Position numbers and translations under genes: made by a program | In this document: piece by piece, positions 1-45,691 of the stretch | Position numbering within the stretch: position 1 is the first letter of the stretch | How the letters are laid out: every line of letters begins with the position of its first letter | Source of the DNA: a virus | Taxonomy: Duplodnaviria > Heunggongvirae > Uroviricota > Caudoviricetes | Strand: one strand, 5' to 3' | IMG/VR virus record: IMGVR_UViG_3300046474_000237 | Location: 71,469-117,159 of that record | DNA: 45,691 bases | Notes under the pieces: generated by a model | Told to the model about the DNA's origin: nothing | Databases searched by the model: none | Seen by the model: the letters and a program-made list of their open reading frames with translations, nothing else

Positions 1-42
1 ATCGGTCCAAAGGCTCCTCCGTTTCCTCCACTACAAGTATCA

Positions 43-414
43 ATGCAACCAAACGTCGCTCCATTAACAGCTCAACAACGTGTAATCGAGCTAAAGAAAA
101 AGATTGTCGAATATAAATCTTTGCTCAGCATCGTAACTGACCTTTCTACAAAGAGTTTCGCATTGTTACTACTCGGTAACATCGAAAAAGAACTTGTAGA
201 AATTCAAGCTGAACTTGGCAAAAATCAAGTACAGCCTGCTCCGATTCAAACTCCGATTACACCTGTTGTTCAGCCTTACTATCCGCAGGTTCCAACCATC
301 GGCTCACCTGTTCAGCCGTATCGTACCGGTGACTTCCCAAGTTTTCCACAAGACCCAGTGACGTTCACTGGCGGAGACGTATTCCTTACCAACTCAAACG
401 AAGACAATCAATGA
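43..414 (+). CDS. hypothetical protein (N-terminal coiled coil, Pro/Gln-rich tail)
   Basis: 123-aa ORF whose stop overlaps the next start (ATGA). No recognisable motif. Confidence 0.7.
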   Translation: MQPNVAPLTAQQRVIELKKKIVEYKSLLSIVTDLSTKSFALLLLGNIEKELVEIQAELGKNQVQPAPIQTPITPVVQPYYPQVPTIGSPVQPYRTGDFPSFPQDPVTFTGGDVFLTNSNEDNQ

Positions 415-1157
415 CTAGCATCGCTCAAAACTTTCTCACCATCCAAGAAACTCTCAACCAGAAGCTCAGTCTTGAGTGGAAAGAAAAGGGTTGGAACTAT
501 CCTGATGCAATGTTCACCGAGGCTACTGAAGCCTTTAACCATTTGAACTGGGAATGGTGGCGTGCTGTTGATCGTAAAATCGATTGGGATCAGGTAAAAC
601 TTGAATGGGTTGACGTCGGGCACTTTCTGTTCAGTGAAATTATGGCAAGCAGAAACGAGAACAAGTTTAAGACTGTTCTCACTCGTTTCCAAGAAGAAGC
701 TAAGCCTGCGGAATCAGTTTCGGTTGATAGCGTTAAAAGCAATATCAAGGAATTCATTCATGCAGTTCTTAGCTATGATTCTATCAAAGATGAAGACTGG
801 GTTATTACACATGAGGAACTCCGTAACGTTCTTGGTTGGTTCCTTGTAGTCGTTGCTGAACTTGGCTTAACCATTGAACAATACTATACCCTTTTCATCG
901 GCAAGGTTTGTCTGAATCAACTTCGCTGGAAAAACGGGTATAAGAAAGGTATCTATAACCCCTACGAAGATCCTAAAGAAGATCACTGTAGCGAATACTA
1001 CATTAAGAATTGGGATGGGGTAGAAGATAACGAATGGCTTTCAGCGACAGCGGCAACGCTTGATCCTGCAAGCGATACTTTTAAACAAGAGCTGGAATCA
1101 TTGCTTGATCAGAAGTATGCGCAAGTTTATGCAAAGGCTTGGGATTGGGTTAAATAA
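411..1157 (+). CDS. dut: dimeric (all-alpha) dUTPase / dUTP diphosphatase
   Basis: Motifs of the dUTPase_2 family: E..E...HLNWEWWR, KLEWVDVGHF, K...N..R...GYK, and WDGVEDNE. Confidence 0.85.
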   Translation: MTSIAQNFLTIQETLNQKLSLEWKEKGWNYPDAMFTEATEAFNHLNWEWWRAVDRKIDWDQVKLEWVDVGHFLFSEIMASRNENKFKTVLTRFQEEAKPAESVSVDSVKSNIKEFIHAVLSYDSIKDEDWVITHEELRNVLGWFLVVVAELGLTIEQYYTLFIGKVCLNQLRWKNGYKKGIYNPYEDPKEDHCSEYYIKNWDGVEDNEWLSATAATLDPASDTFKQELESLLDQKYAQVYAKAWDWVK

Positions 1158-1160
1158 CTA

Positions 1161-1739
1161 ATGCACGACGATTGGCATCAACGATATTATGAAGAAAAAG
1201 GGGAAGAGAAAGAACTCTTTCCTCTTAACTTAAAACGTGTCAAGGTCATGATTGAATTGGAAGTCATGGCTGATGTATCAAAACATAACACTCATCAAAT
1301 CGTTCTTTGCCATCCGGACATGGACGGGCAATTAACGTTCGAGGTTGATGGCCTTGAACAAGCAGAGGATGCACTCGATGAGTATGAGATGGAGTGTATT
1401 GCAGATGAAGAGCCTGAACCAGAACCGGAGCCAGTCAAACCGGTAGTTCAAACACCGCCTTCTTACTACACTCAGAACGTTTACAGGCCTCAACCTGTAA
1501 GTGAAGAATACAAGCCTAAGCCTGTATTGAAGTTTGAACCTGACGGACCTATCTCGAACGATAGGCCTGTTCAGCCTGTGGTTCAAGAAGTGAATGTAAA
1601 AGTCAGTGCAGAGCCTAAGAAGATCTCAATCGAAGATCATCCTGTGGTCTCTATTGTCAGTGATGTAGCTGAGATAGCAGATATCTGGAAAAGCTTAGTA
1701 CCCAAGTTCAAATCAGTGCGTAAGAAGGTAGGTAAGTAA
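1161..1739 (+). CDS. hypothetical protein with acidic Pro/Glu-rich linker
   Basis: 192-aa ORF in line with dut. Contains EEPEPEPEPV low-complexity region. Confidence 0.65.
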   Translation: MHDDWHQRYYEEKGEEKELFPLNLKRVKVMIELEVMADVSKHNTHQIVLCHPDMDGQLTFEVDGLEQAEDALDEYEMECIADEEPEPEPEPVKPVVQTPPSYYTQNVYRPQPVSEEYKPKPVLKFEPDGPISNDRPVQPVVQEVNVKVSAEPKKISIEDHPVVSIVSDVAEIADIWKSLVPKFKSVRKKVGK

Positions 1740-1740
1740 C

Positions 1741-1774
1741 AAAGAAAAAGCCACGTTTTAGCGTGGCTTTTTTT
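1741..1774. terminator. bidirectional intrinsic terminator between convergent blocks
   Basis: AAAAAGCCACG-ttttag-CGTGGCTTTTTTT, with A-tract and T-tract on either side, between convergent ORFs. Confidence 0.85.
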
Positions 1775-1792
1775 AGCTTGTTGAAATTGTAA

Positions 1793-2242
1793 TTATAGAG
1801 AACCAGACGCTGATTCAACCCATGCAGTCCCAGTGTAAATAAAATCTGCCCAGGTACTAACTGATGCCAAACTTTTAATGGTTGCTCCGCCTGGCTGTTT
1901 AATGGAGATAGAAAATCCTCCAGTAGCAGTAGAAGCTCTAGTGACACGTACAGTACAGATTTGACCATCAACGATTGATGGCATAGTAACTGTACGGGTG
2001 GCCGTAATAGGGCTGGAATAGTACACGAAAGTATTTGGAGCTTCAGTAACCGTAATGTTGACATCACCAGGTGAGACAACTACCGGCATTAGATTTGAAA
2101 CCGAAACATTTACTTCGTCAATAGCAGCTTGAAGCAAAGTGTCATTAGACGCTAAGTCTTGGAGAGGACGATTATCTACAGTGTAGTGATACGAGTCATC
2201 CTCGGTGTAGAATCTAACAGTGTTAAAGGTTACTAAGCTCAT
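1793..2242 (-). CDS. virion/tail-fibre-associated protein
   Basis: Last gene of the late block. Beta-rich T/S/V composition, and a TVTMP...S..W module resembling those in the tail fibres. Confidence 0.55.
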   Translation of the reverse strand: MSLVTFNTVRFYTEDDSYHYTVDNRPLQDLASNDTLLQAAIDEVNVSVSNLMPVVVSPGDVNITVTEAPNTFVYYSSPITATRTVTMPSIVDGQICTVRVTRASTATGGFSISIKQPGGATIKSLASVSTWADFIYTGTAWVESASGSL

Positions 2243-2268
2243 AATTTTCTAAAGTTGTGTTTTTTATT

Positions 2269-2772
2269 TTACAGTACTGGCTTGATCGTGAAGCAAATTG
2301 GGATTCTAGGTAGTGGACCCCAGTTACCGTCTCTGTAAGCGCCAGCTTCAGCATCGTACAGATTCCAAGCTTTCCAGCCTAGCTTAACCTGAAGGTGTTT
2401 ACCACCATATTCATAGTTGAATTGACCATTAGGGCCTTTGGCGAAAAACGTTGTAGCACCTTCTGCGGTTTTGTTGAACTTGGCTGTCCACTGCGTCTTA
2501 TCCCACGCTACACCTAAAGGTTCGTAGTCAAACGTATAACCAGGATTACGACGAAGCCACTTCGTTGCTACTTCTTCGTCAGTGCCAGTAAAACCGTATT
2601 GCGGCTGACGACCCTCAAACAGTGTTGCATCGAAGGTTTGAAACCATGAAAGCCATTTAGGTAGATTGCCTTCAGCATCTACGAACTTAGCGATCAACGG
2701 TGCGAAGATCAACGTTATAACTACAAACAGCAATGATGCAATTGCGTAAAACGGGTATAGGATGAGATACAT
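2269..2772 (-). CDS. conserved phage membrane-anchored protein
   Basis: N-terminal TM helix, then LPKWLSWFQTFDATL and WLRRNPGY, a pattern I recognise from phage tail/lysis regions. Confidence 0.6.
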   Translation of the reverse strand: MYLILYPFYAIASLLFVVITLIFAPLIAKFVDAEGNLPKWLSWFQTFDATLFEGRQPQYGFTGTDEEVATKWLRRNPGYTFDYEPLGVAWDKTQWTAKFNKTAEGATTFFAKGPNGQFNYEYGGKHLQVKLGWKAWNLYDAEAGAYRDGNWGPLPRIPICFTIKPVL

Positions 2773-2781
2773 TATTGGTCC

Positions 2782-4083
2782 TTAGACGAAGAGTGTTGGA
2801 TCTATGGCGTTAGAGACTTGAATCAAGTTATAGCCATAAGGCGTTTCGTGAGTACCATCTCCTGTCACTGCACCGGTAATTCCTGCAGATCCAGTAGGAG
2901 CTTTCCATAGACCACTGTCACGAGCCGATTCTACCACATCTGCAACTTCGAAGTAAGCCCATAGCGGACTTGGTTTAGTACGAATCCAGTTATTAAGAAG
3001 AATGCGTTGTGCATTCGATGCCACTACTGTCTGGTTAGCTACGGTAGCCCAAGCATCAGTGCTTGTACTTACTGGTGGAATCGTTGACTGAGAAATCTTC
3101 TTAGTCGGGAACAGCGCATAACCAGCCTGAAGCGCTGTCTGGATAACTGCTGCTGTACGGCCTGCTGTAAGATCGTTAATACCATATTCGAAATGAACGT
3201 GGGTATGATATTGAGCCAATGCTGCACGTAGAGTATGTGATGCATTAAAGTTCTGAATCGTGTCAGTCTCACAACCGACATTGCAGTACGGACGATCATA
3301 GTCTAGTGAACGGCATACTTCGCCAAGACCCCATCTTCCGAAATTGGCTGATGAACCAGTTGAAACAGCTGTAGAATCTGATCTTCCAGAAAGTCTAGAA
3401 TCACCATAGCAAATAACTGATGGTACTGAAGACATGCCTAGAACGACTAATGGAAATACCGCAAATGAACCTGTTGCTGCTCCACCTGTAGCCGTTGCGC
3501 CAGTAAGAACAGCTCTTGGGTCATTGGTTTGTGCTGCGGACCATACTACCATATTTGATTCTTGAGCAGTTGTAGTAGCAGTGGCTGAACATGGCACGTT
3601 AACGGCGCTTGCATATTGAATGTACGTACGCACCCAGAATTGAGCACCACTTGGAATACTCACCGGGATAGCATCGGTTGTAACATTTGCACCTGGAGTA
3701 GCAGTAGCGGAAGGAGAGTGAGGAACACCAGACGCAGCCGACCACTCAGCTAATGTAAATGTACCTGCTGGATATTCAATACTAACGTAGTATGTTGCAT
3801 TCACCGCAATGGTAAATTCCTGGACGTTGTTAGCATACCAGTTACCATGTACTACTTGTACTGATGTAACAGCATCACCTTGATTTGTATGCAAGGTTCT
3901 TGAATACGAAGCTATTTGAGGAGCTACTGTATACGTTTGATAATTCTGACGGCAACGAGTAGCAATGTTACGCAGAGTTTGACCTGGAGGGGTCGTAGGA
4001 CCAGAACCACCTCCACTGCCAACGCCAGCAAGCTTAAGAAGCTTTTTGAATTCGCCTAGACCTAGACTCATTGCTTCACCCAA
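2782..4083 (-). CDS. SGNH/GDSL esterase-domain virion protein (probable start MSLG near 4071)
   Basis: SGNH blocks YGDS, EYGIND and DGTH in the C-terminal half, with a beta-rich N-terminal domain. Confidence 0.8.
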   Translation of the reverse strand: MGEAMSLGLGEFKKLLKLAGVGSGGGSGPTTPPGQTLRNIATRCRQNYQTYTVAPQIASYSRTLHTNQGDAVTSVQVVHGNWYANNVQEFTIAVNATYYVSIEYPAGTFTLAEWSAASGVPHSPSATATPGANVTTDAIPVSIPSGAQFWVRTYIQYASAVNVPCSATATTTAQESNMVVWSAAQTNDPRAVLTGATATGGAATGSFAVFPLVVLGMSSVPSVICYGDSRLSGRSDSTAVSTGSSANFGRWGLGEVCRSLDYDRPYCNVGCETDTIQNFNASHTLRAALAQYHTHVHFEYGINDLTAGRTAAVIQTALQAGYALFPTKKISQSTIPPVSTSTDAWATVANQTVVASNAQRILLNNWIRTKPSPLWAYFEVADVVESARDSGLWKAPTGSAGITGAVTGDGTHETPYGYNLIQVSNAIDPTLFV

Positions 4084-4289
4084 GCGCTTTCGCTAGTTAG
4101 ATTACTGCCAGTATAAGTGTAGGTCTTGACCCAAGTGCTAACGCCATCGGTGATGGTATCAGTGATAAGATTGTTTGAACCGTCGTAGCCGTAAGTATGG
4201 GCTAGAGAGGACGGACTAATTAGTTGAGAACCAGTTGAGTCAAATACTAACTCAATGGTTGCATCGGTAGAAGCGGAAGTAAAAGCCAT
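4068..4289 (-). CDS. small hypothetical virion protein
   Basis: 73-aa ORF with YD-like beta hairpins (TYGYDGSNNL, TYTYTGSNL). Confidence 0.6.
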   Translation of the reverse strand: MAFTSASTDATIELVFDSTGSQLISPSSLAHTYGYDGSNNLITDTITDGVSTWVKTYTYTGSNLTSESAWVKQ

Positions 4290-4318
4290 GATCGGTATCC
4301 TGGAAAGATACCTCTATT

Positions 4319-4639
4319 TTACTCGGAACTAACTATTCCCGAGCCGGTAGTTGCAGTGTAAATTCCAGCGTTGTCACCGATAATATGTCCTTGATCTCCA
4401 ACTCGGTGGAAGGCATTGCCGTTTATGTCTTTGCTAAGACCAGATCCAGTAGTGGCCACGGTCTGATGACCGCAAGTAGCGTTGCCTATTGCACCGATTG
4501 TGCAAACGATCAATCCATCAGCAGTAACAGTAGTGCCTGGATTACTAATGAAAGTAGTAGTGTATGGAGTAGGAGAAGCATGGAGGTGACAAATACCCTG
4601 TCCTTGATCTCCAATACGGCAGACAGGTTTCTGAGCCAT
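4319..4639 (-). CDS. PAAR-like spike tip protein (gp5.4-like)
   Basis: Repeated PAAR-like units PVCRIGD and AFHRVGD, with metal-binding CHLH and CGH. Confidence 0.8.
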   Translation of the reverse strand: MAQKPVCRIGDQGQGICHLHASPTPYTTTFISNPGTTVTADGLIVCTIGAIGNATCGHQTVATTGSGLSKDINGNAFHRVGDQGHIIGDNAGIYTATTGSGIVSSE

Positions 4640-5013
4640 TATGCTACCGTATCAGAGAGAATGGTTACGAAGCCGTTCATGAAAGGAATACGCTTACCTG
4701 TGTCCGAAGTCAGGACAAGGTTATAAACAGCGCGGTTCCATAGAACATCTGTTGTTTGGGCAGCTGTGAATGTAACTGTGACTAAGCCAGTATCTCCACC
4801 AAGCGTAATGCCGCCAAGCGTAGTTGAAAGCTCAAGTACGAAGTTGCCATTAGCGTAGCCATCATACGTGCCGTTCATGTTTTCCTTGAGCTTCATATCT
4901 GCTGAATAACCAGTCAGATCAATGGGTAGGCCTGTTTCAAGGTTTACATATAAAAAGGACTGAGTAAAATCAGTCCCTTCGGTTAGTTCAAAGTGAGTAA
5001 CGTTTCTTGTCAT
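4639..5013 (-). CDS. BppU-like Ig-fold baseplate/tail adaptor
   Basis: GTDF...F......PIDLTGYSADM.LK...G.VTVTF.A.QT......YNLVL pattern typical of this phage family. Confidence 0.6.
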   Translation of the reverse strand: MTRNVTHFELTEGTDFTQSFLYVNLETGLPIDLTGYSADMKLKENMNGTYDGYANGNFVLELSTTLGGITLGGDTGLVTVTFTAAQTTDVLWNRAVYNLVLTSDTGKRIPFMNGFVTILSDTVA

Positions 5014-5288
5014 GGTTTAGAGCAAGCATTAAGTGCTGCTTCTAGTTTAATCGTATATGCGATCAAGTAGTCGTTCTCAGCTGCGAGCAGAGCCAAGTTG
5101 TTGTAAAGCAAATCGCCTTTTTTAGCCTGTGTAAACACATACTTAGGCTTTTGGATATTCTGCTTTTCACACTTGACTTGAATAGGTACTTGCACTTCTT
5201 TAGTAACGTACTGAATCTGGGGCTGAGCCGCTCCAAACACTGTACAGCCAGACAGAAGCATAGCTGCGATGATGATTAATTTTTTCAT
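5010..5288 (-). CDS. o-spanin (outer-membrane lipoprotein, Rz1-like)
   Basis: Signal peptide with lipobox LLSG-C, directly after the i-spanin. Ends in LEAALNAC. Confidence 0.8.
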   Translation of the reverse strand: MKKLIIIAAMLLSGCTVFGAAQPQIQYVTKEVQVPIQVKCEKQNIQKPKYVFTQAKKGDLLYNNLALLAAENDYLIAYTIKLEAALNACSKP

Positions 5289-5296
5289 GATGACTC

Positions 5297-5764
5297 TTAC
5301 GGTTGATTAGCTTGACGATTATCGATTAACTGATCCATCAATGCTTTACTATTGGCATAATCGTCTGTGCCAGTAGGCTTTTGTGCAAGAATCGTTTTGG
5401 CGTGGGCTGTGCGTGTCTTAGCCTTAACAGTAGCTTCGCTAACTGCAACGGCAGCAGAGGCAGTAGCTGCGGCATCGGCTTGGGCTAGAGCTTGAGTATT
5501 GGCACTGCAATCGCTAGCTGCCGCTTCGAATTGAGCAGCAGTAGCCTGTGAGGAACCGATTTTTTGGTTTAGAGAAGCGATGGTTGTGTTGAGCGTTCTG
5601 ATGTGGAAGTACTCTACGGTGCAGAATAGTGCTAGGACTATAACCGTCACACCAATGACGATACCGAGCCAGTGCGAAAAGAATGCCTTAATAAGTGCAA
5701 ATGAAGTAAACATGTTTTGTCCTTGAATTAAGAGGAGTCTATTCCACACTGACTCGGTTGTCAA
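5297..5764 (-). CDS. i-spanin (Rz-like), probable start near 5716
   Basis: Single N-terminal TM helix followed by an Ala-rich coiled coil, located between the holin and the lipoprotein. Confidence 0.75.
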   Translation of the reverse strand: MTTESVWNRLLLIQGQNMFTSFALIKAFFSHWLGIVIGVTVIVLALFCTVEYFHIRTLNTTIASLNQKIGSSQATAAQFEAAASDCSANTQALAQADAAATASAAVAVSEATVKAKTRTAHAKTILAQKPTGTDDYANSKALMDQLIDNRQANQP

Positions 5765-6028
5765 TTACTTCTTAGTAGCGTCAGTGTCAGTGAATGCCTT
5801 AGCAGCAACACCAGCACCGATTGCAGCAAAGCCACCACAAAGGGTAGTGAAGGCCAGTGCCATGTTTTGGCCATCGAAATGACCTTGATAAATACTTGCT
5901 GCGTAGCCAGCGACGAACATAACTACGGTAGGAACGCTTAGCCCCATTGATAGAATACGAACTGGACAGAAACTTACGCCGTCGTTTTCTGTGATTAGAT
6001 CTTTAATAAATTGTTTGATTGAGAACAT
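5765..6028 (-). CDS. holin-like membrane protein
   Basis: 87 aa with two TM helices and a charged C-terminus, immediately after the endolysin. Confidence 0.65.
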   Translation of the reverse strand: MFSIKQFIKDLITENDGVSFCPVRILSMGLSVPTVVMFVAGYAASIYQGHFDGQNMALAFTTLCGGFAAIGAGVAAKAFTDTDATKK

Positions 6029-6031
6029 GGT

Positions 6032-6571
6032 TTAGTTAACTCCGAGGACTTTCTTGGCACGAGCCCAGTAGGCTTGTCTGTCTGCCAGACCATTGGTGCC
6101 GCCATTAATCAGTTTAGTTACTTTTAGAAAGGCATCGTCTGTATTCAACTTGGCTAAGTCTGAGAGGTTCTTATTCTTCCAGAATTGTCCTGCTGATAAC
6201 GCGGCCCATTCAGGCAAAGCTAGATCGGTTGGATGTGATAGAAAATCGTGGTCCAGAGCCATTGTCATTGCAGCGTAATTGGATCTGCCTGTAACCTGGA
6301 TTAGACCTCGACCCTTAAACAGCACACCATCACCCTTCTGACTATTTCCTAGATCCTTACGCCCTTCATAGGCTTGTCCTGAAGCGAGTTCTGTCGTGTA
6401 GATACACCCACAGCTCTCGTGCATGACTTGAGCGATGAACATAGCAACGACTGGCATATCAGTAATGCCGTATTTAATCAACGTTTCATTGATAGGATCT
6501 GTGAACGTATCCAGACGAGCTTGATTCATCGTCGGAACAATTGCTTTGAGTTGTGCTTGTGTAAGTATCAT
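6032..6571 (-). CDS. glycoside hydrolase family 19 endolysin
   Basis: FIAQVMHES, YEGRKDLGN...GDG..FKGRGLIQVTGRSNY and TKLINGGTNGLADR. Confidence 0.92.
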   Translation of the reverse strand: MILTQAQLKAIVPTMNQARLDTFTDPINETLIKYGITDMPVVAMFIAQVMHESCGCIYTTELASGQAYEGRKDLGNSQKGDGVLFKGRGLIQVTGRSNYAAMTMALDHDFLSHPTDLALPEWAALSAGQFWKNKNLSDLAKLNTDDAFLKVTKLINGGTNGLADRQAYWARAKKVLGVN

Positions 6572-6642
6572 GAAAAAATCACCGCTAGTTGCCTATACGG
6601 TGATTTTAGGTGAAACGTCAAGTGTCTAGTTGTTACAAAGTG

Positions 6643-7401
6643 TTATGTGCCGATTGCAAGCCAAGAACATCCTGTTGAACCAGCTCCAGCAGAAGGAACG
6701 GTTAATTTGAACTGTGTTGTGCTAATAGCCTGGATACCTACGCCAACGCTGTTTGTTGTAAGGGAGAGATTAAAACCTAAACTTGCGTAAGTAGCTAGAC
6801 AATTATTTGGAAACGCAATTGTAAAGTTGCTAGTTGTAGTTGTCTGCGCAGAATAGTTTCCATTCCCCCATTGTATAATAAGTCCGCTTGGAAGTTTTTG
6901 ATAACCAGCTGTTGATAACGGGGAAATTCCGAACCCTCCTGAATAACTAAGTACCCCGACCCCTATGGCTCTCCATACGCTAGAACCCGTTTTAACAAAG
7001 GTCATTGAATCTCCTGGCCCCAGAGTAATAGTTGTTAGTGAATTTCCCGTTGGACTAATAACGTCAGCTCCCTGAGAGTTAATAGTTTTATTAACGCTAG
7101 TAGTTGTGTTATGAACAGTTATACAGGCGCCGTTTGGAAAACTTGTTGTTAATGGAAGAGTCGCAGTTTGGGCACCTGCGGCGGTAAACAATACAAATTT
7201 ACCAATATATGTAGCATCCATAGTTACTGGGGTTGTCCCCACAATTACTTGATCTGAAAAATTACCAAGCGCTGCCTGTACAAACCCAGTAGTTGATAAG
7301 TTTTGACCATTATCAAACTGCGGAGGAGTAGTTGTTGTGACGAAGCTTGACCCTGCCGTAAGCAGATCGGTCAAATTTCCTAAATTTCTTGTACGTGCCA
7401 T
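6643..7401 (-). CDS. tail fibre protein with gp53-like C-terminal domain
   Basis: PQFDN..STTGFVQ module and C-terminal GYQKLPSGLIIQWG...FTIAFPN. Confidence 0.8.
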   Translation of the reverse strand: MARTRNLGNLTDLLTAGSSFVTTTTPPQFDNGQNLSTTGFVQAALGNFSDQVIVGTTPVTMDATYIGKFVLFTAAGAQTATLPLTTSFPNGACITVHNTTTSVNKTINSQGADVISPTGNSLTTITLGPGDSMTFVKTGSSVWRAIGVGVLSYSGGFGISPLSTAGYQKLPSGLIIQWGNGNYSAQTTTTSNFTIAFPNNCLATYASLGFNLSLTTNSVGVGIQAISTTQFKLTVPSAGAGSTGCSWLAIGT

Positions 7402-7414
7402 TTTTATTTATTCC

Positions 7415-8455
7415 TTAATTACCGACTGCAAATACAAAGTAAGAAGTAGCAGTACTTCCGCTAGTCGGGTTACCTACTGTACAGTTAGTAGTTGATTTAT
7501 TAAAAACTTCAGGAGTAGCGTAGTTTCCAGCTGCTCCAAAAGCGGTGGCAACTACTCCAATACACTGAGTTGGAAACGAAATAGGAAAACTTACAACCGC
7601 AGTACTGTTAAATGCTACCGCTGTGCTATAGTTCCATTGCATTATCAATCCGCTAGGCAGTTTCTGAAAACCTGATGTTGCAAAGCTTGGCGCAAATTGT
7701 GCAGATAATCCAATCTGAGCTGATCCGCCTATTAAATACCACTGATTAGTACCCATGTATACAAAAATTGCTGAATCACCAGCATTCAAAACTACAGAAG
7801 TAGTATTATTTGAAAAATTTGTAGAAATAACATCTGAACCCTGTCTTTGAATAGTATTAGGTCCACCGCCACTAACGAACTCTACTCTAGTACCAATAAC
7901 CACAGTTGACGCTAGTGGCAAAGTTACCGTTATGTTATTGCCTTGAATATTACAAATTGCACCTGCAACTTGAGCTGCTGTTAAAGTTGTAGTAGAAGAA
8001 ATGCCAAAATTCGTGGAGTGTTGCACACCGAACTGTCTAACCCAACTAGTGCTTGCATTTCTAATCGTATTATCGAACTGAGGTGCAGTCGTAGTACGTG
8101 AAGCGCTTTCCAATGCAACAATCCAAGACGTGACCATGTTTTGAACAAGGAAACGTTCACCGGGCAGAATTGAAATTGAAGAGAAGCTTGAACCAAGCAG
8201 GAGGATAGAGTCTGATCCTGCAGCATTAATAGTGCATAGAGCAGAGCTATTATTGTAAATGCTGTATGACCTAGACGGGAAATTAACACCATCTAGTACA
8301 GGAAGAGTGATTGTGTAACCACCAGCTCCAGTAATCATGAATTGCTTGTCATACGTTAGCGCACCGACTCCAAGAGTCGTATTGCCTACGATTGTGACTA
8401 CGGCTTGCTGATTAGGAAGCTGGGTTGGGTATAGCGGAGTACCAAAATAGCTCAT
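7415..8455 (-). CDS. tail fibre protein with gp53-like C-terminal domain
   Basis: Two TITLP/TVTLP modules, PQFDN, and C-terminal GFQKLPSGLIMQW...FPISFP. Confidence 0.8.
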   Translation of the reverse strand: MSYFGTPLYPTQLPNQQAVVTIVGNTTLGVGALTYDKQFMITGAGGYTITLPVLDGVNFPSRSYSIYNNSSALCTINAAGSDSILLLGSSFSSISILPGERFLVQNMVTSWIVALESASRTTTAPQFDNTIRNASTSWVRQFGVQHSTNFGISSTTTLTAAQVAGAICNIQGNNITVTLPLASTVVIGTRVEFVSGGGPNTIQRQGSDVISTNFSNNTTSVVLNAGDSAIFVYMGTNQWYLIGGSAQIGLSAQFAPSFATSGFQKLPSGLIMQWNYSTAVAFNSTAVVSFPISFPTQCIGVVATAFGAAGNYATPEVFNKSTTNCTVGNPTSGSTATSYFVFAVGN

Positions 8456-8484
8456 AGTTTATAGTTTCTAAAAACTACGAGCAA

Positions 8485-8871
8485 TCATTGTGTACTCGTA
8501 GTTGAATGTTCTTTCTCAATGAATTTTAATACTTTCTCTTGGGTTAGACTTGTGCCAGACCCAACTATGTTAAACAGATAATATGCAGCGCCCCAAATCA
8601 TGAACACTAGAACAGATAGGTTCAGGAGTAATTCACTGGGCTTGACTATTTTATTATCCAGCAGCACCAAGCAATAAGCGTTGCTAAATGCTGAGATCGA
8701 AAGAAGTATTAGAATATAGCGAAGAGATGTGAACCACTTATTCTTGATGTTTTTCTTCTTAATTACAAACGCAAAAAAGAAACCACAAAAACCCATCCCT
8801 ACCGAGATTAGTAGGTTCAGAACAAGCGGTACATTTACTGTAGACAGCAGACTTAAAAGAGTTGAGATCAT
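8485..8871 (-). CDS. multi-pass membrane protein
   Basis: 128 aa with three hydrophobic helices. Start overlaps the upstream stop (ATGA). Confidence 0.6.
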   Translation of the reverse strand: MISTLLSLLSTVNVPLVLNLLISVGMGFCGFFFAFVIKKKNIKNKWFTSLRYILILLSISAFSNAYCLVLLDNKIVKPSELLLNLSVLVFMIWGAAYYLFNIVGSGTSLTQEKVLKFIEKEHSTTSTQ

Positions 8872-9317
8872 TTGTTTTCCTCAAATGGCCCACCTTGATA
8901 TTGAGAAGGTGTAGACCGGCGATCTTCAATGACTATCGTTTCTTGAATGACAGGCTTCTCGTCTTCACGAGGACCGATTACTCTTTGAACAATCTGGTCA
9001 ACTGCTTCTTCGCCTCTCCGGTCAATCCATTTGAGAACTGCTCTAATTACGTAGACACCAACCGCGCCTAATGCCCAAGAGAGAGCTACTACACCCTCTG
9101 TTGAATGTACATTGGCGTTATCAGCGATCCAAGGACCCATGAAAATAGCGAAAGAAGATCCCACTATTGCCATGAATAGAGCATTCTTGAAACTAGTCTT
9201 GTTTTGATCACTTAATGCAAGAATAGGAACGACAGAGCCAGATACACCCGCAAGGATGGACCATGCTTTAGCAACAGTAAAGATTGCCCCGGCAGATGTA
9301 GTGACTGGCTCGGCCAT
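8868..9317 (-). CDS. membrane protein, holin/antiholin-like
   Basis: Three TM segments and a highly charged C-terminal tail. Confidence 0.55.
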   Translation of the reverse strand: MAEPVTTSAGAIFTVAKAWSILAGVSGSVVPILALSDQNKTSFKNALFMAIVGSSFAIFMGPWIADNANVHSTEGVVALSWALGAVGVYVIRAVLKWIDRRGEEAVDQIVQRVIGPREDEKPVIQETIVIEDRRSTPSQYQGGPFEENK

Positions 9318-9342
9318 GAAATATTCCCCTATTAATTTAGTA

Positions 9343-9855
9343 TTATGTCGAAGCTAGTACTTCGAATTTCTTTGCATTTTGTAACTGATCTGTAACAGCG
9401 CCTGGCCAAGGAATAGATGGTAACCCTACTGGGGTCCATCCACATAGTTTATATATGGTAGCTGATAGTGCGCTGCATACTAAGTCGGATCCATCCGATT
9501 GTGGAAGAGGAATACCGAACACTTTGTAACCAAAGATACGAGCCAGATCAACGAATCCATAAGGAATTCTAGAGCCAAGCTCAGACCAGATTACTGCCTC
9601 ACACTTGTCGCGGTCAACTGGACACTCGAAAACGTCAAAGTCGTAGTCCGCTTCTTGTGAAAGGGGAACGACGTTGCAGCCTCCAGCGTTTGTCTGAGCC
9701 AACAGCAAACGACCACCCGCCCAAATTGCAATGCCCGTATGGGTGTACGGACTATTCGTTACAATTCGAGTCGCAATGGGCAAGAATCCAGTTTTCTTCT
9801 TTACAGCTATCAGATCACCGGTCTTGATAGAATTGCGAACATCATCATACTTCAT
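9343..9855 (-). CDS. permuted papain-like (YiiX/YebB-type NlpC/P60) enzyme
   Basis: IKTGDLI...YTHTGIA (His) precedes Y....LVCSAL (Cys), the permuted catalytic order. Confidence 0.85.
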   Translation of the reverse strand: MKYDDVRNSIKTGDLIAVKKKTGFLPIATRIVTNSPYTHTGIAIWAGGRLLLAQTNAGGCNVVPLSQEADYDFDVFECPVDRDKCEAVIWSELGSRIPYGFVDLARIFGYKVFGIPLPQSDGSDLVCSALSATIYKLCGWTPVGLPSIPWPGAVTDQLQNAKKFEVLAST

Positions 9856-9868
9856 TTAAAACTCCGGG

Positions 9869-10465
9869 TTATTCGACCGAAGCTGAGCCTGCTTGTGCTT
9901 CAATTTGTGCAAACGCGGCTTGGGCCGTGCTTACAGCTGAGTTAACAGCATCTACCGTAGTTGCTGCACTCACTGCAACCTTTGCTGTACGACGTGCGGT
10001 TTCAATTGCTGCTGCAAGATTGCACCATAGGTCATACTGGGCGAGAATGTCGTCGCATGCGTCTTTAGCAGCCTTGTCAGTAGCATCAGCTTCGGCTTGT
10101 ACCAGACCTGGAACTGTGCCAGTGTAGTTAGCTGCCTTGAAAGCAGCAGCTTGGTTTTGCTTTAGCAGATATGTAGCTACCTGACCTGAGTTAGCTGTGA
10201 TGAATTTTCCACGAAGCACTTCAGCAGCGTCATCAAGCTGTACAAGAGAAGCCGCTTGAAGATCTGCAAGTGGCATTGCAGGCGGATCAATAAGAATAGG
10301 ATGACCACTATCGTCTGCTGAGATTAATTTACCAGCTGATTGACCTGTGAGAAGAGCTTGGTGCAGTACATCTGTGATAGCTACTGCGTCTTGAGGAATT
10401 TGTGCAGCTGTGTGGATTGTGTCATCGTAGAATCCACCAGTTGATTTTGCATAAAAAAGTGCCAT
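9869..10465 (-). CDS. tail fibre assembly chaperone
   Basis: FYAKSTGGFYDDTIH...IPQDAVAIT...H.ALL.GQ..GK.I..D..G.P.L.DPP N-terminus, directly after a fibre gene. Confidence 0.8.
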   Translation of the reverse strand: MALFYAKSTGGFYDDTIHTAAQIPQDAVAITDVLHQALLTGQSAGKLISADDSGHPILIDPPAMPLADLQAASLVQLDDAAEVLRGKFITANSGQVATYLLKQNQAAAFKAANYTGTVPGLVQAEADATDKAAKDACDDILAQYDLWCNLAAAIETARRTAKVAVSAATTVDAVNSAVSTAQAAFAQIEAQAGSASVE

Positions 10466-10502
10466 TTGTTTGCCTTTGTTAATTACTATGTGATTTTAAT
10501 AC

Positions 10503-11756
10503 TTACCAACCAATTGCCATCCAGGAATATTGACCAGATAGAGTAGAGTTATTTCTTAATGTAAATGTAGCGTTATTAATTGCTTGCCAACCACCACTGA
10601 AAGGAACCGTACCATTGGCTGGAGATTGAGGAGTAATCATAACCTGAAGTAGACCGTTTGGCATAGCTACTGGTAATGTTACAGTTACGCTTGTACCTGT
10701 TGTTACAGTAGCTGTAGCACCCCACTGCATTAGAAATCCGCTTGGAAGTCTTTGAAGACCATTTGCAAGAAGGGATCCGGAAGCTCCTCCACCTACAAGA
10801 TTCCAGCTTCCGCCATCTGAAATACATTCTACTGACACTCCTGATTGAAGTACAAAAGTAGTTGAACCCCCAGCTGCCGCCCAAGGCTGAGAAAAATTTG
10901 ATGTTGAAGAAAGTGTTACCGGGAATAGCGACGGATTAGTTATCAAATATGAAACACCTGATACCGGGGCGAAAGCATTAATGTTAGGGAGCGTTAAGGT
11001 AATAGGACCTGTCGCTCCAAACGAAGAAATTAAACTACCGACTTGTGCAGTTGTCAAAGTCTGAGTTGTATTTGCGTTAACTACACCTGATCTATTCCCC
11101 AATGCTCTTTGAACGAAAAAGGCATTTACATTTTGATTATTATTTAAAAACTGGGCGGGAGCAGTGCTAGTAACAGCCCCATCGATAAGTACAAGCTTAT
11201 CTAATGTCTGGTTGTATCTAAGTGTAAGTTCCGAACCAGCTACCCAGTCGTTTCCAAACAATGCAACTGCAGCGCTATTGAAAACAATAGTCTTTGCAGG
11301 AAGGCCATTAATAGCAATAGTAGGCGTAGTAGAAGCATTGGCCGCAACTGCACGGACCTTGATATCCATACCATCTAAGAATGCTGCAAAAGTAGGAACT
11401 GTAGTTACGACTTGAGCGTTGCCAGTACCAGTAGCAACACCATAGAAGTTACTAGCAAGGTTATCTACTTGCTGTTTTGTGTAAATGTTTGATACTTGTA
11501 CTTGTGAACGTGAGATAACTTCTACAATGTCACCGTTAGCGAATGCGCCTGAAGCAAGTACAATGTTCGCACCGTCAGTGCCGGTAAACTCAGAAAAAGG
11601 GTCGAGTTTAGCCCCGTTATAAAAAACGTCAACGTTGCCCGGAGAATACGGAGCTGAAAATGTAGTTTGACCTGCAGTTGCAGTAAGCCGAGTGCGAAGC
11701 TCTTGCTCTCTGTAATCTGCTGGAGGTACGCCGTAATATTCTAAATCGACTGCCAT
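10503..11756 (-). CDS. tail fibre protein
   Basis: TATAGQTTF...YSPG.VDVFYNG attachment module, central fibre modules, and C-terminal GLQRLPSGFLMQWG. Confidence 0.82.
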   Translation of the reverse strand: MAVDLEYYGVPPADYREQELRTRLTATAGQTTFSAPYSPGNVDVFYNGAKLDPFSEFTGTDGANIVLASGAFANGDIVEVISRSQVQVSNIYTKQQVDNLASNFYGVATGTGNAQVVTTVPTFAAFLDGMDIKVRAVAANASTTPTIAINGLPAKTIVFNSAAVALFGNDWVAGSELTLRYNQTLDKLVLIDGAVTSTAPAQFLNNNQNVNAFFVQRALGNRSGVVNANTTQTLTTAQVGSLISSFGATGPITLTLPNINAFAPVSGVSYLITNPSLFPVTLSSTSNFSQPWAAAGGSTTFVLQSGVSVECISDGGSWNLVGGGASGSLLANGLQRLPSGFLMQWGATATVTTGTSVTVTLPVAMPNGLLQVMITPQSPANGTVPFSGGWQAINNATFTLRNNSTLSGQYSWMAIGW

Positions 11757-11764
11757 TATTTACC

Positions 11765-12094
11765 TTATGAAAGTTCTAGTACGCTAAGACTTACTCCGAT
11801 CATCGCCGCTGTGTCAGCAGTAGCGTATAGAGATTCGCCTGTGTTCAATACGATTTTAGGTGCCTTTGAAGCACTGCCGTAAGGAACAGGGATACTATTA
11901 AGTTCACTGTTATAAGTTGTACCATCAAACTTTTCAAGAGTTAGAAAGTGCATCAGTTTGTTAGTATTGTCTAGGTTAGGAAACGATCCACTGAAGACAA
12001 TACCAGTTGTACCAGCTGGAACTGGACCATAGATAAGAGTACGTGAAGTGCCTACCGTAAGTCCGTTTGTTGAGTGTTTAAAATTCTGTGCCAT
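11765..12094 (-). CDS. hypothetical virion protein
   Basis: 109-aa beta-rich ORF in the late operon (KIVLNTGESLYA). Confidence 0.6.
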   Translation of the reverse strand: MAQNFKHSTNGLTVGTSRTLIYGPVPAGTTGIVFSGSFPNLDNTNKLMHFLTLEKFDGTTYNSELNSIPVPYGSASKAPKIVLNTGESLYATADTAAMIGVSLSVLELS

Positions 12095-12098
12095 TTAA

Positions 12099-12875
12099 TT
12101 AAGAACCAAGAAGAATTGCGTAAATCAGACCGTTGTTTGCAGCTATGTTAAGCGCATTCAAGTTAGAAACTTCGCTTTGATAGACTTGGTAGCTATCAGA
12201 TGCAGCCGGTGCAAAAGGTAAAGCCGTGGACCAGTTAACAGTGTTGCCTGTAATCGAAGTAATCGCTCTTACTAAACCTTTGTTTTGTCCCGTCAGGAAC
12301 TGGATAATATACTTACCTGCAAATGGCAGGGGAAGAATCGTTGAAGCATTAGTAATCGAAACAGAAATCGTAGTTCCAACTCCAGCTAGCGTGCCTGAAG
12401 TAATAGAAGTAGGATAATTGGTAAAGCTCCATACACCACTTGTAACATTGGTGTATGCAAGAATAGGGTTACCACCGTCATCGGTGGTTTCTGTAACGTA
12501 GCTGTTAGCATCAGAGCCAGCAGGAGATGACAGAGCATCTAGGCTGGCGATTGGAGCTACGCGGTCTTGGAGACGGGCAAATGATTCGTAGGTTGTAGCA
12601 GTAGCACGGTTCTCAATACGAGTACCAGCTTGATACGTACCTGCAACGCCTTCGAATCCACGGATACAGTTGATAAAGCTATTACCACTAACACCGCCTA
12701 CGAAGATTACTTCTTGAGTTGAACCGGTATCAATCGTCGCTAAGAAGAATTGACCAGCAGCAGGCTGAGGAAACGTAGAAGCGTTAGCTACTTGAATTGT
12801 TGTGTCGCCAGGCTGAACCGAAGACGCAAGAGTTGTCTTCGCATTGTTGGCATATAGTCTTGTACTTTTGGTCAT
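12099..12875 (-). CDS. tail/baseplate structural protein
   Basis: YANNAKTTLAS...DTTIQV...FP...RG.EG...GT.IENR N-terminal motif common in phage tail proteins. Confidence 0.65.
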   Translation of the reverse strand: MTKSTRLYANNAKTTLASSVQPGDTTIQVANASTFPQPAAGQFFLATIDTGSTQEVIFVGGVSGNSFINCIRGFEGVAGTYQAGTRIENRATATTYESFARLQDRVAPIASLDALSSPAGSDANSYVTETTDDGGNPILAYTNVTSGVWSFTNYPTSITSGTLAGVGTTISVSITNASTILPLPFAGKYIIQFLTGQNKGLVRAITSITGNTVNWSTALPFAPAASDSYQVYQSEVSNLNALNIAANNGLIYAILLGS

Positions 12876-12877
12876 AT

Positions 12878-13249
12878 TTAAGCGATAGTAATAACTTGGG
12901 TGTTGCTAGCAGCCAGCTTTAGAGCGGCGCTTAGGTTTGTTACGCCTTGTGTAATCGCTGCGATAACAGATGCAGAATTCTCGGTGACGTCAAGTGTAAT
13001 TTTAGCCTGATTAGATCTAACGAATGCATTTCCGAATTTAGGGATAGCGGTTCCTGAGAAGATCTGAAAACGTGTCAATTCCTCTGTATTAGCTACGCCA
13101 TAGTAATCTCCTAGAGAGGTAGTACCGGTGTTTTTATAGAGGAAAATATTTTGTGGCAAAAAGCTACCATCTAGAATTAGGGCAGTGATTGTAACCTTGT
13201 CGGCTTCTAGTTGAGTAGTGATTTGCAGTTGTGATGGTTGGGCGGGCAT
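12878..13249 (-). CDS. hypothetical protein
   Basis: 123-aa ORF in line with the late operon. Confidence 0.6.
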   Translation of the reverse strand: MPAQPSQLQITTQLEADKVTITALILDGSFLPQNIFLYKNTGTTSLGDYYGVANTEELTRFQIFSGTAIPKFGNAFVRSNQAKITLDVTENSASVIAAITQGVTNLSAALKLAASNTQVITIA

Positions 13250-13266
13250 GTTAGAATGTCTTTATC

Positions 13267-13914
13267 ATGAATTATTCACGTATATACAGTAATCTTATTT
13301 TAAGAGCCCAGGTTAGAACTTTAGCCGAAGACGTCTACACAGAGAGCCATCACATTGTACCGAAATGCATTGGCGGAGATGATTCTAAGTCTAATTTAGT
13401 CGAACTTACGCCTGAAGAACACTTTTTAGCACATCAACTACTAACGAAAATACATCCAAATGAATATGGGCTAATCAAAGCAGCGAATATGATGACCGTA
13501 GTTGGTAACGGTCAAAAACGAAACACTAATAAACTGTTCGGATGGCTGAGAAGAAAACATTCAGAGGCGTGTAAAAATATGCCTCAAGAGCAGAGAGATA
13601 AAATAGCTGAATCGCTACGAGGTAGAGTACAAACAGAGGAACATGTTAAAAACATGATATCTGGCAGAGCAGGATATAGACACTCCCAAGAAACTATAGA
13701 AAAAATTAAAGCGTCTAATAAAGGACTCAAGCGATCAGAAGAAGCGAAGAAAAATATAGCAGCTTCTAAAGTCGGCAGACCTTCTCATAGAAAAGGTACT
13801 AAACATTCAGAGGAGTCTAAACTTAAAATGTCTTTAGCAAAGACTGGTAAAAAATACGGCCCCAGAGGGCCGTATAAAAAGAAAGTTACAAGCACTTCCG
13901 TTCAAGACATCTGA
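13267..13914 (+). CDS. free-standing HNH homing endonuclease with NUMOD3-like repeats
   Basis: ESHHIVPKCIGG.D...NLV.LT.EEH..AH, and C-terminal HSQETIEKI / HSEESKLKMS repeats. Antisense to its neighbours. Confidence 0.88.
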   Translation: MNYSRIYSNLILRAQVRTLAEDVYTESHHIVPKCIGGDDSKSNLVELTPEEHFLAHQLLTKIHPNEYGLIKAANMMTVVGNGQKRNTNKLFGWLRRKHSEACKNMPQEQRDKIAESLRGRVQTEEHVKNMISGRAGYRHSQETIEKIKASNKGLKRSEEAKKNIAASKVGRPSHRKGTKHSEESKLKMSLAKTGKKYGPRGPYKKKVTSTSVQDI

Positions 13915-14414
13915 ATTGTCCATTCATAGTGCACACTGAATTCTGCCGTTTTAGGAATTCCCGGAAAAACTTTAATATTGAACATCGTACCGGAGGTTTT
14001 ATATAATGCAGCCTCTGTTATAAGAGCCCCGTTTGCAGTACCTTGGTCAACGTCAGCAATAAACGTTACAGAAGGAGCTGCATTATTAATGGTAAATGAA
14101 GTCGGTACGCTAAGAAGAGGCGTAAACAAAGAAGTCATTGCCTGACTAATCGGCTTTGGAAAAAGGCCCTGAGGGTCGATACATCCACCTGTTCCAATGT
14201 GCAGACTTGTAATAGGATCTGACAGCTGATTAGCCACGTATAGGCTACTCAATAGAACTTGTTTAGCCGTTAGCACGATAAGATTTTTCTTTTCAAAGGC
14301 TAGTTCTTTACGACCGTCTGGATACCATTTCTCTACTCTGAGAACGCCCTCCAGAGGGATAAGGTTTACCATCTTAAGAAGACGTTTTGCAAATCGGTTA
14401 ATAAGATCTTTCAT
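13902..14414 (-). CDS. baseplate/tail-fibre attachment protein
   Basis: KNLIV......L.......I....IGTGG...F...NG.LITEAALY...F..I.KT..F...YEW.I pattern of baseplate proteins. Confidence 0.65.
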   Translation of the reverse strand: MKDLINRFAKRLLKMVNLIPLEGVLRVEKWYPDGRKELAFEKKNLIVLTAKQVLLSSLYVANQLSDPITSLHIGTGGCIDPQGLFPKPISQAMTSLFTPLLSVPTSFTINNAAPSVTFIADVDQGTANGALITEAALYKTSGTMFNIKVFPGIPKTAEFSVHYEWTIQMS

Positions 14415-14417
14415 GTT

Positions 14418-16622
14418 TTAGCTGAGTTCTTGTGCATGGGTGATCACTGTGCCACCCCTTGTAATCGTCACTGACGAGTTATATTTATCCGAATAAGTGT
14501 TCGGTGATACAGAGTTATTATAACCGGATTCCTCGTTAATCGCAGCTCCGTCGATTTCAGAGCCATCGTTCGGATATACTAGATCTGCTCCACGCAACGT
14601 ATATTGCGGAGTTCCAATTGCTTGGTGTCCACGAGTAAGGGGCATGTCATAAGTAATGACTGCACGGTCCATTTCGTCTACTGGAAAGTATTGAGGAGCA
14701 TCGATTGACTGGTTACCAGTAACCCAGTAAATGCCAACGGTATCTTCCAGAATACGAACACCCATCAAGTAATCGGATAGTGTGATATCAGCAGGCGTAG
14801 GTGCATACTGTGCTTGGAAACCAAGCTCGGGAATAAGTGCGCCAAGATATCCTACGTCAGTTCCACGGAAAAATAGAGTATTAAAAAACGTTACAAGCGG
14901 ATTGATAGTAAATGACGAGCCACTATCGTTAATAGCCGCAACGTTGATTGCCTGACCTGAGTTAGAAGGGTTGAAAATAGTGAAGACCCATTGTCCAGTC
15001 GGAGGTATATCAGTTCCTACAGATAAACATTTAGCAGCAATGTCATACTGCTTGGTGATGTAAATAGGAATTACACGCATACCAGCAGGAATGTCATACC
15101 ACGATACTGCCTTACCATTAGCTACGGTTAGGTCTGCACGACCGCGATTGAATGCAACCTTGTTTCTGCGGATATGTACTTGGTCATGGTCACGTTGGAA
15201 CATCGTTGTAAGCCAGCTAGTTTCCGGTGTAGTATTCTCACGGAACTGAGCTTGTGGGTTGATGAAGCCTGACAGTGAACCACCGTTTACAGTAGTCTGA
15301 GTACCGTTAATAAGCTCATTGGTGCCGAGAATCTTAGTAACCCATTGCGGGACATTGGACCTGATGAACGTAGGGCAACCACGCTTAATAGGGTCGTCAG
15401 TATTATCCCGACGCATTCTTGCAATCGGGTATTGAATTTTTTCACAGCGACTTGGATCTAGACGATATGTGCTTAGATCATCAGTAAGCGTAAGCTCTTC
15501 TGTCATCGCAGTAATAGACCAAACGTAAATCGGTTGAGTGTACGTAGGTTTTACTTTGTTGATGATGTCTGATAGTTGCTGGAACGTTTGAATATTTTTG
15601 AACGAGTCTACCTTTACGTTTACAAGGAACGTATGTTTCTTAAGGTAGGTGCGCATTAGATAATCGAAGTGACTGCCTTCCGTAGCGTATCTGTCCTTCT
15701 GGCCATCCGGTAGTTCAGGGATGATTGAAGCTGGGATCTGTAAGTTGATCCACCATTCCCCGTCACTCAGATAATCCTGAATTTCAACCCACTGTGCAAG
15801 CTCTTGGCCTGTGACGATGCTGTCACCGGGAGCAACCGTAGGCTCTACTCCGAATGGAATAACGTACTGGTTCTGGTCGGTAATAACGATGAACTGATCT
15901 GTCTCAAGATAGTTACGAACATCTAGGACGGTTTCATCAGCCCGAGCCAGTGGCATACCTAGAACTAGGTTTAGACCCTTACGGACTAAGTCTAAGGTAG
16001 GGCCATTAACGTATACGTAGTACAGGCCATAAACGAAGTTATAGAACGAGTCAGTTGAGTTTTCTGGATCAACACCAATCAAATCTCCGAACATGGTCGA
16101 GATAAGACGTTCATCGATTTCAGCATCAACGAACCACATAGCGTATTGACGTACGCCATTAACATCAGTGTTTGACGAGAAGCCTTTACCAGAAATGTCT
16201 GCGGCGAAACGAACGTTCACTGAACCATCATCAGCAAGTTCAAGACGATAGTCAACGTCTTCCTCAAGAATTACTGTAGGAAGGAACGGACGGTTAGCAA
16301 TGAAACGGCTTGACGTAATCGTCTTGTTAAGCTTGTATGTATTTACTTGACCTTGAACTGCATTTGATGCAGGAAGAATAACTAGCTCAATAGCTGAGCC
16401 AATCGTTTCCTGAATAGTCGTAAGGCTAATTGATGAGGTAAGCTGCAGGAATTGACTGTATGCTTCCGAAGCACCCTCAGTGCCAGCTTCAAGAATAAGG
16501 TTCATACGATCTGTATCCTCGAACAGAACCGTGAAGAAGTCTGATATACCGTAGAGGTACGTCATGTTCGTCAGATTCTGCCCGATATTCAGGCCGTTTT
16601 CAGTGAAGTTAGCACGAGTCAT
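14418..16622 (-). CDS. baseplate wedge protein
   Basis: 734-aa ORF directly after the J-like gene, in the late structural block. Confidence 0.6.
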   Translation of the reverse strand: MTRANFTENGLNIGQNLTNMTYLYGISDFFTVLFEDTDRMNLILEAGTEGASEAYSQFLQLTSSISLTTIQETIGSAIELVILPASNAVQGQVNTYKLNKTITSSRFIANRPFLPTVILEEDVDYRLELADDGSVNVRFAADISGKGFSSNTDVNGVRQYAMWFVDAEIDERLISTMFGDLIGVDPENSTDSFYNFVYGLYYVYVNGPTLDLVRKGLNLVLGMPLARADETVLDVRNYLETDQFIVITDQNQYVIPFGVEPTVAPGDSIVTGQELAQWVEIQDYLSDGEWWINLQIPASIIPELPDGQKDRYATEGSHFDYLMRTYLKKHTFLVNVKVDSFKNIQTFQQLSDIINKVKPTYTQPIYVWSITAMTEELTLTDDLSTYRLDPSRCEKIQYPIARMRRDNTDDPIKRGCPTFIRSNVPQWVTKILGTNELINGTQTTVNGGSLSGFINPQAQFRENTTPETSWLTTMFQRDHDQVHIRRNKVAFNRGRADLTVANGKAVSWYDIPAGMRVIPIYITKQYDIAAKCLSVGTDIPPTGQWVFTIFNPSNSGQAINVAAINDSGSSFTINPLVTFFNTLFFRGTDVGYLGALIPELGFQAQYAPTPADITLSDYLMGVRILEDTVGIYWVTGNQSIDAPQYFPVDEMDRAVITYDMPLTRGHQAIGTPQYTLRGADLVYPNDGSEIDGAAINEESGYNNSVSPNTYSDKYNSSVTITRGGTVITHAQELS

Positions 16623-16624
16623 GT

Positions 16625-19021
16625 TTAAACAGTTTGGTTATTCGTTGTTACGTTGTTCAGTATAAAGATGTTAGTTCTATCTGCTGGATCAAGGTAATCA
16701 GTAATAGATCCTGTAGTCGGTGGAATCAAGTCTCTTGTGAAATGAGTATATGTAATTCCAATCGGCGTTTTAATATTTGTAATACCTGCTACTGAGAGCT
16801 GAGCCATTAGATCTGAAACAATCAATGTACTACCTGGATCCATAGAACTTAAGAAACTCTTTGTAGTCTCAGTGATTACCGTTGCATCTGGAGCAGCGCC
16901 ATTATATCCCGTCACTGCTAAATCAAGCAAATAGAAGTTAAAGCCACGAGCAAGCAAATCACCACAAAGAACTCGGTTAGTTGAGTTCTCAAGATATGAT
17001 TGTACGCTATCAACGTTATCAAAGAAGCTAATCTGGAAGCTCGCTGTTTTATTAGCGTAGAGTGGACCGAAGCTTACGATAAGATCCTGACGTGAACTAA
17101 ATCCATAATCAAACCAAGGAATTACTGAGTCACAAACTGCATTAACGGCAGTGCCAGCAATAAAACTAGGAACTGCGAATTGGAACTGATCTTTATTCAA
17201 AGCGTTAGTAACAAGCCATGTTCCGTTAAATCCGGCAACTGAAGAGTTACGAATAGTCACGTAACGGTTTGAAGTAATGCCGTGGTTAGGAACTGTCACT
17301 GTTACAGTCGTGCCTGTGCATGACATAGTAACAATGGCCTGACTCTGAGTATTCTTGTTCTTAAATGTAAATGGAACAGCGTAGTTAATAACAATGTTAT
17401 TAGTAACCGTAGCATTGACCCAAAGACCAGGCATTACGATGTCAAACGCATTTGCGCTTAGTACGTTTACAGAGAAGCTTCCTGAGATTGAGGGGTTGGC
17501 AATAAGCATTGATGAGCCAGAGCCAGGAGCTGCAATATTAAACGCTACGATGTAGTTGAAAGTATTAGCGTCAACTACGTTAATCGGGAACGTACCATTG
17601 TACTGAGAAGGACTTACGCCTTGAATAGTTACAGACGTACCGCTGGTTAGGCCGTGGTTTGTAGCTACGACCGTCACCGTAATTGCAGAGCAAGAAATGG
17701 AGACAATGGGGATAGTCTCAACAAGTCCTGATACTGTGACCGTTTGACCAGTAGATAGGCCATGTCCAGTAGAAGCTACGTGTACAAGCCCCAGGTTAGC
17801 TGCAACGGTTGTGCTTGAAGCTGCTATTGTAGCTAAGAATGGAATTGTATCGTCTGAGCTTCCACCGCTAACTGAGCTACGTGAAAAGTCATAGATTGCG
17901 CCAGTGAGATCAGCATCACCGAAGTCATCTGTCGTAACCTGTACGATTGACGTAGCAATTGTGTTGCCACAGTATACGTCCACCATACCACCGTTATGAA
18001 TAAGCAGCGGAGCATTCACAGCTTGAACTGTAGGCAGAACAGTGCAGATCGTAGCTGCAGTTGCCATCTGGTATGTAAATGTAGATGTGTCAACAACTGT
18101 AATAGTGTAGCTGCCGTTATAGGTCGTAGGTGCAGCACCTACAATAACAACAGTTTGACCTGAGTTATAACCGTGATTAGACAATACAGCAGTAGCAGTC
18201 GTACCTGAGCTGGTAAGCTGCGTAATGAGCTGAGCTAGCTGGCCAGTAAACACTGCCTGGATTTGGTCACGGATCATTTCCGGATCACCCATACCGATTG
18301 AGGTGATTTTGTCCAAGAAGTTAAAGTTGCTCTGAAGGTTAGAACTGATCGAAGGGTCGTTAATCAGATTACGGGTAGAAATAGCATTCTTAGCCCGTGT
18401 GATAAATTCTTCATTTGTCTCTGACGATACAGAAGTATCCTTCAGGTAGTTAATTTCTGCGTGAAGGAAGTAGGGATCAAAGTTTGAAAAGTAAAGCAGC
18501 GAACCGGAGCCGATGTTGTATTGTGTACCCTCTGCTTCAGCTACAAGGTCGATATCTACGTAATATTCGTTCTGGAATGCGTCGTATGTCAGCAAGCCTG
18601 AACTGAATGTAACAGCAGCCTGCGGGAAGAACTTTGAAATGTTGTCCGTTGAGAAAAAGATATCAGTTGTCAATGATATGTTCTTCTGCTTAGCAAAGTA
18701 TAGACGTGCATTTATAACAGCACGAGTACCAAGATTACGGTCAATGAACCAGTTTGAAAGAATGTTATCAACGATACTAGTAGGAGTCGTATCGTCTACT
18801 CCAGTTATCGTATTCTGAGCGAAATACGAATCGATAGCAAGTCTAACTAGTGCAAGCAGCATAGCGGATGGGCGCAAAACTAAGTCTCTTAGGCCGGTTC
18901 CTTCGCGGGTATCTAGGTCTGGGAACTGCGCTTCAAGGATTTGTTTAGCCAATAACTCAGCCTCCAAGATGTCCTGAGCTGTTGGAGTCAATCCGGGCAA
19001 AACACTGTAAAAAGAAGCCAT
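16625..19021 (-). CDS. baseplate wedge subunit (J/gp6-like) with an inserted array of beta-barrel repeats
   Basis: AEAEGTQYNIG, ETNEEFITRA and GMGDPEM J-like motifs, plus four HG(Y/L/I)..G..V.I.G...(Y/F)NG.. repeats. Confidence 0.8.
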   Translation of the reverse strand: MASFYSVLPGLTPTAQDILEAELLAKQILEAQFPDLDTREGTGLRDLVLRPSAMLLALVRLAIDSYFAQNTITGVDDTTPTSIVDNILSNWFIDRNLGTRAVINARLYFAKQKNISLTTDIFFSTDNISKFFPQAAVTFSSGLLTYDAFQNEYYVDIDLVAEAEGTQYNIGSGSLLYFSNFDPYFLHAEINYLKDTSVSSETNEEFITRAKNAISTRNLINDPSISSNLQSNFNFLDKITSIGMGDPEMIRDQIQAVFTGQLAQLITQLTSSGTTATAVLSNHGYNSGQTVVIVGAAPTTYNGSYTITVVDTSTFTYQMATAATICTVLPTVQAVNAPLLIHNGGMVDVYCGNTIATSIVQVTTDDFGDADLTGAIYDFSRSSVSGGSSDDTIPFLATIAASSTTVAANLGLVHVASTGHGLSTGQTVTVSGLVETIPIVSISCSAITVTVVATNHGLTSGTSVTIQGVSPSQYNGTFPINVVDANTFNYIVAFNIAAPGSGSSMLIANPSISGSFSVNVLSANAFDIVMPGLWVNATVTNNIVINYAVPFTFKNKNTQSQAIVTMSCTGTTVTVTVPNHGITSNRYVTIRNSSVAGFNGTWLVTNALNKDQFQFAVPSFIAGTAVNAVCDSVIPWFDYGFSSRQDLIVSFGPLYANKTASFQISFFDNVDSVQSYLENSTNRVLCGDLLARGFNFYLLDLAVTGYNGAAPDATVITETTKSFLSSMDPGSTLIVSDLMAQLSVAGITNIKTPIGITYTHFTRDLIPPTTGSITDYLDPADRTNIFILNNVTTNNQTV

Positions 19022-19058
19022 GCTATAATTACCTATCCGTTATATTTGAGATTATAAA

Positions 19059-19898
19059 GTGTCTATTTTAAATAAACAATACATTTGCAGCTTGAACCAA
19101 ATACTCGATAACTGTGTATTTGTCTGTCAACCTACCAGAGGTATCCCTCTAGGAGATTTTAAAGTATCTGGTGTGTACGCCATATTGAATACATATAATT
19201 CAAAGATTTACGTCGGACAAGCGGTAGATCTTAGGAACAGATATGAAAACCACTTTTATAGATTGAAAGCAGGAACTAGTAAAAATAAACACCTACAATC
19301 GGCCTGGGACTTATATGGCGAAATCAATTTTAGATTTTATATTCTTGAAGTATGTGAGATTGAACATTTGAACCAAAAAGAACAAACACTACTTGACACG
19401 TTTTTTGGAGAATTTTCTTACAACATGTGTCCAATTGCTAATTCTAGTCTAGGGTTTAAACATGAGGAGTCCACTATTCAGAACTTGAGAACAATTGCTA
19501 CCTCTGAAGAATCTAGAGAACGTAAATCAAAGATAGCAACTACTATGTGGAAAAACACAGAGCATCGAAATCACATTTCTAAATTAGCGTCTTCTCAATG
19601 GGAAAATGAAGAGTATAAAAACTACATGTTTACTAAAAGAGACGAATATTTAAATTATGAGAAAGGTAAGAAAGCTCTAAGTAATAAAAGCATTTCTCAA
19701 TGGCAAAATGAGGATTACAGGGCTAAGTTTGACAAAACAATATCGGATAAGCGAGCTTCTAGATTGGCTCACCTATCGGAGAAAGAAAGAAATAAGGAAG
19801 AGACCCGATTAGCAAAAAGAAAAATAGCTAATGATAAGTACTTATCCAAGAAAAAAGCAGAGCGTGAAGCCCTGCTTTCTAATAACCCTGCTATTTAG
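19059..19898 (+). CDS. free-standing GIY-YIG homing endonuclease
   Basis: SGVYAILN...KIYVGQA.DL..R...H..L......N.HLQ.AW..YG...F.F.ILE. GTG start, antisense to its neighbours. Confidence 0.88.
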   Translation: MSILNKQYICSLNQILDNCVFVCQPTRGIPLGDFKVSGVYAILNTYNSKIYVGQAVDLRNRYENHFYRLKAGTSKNKHLQSAWDLYGEINFRFYILEVCEIEHLNQKEQTLLDTFFGEFSYNMCPIANSSLGFKHEESTIQNLRTIATSEESRERKSKIATTMWKNTEHRNHISKLASSQWENEEYKNYMFTKRDEYLNYEKGKKALSNKSISQWQNEDYRAKFDKTISDKRASRLAHLSEKERNKEETRLAKRKIANDKYLSKKKAEREALLSNNPAI

Positions 19899-20424
19899 AC
19901 ATCTGATCAGACAGCGGTAAATCGAGTTGGGGGAACGGGACCGCTATTGAAGCCATAGCTCCGGCCACGGTAAGTATCCTTAAATAGATAACAATAGATT
20001 CTTTAGTCACATCGATACCAAGCAACTGCACAGTCTTTAATTGGCTAGCCACGTCTGAGTCAGTAGTATTCATAATGTACTGACACTGACTCTGTGCATC
20101 GGTAATCTGCTCAGTTAGATCAGCAATCAGAGTAGTGTCAGTATCTTCAACACGATTAGCATTGACAACAAAGTCAGAGAAGAATGTGCCTTGAGCTGGG
20201 ATAATAACGTTGCTACCCTTACGAGTAAATAAGATCTTAAGAAACATTTGAGCTACTTTCTGTAGACCAGTTACCTTGCGTGGTGTATCCGCAATTTCAA
20301 AAATTAACTGACTCTGCGGGAAGCCCCCTGGGAACGAAATGAACAGTAGATCATAAGTCCCGCCCTGCGGTAGATTGGAAGTTGTACCAATACGTTGGTT
20401 GAAGTTAAAGTTTAAGCCAGCCAT
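19891..20424 (-). CDS. baseplate wedge protein, gp25-like
   Basis: VTGLQKVAQ.F.K.L.T..GS......GT.F pattern, just upstream of the J-like gene. Confidence 0.6.
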   Translation of the reverse strand: MAGLNFNFNQRIGTTSNLPQGGTYDLLFISFPGGFPQSQLIFEIADTPRKVTGLQKVAQMFLKILFTRKGSNVIIPAQGTFFSDFVVNANRVEDTDTTLIADLTEQITDAQSQCQYIMNTTDSDVASQLKTVQLLGIDVTKESIVIYLRILTVAGAMASIAVPFPQLDLPLSDQMSK

Positions 20425-20816
20425 TACATTGTACCTCCAGGTGTTACGATACCACTCAGCGTGCTAACAGTCGAAGTTTTAAGAGTCGAATAGTAATTCG
20501 ATTCATCAGTTGCTTCGCCTTGACCATCACCGTAGTAATCGCCTTTGTTCTTTGTTCTCATAGCAAATTCACGTAACACTGAAGTGATGTGATGAATACT
20601 CTCAATAGCAGCTCCGTTTGGGTAATTGGAACTGCCTGATTGAGCCATCGCTGTTACTCGGTGAAGCTCAGAAAAATCGATGGTTGTAACGTAATCGTTG
20701 AAATCCGGACAAGCGCCTCCATTGGCAAGGTATGCCGTCATGTCAGAGAAGTATTTAGCCAAACTGTTATAAATCGTTTGAGCTTGGCCTACTGCCGAAT
20801 TAGCGTCGATTGCCAT
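20424..20816 (-). CDS. hypothetical protein
   Basis: 130-aa ORF, translationally coupled on both sides. Confidence 0.6.
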   Translation of the reverse strand: MAIDANSAVGQAQTIYNSLAKYFSDMTAYLANGGACPDFNDYVTTIDFSELHRVTAMAQSGSSNYPNGAAIESIHHITSVLREFAMRTKNKGDYYGDGQGEATDESNYYSTLKTSTVSTLSGIVTPGGTM

Positions 20817-21532
20817 TATAGTCCGATTTCTTTCTTAGTTTTATCGATTTTATTAATCAACTGTTTCTTAATGTAATTGTAGCGATTAATGTTCACACCT
20901 AGCTTTGCTGCGATTTGTGGTGCTGGCATTTCTTTTACATTATCAAGAATAAATTTTTCATCAGGAGTTAGCTGACTTAGGAGATACTCCATAAGCTCGG
21001 CATTCTCGTTGTATTGCGTAAACTCAGCTGGTTTATCCGATGCTGATTCACTCAAGTCAGAGTATAGAGAATTCTTGTATTTTACAACTTGAGCTTTGGA
21101 CCAGCCAAGAGACTTAGCTAGTTCTTCTTCGGTTGGATCACGATTGAGCTGATCTGCCAATTCTTGATTGCTAGCGTTCCATTGACGGTACAATAGCTGC
21201 ATATTTTCCGGAAGACGAACAGCATTTTGATATTTGTAATTTAGTCTTCGAACACGCTGGAGATAGTTCGTTACGTGAGTCGATAACTGCGTACCCTTTG
21301 AAGGATCGTAGGTCTTAATACCATTGATAGCCCATTTTTTAGCTTCTGCACTCAAAGCAGCGCTAGGAAGACTACCTGATTGACGATTAACTTCTTGGAA
21401 GATAACGCCACTGAGCTGATTTACAAGCTTGCCAAGATCATGCTTACTACCAGTCTGTTTCCATTGGTCAAACAGTTCTCGGTCTTTTGATCGATAATCG
21501 ATAAACTCTGGCTTTGCTGTTTCTTCTGTCAT
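20816..21532 (-). CDS. sigma70-family RNA polymerase sigma factor (group 3-like)
   Basis: Region 2 (KTYDPSKGTQLSTHV), region 3 (VRLPE...LNRDPTEEELAKSLG) and region 4 HTH (LTPDEK.IL...IAAKLGVN). Confidence 0.88.
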   Translation of the reverse strand: MTEETAKPEFIDYRSKDRELFDQWKQTGSKHDLGKLVNQLSGVIFQEVNRQSGSLPSAALSAEAKKWAINGIKTYDPSKGTQLSTHVTNYLQRVRRLNYKYQNAVRLPENMQLLYRQWNASNQELADQLNRDPTEEELAKSLGWSKAQVVKYKNSLYSDLSESASDKPAEFTQYNENAELMEYLLSQLTPDEKFILDNVKEMPAPQIAAKLGVNINRYNYIKKQLINKIDKTKKEIGL

Positions 21533-21759
21533 TATAAGTAAACGCTGTAGTTGCTGTATACGCTATTTACATACCCAATCATATAGGCTTGTAGTCTAGC
21601 GGAAAATTTCTGCATCACGAAACAATCGTCTGCCCAGGATGTATCCGACAACATCCCAGATTGGTAAATGTTTGTCGGGATATTAACGCTTCTAGGCAGC
21701 CCGCCTTTAACTTCTCCAAGGGCTGCGAATCCATCTGTAATAGTTGATGCAATTGTCAT
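21532..21759 (-). CDS. hypothetical protein
   Basis: 75-aa ORF coupled to the sigma gene. Confidence 0.55.
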   Translation of the reverse strand: MTIASTITDGFAALGEVKGGLPRSVNIPTNIYQSGMLSDTSWADDCFVMQKFSARLQAYMIGYVNSVYSNYSVYL

Positions 21760-21775
21760 AGTGTTATTTTACTCC

Positions 21776-24700
21776 TTAAGCTACGTGACCGCCAACTTCA
21801 GAAGAACTAGTTGTGTTATCTGGAGTCTTGGCCGTAGCCTGAGAATTGTTAATGAAGTCAGCAACTTCCTGATAATCCAAGAACAAGCTAGCACCAGGTT
21901 CAAGCAGTGTTGCAGAATCAAGTGCAGGGTTCTGATAGCTAATTGACGTTGGGTTGTAGTTAGCCGTAGTCAAATCGATAAATGTAATGCCAAACTTCGT
22001 TTGAATACTCTTCTTGCCCTCAATAGGTCTCATTACAAGACGTAGATTCCCCACAGCTGTCAAGAAGTCATTTCCCTCACCACCATTGGCAGTAGGCCTA
22101 GACGTTTCAGTGCTCTCAACAAGTAATCCGGAAACTCTCTTGACTGGAATAACCCGACCCATGTCAAAATCGTATAGATCATCAATAGCTACTGCGTTAA
22201 CACCAAGCACACTCTTATAGAATGCATCGGCTGTAGCCTTAGCTGCTTCGTTGAATAGAATTGTACTATTCACTGTCAAATCATCTGGCGGATTGCCGTA
22301 TCCATCACCATCTGTTGAAGACTTGCCTGACTGACCTGGCTCAGTATTAACAATGTTAAGCGCAGTTTGAAGCCAAGGATGTAGTGGCTGCATGAAGTAG
22401 TTAACCATCTCAGTATACGTACATGCTGCAACGAAGCCAATGCTTGTCGAAATGCCACGTGAAGTAAATGAGTGAGTCACTGATGAGCACATTGCATGGA
22501 AGCTTGGCGCATTCGGTGAATCATCCAGAATCTCCATCGGGTAGCCTGGAACAATATATGGATTGAAAATAGCATCAACGTTGCCCATACGGGAAGCAAC
22601 CACAGCTTTCGTATACTCATAATCTGCCGTAGCAAAGAGTAAGCGTTGAAAAGGATGGATATCAGATTTCTGTGAATATGGGTCTAGCGAATCCTTATCT
22701 GTGTTACGAGTATCTTCTGACGTGCCATCATCAAAGACTGTAACGTCGAAACCATAACGATCAATCCACGCTGCATGCAAATCACACAACGCTTTGTAGT
22801 CTGGATCAGTCTTATCTGGCCATGCTTCATTGTTCGGTGAACCAAGGTCTTGAATCTTACCCTTGAGTAATTGAGCAAGCCAGTTAGGCAGGGTAATACG
22901 CTTATGTCTAACGCCACGACCTACTTCATATTTACCAGGCACATTAAATGATTGACCAGTAGTTCCCTGTAGGTTTACTTGGAAATTTGTACCCTTAGCA
23001 GCATTTGCCATTGCAGCACCATAAGCAATCGCTTCACGAATAGAATTCGGAGCACGGTACTGGCTACCAACTTGGCCTTGACTCCCAGGAATGATATCTG
23101 AGAATGCCGTGAGTCGGCTAGGAATCTGCGACTCATCTTGAGTAACGTTGATTGTTCCGTACATCTTGGGAAACAGCACGTTACAAATAGGGCTATAGTA
23201 AAACGGTATTTGTGGCTTAATGATTGTCTCAATAGCCATTTTATCAATCGTAGCGTACGTTGACGGAATGTCCAGATTACCTACGTCAGCATTAGGATCA
23301 AGCGGAACTTCAGCGGGGCTTGCCAATGTCAGAATCTCATATTCTACTGCTGAATAGAAATCAGAGAACATTTGCAGGAACGTAGTCATCTCACCTGAGA
23401 AACCAAGCATGTTGCCAATAGTACTAACTGCGAGTGAAGACTTAATTGCTGAAATGCTGTTAAGCCTGTACGCAGGCGGAACCATTACTGGCTTAGCCGT
23501 AGCTGATGGCGTGACTCCACCTGGACAATAGTCCTGTTTGCTAGAATCGATAATACTTTCGATTACTGTGTGTCCAGCAAGACGGTCGAAGAAGCCCAGG
23601 CCATCCTCAACGAGAGGAATGTACATGTCAGCCATAATCGTATTAAGCGTCACATCGGTATAGCATTCCTTCTTCAGTTGATTCCAGAAGTTCATGATAG
23701 CAGACGGCATACCCTTCAGTCTGTTTTCAAAGTTCTGGAAACGCTTGCTAAGCTTCGATACGTCGGCCTGAGACACGTTTGTGTTACTCGGGTCCAGTAA
23801 GTCTTTGGAATCGCTCTGAACGCCTGTAATCCCCTGCAAAGCCCTAATAATTGCGAGGGTTGAGTTTAGATTGTTAACCTTGGCTGTAGCCTGTTCCGGA
23901 TTAGGATCGTTCAGGATCGTAGTAGCGTTTGAAGCGTATCCAGAGAACTCTAAAGTCACAGTGGTAAGCAGGGCATTTTTATGTTCACAATGAAACGTAA
24001 TGCTTGAGCTACTATTCATACGTGACTTTGAATAGTTACCAACCAAGATATGTCCCCAAAATAAGAGACGGTCTCCACCATAGTTCTTATCACTATAGAA
24101 GATATGTACTTTCGGTTGATAATAGCGAGCTATATCAAGCAGACCTGGCTGCGGTGGAATCTGAATACTTGCAGTAGGGAGTGAACCAATGCCTTGAGAA
24201 ATAGAAATAGCCTCGAAGGGAACTTGAACACCCTCGATGTATAACTTGATATCTTGATAGATTAAGTCGGTATTGTTTACATTGCCGTCTACTTGACCTT
24301 CATTCTCTGCTGAAATACCTGCATTGGCAAATACACTTGCGGCAGCAGACTGAGCATCAGTAGCGCCAGAAACAAGGCCGATAGCTGAGTTTGCAGCATT
24401 ACCGATTGCGCTCTTAGCAGCAACAATGCTTGCAACTGTACTGTTCACTGAAGAAACTGCGGAGTTAACTGTGTTCGTAGCTGTGTTGTATACAGACGTG
24501 ACTAGAGCATCAGCAGTGTTACCTGCTTGCACAAGCGCGGCATTTCCCAAACTCAGGGCAGGGGCTACAAAGTTACCATCAATAGCTGATAGCGAATTTC
24601 CAAAATTGCTTACACCATTCGAGATAGACTGTGTTGCAGCACTTTGAATGTCGAAAAGGGTTACGCTAGTAGCTGAAGGGAAGGCAGAGTTAAAACTTGA

Positions 24701-24991
24701 ATCTACAGCAGCATACGCAGTGTTCGTAGCTGTTGCGATAGCGTTTTGTTGAGCAGGACCTGTGGATTGAGACAAGGCGAAGTTACTCATCTGGGTTACA
24801 GGAGAATACAGCTGGCTGCTGTAGTCTGTGCTTCCAAGAGAGGTATTTACTGATGACAGTGTTTGATTACGAATACTATTAATCGACGTTCCAGCCTGTG
24901 AGAAGGTCGTACTCGTAATCTTTGAAAGTCCCTTGTTCTGGGACATCACTGTGTTGATTGTTACGTTTTTAATTGCGTCGAATAAAGACAT
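21776..24991 (-). CDS. baseplate hub / tail-associated protein
   Basis: 1071 aa. S/A/N-rich N-terminus, then IKLYIEGVQVPFEAISISQG...PTASIQIPP and late NPYIVPG.P...V.H..T motifs of hub proteins. Confidence 0.6.
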   Translation of the reverse strand: MSLFDAIKNVTINTVMSQNKGLSKITSTTFSQAGTSINSIRNQTLSSVNTSLGSTDYSSQLYSPVTQMSNFALSQSTGPAQQNAIATATNTAYAAVDSSFNSAFPSATSVTLFDIQSAATQSISNGVSNFGNSLSAIDGNFVAPALSLGNAALVQAGNTADALVTSVYNTATNTVNSAVSSVNSTVASIVAAKSAIGNAANSAIGLVSGATDAQSAAASVFANAGISAENEGQVDGNVNNTDLIYQDIKLYIEGVQVPFEAISISQGIGSLPTASIQIPPQPGLLDIARYYQPKVHIFYSDKNYGGDRLLFWGHILVGNYSKSRMNSSSSITFHCEHKNALLTTVTLEFSGYASNATTILNDPNPEQATAKVNNLNSTLAIIRALQGITGVQSDSKDLLDPSNTNVSQADVSKLSKRFQNFENRLKGMPSAIMNFWNQLKKECYTDVTLNTIMADMYIPLVEDGLGFFDRLAGHTVIESIIDSSKQDYCPGGVTPSATAKPVMVPPAYRLNSISAIKSSLAVSTIGNMLGFSGEMTTFLQMFSDFYSAVEYEILTLASPAEVPLDPNADVGNLDIPSTYATIDKMAIETIIKPQIPFYYSPICNVLFPKMYGTINVTQDESQIPSRLTAFSDIIPGSQGQVGSQYRAPNSIREAIAYGAAMANAAKGTNFQVNLQGTTGQSFNVPGKYEVGRGVRHKRITLPNWLAQLLKGKIQDLGSPNNEAWPDKTDPDYKALCDLHAAWIDRYGFDVTVFDDGTSEDTRNTDKDSLDPYSQKSDIHPFQRLLFATADYEYTKAVVASRMGNVDAIFNPYIVPGYPMEILDDSPNAPSFHAMCSSVTHSFTSRGISTSIGFVAACTYTEMVNYFMQPLHPWLQTALNIVNTEPGQSGKSSTDGDGYGNPPDDLTVNSTILFNEAAKATADAFYKSVLGVNAVAIDDLYDFDMGRVIPVKRVSGLLVESTETSRPTANGGEGNDFLTAVGNLRLVMRPIEGKKSIQTKFGITFIDLTTANYNPTSISYQNPALDSATLLEPGASLFLDYQEVADFINNSQATAKTPDNTTSSSEVGGHVA

Positions 24992-24993
24992 TG

Positions 24994-25845
24994 TTAGGTC
25001 ACGTTAGCATAGATACAATTGATAGCTATAACGTACAGCGTTTTTTCTAACGTATCGTTAATCGTATCTAGATAATCCCTGTAATCTTGTGGGATCAAAT
25101 CTACTTCCTTTGTATACTCTACAACTAATTCTAGCTTATTCTGAGGAATTAAGCTACCCAACAGAAGTGATCTGATTGGCAACAGTTGAGAAGGAAGTGG
25201 CTTCATTCCAAGAATAGAGCCGGAATATGACTTTGCTAAGAAAACTAGGTACGGAGCCCTGTTGTAACTTGAATAGTGAACTACTACGTTATTGTCTTGA
25301 GCCAGAGGCGTATTAAATGTCAGAATCGAATTAGCAATTGAGTACGTGTTTGAATTCTGAATTACCCCATCCACATAAATATACGTAAACTGATACGTAT
25401 TATCAGCAACGGTTAATGCCCACTGGTTTTCACCAGCAGCGGCCTTAATAACATCAGTAGATGAAAAGTATTCAGGTTGAATAGTTACCCGAGTTCCCAC
25501 TGCAGGTATTGGCAGTAGCTGATTGGTAGCATGGTAACACGCTTGGCATACACCTGCTTTAGCAATGCACGTTGAAAGCGTACGAGTTGCTACGGTGTAT
25601 GTTCCAGTAAATAGTAACTGATCGATACGATCACGGCTAATGATTTGACCAGTAGCTAATTCCACAGCACCTTCTAGTTCATAATTAACAGTTTGAATTT
25701 CACCCAACGTCGTATTGCAGTCAGTAGTTACGATTGGAACATTGGGTGTGAATATCATACTGGCGAGACTAGTCACGTCCTTATTCTGATTAGGGACGAA
25801 GTCGTATATGTCTTCAAAAACTAAAAGGCTTGAATAGCTTCTCAT
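24994..25845 (-). CDS. protein with an RNA polymerase beta-prime-like Zn-binding domain plus a virion-type beta module
   Basis: TTDCNTTLG ... RTLSTCIAKAGVCQACY matches the DCGT..G...RS..sC....GVC..CY Zn site of RpoC. Then YVDGVIQ...Y......LTF..P. Confidence 0.6.
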   Translation of the reverse strand: MRSYSSLLVFEDIYDFVPNQNKDVTSLASMIFTPNVPIVTTDCNTTLGEIQTVNYELEGAVELATGQIISRDRIDQLLFTGTYTVATRTLSTCIAKAGVCQACYHATNQLLPIPAVGTRVTIQPEYFSSTDVIKAAAGENQWALTVADNTYQFTYIYVDGVIQNSNTYSIANSILTFNTPLAQDNNVVVHYSSYNRAPYLVFLAKSYSGSILGMKPLPSQLLPIRSLLLGSLIPQNKLELVVEYTKEVDLIPQDYRDYLDTINDTLEKTLYVIAINCIYANVT

Positions 25846-27320
25846 AGGGATGCGCCTGCTTGTGCTGTGTATTTCTTACCTGAATTTAGCAATGCCAGTT
25901 TCGACGGACTAGATCCTGAAGATGACAAGCTTGCCATAGGCCTATTCTGTAGATACCCGGTTGTAATAGGTAATCTACCTGAGTTGACCAATTCTCCGAT
26001 TGACTGAGAGATAGTCTTTGGTGCGCTGGAAATTACCCCTGCTGCATTTTTAAGATTACCCAGTGCAATACGTACTTGGTTATCAATAGATGTAACCTGG
26101 CCTGTTAGACCTTGAATCGTATGATTAACAAGATTAACAATGCCTACTGCTTGATTGCTGATATCCGAAACAGCACGGATTATATCACGGACAGGACTTG
26201 TAAGAGCATTGAAGATTGAGTTGATAGACCCCATTGCATTCTTAACAAGTTTAGTCAGAGACGAAAGCACACCATAAATAGGTGAGAACAGGCTTGCACG
26301 TAGGCCAGTAAGGTTTGCACTTACACTTGAGAAAATGCCAGAAACCGTATCTCCAGCGCTGCTTAGAGCTGAGCCTACTGTAGAGCTTGAACCTGAGCCA
26401 TCCGTCGTAAAACCAAAAGTATTATTACCAACCCCGAAGCTATTGTTTATATCAGAGATACCTGCGCTAAGACCTGAACCAATGCCAGTAATACCAGCTG
26501 CGATCTGGCCTGAAGTTGAAGTAGGATCTTGAATCAAGCTTTGTAGTGAAGACATGCTATTCTTAACCGTGTTAATGCCTGCCTGACTAACGAAGTTAGG
26601 AATAGCATCGAAGTTGATTAAGCCACTGTCTGCTGACGTAGGAACGCCAGGTACACGAATAGCAATAGGTACAAGCTGTTTAACCAAGAATTGGAATGAG
26701 AACTGAACGTCAGTATCACGCTGTGAGTTTTGACCCCAGTCAACGTGAGTGAAAGATCCAATTACATACATGTTTGGCAAGACGAGCTTAACTAACTCGT
26801 AGTTACGAGCTAGTTCTGTGCCTCGAAGCACTTGACCATACATGCTTAAGAATTCTGTAAACCAACCGTTATCTTGGCTATCAAAGATGTAGCCAGATAT
26901 ATTCATCATTACAGGTTGACGGCCAAAATAATAGACCACTTCACCATCACCGAAAGTTTCAGTGATTTGAAGTTTTTCATCAAGGCTACAACGGATATCG
27001 GTTACGAAGAAATTAGCGTAGCCACCATAACTGTTATTACCATTAATAGCATTATCAAGAGGGCCACCGCTAGCGGATAGTGATGAGCCTCCTAGTCCTT
27101 CGTTATGACCAGTTTGACGGTTCAGTGATGCAGAGCCATCTGTAGTTAACAGGCGAATATAAGCACGGCTACCTCTATCTCCACCACCTACGTTAGCAGT
27201 GTTAGTGCCACGAGGGCGAAGGGTAAATAACCGTTCTGTTTGGGTTACGGTTCCGTTACTGTTCTGAACACTGTTAGAACTTGAAATAACTGAATCGCCA
27301 AACGTTAATTGAGTAGCCAT
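25842..27320 (-). CDS. tail tube initiator / tail completion-like protein
   Basis: EKLQITETFG....YYFGRQP..M.ISG N-terminal domain and a Ser/Gly-rich helical C-terminus, after the tape measure gene. Confidence 0.5.
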   Translation of the reverse strand: MATQLTFGDSVISSSNSVQNSNGTVTQTERLFTLRPRGTNTANVGGGDRGSRAYIRLLTTDGSASLNRQTGHNEGLGGSSLSASGGPLDNAINGNNSYGGYANFFVTDIRCSLDEKLQITETFGDGEVVYYFGRQPVMMNISGYIFDSQDNGWFTEFLSMYGQVLRGTELARNYELVKLVLPNMYVIGSFTHVDWGQNSQRDTDVQFSFQFLVKQLVPIAIRVPGVPTSADSGLINFDAIPNFVSQAGINTVKNSMSSLQSLIQDPTSTSGQIAAGITGIGSGLSAGISDINNSFGVGNNTFGFTTDGSGSSSTVGSALSSAGDTVSGIFSSVSANLTGLRASLFSPIYGVLSSLTKLVKNAMGSINSIFNALTSPVRDIIRAVSDISNQAVGIVNLVNHTIQGLTGQVTSIDNQVRIALGNLKNAAGVISSAPKTISQSIGELVNSGRLPITTGYLQNRPMASLSSSGSSPSKLALLNSGKKYTAQAGASL

Positions 27321-27547
27321 TATTCTGTAACCTTAAAGTCTGTAACTTGCAATACGACCGCCTGAGTCAATGTTTCTAACTGACCATCTAGTCCGCCAAG
27401 CTGAGGAGGTACGTATGATAACCCTTGAGCTGTGTAGCGAATATTATCAATAGCGCCCTTTACTTGATTTAAGTAAATCTCATACGGAGACATAATCATG
27501 AACCGTGGCGAAATATATGAGCTTGTAGATTTAGTGATGATTGGCAT
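27320..27547 (-). CDS. hypothetical protein
   Basis: 75-aa ORF coupled to the downstream gene. Confidence 0.55.
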   Translation of the reverse strand: MPIITKSTSSYISPRFMIMSPYEIYLNQVKGAIDNIRYTAQGLSYVPPQLGGLDGQLETLTQAVVLQVTDFKVTE

Positions 27548-27564
27548 GATCGTATTTTACCCCT

Positions 27565-30500
27565 TTATTTTGGTGCGCCATTGTTACGCTGATTGTTAGA
27601 TCCGGCAGTTGATGGAGGAGGATTATTAAACCAGTTCATAGGATTAAGACTTCCACCCGGAGCTTGGTTAGCAATTTTATCCGCAGCTTGACCAAGTTTA
27701 TCTGCTGCACCATCCAGCTTCTCAGTTGCAATCTTGAAGTTGTCGTTGTTCTTCTTAGAGTCTAAATTGTTCAGGATGTTTTGAGTAGTTGCGAAGTCGT
27801 ATCGACCTGAAGCAATCTTCTCATAAGCCTTAGCATTTTCTTGGCCTTCTAAATCCAGATGCTGCTGGAAACCTACTACATCACGTAGATCCTGATCAGT
27901 AGCTCCCTTCAGACCCTCAGTTTTAAGCTTACCACCTGCTGCATACCCAAGTTGTTTAGAGACGATGTTTTCCATCGCTGATTGATCACCTGACTTCATT
28001 GCTGCAATGAACTGAGCACGCTGATCCTTATCTTGAATACGATTAGGATTCTTCTTGAAGTCATCAACGTTAAAGCTACCGTTATAAGCCAGTGAGCCTA
28101 TCTGTCCGAGACCTTGCTCAACTGCACGCTTATATGAAGTAGTGATATACGTAACAGCATCCTGATCGCTACGACCTCCAACTAGACCCTTTACTTGGTC
28201 GTAATTACCACTATCAAGCATATCTCTAATTTCTTGCTGGTTAGCACCACCTGCAATTTTATTTGCAAGGTCTGAAATCTGACCGATAGCGTTTACTGAA
28301 TCAAGGAAGTTCTTCCGATGACTTTCCGGGATCTTCTCAGCGCCCAAAGCTTTGGTAATGTCACCCATCAAACCAGTTACACGGCCTTGATCGTTAGCAA
28401 CGGTCTCTTTGTGAACACCAAACGAGTCTACGTCATCTAGGAATGAATCATAGTTGCCTACAGACGCACTAGAACCCACCTCAGTGAGTCTGCCAGAGAC
28501 GTCGGCTAGGTCGGCCTTATTCTCCTTCAACAACGTCGCCAAGGCCCTGCTTCTGCTCTTTCTGTCCGTAGCATTAATGAAGGCTTGAGCGTTCTTATTC
28601 CCACCCTTAGCCATGTCATTGATACGTTGAGTCATCTTTGTTGAGTCACTGCCCATCAAAGTGTCGCCATTGTATAACCTGCTACCTACACGACCAAGGT
28701 CAGTAAGTGTGCGGCTTGAAAAGAAGTCATGGCCATCATTAATGAGATTAATGTTAGTAGTTTGAGGCGTGTTCTTGTTAACAACCGGGCCTGTAGGACT
28801 AATAGTATCAATTACCTTGTCCATATCAGCCGGGGTGTAGTTGTTTCCAAACGAAGCACCGAACTGAATCCAGTCTGCTCCTCTCTGAACACCTTCGCCA
28901 AACACTGCTGAACCATCAGCCATCCAGCCTGCAGCCTCGCCGCTAAGTGAAGTAAGATTACGACCGCCTTTTAGTATGCTATGTACTGCACCACCGATCT
29001 TGCCGCCATACAGATAGTTCTGTGATACGTACTGACGTAGCTGTTTCTGTGTTTGAGCATTACGAGCTTTAATGCCTTGGCGGTATGTGCCAGTATCAGA
29101 CTCAGCAGTACGTTGTGCAATGTATGCCTGAATCTCGTCATCAGACATGCCCATAACGCCTGACATAACACCAGCCATGTCTTCTGCGCTGTATTTTCCG
29201 TCTGGACCCTTCTGTGTTGCCATTGAATCGAGAATAGACGTAATCTGGTCTTCTAGAGCCAGCGAACCACGCTCATCCAATTGTTTACCAGCCATAACGC
29301 GGCTGTATAGGTGCATTCCACCAAACGCCTTCATAGGGTTACGACTAAAGTCTGAACCGAACTGTGAAGTAACGTTGGTAACACTCATCCCTGGACCTGA
29401 GCCAGTTGAACCGCCTCGTCCATTGATATATTGATTGTACATTGCCATTTTATTAAGCAATGTCTGTGAACCATTGATCTGTGCTGTAAGCGAAGCTTGT
29501 GTTGCGCCCTCAACTCCGCCCATACGAGCGATTTGAGATGTGTTTAGAACACCGTTGCGTCTAGCTGTATCGAATGAACCAATGATATTCGCAGCAGCCA
29601 TTTGACCAAGGTAAGGCGTCATGCCGTTAGCCTGATACAGATACTGGCCTTGAGCACCTACAGTGTTCATGATGTTCTGCACGCTACGGCCAGACACAGC
29701 TGCGCTCAAGCCTAGAGACATAAATGCTCTTGAAGCTTGGCTGTTAGGACCCGTAACTGAGGCACCAGCACCGTGTAGCTTTGCTATTTCCTCGATTGCG
29801 TTCTTGATCGATGGATCACCAGCAATAGCCATTACAAGCTTTACTTGTTCAGCTACGTCTTTGACACGCTGGCTAATTTGTTTAGCCTTGGTGTCATCCA
29901 GCATACCAGAACGTGCAGTCCAGTCAGCAATGTTTGCATACTCGCCTGTAGAGAAGGTAAAGTCATTGATACCTTGACGAGTAATTTCCTTAGCTATCTG
30001 AGTTGACTCACGGTAGCCTAGACCTTGTCCGGTAACAGCATTACCCTGTGCATCTCCGAAGGTTACGCCTTGGAAATTGTCACGTAGATCTCTGGCTTCA
30101 CGGCGAGTATTGATATAAGGATTGAAAATACCTTTTTGACCTGCAGTCATAATCCCTTGACCGACGGCTACAGGTAACAGGAATCTACCAGCTAGACTAC
30201 CGATGCCTCCAAGAGCGCCTGTCAGACCTCTACCAACTACGCTAGGCATGTATCTACCCATTCCTGAAGAAATACCTGCTCCAAGAGCGCGGCCTGTAGC
30301 TCCACCTGCCCAAGCACCTACACCTGACGTATACTTGAACGCCATACCAAAGCCAATAGCAGGCGCAGCTATACGTTGACCAGCCCAGACTACTGAATCG
30401 AATGGGCGTGTAGATACCCCCTCGACAGTCTGAGTATTATTGTCAATAGGATTTCCGTACCTAGGCTCTGACGCCGTAGGATTGATGATGTTATTGACAC

Positions 30501-30720
30501 CTGCGAAGAAACCCACTCTGCCATACTGATTATATGGTTGAGGACCGTCGTATTGTGGCCTGTATCCTGCCGTGTAGCTAGGAGTTAACAAATTCGGATC
30601 CATCCCAAATCCAGGATTCATATTCGCAGGATTCATTGGGTTGGCAAATGAATTGTTGTATACATCAGCTTGAGACTGATATAAATTGCCGAAGAGATTG
30701 TATGCTGATGAAGGGATCAT
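27565..30720 (-). CDS. tape measure protein
   Basis: 1051 aa, Gly/Ala-rich and helical with hydrophobic GxxxG segments, directly after a frameshifted chaperone pair. Confidence 0.75.
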   Translation of the reverse strand: MIPSSAYNLFGNLYQSQADVYNNSFANPMNPANMNPGFGMDPNLLTPSYTAGYRPQYDGPQPYNQYGRVGFFAGVNNIINPTASEPRYGNPIDNNTQTVEGVSTRPFDSVVWAGQRIAAPAIGFGMAFKYTSGVGAWAGGATGRALGAGISSGMGRYMPSVVGRGLTGALGGIGSLAGRFLLPVAVGQGIMTAGQKGIFNPYINTRREARDLRDNFQGVTFGDAQGNAVTGQGLGYRESTQIAKEITRQGINDFTFSTGEYANIADWTARSGMLDDTKAKQISQRVKDVAEQVKLVMAIAGDPSIKNAIEEIAKLHGAGASVTGPNSQASRAFMSLGLSAAVSGRSVQNIMNTVGAQGQYLYQANGMTPYLGQMAAANIIGSFDTARRNGVLNTSQIARMGGVEGATQASLTAQINGSQTLLNKMAMYNQYINGRGGSTGSGPGMSVTNVTSQFGSDFSRNPMKAFGGMHLYSRVMAGKQLDERGSLALEDQITSILDSMATQKGPDGKYSAEDMAGVMSGVMGMSDDEIQAYIAQRTAESDTGTYRQGIKARNAQTQKQLRQYVSQNYLYGGKIGGAVHSILKGGRNLTSLSGEAAGWMADGSAVFGEGVQRGADWIQFGASFGNNYTPADMDKVIDTISPTGPVVNKNTPQTTNINLINDGHDFFSSRTLTDLGRVGSRLYNGDTLMGSDSTKMTQRINDMAKGGNKNAQAFINATDRKSRSRALATLLKENKADLADVSGRLTEVGSSASVGNYDSFLDDVDSFGVHKETVANDQGRVTGLMGDITKALGAEKIPESHRKNFLDSVNAIGQISDLANKIAGGANQQEIRDMLDSGNYDQVKGLVGGRSDQDAVTYITTSYKRAVEQGLGQIGSLAYNGSFNVDDFKKNPNRIQDKDQRAQFIAAMKSGDQSAMENIVSKQLGYAAGGKLKTEGLKGATDQDLRDVVGFQQHLDLEGQENAKAYEKIASGRYDFATTQNILNNLDSKKNNDNFKIATEKLDGAADKLGQAADKIANQAPGGSLNPMNWFNNPPPSTAGSNNQRNNGAPK

Positions 30721-30732
30721 GCCTTTATTTTA

Positions 30733-30762
30733 AAAAGAAAAAGCCGCTTTTTATGGCGGCTT
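30733..30762 (-). terminator. intrinsic terminator upstream of the tape measure gene
   Basis: Minus strand reads AAGCCGC-cataaaaa-GCGGCTT followed by TTTCTTTTT. Confidence 0.75.
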
Positions 30763-30767
30763 CTGAA

Positions 30768-31139
30768 TTACTTAAAAAGTTGGTCAAGACCCTTGACGTT
30801 ATAACCTGAACCTGATTTTTCAAGAGTAGGTTTCATATGTTTAACCACGTTTTCGTAGTATTCTAACATCTCAACTTCCTTCTCTGTATGTTCTGGCATT
30901 TCTGTGTTGAATTCCAGAGCTAAATACCTGGCCCAATGTTTCTTTATATTACTTGACCAATCCCTCGCTTTATTAGGATCGGCTATGTTGGGGTTAGTCA
31001 GGGCGGTTAGCATAGACATTTTCATCTTCTCAACTTCGAGCTGACTTTCTTTTGTCATATACTCCCGATAGATCCGATCATGCAGAGAACCAAGCGGAGG
31101 AACTTTCATACCTGAGAGATGCAACTTCATTCTCTGCAT
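30768..31139 (-). CDS. tail assembly chaperone, T segment (reached by -1 frameshift)
   Basis: Open in the -1 frame from the slippery site at 31157-31163 through to this ATG. Confidence 0.7.
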   Translation of the reverse strand: MQRMKLHLSGMKVPPLGSLHDRIYREYMTKESQLEVEKMKMSMLTALTNPNIADPNKARDWSSNIKKHWARYLALEFNTEMPEHTEKEVEMLEYYENVVKHMKPTLEKSGSGYNVKGLDQLFK

Positions 31140-31153
31140 CGCCCAGGCGTTTT

Positions 31154-31669
31154 TTAAAAATTTGCTTCTAGTTCTTTACAGGCTTCGCCTACCTTGGCAT
31201 CAAACTTATATAGGGCATCAAGCAGTACCCCAATTACAGGGCCAGGAAGACGCTTAATGAACTTAGCCTTATCCTCTGCCTTAAGCCCTGAAAGATCACG
31301 GCCTTGATAGAAGGTAAGAGCGTATTGCAGATTTAGAATCATCCGCGCTTCATTAAGCGTGCTTACAAGATTGTACGTAGTTGTATCGATGACTTTGCTA
31401 ATCTGTTCAATGTCTTCTGCCGTTCTTGTCTTGAATTGAACCTTTAATTTTCCACGAATTGTAACATCTTCAACGTATTCTCCTTGGAAGATAATCTCAT
31501 CAAAGATACGCAGTAGCTCGTCTTTATCGTATTGAGGCTTTTCTTCAGCCTCGTCCTTTTTTTCTTCAGCAGTGTTTTCAATAACTGAAGCCTGCTCAAT
31601 CGCTACTTCTTCTTGTTTTGAAGCACGGCCACGCTTTGGCTTGTGCTCTGTAAATTCAAACTCGCTCAT
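31154..31669 (-). CDS. tail assembly chaperone (G-like)
   Basis: Acidic 171-aa ORF ending in a slippery site, two genes upstream of the tape measure gene. Confidence 0.75.
   Translation of the reverse strand: MSEFEFTEHKPKRGRASKQEEVAIEQASVIENTAEEKKDEAEEKPQYDKDELLRIFDEIIFQGEYVEDVTIRGKLKVQFKTRTAEDIEQISKVIDTTTYNLVSTLNEARMILNLQYALTFYQGRDLSGLKAEDKAKFIKRLPGPVIGVLLDALYKFDAKVGEACKELEANF
31157..31163 (-). promoter_or_regulatory. -1 programmed ribosomal frameshift heptamer A-AAT-TTT
   Basis: GCA AAT TTT TAA: a canonical X XXY YYZ heptamer immediately before the stop. The -1 frame reads TTA AAA AAC GCC TGG GCG ATG CAG. Confidence 0.8.
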
Positions 31670-31677
31670 TTCTTTCC

Positions 31678-33288
31678 TTAAAAATCAAATACGTTGTTCT
31701 CTTTAATCTCGTCCACCGTTGTGAACTCACCCTTAAGAACCATATACGCTATATTAGCGAAAACTACACTGTGGAACCAATCATCACACAAGTCTTCATC
31801 TTTTTTATACAGACGACGCCCAGTCACGGATTCTTCTTCGAAAATGTTCAATGCGTCCTGCCAGAATTCAGACATCAGGTTCCAACAAGGAGTCTCGATA
31901 CGATCACGGCCAATCTTAGCCTTCAATACAATCGTGTCCATGTTCGTTGTTCGATCTGCTGAAAAGAACTGTCCTTCTCTGTCCCAACGAAGCGTAGACT
32001 TTGCTGCTACATATTGTACAGAATTTACTTTATCCTGGCCAATACTTTTTCTAAGCAATTCTACTTGTAACTGGCCAACACCACGGTCTGAAGCAAGCAT
32101 TGTACATTTGTATTTTGCGTATAGTTCTTCAACACGCTTAACCTGATCAAGAATATCAATACCATTCAGGCGCTGGGCGTAAATAAGATATCCCTTACCA
32201 TTCCAGTCGTAACCCATGATTGTAATAACGGTGTATGAATTAGAACCACCACTTACTGACCAGTCTACTCCAAGCACAGTATGGAGAATATTACGTTCAT
32301 CCATTGGGAAACCCTTATCCCACTCTGTCTTGTTATTGTTACAACATGCCATTACTTCTTTAAGTGATAGTGGACGACCAGCTAGACCGCTAGGGCATCC
32401 AAACACTTCGTTAGCAAGCTTAGGCACTGAATAAGTCTTGGCCTTATGAAGTAGATCCTTCCACTTCTTAGGTCTCGTACGTGCAGGGAAAATAAGCTGA
32501 GGTAAATGAAACCCGTAATGGTCTTTCTCAGCAGGTTTTGCTGCCACCCATTTACCAGTGGACATATCGAGCAGACCTCCGCAGTACACACAGCCTGGAC
32601 CTTCTTTATTGGCATGCAGAATCGTATGGCAAATATCGAAATCAAGGGGTAGCGTGTACTTATTGCAATGCGTACATCTAACCGCCCACTCCATCATGTT
32701 CGATTGCTTGAACTTCTGTGTGAGTGAATTAGTCTCTGTTTTAGCCGTGCCTGTGTATCGTCTGAATGCAAAGTCTGAAGCACCCAACGTTTCTGCAAGA
32801 ATAGGGGCACATTCAAGACTGGTATCTTGGAACTCATCTAGGTACAGAGCGTCAGCGAAGACTCCACGAATACGGTCGGCGTCTTGTTCTGTTTCTGCGT
32901 AACCCAATGTTACAGCACTGCCATTAGTAAATGACTTTGAGAATACGTTCTTACGTGAGCCCGCATCAACGAAGTGCTTACGGATAAGAGGGGAACTTAA
33001 GAAGGGATCTAAATATGCTGTTGAGAATCGTGATGTCTGTTGAGACAATGGGCTACTGAACAGAGTCGAAAAGTGAGGGCGAACTAGACTGTTGGCTACA
33101 ATAGCTGCGCCAAGAGATACTGATTTGCCAATCTGCCGACCTGCCATCAAAGTCATTTCATTAGGAGAAACGTCATAGATGATTTCAAACGGCTTGTAAT
33201 CTTCGAGATTGAGAGGCTTACCTTTAAGAGTGAGCAGAGCTTTGGAAATCTCGGAGGGCTTTAGTTTTAAAAGGCTTTCTTTGTCCAT
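31678..33288 (-). CDS. terL: terminase large subunit (lambda GpA-like)
   Basis: Walker A AGRQIGKS, Walker B LYLDEFQD, CTHC/CVYC Zn motif, nuclease LGVDWS and C-terminal DDWFHS. Confidence 0.9.
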   Translation of the reverse strand: MDKESLLKLKPSEISKALLTLKGKPLNLEDYKPFEIIYDVSPNEMTLMAGRQIGKSVSLGAAIVANSLVRPHFSTLFSSPLSQQTSRFSTAYLDPFLSSPLIRKHFVDAGSRKNVFSKSFTNGSAVTLGYAETEQDADRIRGVFADALYLDEFQDTSLECAPILAETLGASDFAFRRYTGTAKTETNSLTQKFKQSNMMEWAVRCTHCNKYTLPLDFDICHTILHANKEGPGCVYCGGLLDMSTGKWVAAKPAEKDHYGFHLPQLIFPARTRPKKWKDLLHKAKTYSVPKLANEVFGCPSGLAGRPLSLKEVMACCNNNKTEWDKGFPMDERNILHTVLGVDWSVSGGSNSYTVITIMGYDWNGKGYLIYAQRLNGIDILDQVKRVEELYAKYKCTMLASDRGVGQLQVELLRKSIGQDKVNSVQYVAAKSTLRWDREGQFFSADRTTNMDTIVLKAKIGRDRIETPCWNLMSEFWQDALNIFEEESVTGRRLYKKDEDLCDDWFHSVVFANIAYMVLKGEFTTVDEIKENNVFDF

Positions 33289-33308
33289 GATCCTATGTTA
33301 ACCCTCTA

Positions 33309-33320
33309 TTTTGGTATAAG
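33309..33320 (+). promoter_or_regulatory. recurring phage promoter motif TTTTGGTATAAG
   Basis: The same motif precedes several plus-strand units (34073, 38687, 44743, 45191, 45592). Confidence 0.7.
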
Positions 33321-33431
33321 AACTATGTAGTAAGCATTAGTCATTTCGTAATTACTCTTTAGAAGGTGCAGGGAATGTATTAAGTCTTACCGCGTTGTTA
33401 TAACTATTCTACGAGAAAGGGTAATCCAAAA

Positions 33432-33923
33432 ATGAAACTAACATGTGGCGCAGTAATTGAACGTATACCTAGCATTTCTCTGGATGACGAACAGAGGGTG
33501 CACTGGCTACGATGGATTGAAGCTTTGGAGTCTGGCAGTTTCAAGCAGATCAAGTTTGCTCTCAGGGATACCGGTGGCTTTTGTTGTTTAGGAGTTGCGT
33601 GTGATCTAATTAATCCTAAGGGTTGGGTTAAGGAAGAAGAGCCACTTGTATATAGCTTCCATCTAACAACCTCAGATAAGGGCTTGCAAACCTCTAAAGA
33701 CCATCTCGTGCCAACAGCTAGGCGATGGTATGGATTAGAAATGGGACCTCTGGGATTTCATGTAGGAGGTAGATTTCCGGATGGCGACGGAAACACCCTT
33801 GAAATTTCCTCGCTTGCACTTGCGGGTATTAATGACATGGGTGCTACATTCACTGAAATAGCTGAGATCCTGCGAAAAGCGATGAACGGCGGTTACGTCT
33901 GTTCGGTTGCTTTGGTCAGGTAG
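33432..33923 (+). CDS. conserved phage hypothetical protein
   Basis: W..ALESG.F.Q....L.....FCCLGVACD and INDMG.TF.EIA motif seen in a widespread uncharacterised phage family. Confidence 0.7.
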   Translation: MKLTCGAVIERIPSISLDDEQRVHWLRWIEALESGSFKQIKFALRDTGGFCCLGVACDLINPKGWVKEEEPLVYSFHLTTSDKGLQTSKDHLVPTARRWYGLEMGPLGFHVGGRFPDGDGNTLEISSLALAGINDMGATFTEIAEILRKAMNGGYVCSVALVR

Positions 33924-33938
33924 CCGTTCAGACGGTTG

Positions 33939-33985
33939 AGCCCAGGGTAGGTTGCAGCCTCTTCCTTCTCCTGGGCTATTTTTTC
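33939..33985 (+). terminator. intrinsic terminator with a long loop
   Basis: AGCCCAGG...CCTGGGCT followed by ATTTTTT. Confidence 0.65.
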
Positions 33986-34072
33986 AATTTTTTAGCTTTT
34001 TGAGGTATAACAGTATTGTAAAGGCTGTGCATAGCTTTTATTAATATCAAATATTTCAATAAATATAGAATG

Positions 34073-34083
34073 TTTGGTATAAC
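34073..34083 (+). promoter_or_regulatory. promoter motif TTTGGTATAAC (weaker second copy GAGGTATAAC at 34002-34011)
   Basis: Matches the recurring motif and lies 74 nt upstream of the Ubl gene. Confidence 0.6.
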
Positions 34084-34156
34084 TATATTGGACAGGTAGA
34101 AAATACATTTCCAAAGTCCATTCTTTTCTTTAGCTAAAAACAAGGGATTTACAAAC

Positions 34157-34579
34157 ATGGCTGCAACCGTAACCAAGACTATCGTTACCATCGCTTCGAC
34201 CGACACCGAGTACCAAATTCCGGGCGATTACACGCCTGCTTCGATCCAACGCAACTACGCTAACGATATTCCTAATATCGGCAGCATGCAGTTCGAAGAA
34301 CGTGTCGTGACGCAAGACGGTGAAACGGTTCGTGAGATCACCTTCAAGCCCCGTACGGGCACCAAGGGTGCTGGCGTAACGAAGACCATCGTGACCATCG
34401 CTTCGACGGACACGGAGTACCAAATCCCGGGTGACTATACCCCGGCATCGATCCAACGCAATTATGCGAACGACATTCCGAACATCGGTTCGATGCAGTT
34501 CGAAGAGCGTGTTGTGACGCAAGACGGCGAGACCGTCCGTGAAATCACCTTCAAGCCGCGTACCGGCACGAAGGGTTAA
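34157..34579 (+). CDS. tandem di-ubiquitin-like precursor (PRTRC protein C-like, two units ending ...KPRTGTKG)
   Basis: 71-aa and 69-aa units, identical over 67 aa. Predicted beta-beta-alpha-beta-beta pattern. The C-terminal GTKG is the hallmark of PRTRC protein C. Clustered with E2, JAB and E1. Confidence 0.8.
   Translation: MAATVTKTIVTIASTDTEYQIPGDYTPASIQRNYANDIPNIGSMQFEERVVTQDGETVREITFKPRTGTKGAGVTKTIVTIASTDTEYQIPGDYTPASIQRNYANDIPNIGSMQFEERVVTQDGETVREITFKPRTGTKG
34169..34576 (+). repeat. tandem duplication within the Ubl gene (34169-34369 vs 34376-34576)
   Basis: Codon-by-codon comparison: 67 identical amino acids, about 30 synonymous codon differences. Confidence 0.95.
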
Positions 34580-34616
34580 GAATTACTTCAGTTGCTTTTA
34601 GCCACTGAGTAGTGAT

Positions 34617-34670
34617 ACGAGCAGCAGGGTTCACTCCTAGCCACGCTGCTCGTTTTTCCTGTTTTTTTTA
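34617..34670 (+). terminator. terminator after the Ubl gene
   Basis: ACGAGCAGC...GCTGCTCGT 9-bp stem followed by TTTTCCTGTTTTTTTT. Confidence 0.7.
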
Positions 34671-34719
34671 GTCGAGCTAGGAGCTTAAGAAAAACGGGAA
34701 TAACTCAAGGACAATAAGA

Positions 34720-35625
34720 ATGCAAACTTTTAAAGTACCTCGCTCAGAATCTGATTTGCCTCGGCAACTTCAGAAGATGAGACTAGAAGCAGAAGAGAAG
34801 CTCAGAGTATTCTGTACAAAGAAGATCCTGGATCATAAGCTCTCCACTAAAACGTTTAATTATCAGTTCGACATCTCTGGTGCAAGAGCTGGCGGTCAAC
34901 GTAAGTCTGTTCAAAAGCTTAAAGATATTCTGTACAAAGCAGTAAAGAAACAAGTTCCTTATATTGAGTATATTGCCGGTGGCGATATCATTATCAATAG
35001 TACTTCTTCAAATGCCGTTGCTTTAAAAATCGTATCTCCGTATATGACTTTTGATGTAGAACCTTGGGATTCGATAAGTACTTTGAGCGAAAGAATGCAC
35101 TGGGTAAGGTCGATGCGCAGATACACTAAGTATTTGAACTTTAAGTGTATGAGAGGTGGTATTCCTTTGAACTTAGAGCGTATTCGATTTACCCATGAAA
35201 CTCATCCTGAAGATATGAATGCGTTTCATGCATGGAATCAAACCCAGGCTAGTCCATGTAAAGTGCGGATGCGAATCACTCTTACGGCCAAGCTTTCGAT
35301 AAGAGGATATTTTTACGACGAGTATGTAAGAGTTATAACTAACAATCTTGTTGATGGCATCAATACATACGAAGACTACGAAAACTATCTTATTGAATAT
35401 AAGCATAACGAGAGATTGGCCTCATTAAGAGACGTTAGAAATTGGGAAACTTTCGATATCACGTCTCGTCGGGTACCTACGTTTTATCCTGGGGTTGAGA
35501 AATACGTGTCTGCTGAGAAAATCTTCCTGATACTGGAAGAACTTCAACAGGTTATTAAAACACTTTCCAGAAAAGTTAGCTATGATACTGCAGCGTTTAA
35601 TATCGGAAGCAGCGAAGCTTCCTGA
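34720..35625 (+). CDS. hypothetical protein within the Ubl cluster
   Basis: 301-aa ORF with SD-like AAGGA. No motif recognised. Confidence 0.7.
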   Translation: MQTFKVPRSESDLPRQLQKMRLEAEEKLRVFCTKKILDHKLSTKTFNYQFDISGARAGGQRKSVQKLKDILYKAVKKQVPYIEYIAGGDIIINSTSSNAVALKIVSPYMTFDVEPWDSISTLSERMHWVRSMRRYTKYLNFKCMRGGIPLNLERIRFTHETHPEDMNAFHAWNQTQASPCKVRMRITLTAKLSIRGYFYDEYVRVITNNLVDGINTYEDYENYLIEYKHNERLASLRDVRNWETFDITSRRVPTFYPGVEKYVSAEKIFLILEELQQVIKTLSRKVSYDTAAFNIGSSEAS

Positions 35626-35836
35626 TCTGTCACAAGAAGTAAAAAGTGTCCAGGAGAAGTTTAAAACTATCGGTGAAGAACTGGGTCACAAGGAACTCGA
35701 ACTTCTAATGATCGTAACTTGTAAGACGTTTGCATGTGAAAACAATAGCAGACGCAGAGTGGATCTTAAGAACATCGAAGCAAACATCGTAAAAGCCAAG
35801 CATGCGGCTGTTGAGGAAGAAGAGGATTTCGTATGA
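35582..35836 (+). CDS. small helical hypothetical protein
   Basis: 84 aa with an acidic EEEEDF tail. Stop overlaps the E2 start (ATGA). Confidence 0.6.
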   Translation: MILQRLISEAAKLPDLSQEVKSVQEKFKTIGEELGHKELELLMIVTCKTFACENNSRRRVDLKNIEANIVKAKHAAVEEEEDFV

Positions 35837-36588
35837 GCGATATTACTATTGAAACGGCTAGCGTTGACGTTAGTGCTGTAGCAGAGGAAAACCTCGTTGA
35901 TACCAAGGGTCAGCACATCATCCTTCTGGAAGATTGCGTGGCAGTAGTAATTGGTGATGACACCAGCAGTATTGAGAAGCGAATCACGTATGAAGATTTC
36001 GGTAACATCATCAGTGCTGTGCTGAATCGTCGTAATGAAGAATCGCTTGAAGGTTTCCAACTTCCTGCAAACTGTTTCTTCTTTGCAAAGTCTGGTACAT
36101 CGATTCAGCTCAGTTGTTATTATGCAGAACGTGTCGCTGAGATGCAGCATCTTGACAGAAAGTATACGGTCAAGACTCCGAATATCATCATCAGCCATAA
36201 GTTAGAAAAGCATAATAACAAGCAATGGAGAACGGTTGGATCACGATTCTTCTGTACGGATAAGAGATCAGGTGCTTTGTCGAAGGGTTTGATCTGGGAT
36301 CAGAATCCGACTAATCGTGTATATCTGTCTCCGTTTCCGAACACATACGCAGAAGGTCATATGTGCTATGGCGGAAACTCGATGCCTTCACATTTCCAAG
36401 ACAACAATCTGCAAGGCTTGAATTGGTATTATCAGTTCCTGTTTGAATCTCCGTTTAACAATGACTTGGGTTTGCGCTCGTTAAAAGAAGAGGTTGTTGC
36501 ACAAGATTGGTTCAAGACTCTTGAAACAGCAGCTAAGAACAACGAGCCGTTCCCGTATGAAAAACTCCGTGGTTATACGAAACCCTAA
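35833..36588 (+). CDS. prokaryotic E2-like conjugating protein (Prok-E2 family D / PRTRC protein B-like)
   Basis: TPNII...VYLSPFPNTYAEGHMCYGGN...FLFESPFNNDL, matching LY.APF.N.Y..G.ICWG...F..S.FN.DL. Candidate catalytic Cys in HMCYG. Confidence 0.8.
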   Translation: MSDITIETASVDVSAVAEENLVDTKGQHIILLEDCVAVVIGDDTSSIEKRITYEDFGNIISAVLNRRNEESLEGFQLPANCFFFAKSGTSIQLSCYYAERVAEMQHLDRKYTVKTPNIIISHKLEKHNNKQWRTVGSRFFCTDKRSGALSKGLIWDQNPTNRVYLSPFPNTYAEGHMCYGGNSMPSHFQDNNLQGLNWYYQFLFESPFNNDLGLRSLKEEVVAQDWFKTLETAAKNNEPFPYEKLRGYTKP

Positions 36589-36602
36589 GTAATTAAGGAT
36601 AT

Positions 36603-37934
36603 TTGAAAATGGAAATCATCAGCCAACACATCAGCTGCGTAGTTCTTCCCAACGAGCTTCAAACTGCAATTGAAGCTGGTTATAGCGAAATCTACGCTAT
36701 GACGAGTGAGGGTATTGTCAAGCATCACAAGCTTCGTGGTCGTAATCGTTTCGTTCGTCTTAAGGTTGACAAGCTTCCGGCTAACTACAAGGAAGAAAAG
36801 GTTTCTCAAGAAATCAACTTCCTGCCTGATGGCAAGATTCCGATTCAGTTGTTCGATCAAGTCGTGGCATTCTTCAAGCAAGTCATGGAAGTGAAGAAGT
36901 CCGAGCTTGAAGCAATGATTTGGGTTTGTTGGGATCAAGAAAGTGGTTATCATCTGATTGTCCCTGAACAACGTGTGTCAAAGGCTTCGGCTTCGTATGA
37001 CTGGGCTTCGTTGCCTGCTGGTAAGACTATCGTCTGTGATATTCATAGTCACAATACGATGGGTGCATTCTTCAGCGGTACAGACAACCGTGATGACCAA
37101 GGCAATATCGGATTCTCCGGTGTTGTTGGCCGTCTGAAGGATGAAACTCCGCAGACAGTGTGGCGCTTTAACTACAAGGATAAGAAAATCGAATGTGAAT
37201 TCGATGACATCTTTGTTCTCCCGGTTCGTGAAGAGCAAGCAATTCCTGAAGATTGGATTTCCAAGATCGTGACTACGAGCACTGGGTATTCGACGGGAGG
37301 GAACAACCAAAAGGGAAAAGCGGATCATCTCAAACCCTGGCAGTACAAAAGGGGAGAAAACACAAGCGAAGGAAATCGGGCAGGTCCACATATGCTGGCT
37401 CACGATAGGGGGTTACTTCCCGATGGTTATGGGAACTATTGGGAGGAGCGTTTCGGATCCGAGGCAGCTAACCTTTCCGGAGGTGGAGGATTTCCTTGGG
37501 AGTCCTGGGCCTTCAACCCCGACGATGTAGATGCTGATGGAATCATTGATCCTTCGAAGCTTACTCTGGACAAAGCAGAACGTGCTTTGGCAGTGCTCCG
37601 TGAAGATCCGGGGTATGAGGATTCACATCTAGACTACAGTCCCCGTGTTCACCCGTATAATCCTGACTTCGATCCTGACGTTAACACCACGTTTGACTGT
37701 GATGAGCGGTATGAAGAAGTCAAGGAAGAACACGGTAAAGACGTTGCTGACATCTTCTGTTTGATCGATGATGGGATGTCTGTTCTGAATGGCAAAGATG
37801 ATCTCGTTCGTAACCTGATGAGCGACATGATTCACATGATGTCCGAAGAAGGTCAAGAGGAATTGTTCAGAGACTTGTATCAGGAACTTCCTGACAAGGC
37901 TCAAGAACGAATCCAGATGAACGGTATTCACTAA
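36603..37934 (+). CDS. JAB/MPN metallopeptidase (PRTRC protein A-like) with a long acidic C-terminal extension
   Basis: ELEAMIW (Glu) ... DIHSHNTMGAFFSGTDNRDD (HxH-x7-S-x2-D). Confidence 0.9.
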   Translation: MKMEIISQHISCVVLPNELQTAIEAGYSEIYAMTSEGIVKHHKLRGRNRFVRLKVDKLPANYKEEKVSQEINFLPDGKIPIQLFDQVVAFFKQVMEVKKSELEAMIWVCWDQESGYHLIVPEQRVSKASASYDWASLPAGKTIVCDIHSHNTMGAFFSGTDNRDDQGNIGFSGVVGRLKDETPQTVWRFNYKDKKIECEFDDIFVLPVREEQAIPEDWISKIVTTSTGYSTGGNNQKGKADHLKPWQYKRGENTSEGNRAGPHMLAHDRGLLPDGYGNYWEERFGSEAANLSGGGGFPWESWAFNPDDVDADGIIDPSKLTLDKAERALAVLREDPGYEDSHLDYSPRVHPYNPDFDPDVNTTFDCDERYEEVKEEHGKDVADIFCLIDDGMSVLNGKDDLVRNLMSDMIHMMSEEGQEELFRDLYQELPDKAQERIQMNGIH

Positions 37935-37938
37935 GTAT

Positions 37939-37970
37939 AAGAGGCGCTCCTAATCGAGCGCTTCTTTTTT
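37939..37970 (+). terminator. intrinsic terminator after the JAB gene
   Basis: AGAGGCGCTC-ctaatc-GAGCGCTTCT followed by TTTTT. Confidence 0.8.
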
Positions 37971-37981
37971 AGAGAGTTGAA

Positions 37982-38101
37982 ATGAGCGATACAACTGAAC
38001 TCTGGTTGTTGTATGTGTGGAATAAGAACTGGCACATGCAATCTGGCAGTGTTATGGAATGCTCGTATGCTGAGTGGCTCGAAATCATGGGGTACAAATG
38101 A
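37982..38101 (+). CDS. small unannotated ORF (39 aa, MSDTTELWLLYVW...)
   Basis: Translated by hand. Preceded by GAGAG, and its stop overlaps the next ATG (ATGA at 38098). Confidence 0.45.
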   Translation: MSDTTELWLLYVWNKNWHMQSGSVMECSYAEWLEIMGYK

Positions 38102-38367
38102 AAGACCATGAAATTCGTGAATTAGTTTCCCAGTTGACGGAAGTAGCCGAGCAATACGGTCAGACACAACAATTGCGGGAACGTATCCGTGGAGTAGTGT
38201 TCCCATTTGTAGGAAAACTTCAAGACAGGGATACTCGTAGAGTGTCAATGAAGGAAGGCTTCGACGCTCAGCGTCAAGCAGGGATTAACGTTGATTGGTT
38301 TACTTGGCAAATAGCTTGGCAGGATGCGCTTATTGTTAGGGAGTCTGAAAAATTCACTTCAACATGA
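38098..38367 (+). CDS. hypothetical protein (probable start MKDHEIRELV)
   Basis: Part of the 38074-38367 ORF, coupled by ATGA overlaps at both ends. Confidence 0.6.
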   Translation: MKDHEIRELVSQLTEVAEQYGQTQQLRERIRGVVFPFVGKLQDRDTRRVSMKEGFDAQRQAGINVDWFTWQIAWQDALIVRESEKFTST

Positions 38368-38468
38368 CTGAATGGTTCCTATATTTTCTGTCGTGCAAAG
38401 GTACTAAACGCGCTTTCAGAAATTACGAACACTTTCTTGAATGGTTAGCAGAGGCTAACAATGACTGA
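38364..38468 (+). CDS. small unannotated ORF (34 aa, MTEWFLYFLS...)
   Basis: Translated by hand. ATGA overlap with the upstream stop. Confidence 0.4.
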   Translation: MTEWFLYFLSCKGTKRAFRNYEHFLEWLAEANND

Positions 38469-38486
38469 ACAAAAGGAAGTATTTAA

Positions 38487-38696
38487 ATGATTTGCGTATA
38501 CTGCAAAGAAGATAAAGAGACAAGACCATACGGTCCTAACTTTTCAGCAATCTGTTTCAGATGTATGATGGCTACGCCTGAACGAGAGGCTGAAGCTTCC
38601 AAGAATTATCTTGCTCAACTCGATGCTTGTGGCGGTGTAGCCATCATCGGAGAAGAGACTGGACCTCGTCCTTTAAATACCGATTCTTTGGTATAA
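38487..38696 (+). CDS. small Zn-ribbon protein
   Basis: CVYC-x16-CFRC in a 69-aa ORF, with AAGGA upstream. Confidence 0.6.
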   Translation: MICVYCKEDKETRPYGPNFSAICFRCMMATPEREAEASKNYLAQLDACGGVAIIGEETGPRPLNTDSLV

Positions 38697-38697
38697 G
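38687..38697 (+). promoter_or_regulatory. promoter motif TTTGGTATAAG upstream of E1
   Basis: Exact copy of the recurring motif, 76 nt before the E1 start. SD CAGGAG follows. Confidence 0.7.
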
Positions 38698-38773
38698 AAT
38701 ATTGAACGGACCAACACGTCCTTAAACAAGGTCATTGCGCCTATATGTTGTCTAACCTCAGGAGTTAATTTTT

Positions 38774-40039
38774 ATGTTTACTTTCCGTCCTTCCTCGATT
38801 CCCTCGAACATTTTCGTAGTTGGCTGTGGAGGAACTGGTTCACGACTCGTACCGGCATTGATTCAGTTCATTCGTTCAATCACGAAAGAACACGTGCCCT
38901 CTGGCTGGCTTGGAACTACGAACATCGTCCTGGTTGACGGTGACGTAGTGGAACAGAAGAATCTGATTCGTCAGAACTTCGTTCAGAGCGATGTGGGTAA
39001 GAACAAGGCCTTGGTTCTGGCAAATCGGTATGGTAAGGCGTATGGGATGAATGTTGTTCCGTACATGAAGTACATCGAAGAAGGTACGAATCCGCAGAAC
39101 TTCCGTAGTCTTCTAAATGAAGCCACTGGTCTTAATTTGACCAATAACTACAACGACATGGTAATCATGTGCGTTGATAGTGCCAAGGCTCGTCGTATTG
39201 TTATTCAGGCACTGCAGGGCGTATACGGGGAGAATACTGTATTTATCGATGCTGGTAACGAAGATAGTTTCGGTCAGGTTCGCATGTTCCACAATGCAGT
39301 TCTTGTGGACCATAGGTTCCAGAATGAAGAGGTGGCTCGTAAAAAATACAAAAATCCGGAACGCATTGAGTTTGTACCTGAGCCTTTGAATTTCATTCCG
39401 TTCGATTTTCATTTTTATCGTGATTTGGAAGATAACCCTGGACTCGGTAGTTGCGCAGATCTAGATCAGACGTTGGCTATCAATTCTTTGATGGCAATGT
39501 ACATTCTGTCTTTTGTTCAGAACCATTACTATAACAAGGTTATCGACTACAACGCAGTATCAATCGATATCGTTAAAGGCTCTACAGCCTATACGAAAAA
39601 CACTGTTGTAGAGTATCGTAATAAAATGATTCACAGCGGTACCACCATTCGAAGTATTGGAGTAGATGACGGAATGCTCCTTCATGTGCAGCAGAGCGCT
39701 GGAGATGATGATTTACTAGGTCAGTTCCTTCATCAAAATACTGAAGCTGTTAATGCTCTCCTCGCTGCTCAAACTGTCGGTGCCCCGGTAGTTGAAGAAG
39801 TTAAGGCAGCAGCTCCGAAGAAGAAAACGAAGGTGAAGGAACTACGTCCAGTGATTCAAGTTGAGCCGATGAATGTAGAGATTTCCACGATTACATTCAA
39901 CGCTGAACCGTTGGTCGGTGAAGCAAGTGGTCCTGCGTTGGTTGACTTTGAAGCTGAAGCTAACAACGACACGTTTGCACTTCCTGAATCAGTACCTCCT
40001 GCGACGGGTAGCGTCTGGGACAATGTAGATCAATTCTAA
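38774..40039 (+). CDS. ThiF/E1-like Ubl-activating enzyme (PRTRC ThiF-like)
   Basis: IFVVGCGGTGS, LVDGDVVEQKNLIRQNF, GKNKA, CVDSAKAR and DAGNE. Candidate catalytic Cys in LGSCADLDQTLAIN. No CxxC Zn pairs. Confidence 0.9.
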   Translation: MFTFRPSSIPSNIFVVGCGGTGSRLVPALIQFIRSITKEHVPSGWLGTTNIVLVDGDVVEQKNLIRQNFVQSDVGKNKALVLANRYGKAYGMNVVPYMKYIEEGTNPQNFRSLLNEATGLNLTNNYNDMVIMCVDSAKARRIVIQALQGVYGENTVFIDAGNEDSFGQVRMFHNAVLVDHRFQNEEVARKKYKNPERIEFVPEPLNFIPFDFHFYRDLEDNPGLGSCADLDQTLAINSLMAMYILSFVQNHYYNKVIDYNAVSIDIVKGSTAYTKNTVVEYRNKMIHSGTTIRSIGVDDGMLLHVQQSAGDDDLLGQFLHQNTEAVNALLAAQTVGAPVVEEVKAAAPKKKTKVKELRPVIQVEPMNVEISTITFNAEPLVGEASGPALVDFEAEANNDTFALPESVPPATGSVWDNVDQF

Positions 40040-40044
40040 GTAGG

Positions 40045-40080
40045 AAAGAAAAAGCCCCTGTTTTACGAGGGGCTTTTTTT
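40045..40080. terminator. bidirectional intrinsic terminator
   Basis: AAAAAGCCCCT-gttttacg-AGGGGCTTTTTTT between convergent blocks. Confidence 0.85.
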
Positions 40081-40181
40081 AGCTTAGTTAAACAAGGGCT
40101 CACAAAAGTTCTCACGACTGTAGGTATAAAGTTTAGATTACAGTAGTTGAGCCTAATATTGCACTGCCTTGCCTAAGCTAA

Positions 40182-40784
40182 TTAATCTGGCATATTTGGC
40201 CAGAATCTATTTCCTTTAGAAATGTTCTCTGTAGCAGTTAGTATTTGTAAATTGAACTGATTATGTAGCCCGCAGACTAATTCATTCTGCAATGGAACTA
40301 TATGATCTACGTGGTGTGTAATACCAGTTTTTTCAGAAAGTTTAATAGACTCTGCATAGAATAACTTCATAGCTTCTAAATCTGCCCAAACTGGAGTAGC
40401 TTGCAATTTGGCCGCTCGTCTATTTGAATTTTTGAAGTAAACTTTATCTAGGTTCTGTTTTTGCCAATTCCTAGAATAGGCCCTACATAGATCAGGATTA
40501 GCTGCGTAAAAAGCTCTACGTCTAGCTCGTTCTGTTTCGAGATTGTTTAAATAATATTGACTATTGTACTTGATAATCTTATCAGTATTTTTATCTTTAT
40601 AAGATTTACATTGTAAACGTTCTTTTTCTCTAACTTCAGGATTTTGCCTACGTTCTTTTTTACAAGCCTCGCAATATCCGTTATTTACAAATCGTTTTGA
40701 GAAATGTCCGTTTTTGCAAGGCTTTCCAGTAAAGTACTTTATTAAGCCGTTTGTCTTAGCTTCGATTCTAGAAATTACATTCAC
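40182..40784 (-). CDS. HNH endonuclease
   Basis: N-terminal YFTGKPCKNGH...C..C, and C-terminal HHVDHIVPL....VCGLH...NLQIL...EN..K.N. Confidence 0.88.
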   Translation of the reverse strand: MNVISRIEAKTNGLIKYFTGKPCKNGHFSKRFVNNGYCEACKKERRQNPEVREKERLQCKSYKDKNTDKIIKYNSQYYLNNLETERARRRAFYAANPDLCRAYSRNWQKQNLDKVYFKNSNRRAAKLQATPVWADLEAMKLFYAESIKLSEKTGITHHVDHIVPLQNELVCGLHNQFNLQILTATENISKGNRFWPNMPD

Positions 40785-40791
40785 AGCGTTA

Positions 40792-41199
40792 TTACGAAAT
40801 ACGTTCTCTGCTTGAAGTTGTTAGATTATCCACCACTGTGAATTGCGCAAGTGTGGTGCCATCCTGTCTAAGCATAATCAATGTACCAGCGGTCTTATCC
40901 CATGACCAAGAACCAATAGCTTCATCTTGAATATTTTTGGTAATAGTATAGAGTGACTGGGTTACTACGTTTACAACGCCTTGAAGTTGACCGAATGCGT
41001 AAAGGATATAAGTACCTGTTACTGTCGGAGTAAAAGTCATCTTGTAAAGAGGACCTGAGACTGGTGCAAACGTAACCGGAAGAACGCTAACAGCACCATT
41101 AAAAAGTAGGATCTGATCAGGCGGGGCTGTAAGGCCAGAACTTGGACCTTGAGCAATAATGCTAACTGGGTTGTTTACTTCGATTTCGATTGAATACAT
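40792..41199 (-). CDS. hypothetical virion protein (Ig-like)
   Basis: Beta-rich 135 aa, with GLYKMTFTP..TGTY-type motif. Confidence 0.55.
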   Translation of the reverse strand: MYSIEIEVNNPVSIIAQGPSSGLTAPPDQILLFNGAVSVLPVTFAPVSGPLYKMTFTPTVTGTYILYAFGQLQGVVNVVTQSLYTITKNIQDEAIGSWSWDKTAGTLIMLRQDGTTLAQFTVVDNLTTSSRERIS

Positions 41200-41762
41200 T
41201 AGTCACCGCCCATTTCTTTGATATATCGCCTAATAGCTTTCTTCTTATTTTCTGTATCTTCTGAAGTCTGACCGGCTTCTAGCATTTCTGAAGGAATAAA
41301 ATCAAACGGTGCTACAGGCTCAGAGTAACCTTCTTGGCGTAACATGTATGCAGCTGTAGTTACAAGACCTGTTGCCTCTAGTGGTACATAAATACCATTC
41401 TCTACTAGTACCTTACGTACCTCTGTAATTGCGTATGCAAGTTCTAGAGTTGTAGGAGCAGGTACGAATTCAAAGTCTGCTTCGATGTTGTTAATAACAT
41501 CTGTTGCATATAGAGTAAATGCAGCGTCTTCAAAGAAAAGTTCAGGCTGGCCTTCGATAAGCTGAAGAACACTGATCTTGTCCCGAGTAAGCCCGTCAAG
41601 TACCATTCCTAGAGTAATAGAGATAGTCTCGATTTCGAGTTCTCTCCATTCACCTTTACCGAAGATACGATCCAGAGTGGTCTTAATATGTGAAATTGAA
41701 GCCATCGCCATCCTAGGATCCGGGGCTTTCAATTCAATGCCGATATCTTCTTCTTCAAACAT
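41199..41762 (-). CDS. hypothetical protein
   Basis: Acidic 187-aa ORF coupled to its neighbours. Confidence 0.65.
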   Translation of the reverse strand: MFEEEDIGIELKAPDPRMAMASISHIKTTLDRIFGKGEWRELEIETISITLGMVLDGLTRDKISVLQLIEGQPELFFEDAAFTLYATDVINNIEADFEFVPAPTTLELAYAITEVRKVLVENGIYVPLEATGLVTTAAYMLRQEGYSEPVAPFDFIPSEMLEAGQTSEDTENKKKAIRRYIKEMGGD

Positions 41763-41764
41763 AC

Positions 41765-42652
41765 TTATACGTTGTTAGTTAAATGCAGAGCAACTTTTTG
41801 CAGATCCATCGGCAGTGTCTCAAGTACTTGCTTGAAATGTACTGGGCCGTGATCAAACTCATTGCCAATATCTGCACCCATCATTGATGAGAAATGGCCT
41901 TTGCCGAGCTTTGCAATCTTTTCAAAAGGAACGTCTTTTCCGCAAAGCCTGACATTCAGAGATGATCTGATTGCAGCTTCTTTAGTGAAAATCGTTTCAT
42001 TGTAGAAATTGTAGCCTCTTGTTGTGAGACCCGCTTGCTTATCCATTTCTGAAATTGTATCACAAATGTCGCGGACTGTCTCAGGCTTGATTTGACCAGG
42101 TAGCTTATGGATTGCTGAAGCAAGTTTTACAAAGGATGCATTCTTTGTTTCATAGAAACGATTAGCAAGAGCCTTTACAGCAGCTTCTTTATTCAGATAA
42201 CCATGACCTGAATATCGAATAACAGCGTCGCTAGGTTCAATACCCTTTTCTTTAGCTTCGTCATAAAGCTCGGAAGCTTGCTTTGAAAGTGTACCGTTTA
42301 CACGAAGACCTGAGAGTTCGCCTTCGAAGAAAGCTTGTTTAGTTAGGTAGTCGTCAGTAGCGATTGCAGCAGCAGTGGCTGTACGCTGAGCAGCAGCCTT
42401 AACCATACGGTCAGTAAGAGCTGTGACTTCTGTCTGTACGCCGTAGGCTTCAACAGCTTTTGCAACCTTATCTAGCGCAAAAACGTCTACGGCCTTGTAA
42501 GCGACTTTTTCATGGTACTTCATTTGCAGAGCTGTAGCAATGCAAGAATCCTTGTTGTCAAGGGGCATTTCTTGGTCAACAGAAGCCTGCTTAACGAATG
42601 AAGCTGCTTCTGGCACAAGATCGAGAATTTCTTTAAGTGTGTATGCTAGCAT
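41765..42652 (-). CDS. probable head/internal protein with repeated K-x-A motifs
   Basis: About ten hydrophobic-x-K-x-A motifs in 295 aa. Confidence 0.55.
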   Translation of the reverse strand: MLAYTLKEILDLVPEAASFVKQASVDQEMPLDNKDSCIATALQMKYHEKVAYKAVDVFALDKVAKAVEAYGVQTEVTALTDRMVKAAAQRTATAAAIATDDYLTKQAFFEGELSGLRVNGTLSKQASELYDEAKEKGIEPSDAVIRYSGHGYLNKEAAVKALANRFYETKNASFVKLASAIHKLPGQIKPETVRDICDTISEMDKQAGLTTRGYNFYNETIFTKEAAIRSSLNVRLCGKDVPFEKIAKLGKGHFSSMMGADIGNEFDHGPVHFKQVLETLPMDLQKVALHLTNNV

Positions 42653-42671
42653 AGTGTTTATATCTTAGCTC

Positions 42672-43283
42672 TTATACGAACTTAGGTTTCTTAAGAACAT
42701 GTTCATTATAACGTTCTGTGAAGCCGCCAGTTGCGTCATCCATCTGAGTTTCAAGCTTACCTTCGATTCTGCCTTGAATCTTTTCAAGAATTTTATTCTT
42801 AAACTCTTCATCGCCTTTGACTCCATTGGCTACCAATACCCCAAAAGCATTTCGATCAGTAGGGTTATTGATAGTTCTCTGAAGTTCGGCTCCGATAAAC
42901 TTGCGATTCTGAGTCTTTTGATAGGTCTCAAACAGTTTGCCTGCGAAACCACCAATTGCTCCGATAACAGCTCCGTTAACGTATGCTGCAGGAGGTACCA
43001 CTCCACCTTGGTATGCCTTTGATGCGCCGTATGCAGTTAGGGCACCGGCTAGTCCGCCCATAAGGCCAAACTTACCACCTTCCCTAAAAACCTTCTTAAT
43101 GTCTTGTTTAGTAATCCCCTGCGGGGTTCCTGCAAGAATTCTGTCTGCGTAAGTTTTAATAGCAATAAGCTGAGAATCCCTGGAGAGAGACTTGAAGTGA
43201 GGGTCATCCAGAATCTTGTGAAGGTCGAGGCCTTTACGCTTATAGAAGTCTAGAAGATTTAAAACAATTTCTGTTTCATTCAT
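42672..43283 (-). CDS. glycine-zipper membrane/virion protein
   Basis: GLMGGLAGAL and GAVIGAIGG hydrophobic GxxxG segments. Confidence 0.6.
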   Translation of the reverse strand: MNETEIVLNLLDFYKRKGLDLHKILDDPHFKSLSRDSQLIAIKTYADRILAGTPQGITKQDIKKVFREGGKFGLMGGLAGALTAYGASKAYQGGVVPPAAYVNGAVIGAIGGFAGKLFETYQKTQNRKFIGAELQRTINNPTDRNAFGVLVANGVKGDEEFKNKILEKIQGRIEGKLETQMDDATGGFTERYNEHVLKKPKFV

Positions 43284-43315
43284 GGTTTGTATGGGATCCG
43301 TTTTACTCAGATATT

Positions 43316-43960
43316 TTAAGCGGCTAATGCTTCTAGCTGTAAGGCTTGAGCCTTGATTTCTAACGTCTTTTCTAAAAGTTTTGTTAGGTTGTGTGTCAAG
43401 CCGGGAGTAGTGCTGGGATTGATTGTAAACTGGGTCTTCAGAAGGTCATAGCTTTCATCAGCGCTTGGAATGAATCTATTCTCAAGAAACACAAAGTCCC
43501 ACTCTCCACTTACAGCAAAACAGCATACGGCCAGAATGTCGAACTGACCACGAGTTAGCTTGGTAGTTTGAAAGGTTCCAATACCTTCTACTGTAACTTC
43601 TCTTTTGTCAGTGTTCTTAACGAGAACTGAACCTTGCCAATTCTGTGTAAGTACATCTTCTCTAACCGATGAGGTTGTGACCGACTTACATTCTATAGTC
43701 ATCGGTACACCTTTGTACACGACCTTGAAGTCACCTTTCTCAGCATCACGGTCAGGGATCTTGGTCACAGAAGTTACTCCTGGAATCTCCAAGATCTGTT
43801 TCTTCAATGCACGTTCCGCAAGGTAGCCTTGCAAGAATCCCCGGAGAGAAGAGTTCTCATCAATCATCTCTTGGATGTCGGTCATTGAGAACCCTGAAAG
43901 AATAGAAGCCTCGTTCATAGCGTTTTCTTTATATTTGGTTATCATTCGATTCTCTATCAC
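43316..43960 (-). CDS. PD-(D/E)xK restriction-endonuclease-like nuclease
   Basis: QGYLAE helix, then PDRD..KGDF and TIECKS (D...ExK), and FDILAVC. Confidence 0.7.
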   Translation of the reverse strand: MIENRMITKYKENAMNEASILSGFSMTDIQEMIDENSSLRGFLQGYLAERALKKQILEIPGVTSVTKIPDRDAEKGDFKVVYKGVPMTIECKSVTTSSVREDVLTQNWQGSVLVKNTDKREVTVEGIGTFQTTKLTRGQFDILAVCCFAVSGEWDFVFLENRFIPSADESYDLLKTQFTINPSTTPGLTHNLTKLLEKTLEIKAQALQLEALAA

Positions 43961-44150
43961 TCGGTCTCTTCTGTCAACGATTTTACGTTAAAAGATTCAG
44001 ACCTTATTAGAGCCGTTTTAAGCCCTTTCTAGAGTCATCGGCTACTCGGCTACCTATCTACCCCTCCCAGAGGCTCCTAGAGGCTGTAATCCAATCCTAG
44101 GGTTAGTATGACCTCTAGCAAGGCTTCGCTAAAACATCGCCAAAAGACAC

Positions 44151-44724
44151 GTGTCCAGTTTTGTCCAAAAGTGTCCAGTTTCTTCAAAAGGCTGAGATCC
44201 TTACTGGGTAAGGCTTTGCGGGCGGTGTGTCCAGTCTGTCCAATTTTCAAATAAAAAACTGGACAGGCTCAAACCCATACGGAATAAGGCTCACAGCGAT
44301 TTTGTCCAGTTTTTTTGAAGATTTTGGAAAAACCATACCTCACTTCCTTTTACAAATAAAAAATAAGCAAAATAGAAAACACATTCTCTTATATATAAAT
44401 ATATTTTTTAAAAGTTCAAATATAAATATATATATAGTACCCCCATATTTCTGGACTGTTAGGGTGAACCCTAAGTTTTTCCTTTTTTGTTTTTTATTTA
44501 GTCAAAAAGAAAGTGAGGTATGGTTTTTGGAAAAAAGGCGAAAAAACTGGACAAATCCCCTCAAAGCCTTACTGGGCTTGGGTTTCAGCTGTCCAGTTTT
44601 TTTTAGAGAAATTGGACACACTGGACACGTCGGCCGCAAACCCTTACTGGGCTTGGGTTTCAGGTTTTCGAAGAAACTGGACACTTTTGGACAAAACTGG
44701 ACACTTTTGGACAAAACTGGACAC
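44151..44724. repeat. large imperfect inverted repeat with TGTCCA iterons flanking an AT-rich core (probable replication origin)
   Basis: Left arm 44151-44347 aligns to the reverse complement of right arm 44509-44724. Tandem GTGTCCAGTTTTGTCCAAAA units, with a central AT-rich tract around 44350-44435. Confidence 0.85.
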
Positions 44725-44742
44725 ATGGATCTGAAAGTCCAG

Positions 44743-44755
44743 TTTTTGGTATAAG
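44743..44755 (+). promoter_or_regulatory. promoter motif TTTTTGGTATAAG
   Basis: Recurring motif, 52 nt before the 44808 ORF. Confidence 0.7.
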
Positions 44756-44807
44756 AAGAATAGTAACACCCCGTAGTTCCCTTCAACCAACCCGGTAAAA
44801 AAACTAT

Positions 44808-45146
44808 ATGGAAACAAAGTTGGAAGACCAATTGCAGGTAATCAGGGTTGATCACCACTTCGAACTCGTAACTATCTTTGACGGACTCATCCAGAATGTA
44901 CTTGGAGGACCTCCGGAAGATACTACGCTCGTACAGTGGGAAACCAGTAAACACTTCTATCTTTCTAGGGTCTCCTCTTGGTTCGACCGTCTACCTGAGA
45001 TAGGCTACTTCGTATTCGAAGGAAGAGATTTTACCTTTGGCCCTGGATCAGATGATGCAGACTACATCGAAGATTACGGAAGAGTAGTCACAGAAGCATA
45101 TAACTGGCTGACATCAGAACTCAAATTACGAGGCTGGTTGGAGTAA
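44808..45146 (+). CDS. hypothetical protein
   Basis: 112-aa ORF framed by the promoter motif and a terminator. Confidence 0.7.
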   Translation: METKLEDQLQVIRVDHHFELVTIFDGLIQNVLGGPPEDTTLVQWETSKHFYLSRVSSWFDRLPEIGYFVFEGRDFTFGPGSDDADYIEDYGRVVTEAYNWLTSELKLRGWLE

Positions 45147-45151
45147 CTTAG

Positions 45152-45172
45152 CGGGGCCTTGAGCCCCGTTTT
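45152..45172 (+). terminator. intrinsic terminator
   Basis: CGGGGC-cttga-GCCCCG followed by TTTT. Confidence 0.7.
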
Positions 45173-45190
45173 ACATTTTGAATATACAAG

Positions 45191-45200
45191 TTGGTATAAG
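45191..45200 (+). promoter_or_regulatory. promoter motif TTGGTATAAG
   Basis: Recurring motif, 45 nt before the 45246 ORF. AAGGA SD follows. Confidence 0.7.
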
Positions 45201-45245
45201 TAAAGTACGAATAACCATAATCTTTTTTTAAGGACCTATAAGACC

Positions 45246-45536
45246 ATGTTCAAGCCTGTACTGATCAAAGATGACGATACCAAAACTCACCGTGTTGAGT
45301 TCCAAATCATTCCCGAAAAGATGCCACGACAGCCGCAACCAATAGAACTGCCTAACTGGCTTGTCGAGCAGATACTCCATGTTTGGAAATTGGAGTACAG
45401 AGACAGCCAAGCTCCTGACAGGGTGCGAGCCATCAAGCTCCTTCGTGAAGTTAAAGGTATTGGGCTCAAAGAAGCCAAGGATGCTATGGACGCACTGTGG
45501 GAAGTTCACATGCGATGCACGGGCTTTGCGGTGTAG
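45246..45536 (+). CDS. protein with a ribosomal bL12 (L7/L12) C-terminal-like domain
   Basis: RVRAIKLLREVKGIGLKEAKDAMD matches the K..VIK.VR..TGLGLKEAK..VE helix-turn of bL12. Confidence 0.7.
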   Translation: MFKPVLIKDDDTKTHRVEFQIIPEKMPRQPQPIELPNWLVEQILHVWKLEYRDSQAPDRVRAIKLLREVKGIGLKEAKDAMDALWEVHMRCTGFAV

Positions 45537-45546
45537 TAGTAAAGAA

Positions 45547-45571
45547 ACGAGGCCGGTAAAGCCTTGTTTTT
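45547..45571 (+). terminator. intrinsic terminator
   Basis: ACGAGGC-cggtaaa-GCCTTGT followed by TTTT. Confidence 0.6.
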
Positions 45572-45591
45572 AGCCTCAACAAAATCTAGAC

Positions 45592-45603
45592 TTTTGGTAT
45601 AAG
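45592..45603 (+). promoter_or_regulatory. promoter motif TTTTGGTATAAG
   Basis: Recurring motif upstream of an ATG at 45686 with SD CAGGAG. That gene runs off the window. Confidence 0.7.
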
Positions 45604-45691
45604 CATCTTACAGGGCACTACCCTACTCCGGAAGCAGCGACCAATCTTTTTAGTCAAGCCTACAGACTAATCAGGAGAGATCGCTATGGGT

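What the first reader, a model, noticed from the sequence alone, without database searches (positions are those of the whole stretch)
34157..40039. Phage-encoded complete ubiquitin-like conjugation pathway (Ubl + E2 + JAB + E1)
Seen in sequence: one plus-strand island carries a Ubl ending in GTKG (34157), an E2-like protein with an intact HMCYG Cys (35833), a JAB peptidase with a full E...HxH...S..D site (36603) and a ThiF/E1 with a GSCA Cys (38774). Established: this component set matches the PRTRC/Bub-type cassettes of bacterial mobile elements, and bacteria use related Bil systems to tag phage proteins. Inference: here the virus owns the pathway, placed right beside terL and under phage promoters. 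It may tag host or phage proteins, or counter host Ubl-based defence such as CBASS Cap2/Cap3 or Bil. I cannot check whether this phage version has been described.
Basis: partly seen in the sequence, partly recalled or inferred. Interest (0 to 1): 0.95.

Follow-up and report, generated by a model that had tools for sequence, protein, structure and literature searches.

The report
Phage-encoded polyubiquitin-like protein tagging system
A large uncultured soil phage carries an apparently intact set of genes for making, activating, transferring and trimming a small ubiquitin-like tag, which is encoded as a two-copy precursor like eukaryotic polyubiquitin; the module is inherited across a whole group of large phages, and nobody has yet tested what it tags.

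Summary
Window 34157-40039 (+ strand) encodes a ubiquitin-fold protein, an E2 (Prok-E2_D), a JAMM/JAB peptidase and a ThiF-type E1. Their catalytic residues are intact and invariant across relatives.

- The Ubl gene is a head-to-tail di-Ubl. Its two units differ at 31 synonymous codons and 1 non-synonymous codon.
- Related phages carry 1, 2, 3 or 5 units, some with C-terminal caps. All units end in TG(T/N/A)KG, so a peptidase has to mature them.
- Two further conserved genes lie between the Ubl and the E2: p301, a confident model with no fold match in any library searched, and p84. They are predicted to bind each other.
- The cassette holds a fixed place between terL and a virion-protein operon in about 20 large phage contigs, Salmonella phage Arash and Vibrio phage D69.
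- It uses the promoter motif of the plus-strand, non-virion genes.

It is a divergent, phage-restricted branch of the untested PRTRC / "6d" cassette. It is neither Bub nor Bil. ParB and PRTRC D/E/F are absent, and all NCBIfam scores fall below cut-off. Targets and role are unknown.

This scan has noted phage PRTRC-like cassettes and poly-Ubl genes before on other DNA. I found no paper describing them functionally.

The parts
33941..33993 (+). Terminator-like hairpin and T tract ending the upstream gene (p163, DUF8296 family)
   Evidence: Read from the sequence. The stem changes in a compensatory way in L004/L005.
34002..34083 (+). Two promoter-like motifs (GGTATAAC at 34004 and TTGGTATAAC at 34074), 75-150 nt upstream of the Ubl gene
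   Evidence: The motif T[TG]GGTATAA[GC] occurs 20 times in the 117-kb genome, always on the + strand. These sites are conserved in L004/L005.
34157..34579 (+). Di-Ubl precursor gene. Unit 1 is 34157-34369 and unit 2 is 34370-34576. Each unit ends in RTGTKG and the second ends directly at the stop codon.
   Evidence: 68 of 69 residues identical, 31 synonymous codon differences, 83% nucleotide identity. Beta-grasp fold.
34617..34669 (+). Intrinsic-terminator-like hairpin (9-bp GC-rich stem) and T tract after the Ubl gene, which makes it a separate transcription unit
   Evidence: Read from the sequence. Conserved in L004/L005.
34720..35625 (+). p301, a conserved cassette protein of an unnamed family. 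Predicted partner of p84 and candidate specificity or E3-like factor.
   Evidence: 111 cluster representatives. No Pfam or NCBIfam hit. AlphaFold2 pLDDT 93.5, pTM 0.88. No fold match. Complex score 0.79 against 0.52 for the best control.
35582..35836 (+). p84, a small protein whose gene overlaps the end of p301 and the start of the E2 gene
   Evidence: Overlaps seen. Present in relatives down to 31% identity. Predicted interface with p301.
35833..36588 (+). E2-like protein (Prok-E2_D) with catalytic Cys178 and Asn170 eight residues upstream of it
36603..37934 (+). JAB/JAMM peptidase with an N-terminal domain, a complete E..HxH..S..D site and a ~220-residue C-terminal extension. The ATG at 36609 is the start used in relatives.
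   Evidence: (PRTRC_A, 1.2e-21).
37941..37975 (+). Terminator-like hairpin and T tract after the JAB gene
   Evidence: Read from the sequence.
37983..38696 (+). Variable small ORFs, including p97 (38074/38099-38367) and the CxxC..CxxC protein p69 (38487-38696)
   Evidence: (p69 matches phrog_18256, 1.2e-22). p69 is kept in close relatives only, and p97 is largely absent from L004-L007.
38688..38697 (+). Promoter-like motif TTGGTATAAG, 77 nt upstream of the E1 gene
38774..40039 (+). E1-like adenylating enzyme (ThiF family) with GxGxxG, NLxRQ, Asp135 and Cys227, plus a ~150-residue C-terminal extension
   Evidence: (PRTRC_ThiF, 6.7e-26).
40051..40081 (.). GC-rich hairpin flanked by A and T runs: a terminator between the cassette and the converging minus-strand genes
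   Evidence: Read from the sequence.
31678..33288 (-). Large terminase subunit, the conserved upstream neighbour on the other strand
   Evidence: GpA_ATPase 3.1e-10. Synteny.
40792..42652 (-). m135-m187-m295 operon, the conserved downstream neighbour on the other strand. Its Arash homologues carry the GenBank labels 'structural protein' or 'hypothetical protein'.
   Evidence: synteny in 13 loci; GenBank labels; mass-spectrometry table.

Best explanation
This is a working, phage-encoded ubiquitin-like conjugation system. It belongs to a phage-restricted branch of the PRTRC / Iyer-2006 'type 6d' cassettes.

Proposed mechanism:
1. The Ubl is transcribed as its own unit, with two promoter motifs and a terminator, and is translated as a head-to-tail di-Ubl.
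2. The JAB metallopeptidase cuts after ...TGTKG and releases two identical 69-71-residue beta-grasp tags with a free C-terminal Gly.
3. The ThiF-type E1 adenylates that Gly and takes it onto Cys227.
4. The tag passes to Cys178 of the E2.
5. The E2, helped by the p301-p84 pair encoded just upstream of it (a candidate specificity or E3-like module), attaches the tag to lysines of target proteins.
6. The JAB can also remove it.

The multi-copy precursor and the separate Ubl transcription unit suggest that the tag is consumed stoichiometrically on abundant targets. My preferred target class is the phage's own virion or assembly proteins made in the same cell. Host proteins come second.

What is shown: gene content, folds, catalytic residues, selection on both units, synteny and phage restriction. 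What is inferred: every enzymatic step, the role of p301-p84 and the targets.
For: - Families and residues: Prok-E2_D, Prok-JAB and ThiF score above Pfam cut-offs, and the best NCBIfam hits are PRTRC A, B, C and ThiF. E2 Cys178, E1 Cys227 and Asp135, and the full JAMM site are invariant from this phage to a bacterial plasmid PRTRC and a Bacillus phage.
- Ubl fold: pLDDT 90.7, with matches dominated by the ubiquitin fold.
- Selection: the two units differ at 31 synonymous and 1 non-synonymous codon. The same pattern appears in an independently duplicated di-Ubl (23 synonymous, 2 non-synonymous) and in the penta-Ubl of Bacillus phage WH1 (32-35 synonymous, 0-2 non-synonymous).
- Need for processing: relatives carry 3 units plus a 5-residue cap, 5 units plus a 15-residue cap, or a single unit plus a 3- or 17-residue cap. 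All units end in TG(T/N/A)KG.
- Conserved module: Ubl-p301-(p84)-E2-JAB-E1 recurs in about 20 viral contigs.
- p301-p84: complex score 0.79, best control 0.52. That mark was reached by 58 of 80 solved complexes and 2 of 110 mismatched pairs. The runs share at least 34% of their contacts, and the partner's pLDDT is at least 78.
- Core status: the cassette lies between terL and m135-m187-m295 in all large-phage loci, including Arash and Vibrio D69.
- Phage restriction: the phage-type E2 matched 23 viral contigs but only one 3-kb contig among 185,579 species genomes.
- Protein-level detection: Arash cassette proteins were seen by mass spectrometry of a virion preparation (PMC10585845; GenBank labels).
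Against: - No biochemical or genetic test exists for this family or for bacterial PRTRC. Every reaction step is inferred from homology.
- The E2 lacks the downstream conserved His that Iyer et al. described for type 6d E2s.
- The Arash mass spectrometry identified 116 of 272 proteins, including nucleotide-metabolism enzymes. It therefore does not prove virion incorporation. The paper's Gp numbers also do not map cleanly onto the GenBank labels, and GenBank gp251c is in the wrong frame for the Ubl.
- The cassette uses the promoter motif of the + strand non-virion genes, not that of the flanking virion genes. This weakens the argument that a virion target follows from the neighbourhood.
- The 100% Ubl identity with the nearest relatives may reflect a recent recombinational sweep. 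dS is 0.26 against 0.75-2.4 for neighbouring genes, and the flanking non-coding DNA is also about 95% identical. Across the wider family the Ubl diverges about as fast as the enzymes.
- In the complex model the confident contacts are between p301 and p84 only. A link to the E2 is not shown.
Confidence: 0.6

Rival explanations
1. Host-directed takeover or counter-defence. The phage tags host proteins, for example defence, transcription or proteolysis factors, to inactivate or redirect them. Alternatively its JAB and E1 interfere with host Ubl-based immunity (Bil, CBASS Cap2/Cap3).
For: Bacterial relatives of this chemistry act in phage-host conflict (PMC11601603, 10.1101/2023.09.04.556158). Arash E1 and E2 carry the label 'structural protein', which would also fit enzymes delivered with the virion.
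Against: Accessory anti-defence genes usually vary between related phages. This cassette keeps one position from 94% down to 46% terL identity and is present in every large-phage locus examined. A deconjugase alone would be enough to counter Bil or CBASS, yet the whole pathway and a multi-copy tag are kept. No host is known, so no host system can be matched.
Confidence: 0.25
2. Inter-phage competition cargo. This would be a Bil-like defence carried by the phage, tagging structural proteins of co-infecting phages.
For: It has the same four-component architecture as BilABCD, which tags a phage central tail fibre (10.1101/2023.09.04.556158). The Ubl model also matches the Ubl of a bacterial E1-E2-Ubl complex, 8tyz_B, weakly (probability 0.75, TM 0.46).
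Against: It has a core, syntenic position rather than a variable island. PADLOC gave only weak E1 matches to CBASS E1-E2 models. The best family matches are PRTRC, not Bil. The phage-type E2 is almost absent from bacterial genomes.
Confidence: 0.07
3. A sulfur-carrier pathway of the ThiS/MoaD-ThiF type. E1 would activate the beta-grasp protein for thiocarboxylate formation, used to thiolate tRNA, DNA or a cofactor, with no protein conjugation.
For: The E1 also matches ThiF and MoeB models weakly, and MoaD is among the fold matches of the Ubl. By earlier notes on this genome the phage is rich in tRNA genes.
Against: An E2 with an invariant Cys is always present. No rhodanese or desulfurase domain is found in the cassette. 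Multi-copy precursors point to stoichiometric use rather than a recycled carrier. The E1 profile matches eukaryotic UBA1, UBA6, UBA7 and UBA3 adenylation domains.
Confidence: 0.04
4. A plasmid-type maintenance or partition accessory, as classical PRTRC has been labelled ('ParB/ThiF partitioning cassette').
For: The closest named family is PRTRC, which is typical of conjugative plasmids, ICEs and temperate prophages (PMC13366799).
Against: No PRTRC ParB was found in the 117-kb record. No PRTRC D, E or F was found. The genomic context is a large phage's packaging and virion region.
Confidence: 0.02

Closest known systems
PRTRC system (ParB-Related, ThiF-Related Cassette; NCBIfam TIGR03734-03742), which is operon type 6d of Iyer, Burroughs & Aravind 2006 (PMC1779556). 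Example: Polaromonas sp. JS666 plasmid 1, genes F-B-A-ThiF.
   Same: It has a small Ubl ending in Gly, a stand-alone E2-like protein with a catalytic Cys, a JAB with an N-terminal extra domain, a ThiF-type E1 without rhodanese, and the gene order Ubl - X - E2 - JAB - E1. The best NCBIfam hits of all four proteins are PRTRC C, B, A and ThiF.
   Different: All scores are below NCBIfam cut-offs. ParB and PRTRC D, E and F are missing. p301 shows no relation to PRTRC_F (hhalign probability 0.4). The E2 lacks the downstream His. The JAB and E1 carry long C-terminal extensions. The Ubl is encoded as a multi-copy precursor. The cassette is carried as a core module of large phages rather than on plasmids or ICEs. 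PRTRC itself has never been tested experimentally, as far as I could find.
Bil (bacterial ISG15-like) systems, BilA-D, types I and II (10.1101/2023.09.04.556158; PMC10557695; PMC11601603)
   Same: It has separate Ubl, E2, JAB and E1 genes and a presumed thioester cascade, and it concerns phage biology. Some Bil Ubls have 2-3 beta-grasp domains.
   Different: Bil is a bacterial defence that tags the tail fibre of the invading phage, whereas here the phage owns the system. In Bil the multiple beta-grasp domains form one mature protein. Here each unit ends in the same cleavable TGTKG motif and the units are identical, as expected of a precursor. No sequence-level membership was detected.
Eukaryotic polyubiquitin genes (yeast UBI4, human UBB/UBC); comparison from my own knowledge
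   Same: Units are joined head to tail without spacers and are identical as protein but diverged at synonymous sites. Some relatives have a C-terminal cap that must be removed. A dedicated peptidase is needed to release the monomers.
   Different: The only similarity is the fold, so the arrangement arose independently, and at least four times within phages. The C-terminus is TGTKG rather than LRGG. The processing enzyme is presumably a JAMM peptidase encoded in the same cassette.
Bub (bacterial ubiquitination-like; '6E'/DUF6527) operons (PMC11601596)
   Same: Both are prokaryotic cassettes with E1, E2, Ubl and a peptidase, and Ubl domain numbers vary.
   Different: Bub uses oxyester (Ser) intermediates, an E1 without a catalytic Cys, Ubl-E2 or E2-E1 fusions and a DUF6527 serine protease. 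None of these applies here.
Lambda/T1 tail assembly proteins TAPI (Ubl) and TAPK (JAB + NlpC/P60) (PMC1779556)
   Same: A phage-encoded beta-grasp protein with a conserved C-terminal Gly, paired with a JAB peptidase inside a morphogenesis region.
   Different: TAPI/TAPK has no E1 or E2, so it involves processing only and no conjugation.

Membership tests
PRTRC (NCBIfam TIGR03734-03742) | ThiF-family protein scoring above the TIGR03736 cut-off (144.75 bits) | tested here: not met
   Best hit of the E1, but 91.1 bits, E 6.7e-26
PRTRC (NCBIfam TIGR03734-03742) | PRTRC_A (JAB) scoring above the cut-off of 101.8 bits | tested here: not met
   77.1 bits, E 1.2e-21
PRTRC (NCBIfam TIGR03734-03742) | PRTRC_B (E2) scoring above the cut-off of 131.45 bits | tested here: not met
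   29.3 bits, E 5.1e-7, C-terminal third only. The catalytic Cys aligns with bacterial PRTRC_B.
PRTRC (NCBIfam TIGR03734-03742) | PRTRC_C (Ubl) scoring above the cut-off of 45.95 bits | tested here: not met
   15.1 bits, E 0.019, aligned to the end of the profile
PRTRC (NCBIfam TIGR03734-03742) | Associated ParB-related protein (TIGR03734) | tested here: not met
   No match in the 117-kb record. The record is estimated 88% complete, so a copy in the missing part cannot be excluded.
PRTRC (NCBIfam TIGR03734-03742) | PRTRC proteins D, E and F | tested here: not met
   No NCBIfam hit for p301, p84, p97 or p69, nor for 28 members of the p301 family. hhalign of the p301 family against Polaromonas PRTRC_F gave probability 0.4.
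Iyer 2006 operon type 6d | Small beta-grasp protein with a conserved C-terminal Gly | tested here: met
Iyer 2006 operon type 6d | Stand-alone E2-like protein with a conserved Cys | tested here: met
   Cys178 is invariant
Iyer 2006 operon type 6d | Absolutely conserved His downstream of the Cys in the E2 | tested here: not met
   There is no invariant His in the 37 phage-type E2s. Where the bacterial PRTRC_B has SHFTHPN, the phage proteins have SPFN-NDL.
Iyer 2006 operon type 6d | JAB with an N-terminal alpha+beta domain carrying a conserved Arg and Trp | tested here: inconclusive
   An N-terminal ~100-residue region is present. The invariant W110 and R188 lie in or next to the JAB core, and only 7 sequences were aligned.
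Iyer 2006 operon type 6d | E1-like protein without rhodanese, with the JAB encoded next to it | tested here: met
Bil (BilABCD) | Sequence or profile membership of BilA-D | tested here: inconclusive
   PADLOC 2.0.0 and NCBIfam gave only weak E1 matches to CBASS E1-E2 / cap2 models. I did not establish whether those libraries hold Bil models.
Bil (BilABCD) | Encoded by the bacterium as an anti-phage defence | tested here: not met
   It is a core syntenic gene block of phage genomes and is nearly absent from 185,579 species genomes.
Bub (6E / DUF6527) | E1 lacking a catalytic Cys, Ser-based E2, and a DUF6527 serine protease | tested here: not met
   E1 Cys227 and E2 Cys178 are invariant. No DUF6527 hit.
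Type II CBASS Cap2/Cap3 | E2-E1 fusion protein with an adjacent CD-NTase | tested here: not met
   E2 and E1 are separate genes, and no CD-NTase lies in the cassette.
Polyubiquitin-type precursor (by analogy, not homology) | Head-to-tail identical modifier units, each ending in the conjugation C-terminus | tested here: met
   Capped and 3- or 5-unit versions occur in relatives.
Polyubiquitin-type precursor (by analogy, not homology) | Cleavage of the precursor into monomers by a dedicated peptidase | not testable with these tools
   Inferred from the invariable presence of the JAB gene. It needs an in vitro cleavage assay.

The most novel reading that the evidence does not exclude
A whole lineage of large phages runs its own polyubiquitin-like system as part of normal particle production. 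The tag, made in bulk from multi-copy precursors, would be attached covalently to virion or assembly proteins by an E1-E2 cascade guided by a new-fold adaptor (p301-p84). The enzymes may travel with the particle. That would be a viral protein-conjugation pathway convergent with eukaryotic ubiquitin, and a new kind of virion maturation chemistry.
Probability: 0.3. Interest if true: 0.92.

Novelty: new variant of a known kind. Interest (0 to 1): 0.78.

Why it matters
Ubiquitin-like conjugation in bacteria has so far been shown only as a defence against phages (Bil, CBASS). The PRTRC type, predicted in 2006, has never been tested.

In this case the virus keeps the whole pathway as an inherited core module. 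It has repeatedly evolved polyubiquitin-style precursors, which argues that the tag is used in bulk. It also brings two cassette-specific proteins, one of them a confidently predicted fold with no match in any library searched.

Cultured relatives carry the same module: Salmonella phage Arash, Vibrio phages D69, D148 and D181, and Bacillus phages WH1 and Edson. The open questions of what PRTRC-type systems do and why a virus would need its own ubiquitin-like tag can therefore be tested directly with ordinary phage genetics and mass spectrometry.

Tried and rejected
- DNA search of the island against 50,697 phage records found no near match.
- PHROGs has no family for the E1, E2, JAB, p301 or p84.
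- p301: no Pfam or NCBIfam family in 28 members. No convincing fold match in Foldseek PDB, AFDB clusters, VIA-align wide (best Z 5.1, a generic alpha/beta sandwich), ESM Atlas or BFVD. The atlas feature search gave only chance-level RelA_SpoT leads. This does not prove that the fold is new.
- hhalign of the p301 family against bacterial PRTRC_F showed no relation. Against Arash gp250c it gave only a motif-level match (E 0.003, 29 columns).
- PDB sequence searches with the E2 and JAB (single sequences and profiles) found nothing meaningful.
- Atlas look-ups of the JAB C-terminal extension and of p84 gave no usable hit.
- Expression: no RNA holder was listed for the island or for the Ubl-p301 stretch. 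DNA holders were rhizosphere metagenomes.
- The Arash paper's Gp numbers could not be mapped with certainty onto the GenBank genes, so I do not use its 'Gp251' row as detection of the Ubl.
The 2021 jumbo-phage survey (PMC7824862) and a 2026 review (PMC13282480) do not mention one. Subscription journals are not covered.

Full report
**What is there.** The window is the right-hand 45.7 kb of a 117-kb IMG/VR virus record that is estimated 88% complete. Between the large terminase gene (31678-33288, minus strand) and a block of minus-strand genes lies a plus-strand island. It holds:
- a 140-aa ORF (34157-34579);
- a 301-aa ORF (p301, 34720-35625);
- an 84-aa ORF (p84, 35582-35836), which overlaps both of its neighbours;
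- a 251-aa ORF (35833-36588);
- a 443-aa ORF (36603-37934);
- a few small variable ORFs, including a CxxC..CxxC protein (p69, 38487-38696);
- a 421-aa ORF (38774-40039).

Pfam places the 251-, 443- and 421-aa proteins in Prok-E2_D, Prok-JAB and ThiF, all above the gathering scores. NCBIfam names PRTRC_B, PRTRC_A and PRTRC_ThiF as their best families and PRTRC_C as a weak hit of the 140-aa protein, all below the curated cut-offs.

**Catalytic residues.** I aligned phage relatives with a bacterial plasmid PRTRC (Polaromonas JS666) and a Bacillus jumbo phage.
- E2: Cys178 (HMCYG), Asn170, Gly180 and Phe208 are invariant. Asn170 lies eight residues before the Cys. From my own knowledge, that is the spacing of the HPN Asn and the catalytic Cys in classical E2s.
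- JAB: Glu103, His148, His150, Ser158 and Asp161 form a complete JAMM site and are invariant.
- E1: the GxGxxG loop and the NLxRQ motif are conserved in all sequences that cover them, and Asp135 and Cys227 (GSCA) are invariant.
- A profile of these E1s finds the adenylation domains of eukaryotic UBA1, UBA6, UBA7 and UBA3, and of MccB, in the PDB.

**The Ubl.** One 69-residue unit, folded with 13 homologues, gives pLDDT 90.7 and a beta-beta-alpha-beta-beta order with a loose C-terminal tail. An exhaustive structural comparison returns almost only ubiquitin-fold proteins (TINCR, Fubi, ubiquitin, FAT10, ISG15, SUMO, MoaD). Z is 4-4.9, which is modest, as expected for so small a domain. Foldseek agrees weakly.

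The ORF holds two such units joined head to tail (...RTGTKG|AGV...), and the second ends at the stop codon. The units are identical at 68 of 69 aligned residues. They differ at 32 codons, 31 of them synonymously, including an AGC/TCG serine pair. Both copies have therefore been held under strong purifying selection since an old duplication.

**Poly-Ubl precursors recur.**
- A more distant relative (L007) and most metagenomic homologues have a single unit.
- Another clade (L021/L022) has a di-Ubl whose units are 94% identical to each other but 43% identical to those of the window. That is an independent duplication, with 23 synonymous and 2 non-synonymous differences.
- Vibrio phage D69 encodes three units with linkers and a 5-residue cap.
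- Bacillus phage vB_BceM_WH1 gp211, annotated 'virion structural protein', is five units plus a 15-residue cap. Units 2-5 differ by 32-35 synonymous and 0-2 non-synonymous codons.
- Two metagenomic phages have one unit plus a 3- or 17-residue cap.

Every unit ends in TG(T/N/A)KG. Caps and internal junctions cannot be activated by an E1, so a peptidase must cut after that motif. The JAB is the only peptidase that is always present.

**Two more cassette proteins.** p301 belongs to an unnamed family with 111 cluster representatives and no Pfam or NCBIfam model. Even distant members lie in the same place, in the order Ubl - p301 - small protein - E2 - JAB - E1.
- Its AlphaFold2 model is confident (pLDDT 93.5, pTM 0.88).
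- Five structure libraries gave no convincing relative.
- It is not detectably related to bacterial PRTRC_F, which holds the same position upstream of the E2.
- Invariant or nearly invariant residues are K77, P80, R134, Y135, W242, R284 and Y288.

A three-chain complex prediction (p301 as partner, with p84 and the E2) scored 0.79 against 0.52 for the best control. That mark was reached by 58 of 80 solved complexes and 2 of 110 mismatched pairs. The runs shared at least 34% of contacts, and the partner's pLDDT was at least 78. My own alignments were used, so these counts hold only roughly. The confident contacts join p301 helices 13-31 and 250-270 to p84 residues 17-53. Replacing the E2 lowered the score to 0.52, so an E2 contact is possible but not shown. 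With the overlapping reading frames, this makes a p301-p84 pair that works with the E2 the most economical reading. I propose a specificity or E3-like role, which is an inference.

**Transcription layout** (read from the sequence).
- The Ubl gene has two copies of the phage motif (GGTATAAC at 34004, TTGGTATAAC at 34074) and its own hairpin and T-tract terminator (34617-34669).
- p301-p84-E2-JAB follow without a motif of their own and end at a second terminator (37941-37975).
- E1 has its own TTGGTATAAG (38688) and a strong terminator (40051-40081).
- The motif T[TG]GGTATAA[GC] occurs 20 times in the genome, always on the plus strand. It never occurs on the strand of the virion genes that flank the island.
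I checked only its strand distribution.

The island is thus regulated with the non-virion genes although it sits among morphogenesis genes.

**Distribution and inheritance.** The phage-type E2 was found in 23 viral contigs, mostly 40-190 kb, but in only one 3-kb contig among one genome each of 185,579 prokaryotic species. In every large-phage locus the cassette lies between terL and the m135-m187-m295 operon. This holds down to 46% terL identity, and for the downstream operon also in Salmonella phage Arash and Vibrio phage D69. So it is a vertically inherited core module of a broad phage group and not a shuffled accessory island.

In GenBank the Arash E1 and E2 carry the label 'structural protein', from mass spectrometry of a virion preparation (PMC10585845). 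That preparation yielded 116 of 272 proteins, including metabolic enzymes, and the paper's numbering does not map cleanly onto GenBank. I take it only as evidence that cassette proteins are made.

**Limits of the conservation argument.** Against the nearest relatives the di-Ubl is 140/140 identical with 20-22 synonymous differences. However, its dS (0.26) is far below that of neighbouring genes (0.75-2.4), and its non-coding flanks are also about 95% identical. A recent recombinational sweep of the whole Ubl unit explains this as well as extreme constraint does. Across the wider family the Ubl diverges about as fast as the enzymes. The between-unit comparison is not affected by this caveat.

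**Classification.** The component set, gene order and best profile matches place the island nearest to PRTRC, which is operon type 6d of Iyer et al. 2006. It fails every curated PRTRC cut-off, lacks ParB and PRTRC D, E and F, and lacks the downstream E2 His. I therefore treat it as a separate, phage-restricted branch that most likely works like PRTRC is predicted to work.
- It is not Bub, which has oxyester chemistry, a Cys-less E1 and a DUF6527 protease (PMC11601596).
- It is not CBASS Cap2/Cap3, which has an E2-E1 fusion.
- It shares the four-gene architecture of Bil but not its owner or context.

Classical PRTRC has been noted in temperate Burkholderia prophages as a 'partitioning cassette' without functional study (PMC13366799), and NCBI labels a Ralstonia phage gene 'PRTRC system protein A'. 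I found no paper on the large-phage version or on phage poly-Ubl genes. A 2021 comparative survey and a 2026 review of jumbo phages do not mention them. Earlier notes of this scan report phage PRTRC-like cassettes in many other genomes, and poly-Ubl genes in Bacillus-type jumbo phages. My independent finding of the WH1 penta-Ubl agrees with them.

**Verdict.** The island is an intact, selected, phage-owned ubiquitin-like conjugation system with a polyubiquitin-style precursor and two lineage-specific partner proteins. I put the chance that the chemistry works roughly as described at about 0.8. The target class is open: phage virion or assembly proteins about 0.35, host proteins or counter-defence about 0.25-0.3. 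It is a new variant of a known but untested kind, it can be tested in cultured relatives, and it is of high interest.

Noticed in passing
L002:102-320 (Salmonella phage Arash OQ632216, gp251c): The annotated gp251c is in the wrong frame. The true Ubl is the overlapping 66-aa ORF at L002:107-307, which ends in RTGTKG. Proteomic searches run against the deposited annotation would miss the Ubl.
   Followed up: partly
L001:6959-7945 (Vibrio phage D69): The annotated E1 starts at an internal Met and lacks the GxGxxG loop. The frame stays open upstream to just after the JAB stop, with no ATG, GTG or TTG start. It lies one base out of frame with the JAB gene. That suggests an unusual start codon or a frameshift-made JAB-E1 fusion.
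   Followed up: partly
L008:4895-7415 and L025:6831-9273: In two relatives the JAB gene is split into two ORFs by an insertion of about 1.1 kb. In L008 the insertion carries a LAGLIDADG-type homing endonuclease on the other strand.
   Followed up: no
window 40182-40784 (-): An HNH / endonuclease VII-like gene lies between E1 and m135. It is present in some relatives (L007, L015) and absent in L004, as expected of a mobile homing endonuclease.
   Followed up: no
window 16625-19021 (-): A 798-aa presumed tail or spike protein has sub-threshold hits to the E1 FCCH beta-barrel (E 1.8e-5, 25.2 bits against a cut-off of 29.5) and to the endosialidase beta-barrel. This is probably only a similarity between beta-barrels.
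   Followed up: no
window 33432-33923 (+): The gene just upstream of the Ubl unit (p163, phrog_18067) sits behind another TTGGTATAAG motif (33311).
   Followed up: no
whole genome G000:C1: All 20 copies of T[TG]GGTATAA[GC] lie on the + strand and none on the - strand, a complete split of this motif by strand.
   Followed up: partly
L032-L034 (37-38 kb viral contigs): Compact E2-JAB-E1 sets of more classical PRTRC size occur in small phage contigs. My profile, built from the large-phage Ubls, found no Ubl there.
   Followed up: no
L010:2563-4092 (Bacillus phage WH1 gp213): In the Bacillus phages the position of p301 is held by a 509-aa protein with a long charged coiled-coil-like C-terminal half, and a 127-aa acidic protein precedes it. 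I did not test for homology to p301 or p84.
   Followed up: no

What the first reader, a model, noticed from the sequence alone, without database searches (positions are those of the whole stretch)
34157..34579. Polyubiquitin-like gene: head-to-tail di-Ubl with identical protein but saturated synonymous divergence
Seen: unit 1 (34157-34369) and unit 2 (34370-34576) are identical over 67 aa, yet about 30 of those codons differ, all synonymously, including an AGC/TCG Ser switch. So the duplication is old and both copies are under strong purifying selection. The junction ...RTGTKG|AGVTK... puts a cleavable Gly at the end of unit 1. Inference: it is a linear precursor processed by the JAB peptidase into two monomers, like eukaryotic polyubiquitin genes. 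Alternatively it acts as an uncleaved dimer.
Basis: partly seen in the sequence, partly recalled or inferred. Interest (0 to 1): 0.9.

Follow-up and report, generated by a model that had tools for sequence, protein, structure and literature searches.

The report
Phage polyubiquitin-like two-unit Ubl gene
A soil phage carries a gene made of two head-to-tail copies of a small ubiquitin-like protein, identical in protein but scrambled in codons, and relatives with one to five copies show it is most likely a cut-apart precursor built like eukaryotic polyubiquitin genes.

Summary
ORF 34157-34579 (140 aa) holds two units that are identical over 67 aa. Thirty-one codons differ synonymously, which is the number expected for independent codon choice.

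Each unit is a small beta-grasp (Prok_Ub-like) domain ending FKPRTGTKG. The gene opens a Ubl-E2-JAB-E1 cassette that stays syntenic next to the terminase gene in about 30 metagenomic phage loci.

Relatives carry 1, 2, 3, 4 or 5 units. Every unit ends GxKG. Many last units carry a one-residue or short cap after the Gly, as eukaryotic polyubiquitin does. The residue after G71 is Ala in all 19 two-unit proteins aligned. A related bacterial JAB peptidase (BilC) is known to cut a linear Ubl fusion at Gly|Ala.

The precursor reading is therefore well supported by comparison, but cleavage itself is untested.

Purifying selection is extreme: sister strains with E1/E2 only 71% identical have a 100% identical Ubl, with 20-22 differences, all synonymous.

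"One old duplication" is too simple. Units group by gene, not by position, so they were re-homogenised or re-duplicated within lineages. One Ser/Thr change is mirrored in both units with unit-specific third bases.

This is a new variant of a known kind, and I found no paper describing it.

The parts
34074..34082 (+). TTGGTATAA promoter-like motif, 75 nt upstream of the Ubl start codon
   Evidence: The motif occurs 6 times in the window, all on the + strand, against 0.35 expected. One copy also precedes the E1 gene, at 38688. Promoter function is inferred, not tested.
34157..34579 (+). Two-unit Ubl gene (140 aa plus stop), proposed polyubiquitin-like precursor
   Evidence: The AF2 model has two beta-beta-alpha-beta-beta units at mean pLDDT 79.6. 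The top Foldseek PDB hits are linear di- and tetra-ubiquitin and ISG15. Relatives match Prok_Ub PF14454. GC3 is 0.66, against 0.28-0.51 for all other ORFs of 150 aa or more.
34157..34369 (+). Unit 1 (M1-G71), ending FKPRTGTKG
   Evidence: The tail residues F63 and P65-G71 are invariant in 19 two-unit proteins.
34370..34576 (+). Unit 2 (A72-G140), ending FKPRTGTKG directly before the stop codon
   Evidence: The tail residues F132 and P134-G140 are invariant.
34367..34372 (+). Proposed cleavage site G71|A72 (GGT|GCT)
   Evidence: G71 and A72 are invariant in A1. The model has pLDDT below 50 for residues 69-72, consistent with a flexible linker. Ala is the commonest residue after internal unit ends in the wider family, 33 of 60. 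BilC, a JAB peptidase, cuts Ubl-GFP between Gly97 and Ala98 (PMC10557695). Cleavage here is inferred.
34617..34670 (+). Terminator-like hairpin (34617-34653) followed by a T-rich run
   Evidence: RNA fold gives -31.5 kcal/mol with z = -3.9 against shuffles. The simple consensus scan did not list it, because its loop limit is 3-8 nt.
34720..35625 (+). Conserved 301-aa protein of unknown family between the Ubl and E2 genes
   Evidence: It is syntenic in relatives at 22-54% identity. It has no Pfam, NCBIfam, PHROG or PADLOC match.
35582..35836 (+). Conserved 84-aa protein overlapping both neighbouring genes
   Evidence: It is syntenic in L003-L007 and L016 at 47-65% identity.
35833..36588 (+). 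E2-like protein (Prok-E2_D)
   Evidence: PF14460 matches at E = 1.2e-8. PRTRC_B scores below its cut-off. C178 is invariant in 14 homologues.
36603..37934 (+). JAB/JAMM peptidase with an N-terminal JAB-N region and a long C-terminal extension; proposed processing enzyme
   Evidence: PF14464 matches at E = 6.7e-10 and PRTRC_A at E = 1.2e-21, the latter below its cut-off. E103, H148, H150, S158 and D161 are invariant in 11 homologues.
38487..38696 (+). Small CxxC...CxxC protein (69 aa) between the JAB and E1 genes
   Evidence: Sequence. It is conserved at 54-59% identity in L003-L007 and L016. Zinc binding is inferred from the cysteine pattern only.
38774..40039 (+). E1-like adenylating enzyme (ThiF family)
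   Evidence: PF00899 matches at E = 1e-14 and PRTRC_ThiF at E = 6.7e-26, the latter below its cut-off. The GxGGxG motif (G17-G22), D135 and C227 are invariant in 11 homologues.
31678..33288 (-). Large terminase subunit, transcribed divergently; the conserved left-hand neighbour of the cassette
   Evidence: phrog_675 matches at E = 2e-56. It lies next to the Ubl gene in about 30 loci.

Best explanation
The gene encodes a linear precursor of two copies of one ubiquitin-like modifier of the Prok_Ub type, a four-stranded beta-grasp with a flexible ...RTGTKG tail.

Proposed steps, in order:
1. The gene is transcribed as its own unit, with a promoter-like motif, a strongly biased codon set and a terminator.
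2. The cassette's JAB/JAMM peptidase cuts after G71, between Gly and Ala. Together with removal of Met1, this yields two nearly identical modifiers of about 69-70 aa, each with a free C-terminal Gly.
3. The ThiF-type E1 adenylates that Gly.
4. The Cys of the Prok-E2_D protein takes the modifier over.
5. It is attached to still unknown phage or host targets.

Two units per message double the yield of a protein needed in large amounts. Relatives use one to five units in the same way.

Because every unit becomes the same free modifier, every unit is under the same very strong purifying selection. Synonymous sites drift to saturation. Now and then the units are homogenised or re-duplicated, as is debated for eukaryotic polyubiquitin genes.

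Shown here: the repeat, the fold, the family, the synteny, the intact catalytic residues, the variation in unit number, the caps and the selection pattern. Inferred: the cleavage, the conjugation and the high expression.
For: The repeat itself:
- 67 aa are identical and 31 codons differ synonymously, which matches the random expectation.

Fold and family:
- The AF2 model shows two beta-grasp-like units with disordered tails at residues 66-72 and 134-140.
- The best PDB matches are linear di- and tetra-ubiquitin.
- 20 of 40 family units hit Prok_Ub PF14454, best E = 2e-5.

Cassette:
- The gene is followed by E2, JAB and E1 with invariant C178; E103, H148, H150, S158 and D161; and GxGGxG with C227.
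- The same order, beside terL, is found in about 30 loci.
- It is also found behind five-unit and four-unit genes in other phage-like contigs.

Unit number and caps:
- Syntenic relatives have one unit ending exactly at ...GTKG-stop.
- A profile search of 1.84 billion representatives gave 128 hits. A pattern count on 131 of the proteins held found the [GA][TSAV]KG unit end in 86: 54 with one, 16 with two, 8 with three, 4 with four and 4 with five units. Most of the other 45 end GNKG.
- 28 of those 86 carry extra residues after the last Gly (N, I, A, K, C, V, L, or short tails), which must be removed before adenylation.

Cleavage site:
- The full tail and the following Ala are invariant in unit 1 of all 19 two-unit proteins.
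- In P0004, unit 1 without Met is letter-for-letter unit 2.
- Precedent: the JAB peptidase BilC cuts a linear Ubl-GFP fusion between Gly97 and Ala98 (PMC10557695).

Selection:
- The Ubl is 100% identical in strains whose JAB is 86%, E1/E2 71% and terL 94% identical. The 20-22 differences are all synonymous.

Expression hints:
- Ubl GC3 exceeds the median GC3 of ORFs of 150 aa or more in 16 of 17 loci.
- Contigs of three RNA libraries lie within the ORF.
Against: No experiment or proteomic datum shows cleavage at G71|A72.

Two-domain Ubls that stay uncleaved do exist (ISG15, type I BilA; PMC11601603).

The window's own unit does not reach any curated HMM cut-off (PRTRC_C 15 bits against 46).

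The window gene has no cap after G140, so a peptidase is not strictly required for unit 2.

Targets are unknown.

The RNA evidence comes from contigs of runs that were picked with this gene, so it cannot rank expression.
Confidence: 0.7

Rival explanations
1. The protein works uncleaved, as a two-domain modifier like ISG15 or type I BilA. Only G140 is activated, and unit 1 rides along as a second binding module.
For: Two beta-grasp domains lie in one chain, and ISG15 is among the Foldseek hits. Uncleaved bacterial Ubls with 2-3 beta-grasp domains are documented (PMC11601603). The stop codon follows G140 directly, so no processing is needed for activation.
Against: In known two- and three-domain Ubls the domains differ from each other and only the last carries the Gly tail. 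Here unit 1 keeps the complete invariant FKPRTGTKG tail plus Ala in all 19 proteins. Unit 1 is under the same constraint as unit 2: per-site entropy is 1.06 for both, and there are no amino-acid changes across strains. Close syntenic relatives manage with a single unit. Relatives have up to five units, some separated by acidic spacers, and capped ends that demand a peptidase. The model shows no packing between the units (pTM 0.48, junction pLDDT below 50).
Confidence: 0.2
2. The two units are kept protein-identical by selection acting on each unit separately (parallel substitutions). Their codons are kept or driven apart because identical DNA repeats would be lost by recombination. This would be natural codon scrambling rather than passive drift after rare homogenisation.
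For: The only core amino-acid change within the window's clade is mirrored. The window and L003 have Thr (ACG or ACA in unit 1, ACC in unit 2). L012 has Ser (TCG in unit 1, TCC in unit 2). The unit-specific third bases and the flanking synonymous states are retained in both. All 12 two-unit genes with DNA show same-codon counts at the random level (428 observed, 429 expected), as do the identical units 2 and 4 of a five-unit gene. pS between the units (0.64-0.69) exceeds pS between unit 1 and the single-unit relatives L015 and L016 (0.43-0.44), although both units share later-derived residues.
Against: There is only one mirrored substitution. The differences are not spaced more evenly than chance: the longest identical in-register run is 14 nt against a simulated median of 20, P = 0.12, and there is no trend across 11 genes. 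The excess of changes in unit 2 sits mostly in codons 28-41 of the 66-codon unit table, where unit 1 is almost identical to L015 and L016; that could be a recombination patch. Outside that block the asymmetry is not significant. L043 has identical units with pS of only 0.33, as expected from ordinary, slowly decaying homogenisation.
Confidence: 0.2
3. The repeat is a structural tandem domain or a sulfur-carrier (ThiS/MoaD-like) protein, with no role as a protein modifier.
For: ThiF-type E1 enzymes also serve sulfur carriers (weak hits to ThiF and MoeB models). The gene sits among morphogenesis genes.
Against: An E2-like protein with an invariant Cys and a JAMM peptidase always accompany it. 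The hits are to Prok_Ub and PRTRC_C, not to ThiS or MoaD. No family scan of the cassette proteins returned a sulfurtransferase domain or a structural family.
Confidence: 0.05

Closest known systems
Eukaryotic polyubiquitin genes (UBI4/UBB/UBC type)
   Same: Both have head-to-tail units with no spacer and identical protein units with heavily diverged synonymous sites. Every unit ends in the Gly that is later activated. In relatives of the window gene, an extra residue or short tail follows the last unit. The same question arises for both: concerted evolution, or birth-and-death with purifying selection (PMC10457151).
   Different: There is no sequence similarity to ubiquitin. The unit is a 62-70 aa four-stranded beta-grasp with a GxKG tail instead of LRGG. 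The proposed processing enzyme is a JAMM metallopeptidase of the same cassette rather than a Cys DUB. The gene is encoded by phages. The protein is not universally conserved: orthologues differ by up to 55% while the units within one gene stay near-identical.
Operon type 6d of Iyer, Burroughs & Aravind 2006 (Ub-like protein + JAB with JAB-N + E1-like + E2-like + extra protein), i.e. PRTRC cassettes and Pfam Prok_Ub / Prok-E2_D / Prok-JAB
   Same: It has the same four components and the same Pfam families. The Ubl is small with a conserved C-terminal Gly, and the JAB has an N-terminal extra domain (PMC1779556).
   Different: All four NCBIfam PRTRC models score below their curated cut-offs. No ParB-like gene is found in the 117-kb virus record. 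The cassette is a fixed part of a phage lineage, next to terL. The Ubl is multiplied head to tail, whereas 6d was described with a single Ubl.
Bil systems (BilA Ubl, BilB E2, BilC JAB DUB, BilD E1)
   Same: It has the Ubl-E2-JAB-E1 set. The JAB peptidase pre-processes the Ubl by cutting a linear bond after the conserved Gly, before Ala (PMC10557695).
   Different: Bil is a bacterial anti-phage defence, and its two- or three-domain Ubls are single modifiers with unlike domains (PMC11601603). Here the system is phage-borne and the units are identical. PADLOC gave no match except generic E1 similarity.
Prokaryotic polyUbl of operon type 6e / Bub Ubl2-Ubl3 proteins
   Same: They have two to three tandem beta-grasp domains in one protein next to E1-, E2- and JAB-like genes, noted in 2006 as 'reminiscent of poly-ubiquitin' (PMC1779556).
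   Different: Those domains differ from each other and lack internal Gly tails, and Ubl3 proteins act as folded multi-domain units that form dimers and filaments (PMC11601603). No Multi_ubiq-type Pfam hit was found here.

Membership tests
Prok_Ub (PF14454) / PRTRC_C (TIGR03738) | Match to the family HMM above the curated cut-off | tested here: inconclusive
   Window protein: no Pfam hit; PRTRC_C E = 0.019, 15.1 bits against a cut-off of 45.95. Relatives: 20 of 40 units match PF14454 at E <= 1, best 2.1e-5. Precomputed PF14454 hits are recorded on many homologues.
Prok_Ub (PF14454) / PRTRC_C (TIGR03738) | Small beta-grasp fold with a conserved C-terminal Gly | tested here: met
   The AF2 model has beta-beta-alpha-beta-beta units at pLDDT about 80. 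Foldseek matches di-ubiquitin and ISG15. The terminal Gly is invariant in 40 units.
Prok_Ub (PF14454) / PRTRC_C (TIGR03738) | Gene neighbourhood with Prok-E2_D, Prok-JAB and ThiF | tested here: met
PRTRC system (NCBIfam) | Components A, B, C and ThiF above curated cut-offs | tested here: not met
   Scores against cut-offs: A 77.1 vs 101.8; B 29.3 vs 131.45; ThiF 91.1 vs 144.75; C 15.1 vs 45.95.
PRTRC system (NCBIfam) | ParB-related partner gene | tested here: not met
   No PF02195 match in the 117-kb virus record, which is estimated 88% complete.
Polyubiquitin-type precursor (by mode of action, not by homology) | Head-to-tail identical units, each ending in the activatable Gly tail | tested here: met
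   Relatives have up to 5 units.
Polyubiquitin-type precursor (by mode of action, not by homology) | Extra residue(s) after the last unit | tested here: inconclusive
   Absent in the window gene, where the stop follows G140. Present in 28 of 86 motif-bearing relatives: N, I, A, K, C, V, L or short tails.
Polyubiquitin-type precursor (by mode of action, not by homology) | Proteolytic release of monomers | not testable with these tools
   Only precedent (BilC cuts at Gly|Ala) and comparative inference are available.
Polyubiquitin-type precursor (by mode of action, not by homology) | Sequence homology to ubiquitin | tested here: not met
   No ubiquitin-family Pfam hit. A profile search against PDB sequences found nothing relevant. 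The likeness is in fold only, at 7-15% identity.
ISG15 / type I BilA-like uncleaved two-domain Ubl | Two unlike beta-grasp domains, with only the last carrying the Gly tail | tested here: not met
   The domains are identical over 67 aa, and both carry the invariant tail.
Known anti-phage defence systems (PADLOC 2.0.0) | Match of the cassette proteins to defence-system models | tested here: not met
   Only weak generic E1-E2 model hits for the ThiF domain (best E = 1.3e-6). There was nothing for the Ubl, the 301-aa protein, E2 or JAB. The library dates from 2023 and may lack Bil models.

The most novel reading that the evidence does not exclude
These phages have independently arrived at the polyubiquitin gene design: one to five identical units, and cap residues removed by a dedicated JAMM peptidase. 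In addition, the array is kept protein-identical by selection on each unit separately (parallel substitutions, such as the mirrored Ser/Thr change), while the codons stay scrambled. Scrambled codons would protect the tandem array from recombinational collapse in a recombination-proficient phage genome.
Probability: 0.2. Interest if true: 0.85.

Novelty: new variant of a known kind. Interest (0 to 1): 0.74.

Why it matters
Head-to-tail precursor genes that are cut into many identical modifiers are a hallmark of eukaryotic ubiquitin. Prokaryotic "polyUbl" proteins described so far are multi-domain proteins with unlike domains.

This is a phage lineage in which a Ubl-E2-JAB-E1 cassette is a fixed genome module next to the terminase gene. 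Its Ubl gene comes in 1-5 identical units with caps. That would be a clean, independent example of the polyubiquitin design.

It offers a simple test bed for precursor processing by a JAMM peptidase: four small genes and a 15-kDa substrate. It also raises the question of what a phage modifies in such quantity.

The family is also a compact natural data set for the old dispute over concerted evolution versus birth-and-death in ubiquitin repeats. Here the protein does diverge between lineages, so purifying selection alone cannot explain the identity of the units.

Tried and rejected
- **Complex prediction**, JAB residues 1-225 with the two-unit Ubl: score 0.19, below the mark of 0.32, so no verdict. 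It is used neither for nor against.
- **Isolate-phage records**: blastn and tblastn found no match. PHROGs has no family for the Ubl, E2, JAB or E1. The lineage is known only from metagenomes.
- **Profile search against PDB sequences**: only noise.
- **Consensus terminator and promoter scan**: nothing useful on the + strand. The hairpin was found by folding instead.
- **Are the unit differences spaced to minimise identical runs?** No. The longest in-register run is 14 nt against a simulated median of 20 (P = 0.12), with no trend over 11 genes.
- **Relative-rate excess of synonymous changes in unit 2** (15-16 against 4-6): rejected as firm evidence. It is concentrated in codons 28-41 of the unit table, where unit 1 is nearly identical to the single-unit genes of L015 and L016. 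That is possibly a recombination patch, and outside it the excess is not significant.
- **"All homologues have two units"**: an artefact of the length filter of that search. Single-unit genes are the majority.
- **Expression**: no RNA holder was listed for the 3.3-kb stretch. Three RNA libraries hold short contigs inside the Ubl ORF only. These runs were chosen with that gene and are contigs, so uncovered flanks say nothing and depth cannot rank genes.
- **Literature searches** for PRTRC, Prok_Ub and poly-Ubl in phages found no paper describing this architecture.

Full report
**1. The observation**

The window holds an ORF at 34157..34579 (+) of 140 aa. Self-comparison gives one sharp peak at an offset of 69 residues, with 68 of 69 identical. 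The only mismatch, T4/G73, lies in the N-terminal linker.

At the codon level, 37 codons are identical, 31 differ synonymously (including Ser AGC/TCG) and 1 differs non-synonymously. If the two units drew their codons independently from the gene's own usage, 38-39 identical codons would be expected. The synonymous sites are therefore fully saturated. The junction reads ...FKPRTGTKG|AGVTK....

**2. What the unit is**

AlphaFold2 on an alignment of 19 two-unit homologues gives mean pLDDT 79.6. The model has two separate beta-beta-alpha-beta-beta units and disordered tails at 66-72 and 134-140. Foldseek against the PDB returns linear (Met1-linked) di- and tetra-ubiquitin first, then ISG15.

The window protein reaches no curated HMM cut-off on its own (PRTRC_C E = 0.019). 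However, 20 of 40 units of the family hit Pfam Prok_Ub (PF14454), best E = 2e-5. It is a diverged member of the small C-terminal-Gly Ubl that Iyer et al. described for their operon type 6d (PMC1779556).

**3. Surroundings**

Downstream, on the same strand, lie:
- a 301-aa and an 84-aa protein of unknown family;
- a Prok-E2_D protein;
- a Prok-JAB protein;
- a small CxxC...CxxC protein;
- a ThiF-type E1.

The catalytic residues are invariant among homologues. These are E2 C178; JAB E103, H148, H150, S158 and D161; and E1 GxGGxG, D135 and C227.

The NCBIfam PRTRC models all score below their cut-offs. No ParB-like gene is found in the 117-kb virus record. The cassette is therefore PRTRC-like, not a PRTRC system. 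PADLOC gives only generic E1 similarity.

The same gene order, always beside a divergently transcribed large terminase gene, recurs in about 30 metagenomic and viral loci. It is a fixed module of a phage lineage that is absent from isolate-phage records and from PHROGs. The phage occurs in more than 20 rhizosphere metagenomes.

**4. A stand-alone, strongly biased gene**

A motif TTGGTATAA lies 75 nt upstream of the start codon. It occurs six times in the window, all on the + strand, against 0.35 expected. A stable hairpin plus T-run follows the stop codon.

The gene's GC3 is 0.66, against 0.28-0.51 for all 34 ORFs of 150 aa or more in the window. The Ubl gene lies above its locus median in 16 of 17 loci. 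This fits translational selection on a very highly expressed gene, which is an inference.

Contigs from three RNA libraries of three studies lie inside the ORF at 88-97% identity, and one crosses the unit junction. This is only a weak hint, because the runs were found with this gene.

**5. Unit number in relatives**

This is the key result. My first protein search seemed to show only two-unit homologues, but that was the tool's length filter.

Loci fetched by pattern contain many single-unit genes of 62-70 aa that stop exactly after ...GTKG. They sit in the same cassette, including close relatives of the window phage: L006-L008 and L015, with terL 87-88% identical.

A profile search of 1.84 billion representatives found 128 relatives. 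I then counted unit ends with a simple pattern in 131 of the proteins held. In 86 of them the pattern was present: 54 had one unit, 16 two, 8 three, 4 four and 4 five. Most of the remaining 45 end GNKG.

Every unit ends GxKG. Of those 86, 28 carry something after the last Gly. This is a single N, I, A, K, C, V or L, or a short tail. It parallels the extra residue that ends eukaryotic polyubiquitin precursors. Some have acidic spacers between units, and one (P0045) has a 134-aa domain fused behind the Ubl. Five- and four-unit genes (P0030, P0070) are again followed by E2, JAB and E1 genes in phage-like contigs.

**6. Why this points to a cut precursor**

- A capped Gly cannot be adenylated, so the family needs a peptidase that cuts linear bonds after that Gly.
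- The cassette always supplies a JAMM peptidase.
- In all 19 two-unit proteins, unit 1 keeps the whole FKPRTGTKG tail, and the next residue is always Ala. In the wider family Ala is the commonest residue after internal unit ends, 33 of 60.
- In P0004, unit 1 without its Met is identical to unit 2 from first to last residue. Met removal plus one cut would give two indistinguishable molecules.
- Unit 1 shows no relaxation. Per-site variability is the same in both units, and neither changes among strains.
- In the related bacterial Bil system, the JAB peptidase BilC cuts a Ubl-GFP fusion exactly between Gly97 and Ala98 (PMC10557695).

By contrast, the known uncleaved two- and three-domain Ubls (ISG15, BilA, Bub Ubl3) have unlike domains and only one tail (PMC11601603).

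Cleavage remains an inference. I put it at about 0.7. The structure-based complex test gave no verdict.

**7. Selection and history**

Five sister assemblies (terL 94%, JAB 86%, E1 and E2 71%, tape-measure-like protein 81% identical) encode a 100% identical Ubl. Their 20-22 nucleotide differences are all at third positions. The Ubl is the most conserved protein of the region.

Yet more distant syntenic relatives differ by 13-55% in the Ubl. Across the family, both units of one gene are equally distant from both units of any other gene: pN is 0.07-0.26 between genes and 0.00-0.14 within. In a tree, units group by gene, never by position. Two-unit clades are nested within single-unit clades, and starred branches force at least four changes of state.

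All 12 two-unit genes with DNA have same-codon counts at the random level (428 observed, 429 expected). So do the identical units 2 and 4 of the five-unit gene. The identical units 2 and 3 of P0070 are only part-way there (pS 0.33).

The simplest reading is the one still debated for ubiquitin (PMC10457151). It combines very strong purifying selection with rare homogenisation or re-duplication on a time scale of several synonymous substitutions per site. "One old duplication" is therefore not the whole story. Both window units share Tyr and Thr states (TAC/TAT and ACG/ACC) that are derived relative to Trp (TGG) and Gln (CAA) in the nearest single-unit relatives and in outgroups. The units were therefore last identical after that split.

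**8. What stays unexplained**

Between the window/L003 and L012, the only core amino-acid change is mirrored. It is Thr ACG (ACA in L003) in unit 1 and ACC in unit 2, against Ser TCG in unit 1 and TCC in unit 2. The unit-specific third bases and the flanking synonymous states are kept. That looks like two parallel substitutions, not gene conversion.

In addition, pS between the units (0.64-0.69) exceeds pS between unit 1 and the single-unit genes of L015 and L016 (0.43-0.44; bootstrap P 0.015-0.03). The excess lies in unit 2. But it is concentrated in a 14-codon block (codons 28-41 of the unit table) where unit 1 is nearly identical to those relatives. That may be a recombination patch, and outside it the excess is not significant.

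The differences between units are not spaced more evenly than chance. Selection for parallel change, or for codon divergence, is therefore a lead at about 0.2, not a finding.

**9. Comparison and novelty**

By mode of action the gene works like a polyubiquitin gene. By descent it belongs with Prok_Ub and operon type 6d. It is not homologous in sequence to ubiquitin. It is not a PRTRC system by the curated criteria. It is unlike the multi-domain polyUbl, BilA and Bub proteins.

I found no paper in the held library that describes phage-borne, head-to-tail, identical-unit Ubl precursors with caps. I rate it a new variant of a known kind, with interest about 0.74.

Noticed in passing
window 33311, 34074, 38688, 44746, 45191, 45594 (+): TTGGTATAA occurs six times, all on the + strand, against 0.35 expected. 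One copy lies 75 nt before the Ubl start and one 78 nt before the E1 start. It is a candidate phage promoter element for the plus-strand units.
   Followed up: partly
window 34157-34579 and loci L003, L006, L007, L014, L017, L021, L025, L037, L038 and others: The Ubl gene is a codon-usage outlier. Its GC3 lies above the median of ORFs of 150 aa or more in 16 of 17 loci (for example 0.66 against a median of 0.38 here), and in most of them above the highest other ORF.
   Followed up: partly
window 36603-37934 (JAB), residues about 200-443: The JAB protein carries a C-terminal extension of about 240 aa that is variable and partly acidic. It ends in a conserved segment (...QERIQ-x-NG-x; I388 and G441 are invariant). 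The function is unknown; it might recognise targets or the virion.
   Followed up: no
window 38487-38696: A 69-aa protein with two CxxC pairs (zinc-ribbon-like) is conserved between the JAB and E1 genes in close relatives. Iyer et al. suggested that small Zn-finger proteins in such operons may pick targets.
   Followed up: no
codons 28-41 of the 66-codon unit table: unit 1, residues N33-F46, window about 34253-34294: This 14-codon block of unit 1 differs at only 1-3 codons from the single-unit genes of L015 and L016, although the flanks are 13-30% diverged in protein. It looks like a mosaic recombination patch between phage lineages.
   Followed up: partly
P0045 (199 aa): One family member is a single Ubl unit fused to a 134-aa unrelated C-terminal domain directly after ...RTGTKG. 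This recalls ubiquitin-ribosomal-protein fusion genes.
   Followed up: no
L035:3299-4441: A GIY-YIG/NUMOD1 homing-endonuclease-like gene sits near the terminase gene in one relative, and terL there aligns over only 91% of its length. It may be a mobile insertion.
   Followed up: no
L022:4100-4552, L025:9926-10387, L014:9537-10361: In some relatives the JAB-like ORF is much shorter (151-275 aa), or 2 kb separates it from E1. The C-terminal extension may be split off or replaced.
   Followed up: no
A2 alignment: loop between strands 3 and 4, and the residue after the junction Ala: Where the two units of one protein differ, the differences recur at the same sites and in the same direction in several lineages. 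Unit 1 has N or D where unit 2 has E or D. The start reads 'MAI...' in unit 1 and 'G|AV...' in unit 2. Some pairs show A against P in 'MSAQQ/MSPQQ'. This means either old unit-specific states or position-specific selection.
   Followed up: partly
L040:15973-16861: The contig with the five-unit Ubl gene also carries a DNA polymerase III alpha gene with intein and LAGLIDADG hits.
   Followed up: no
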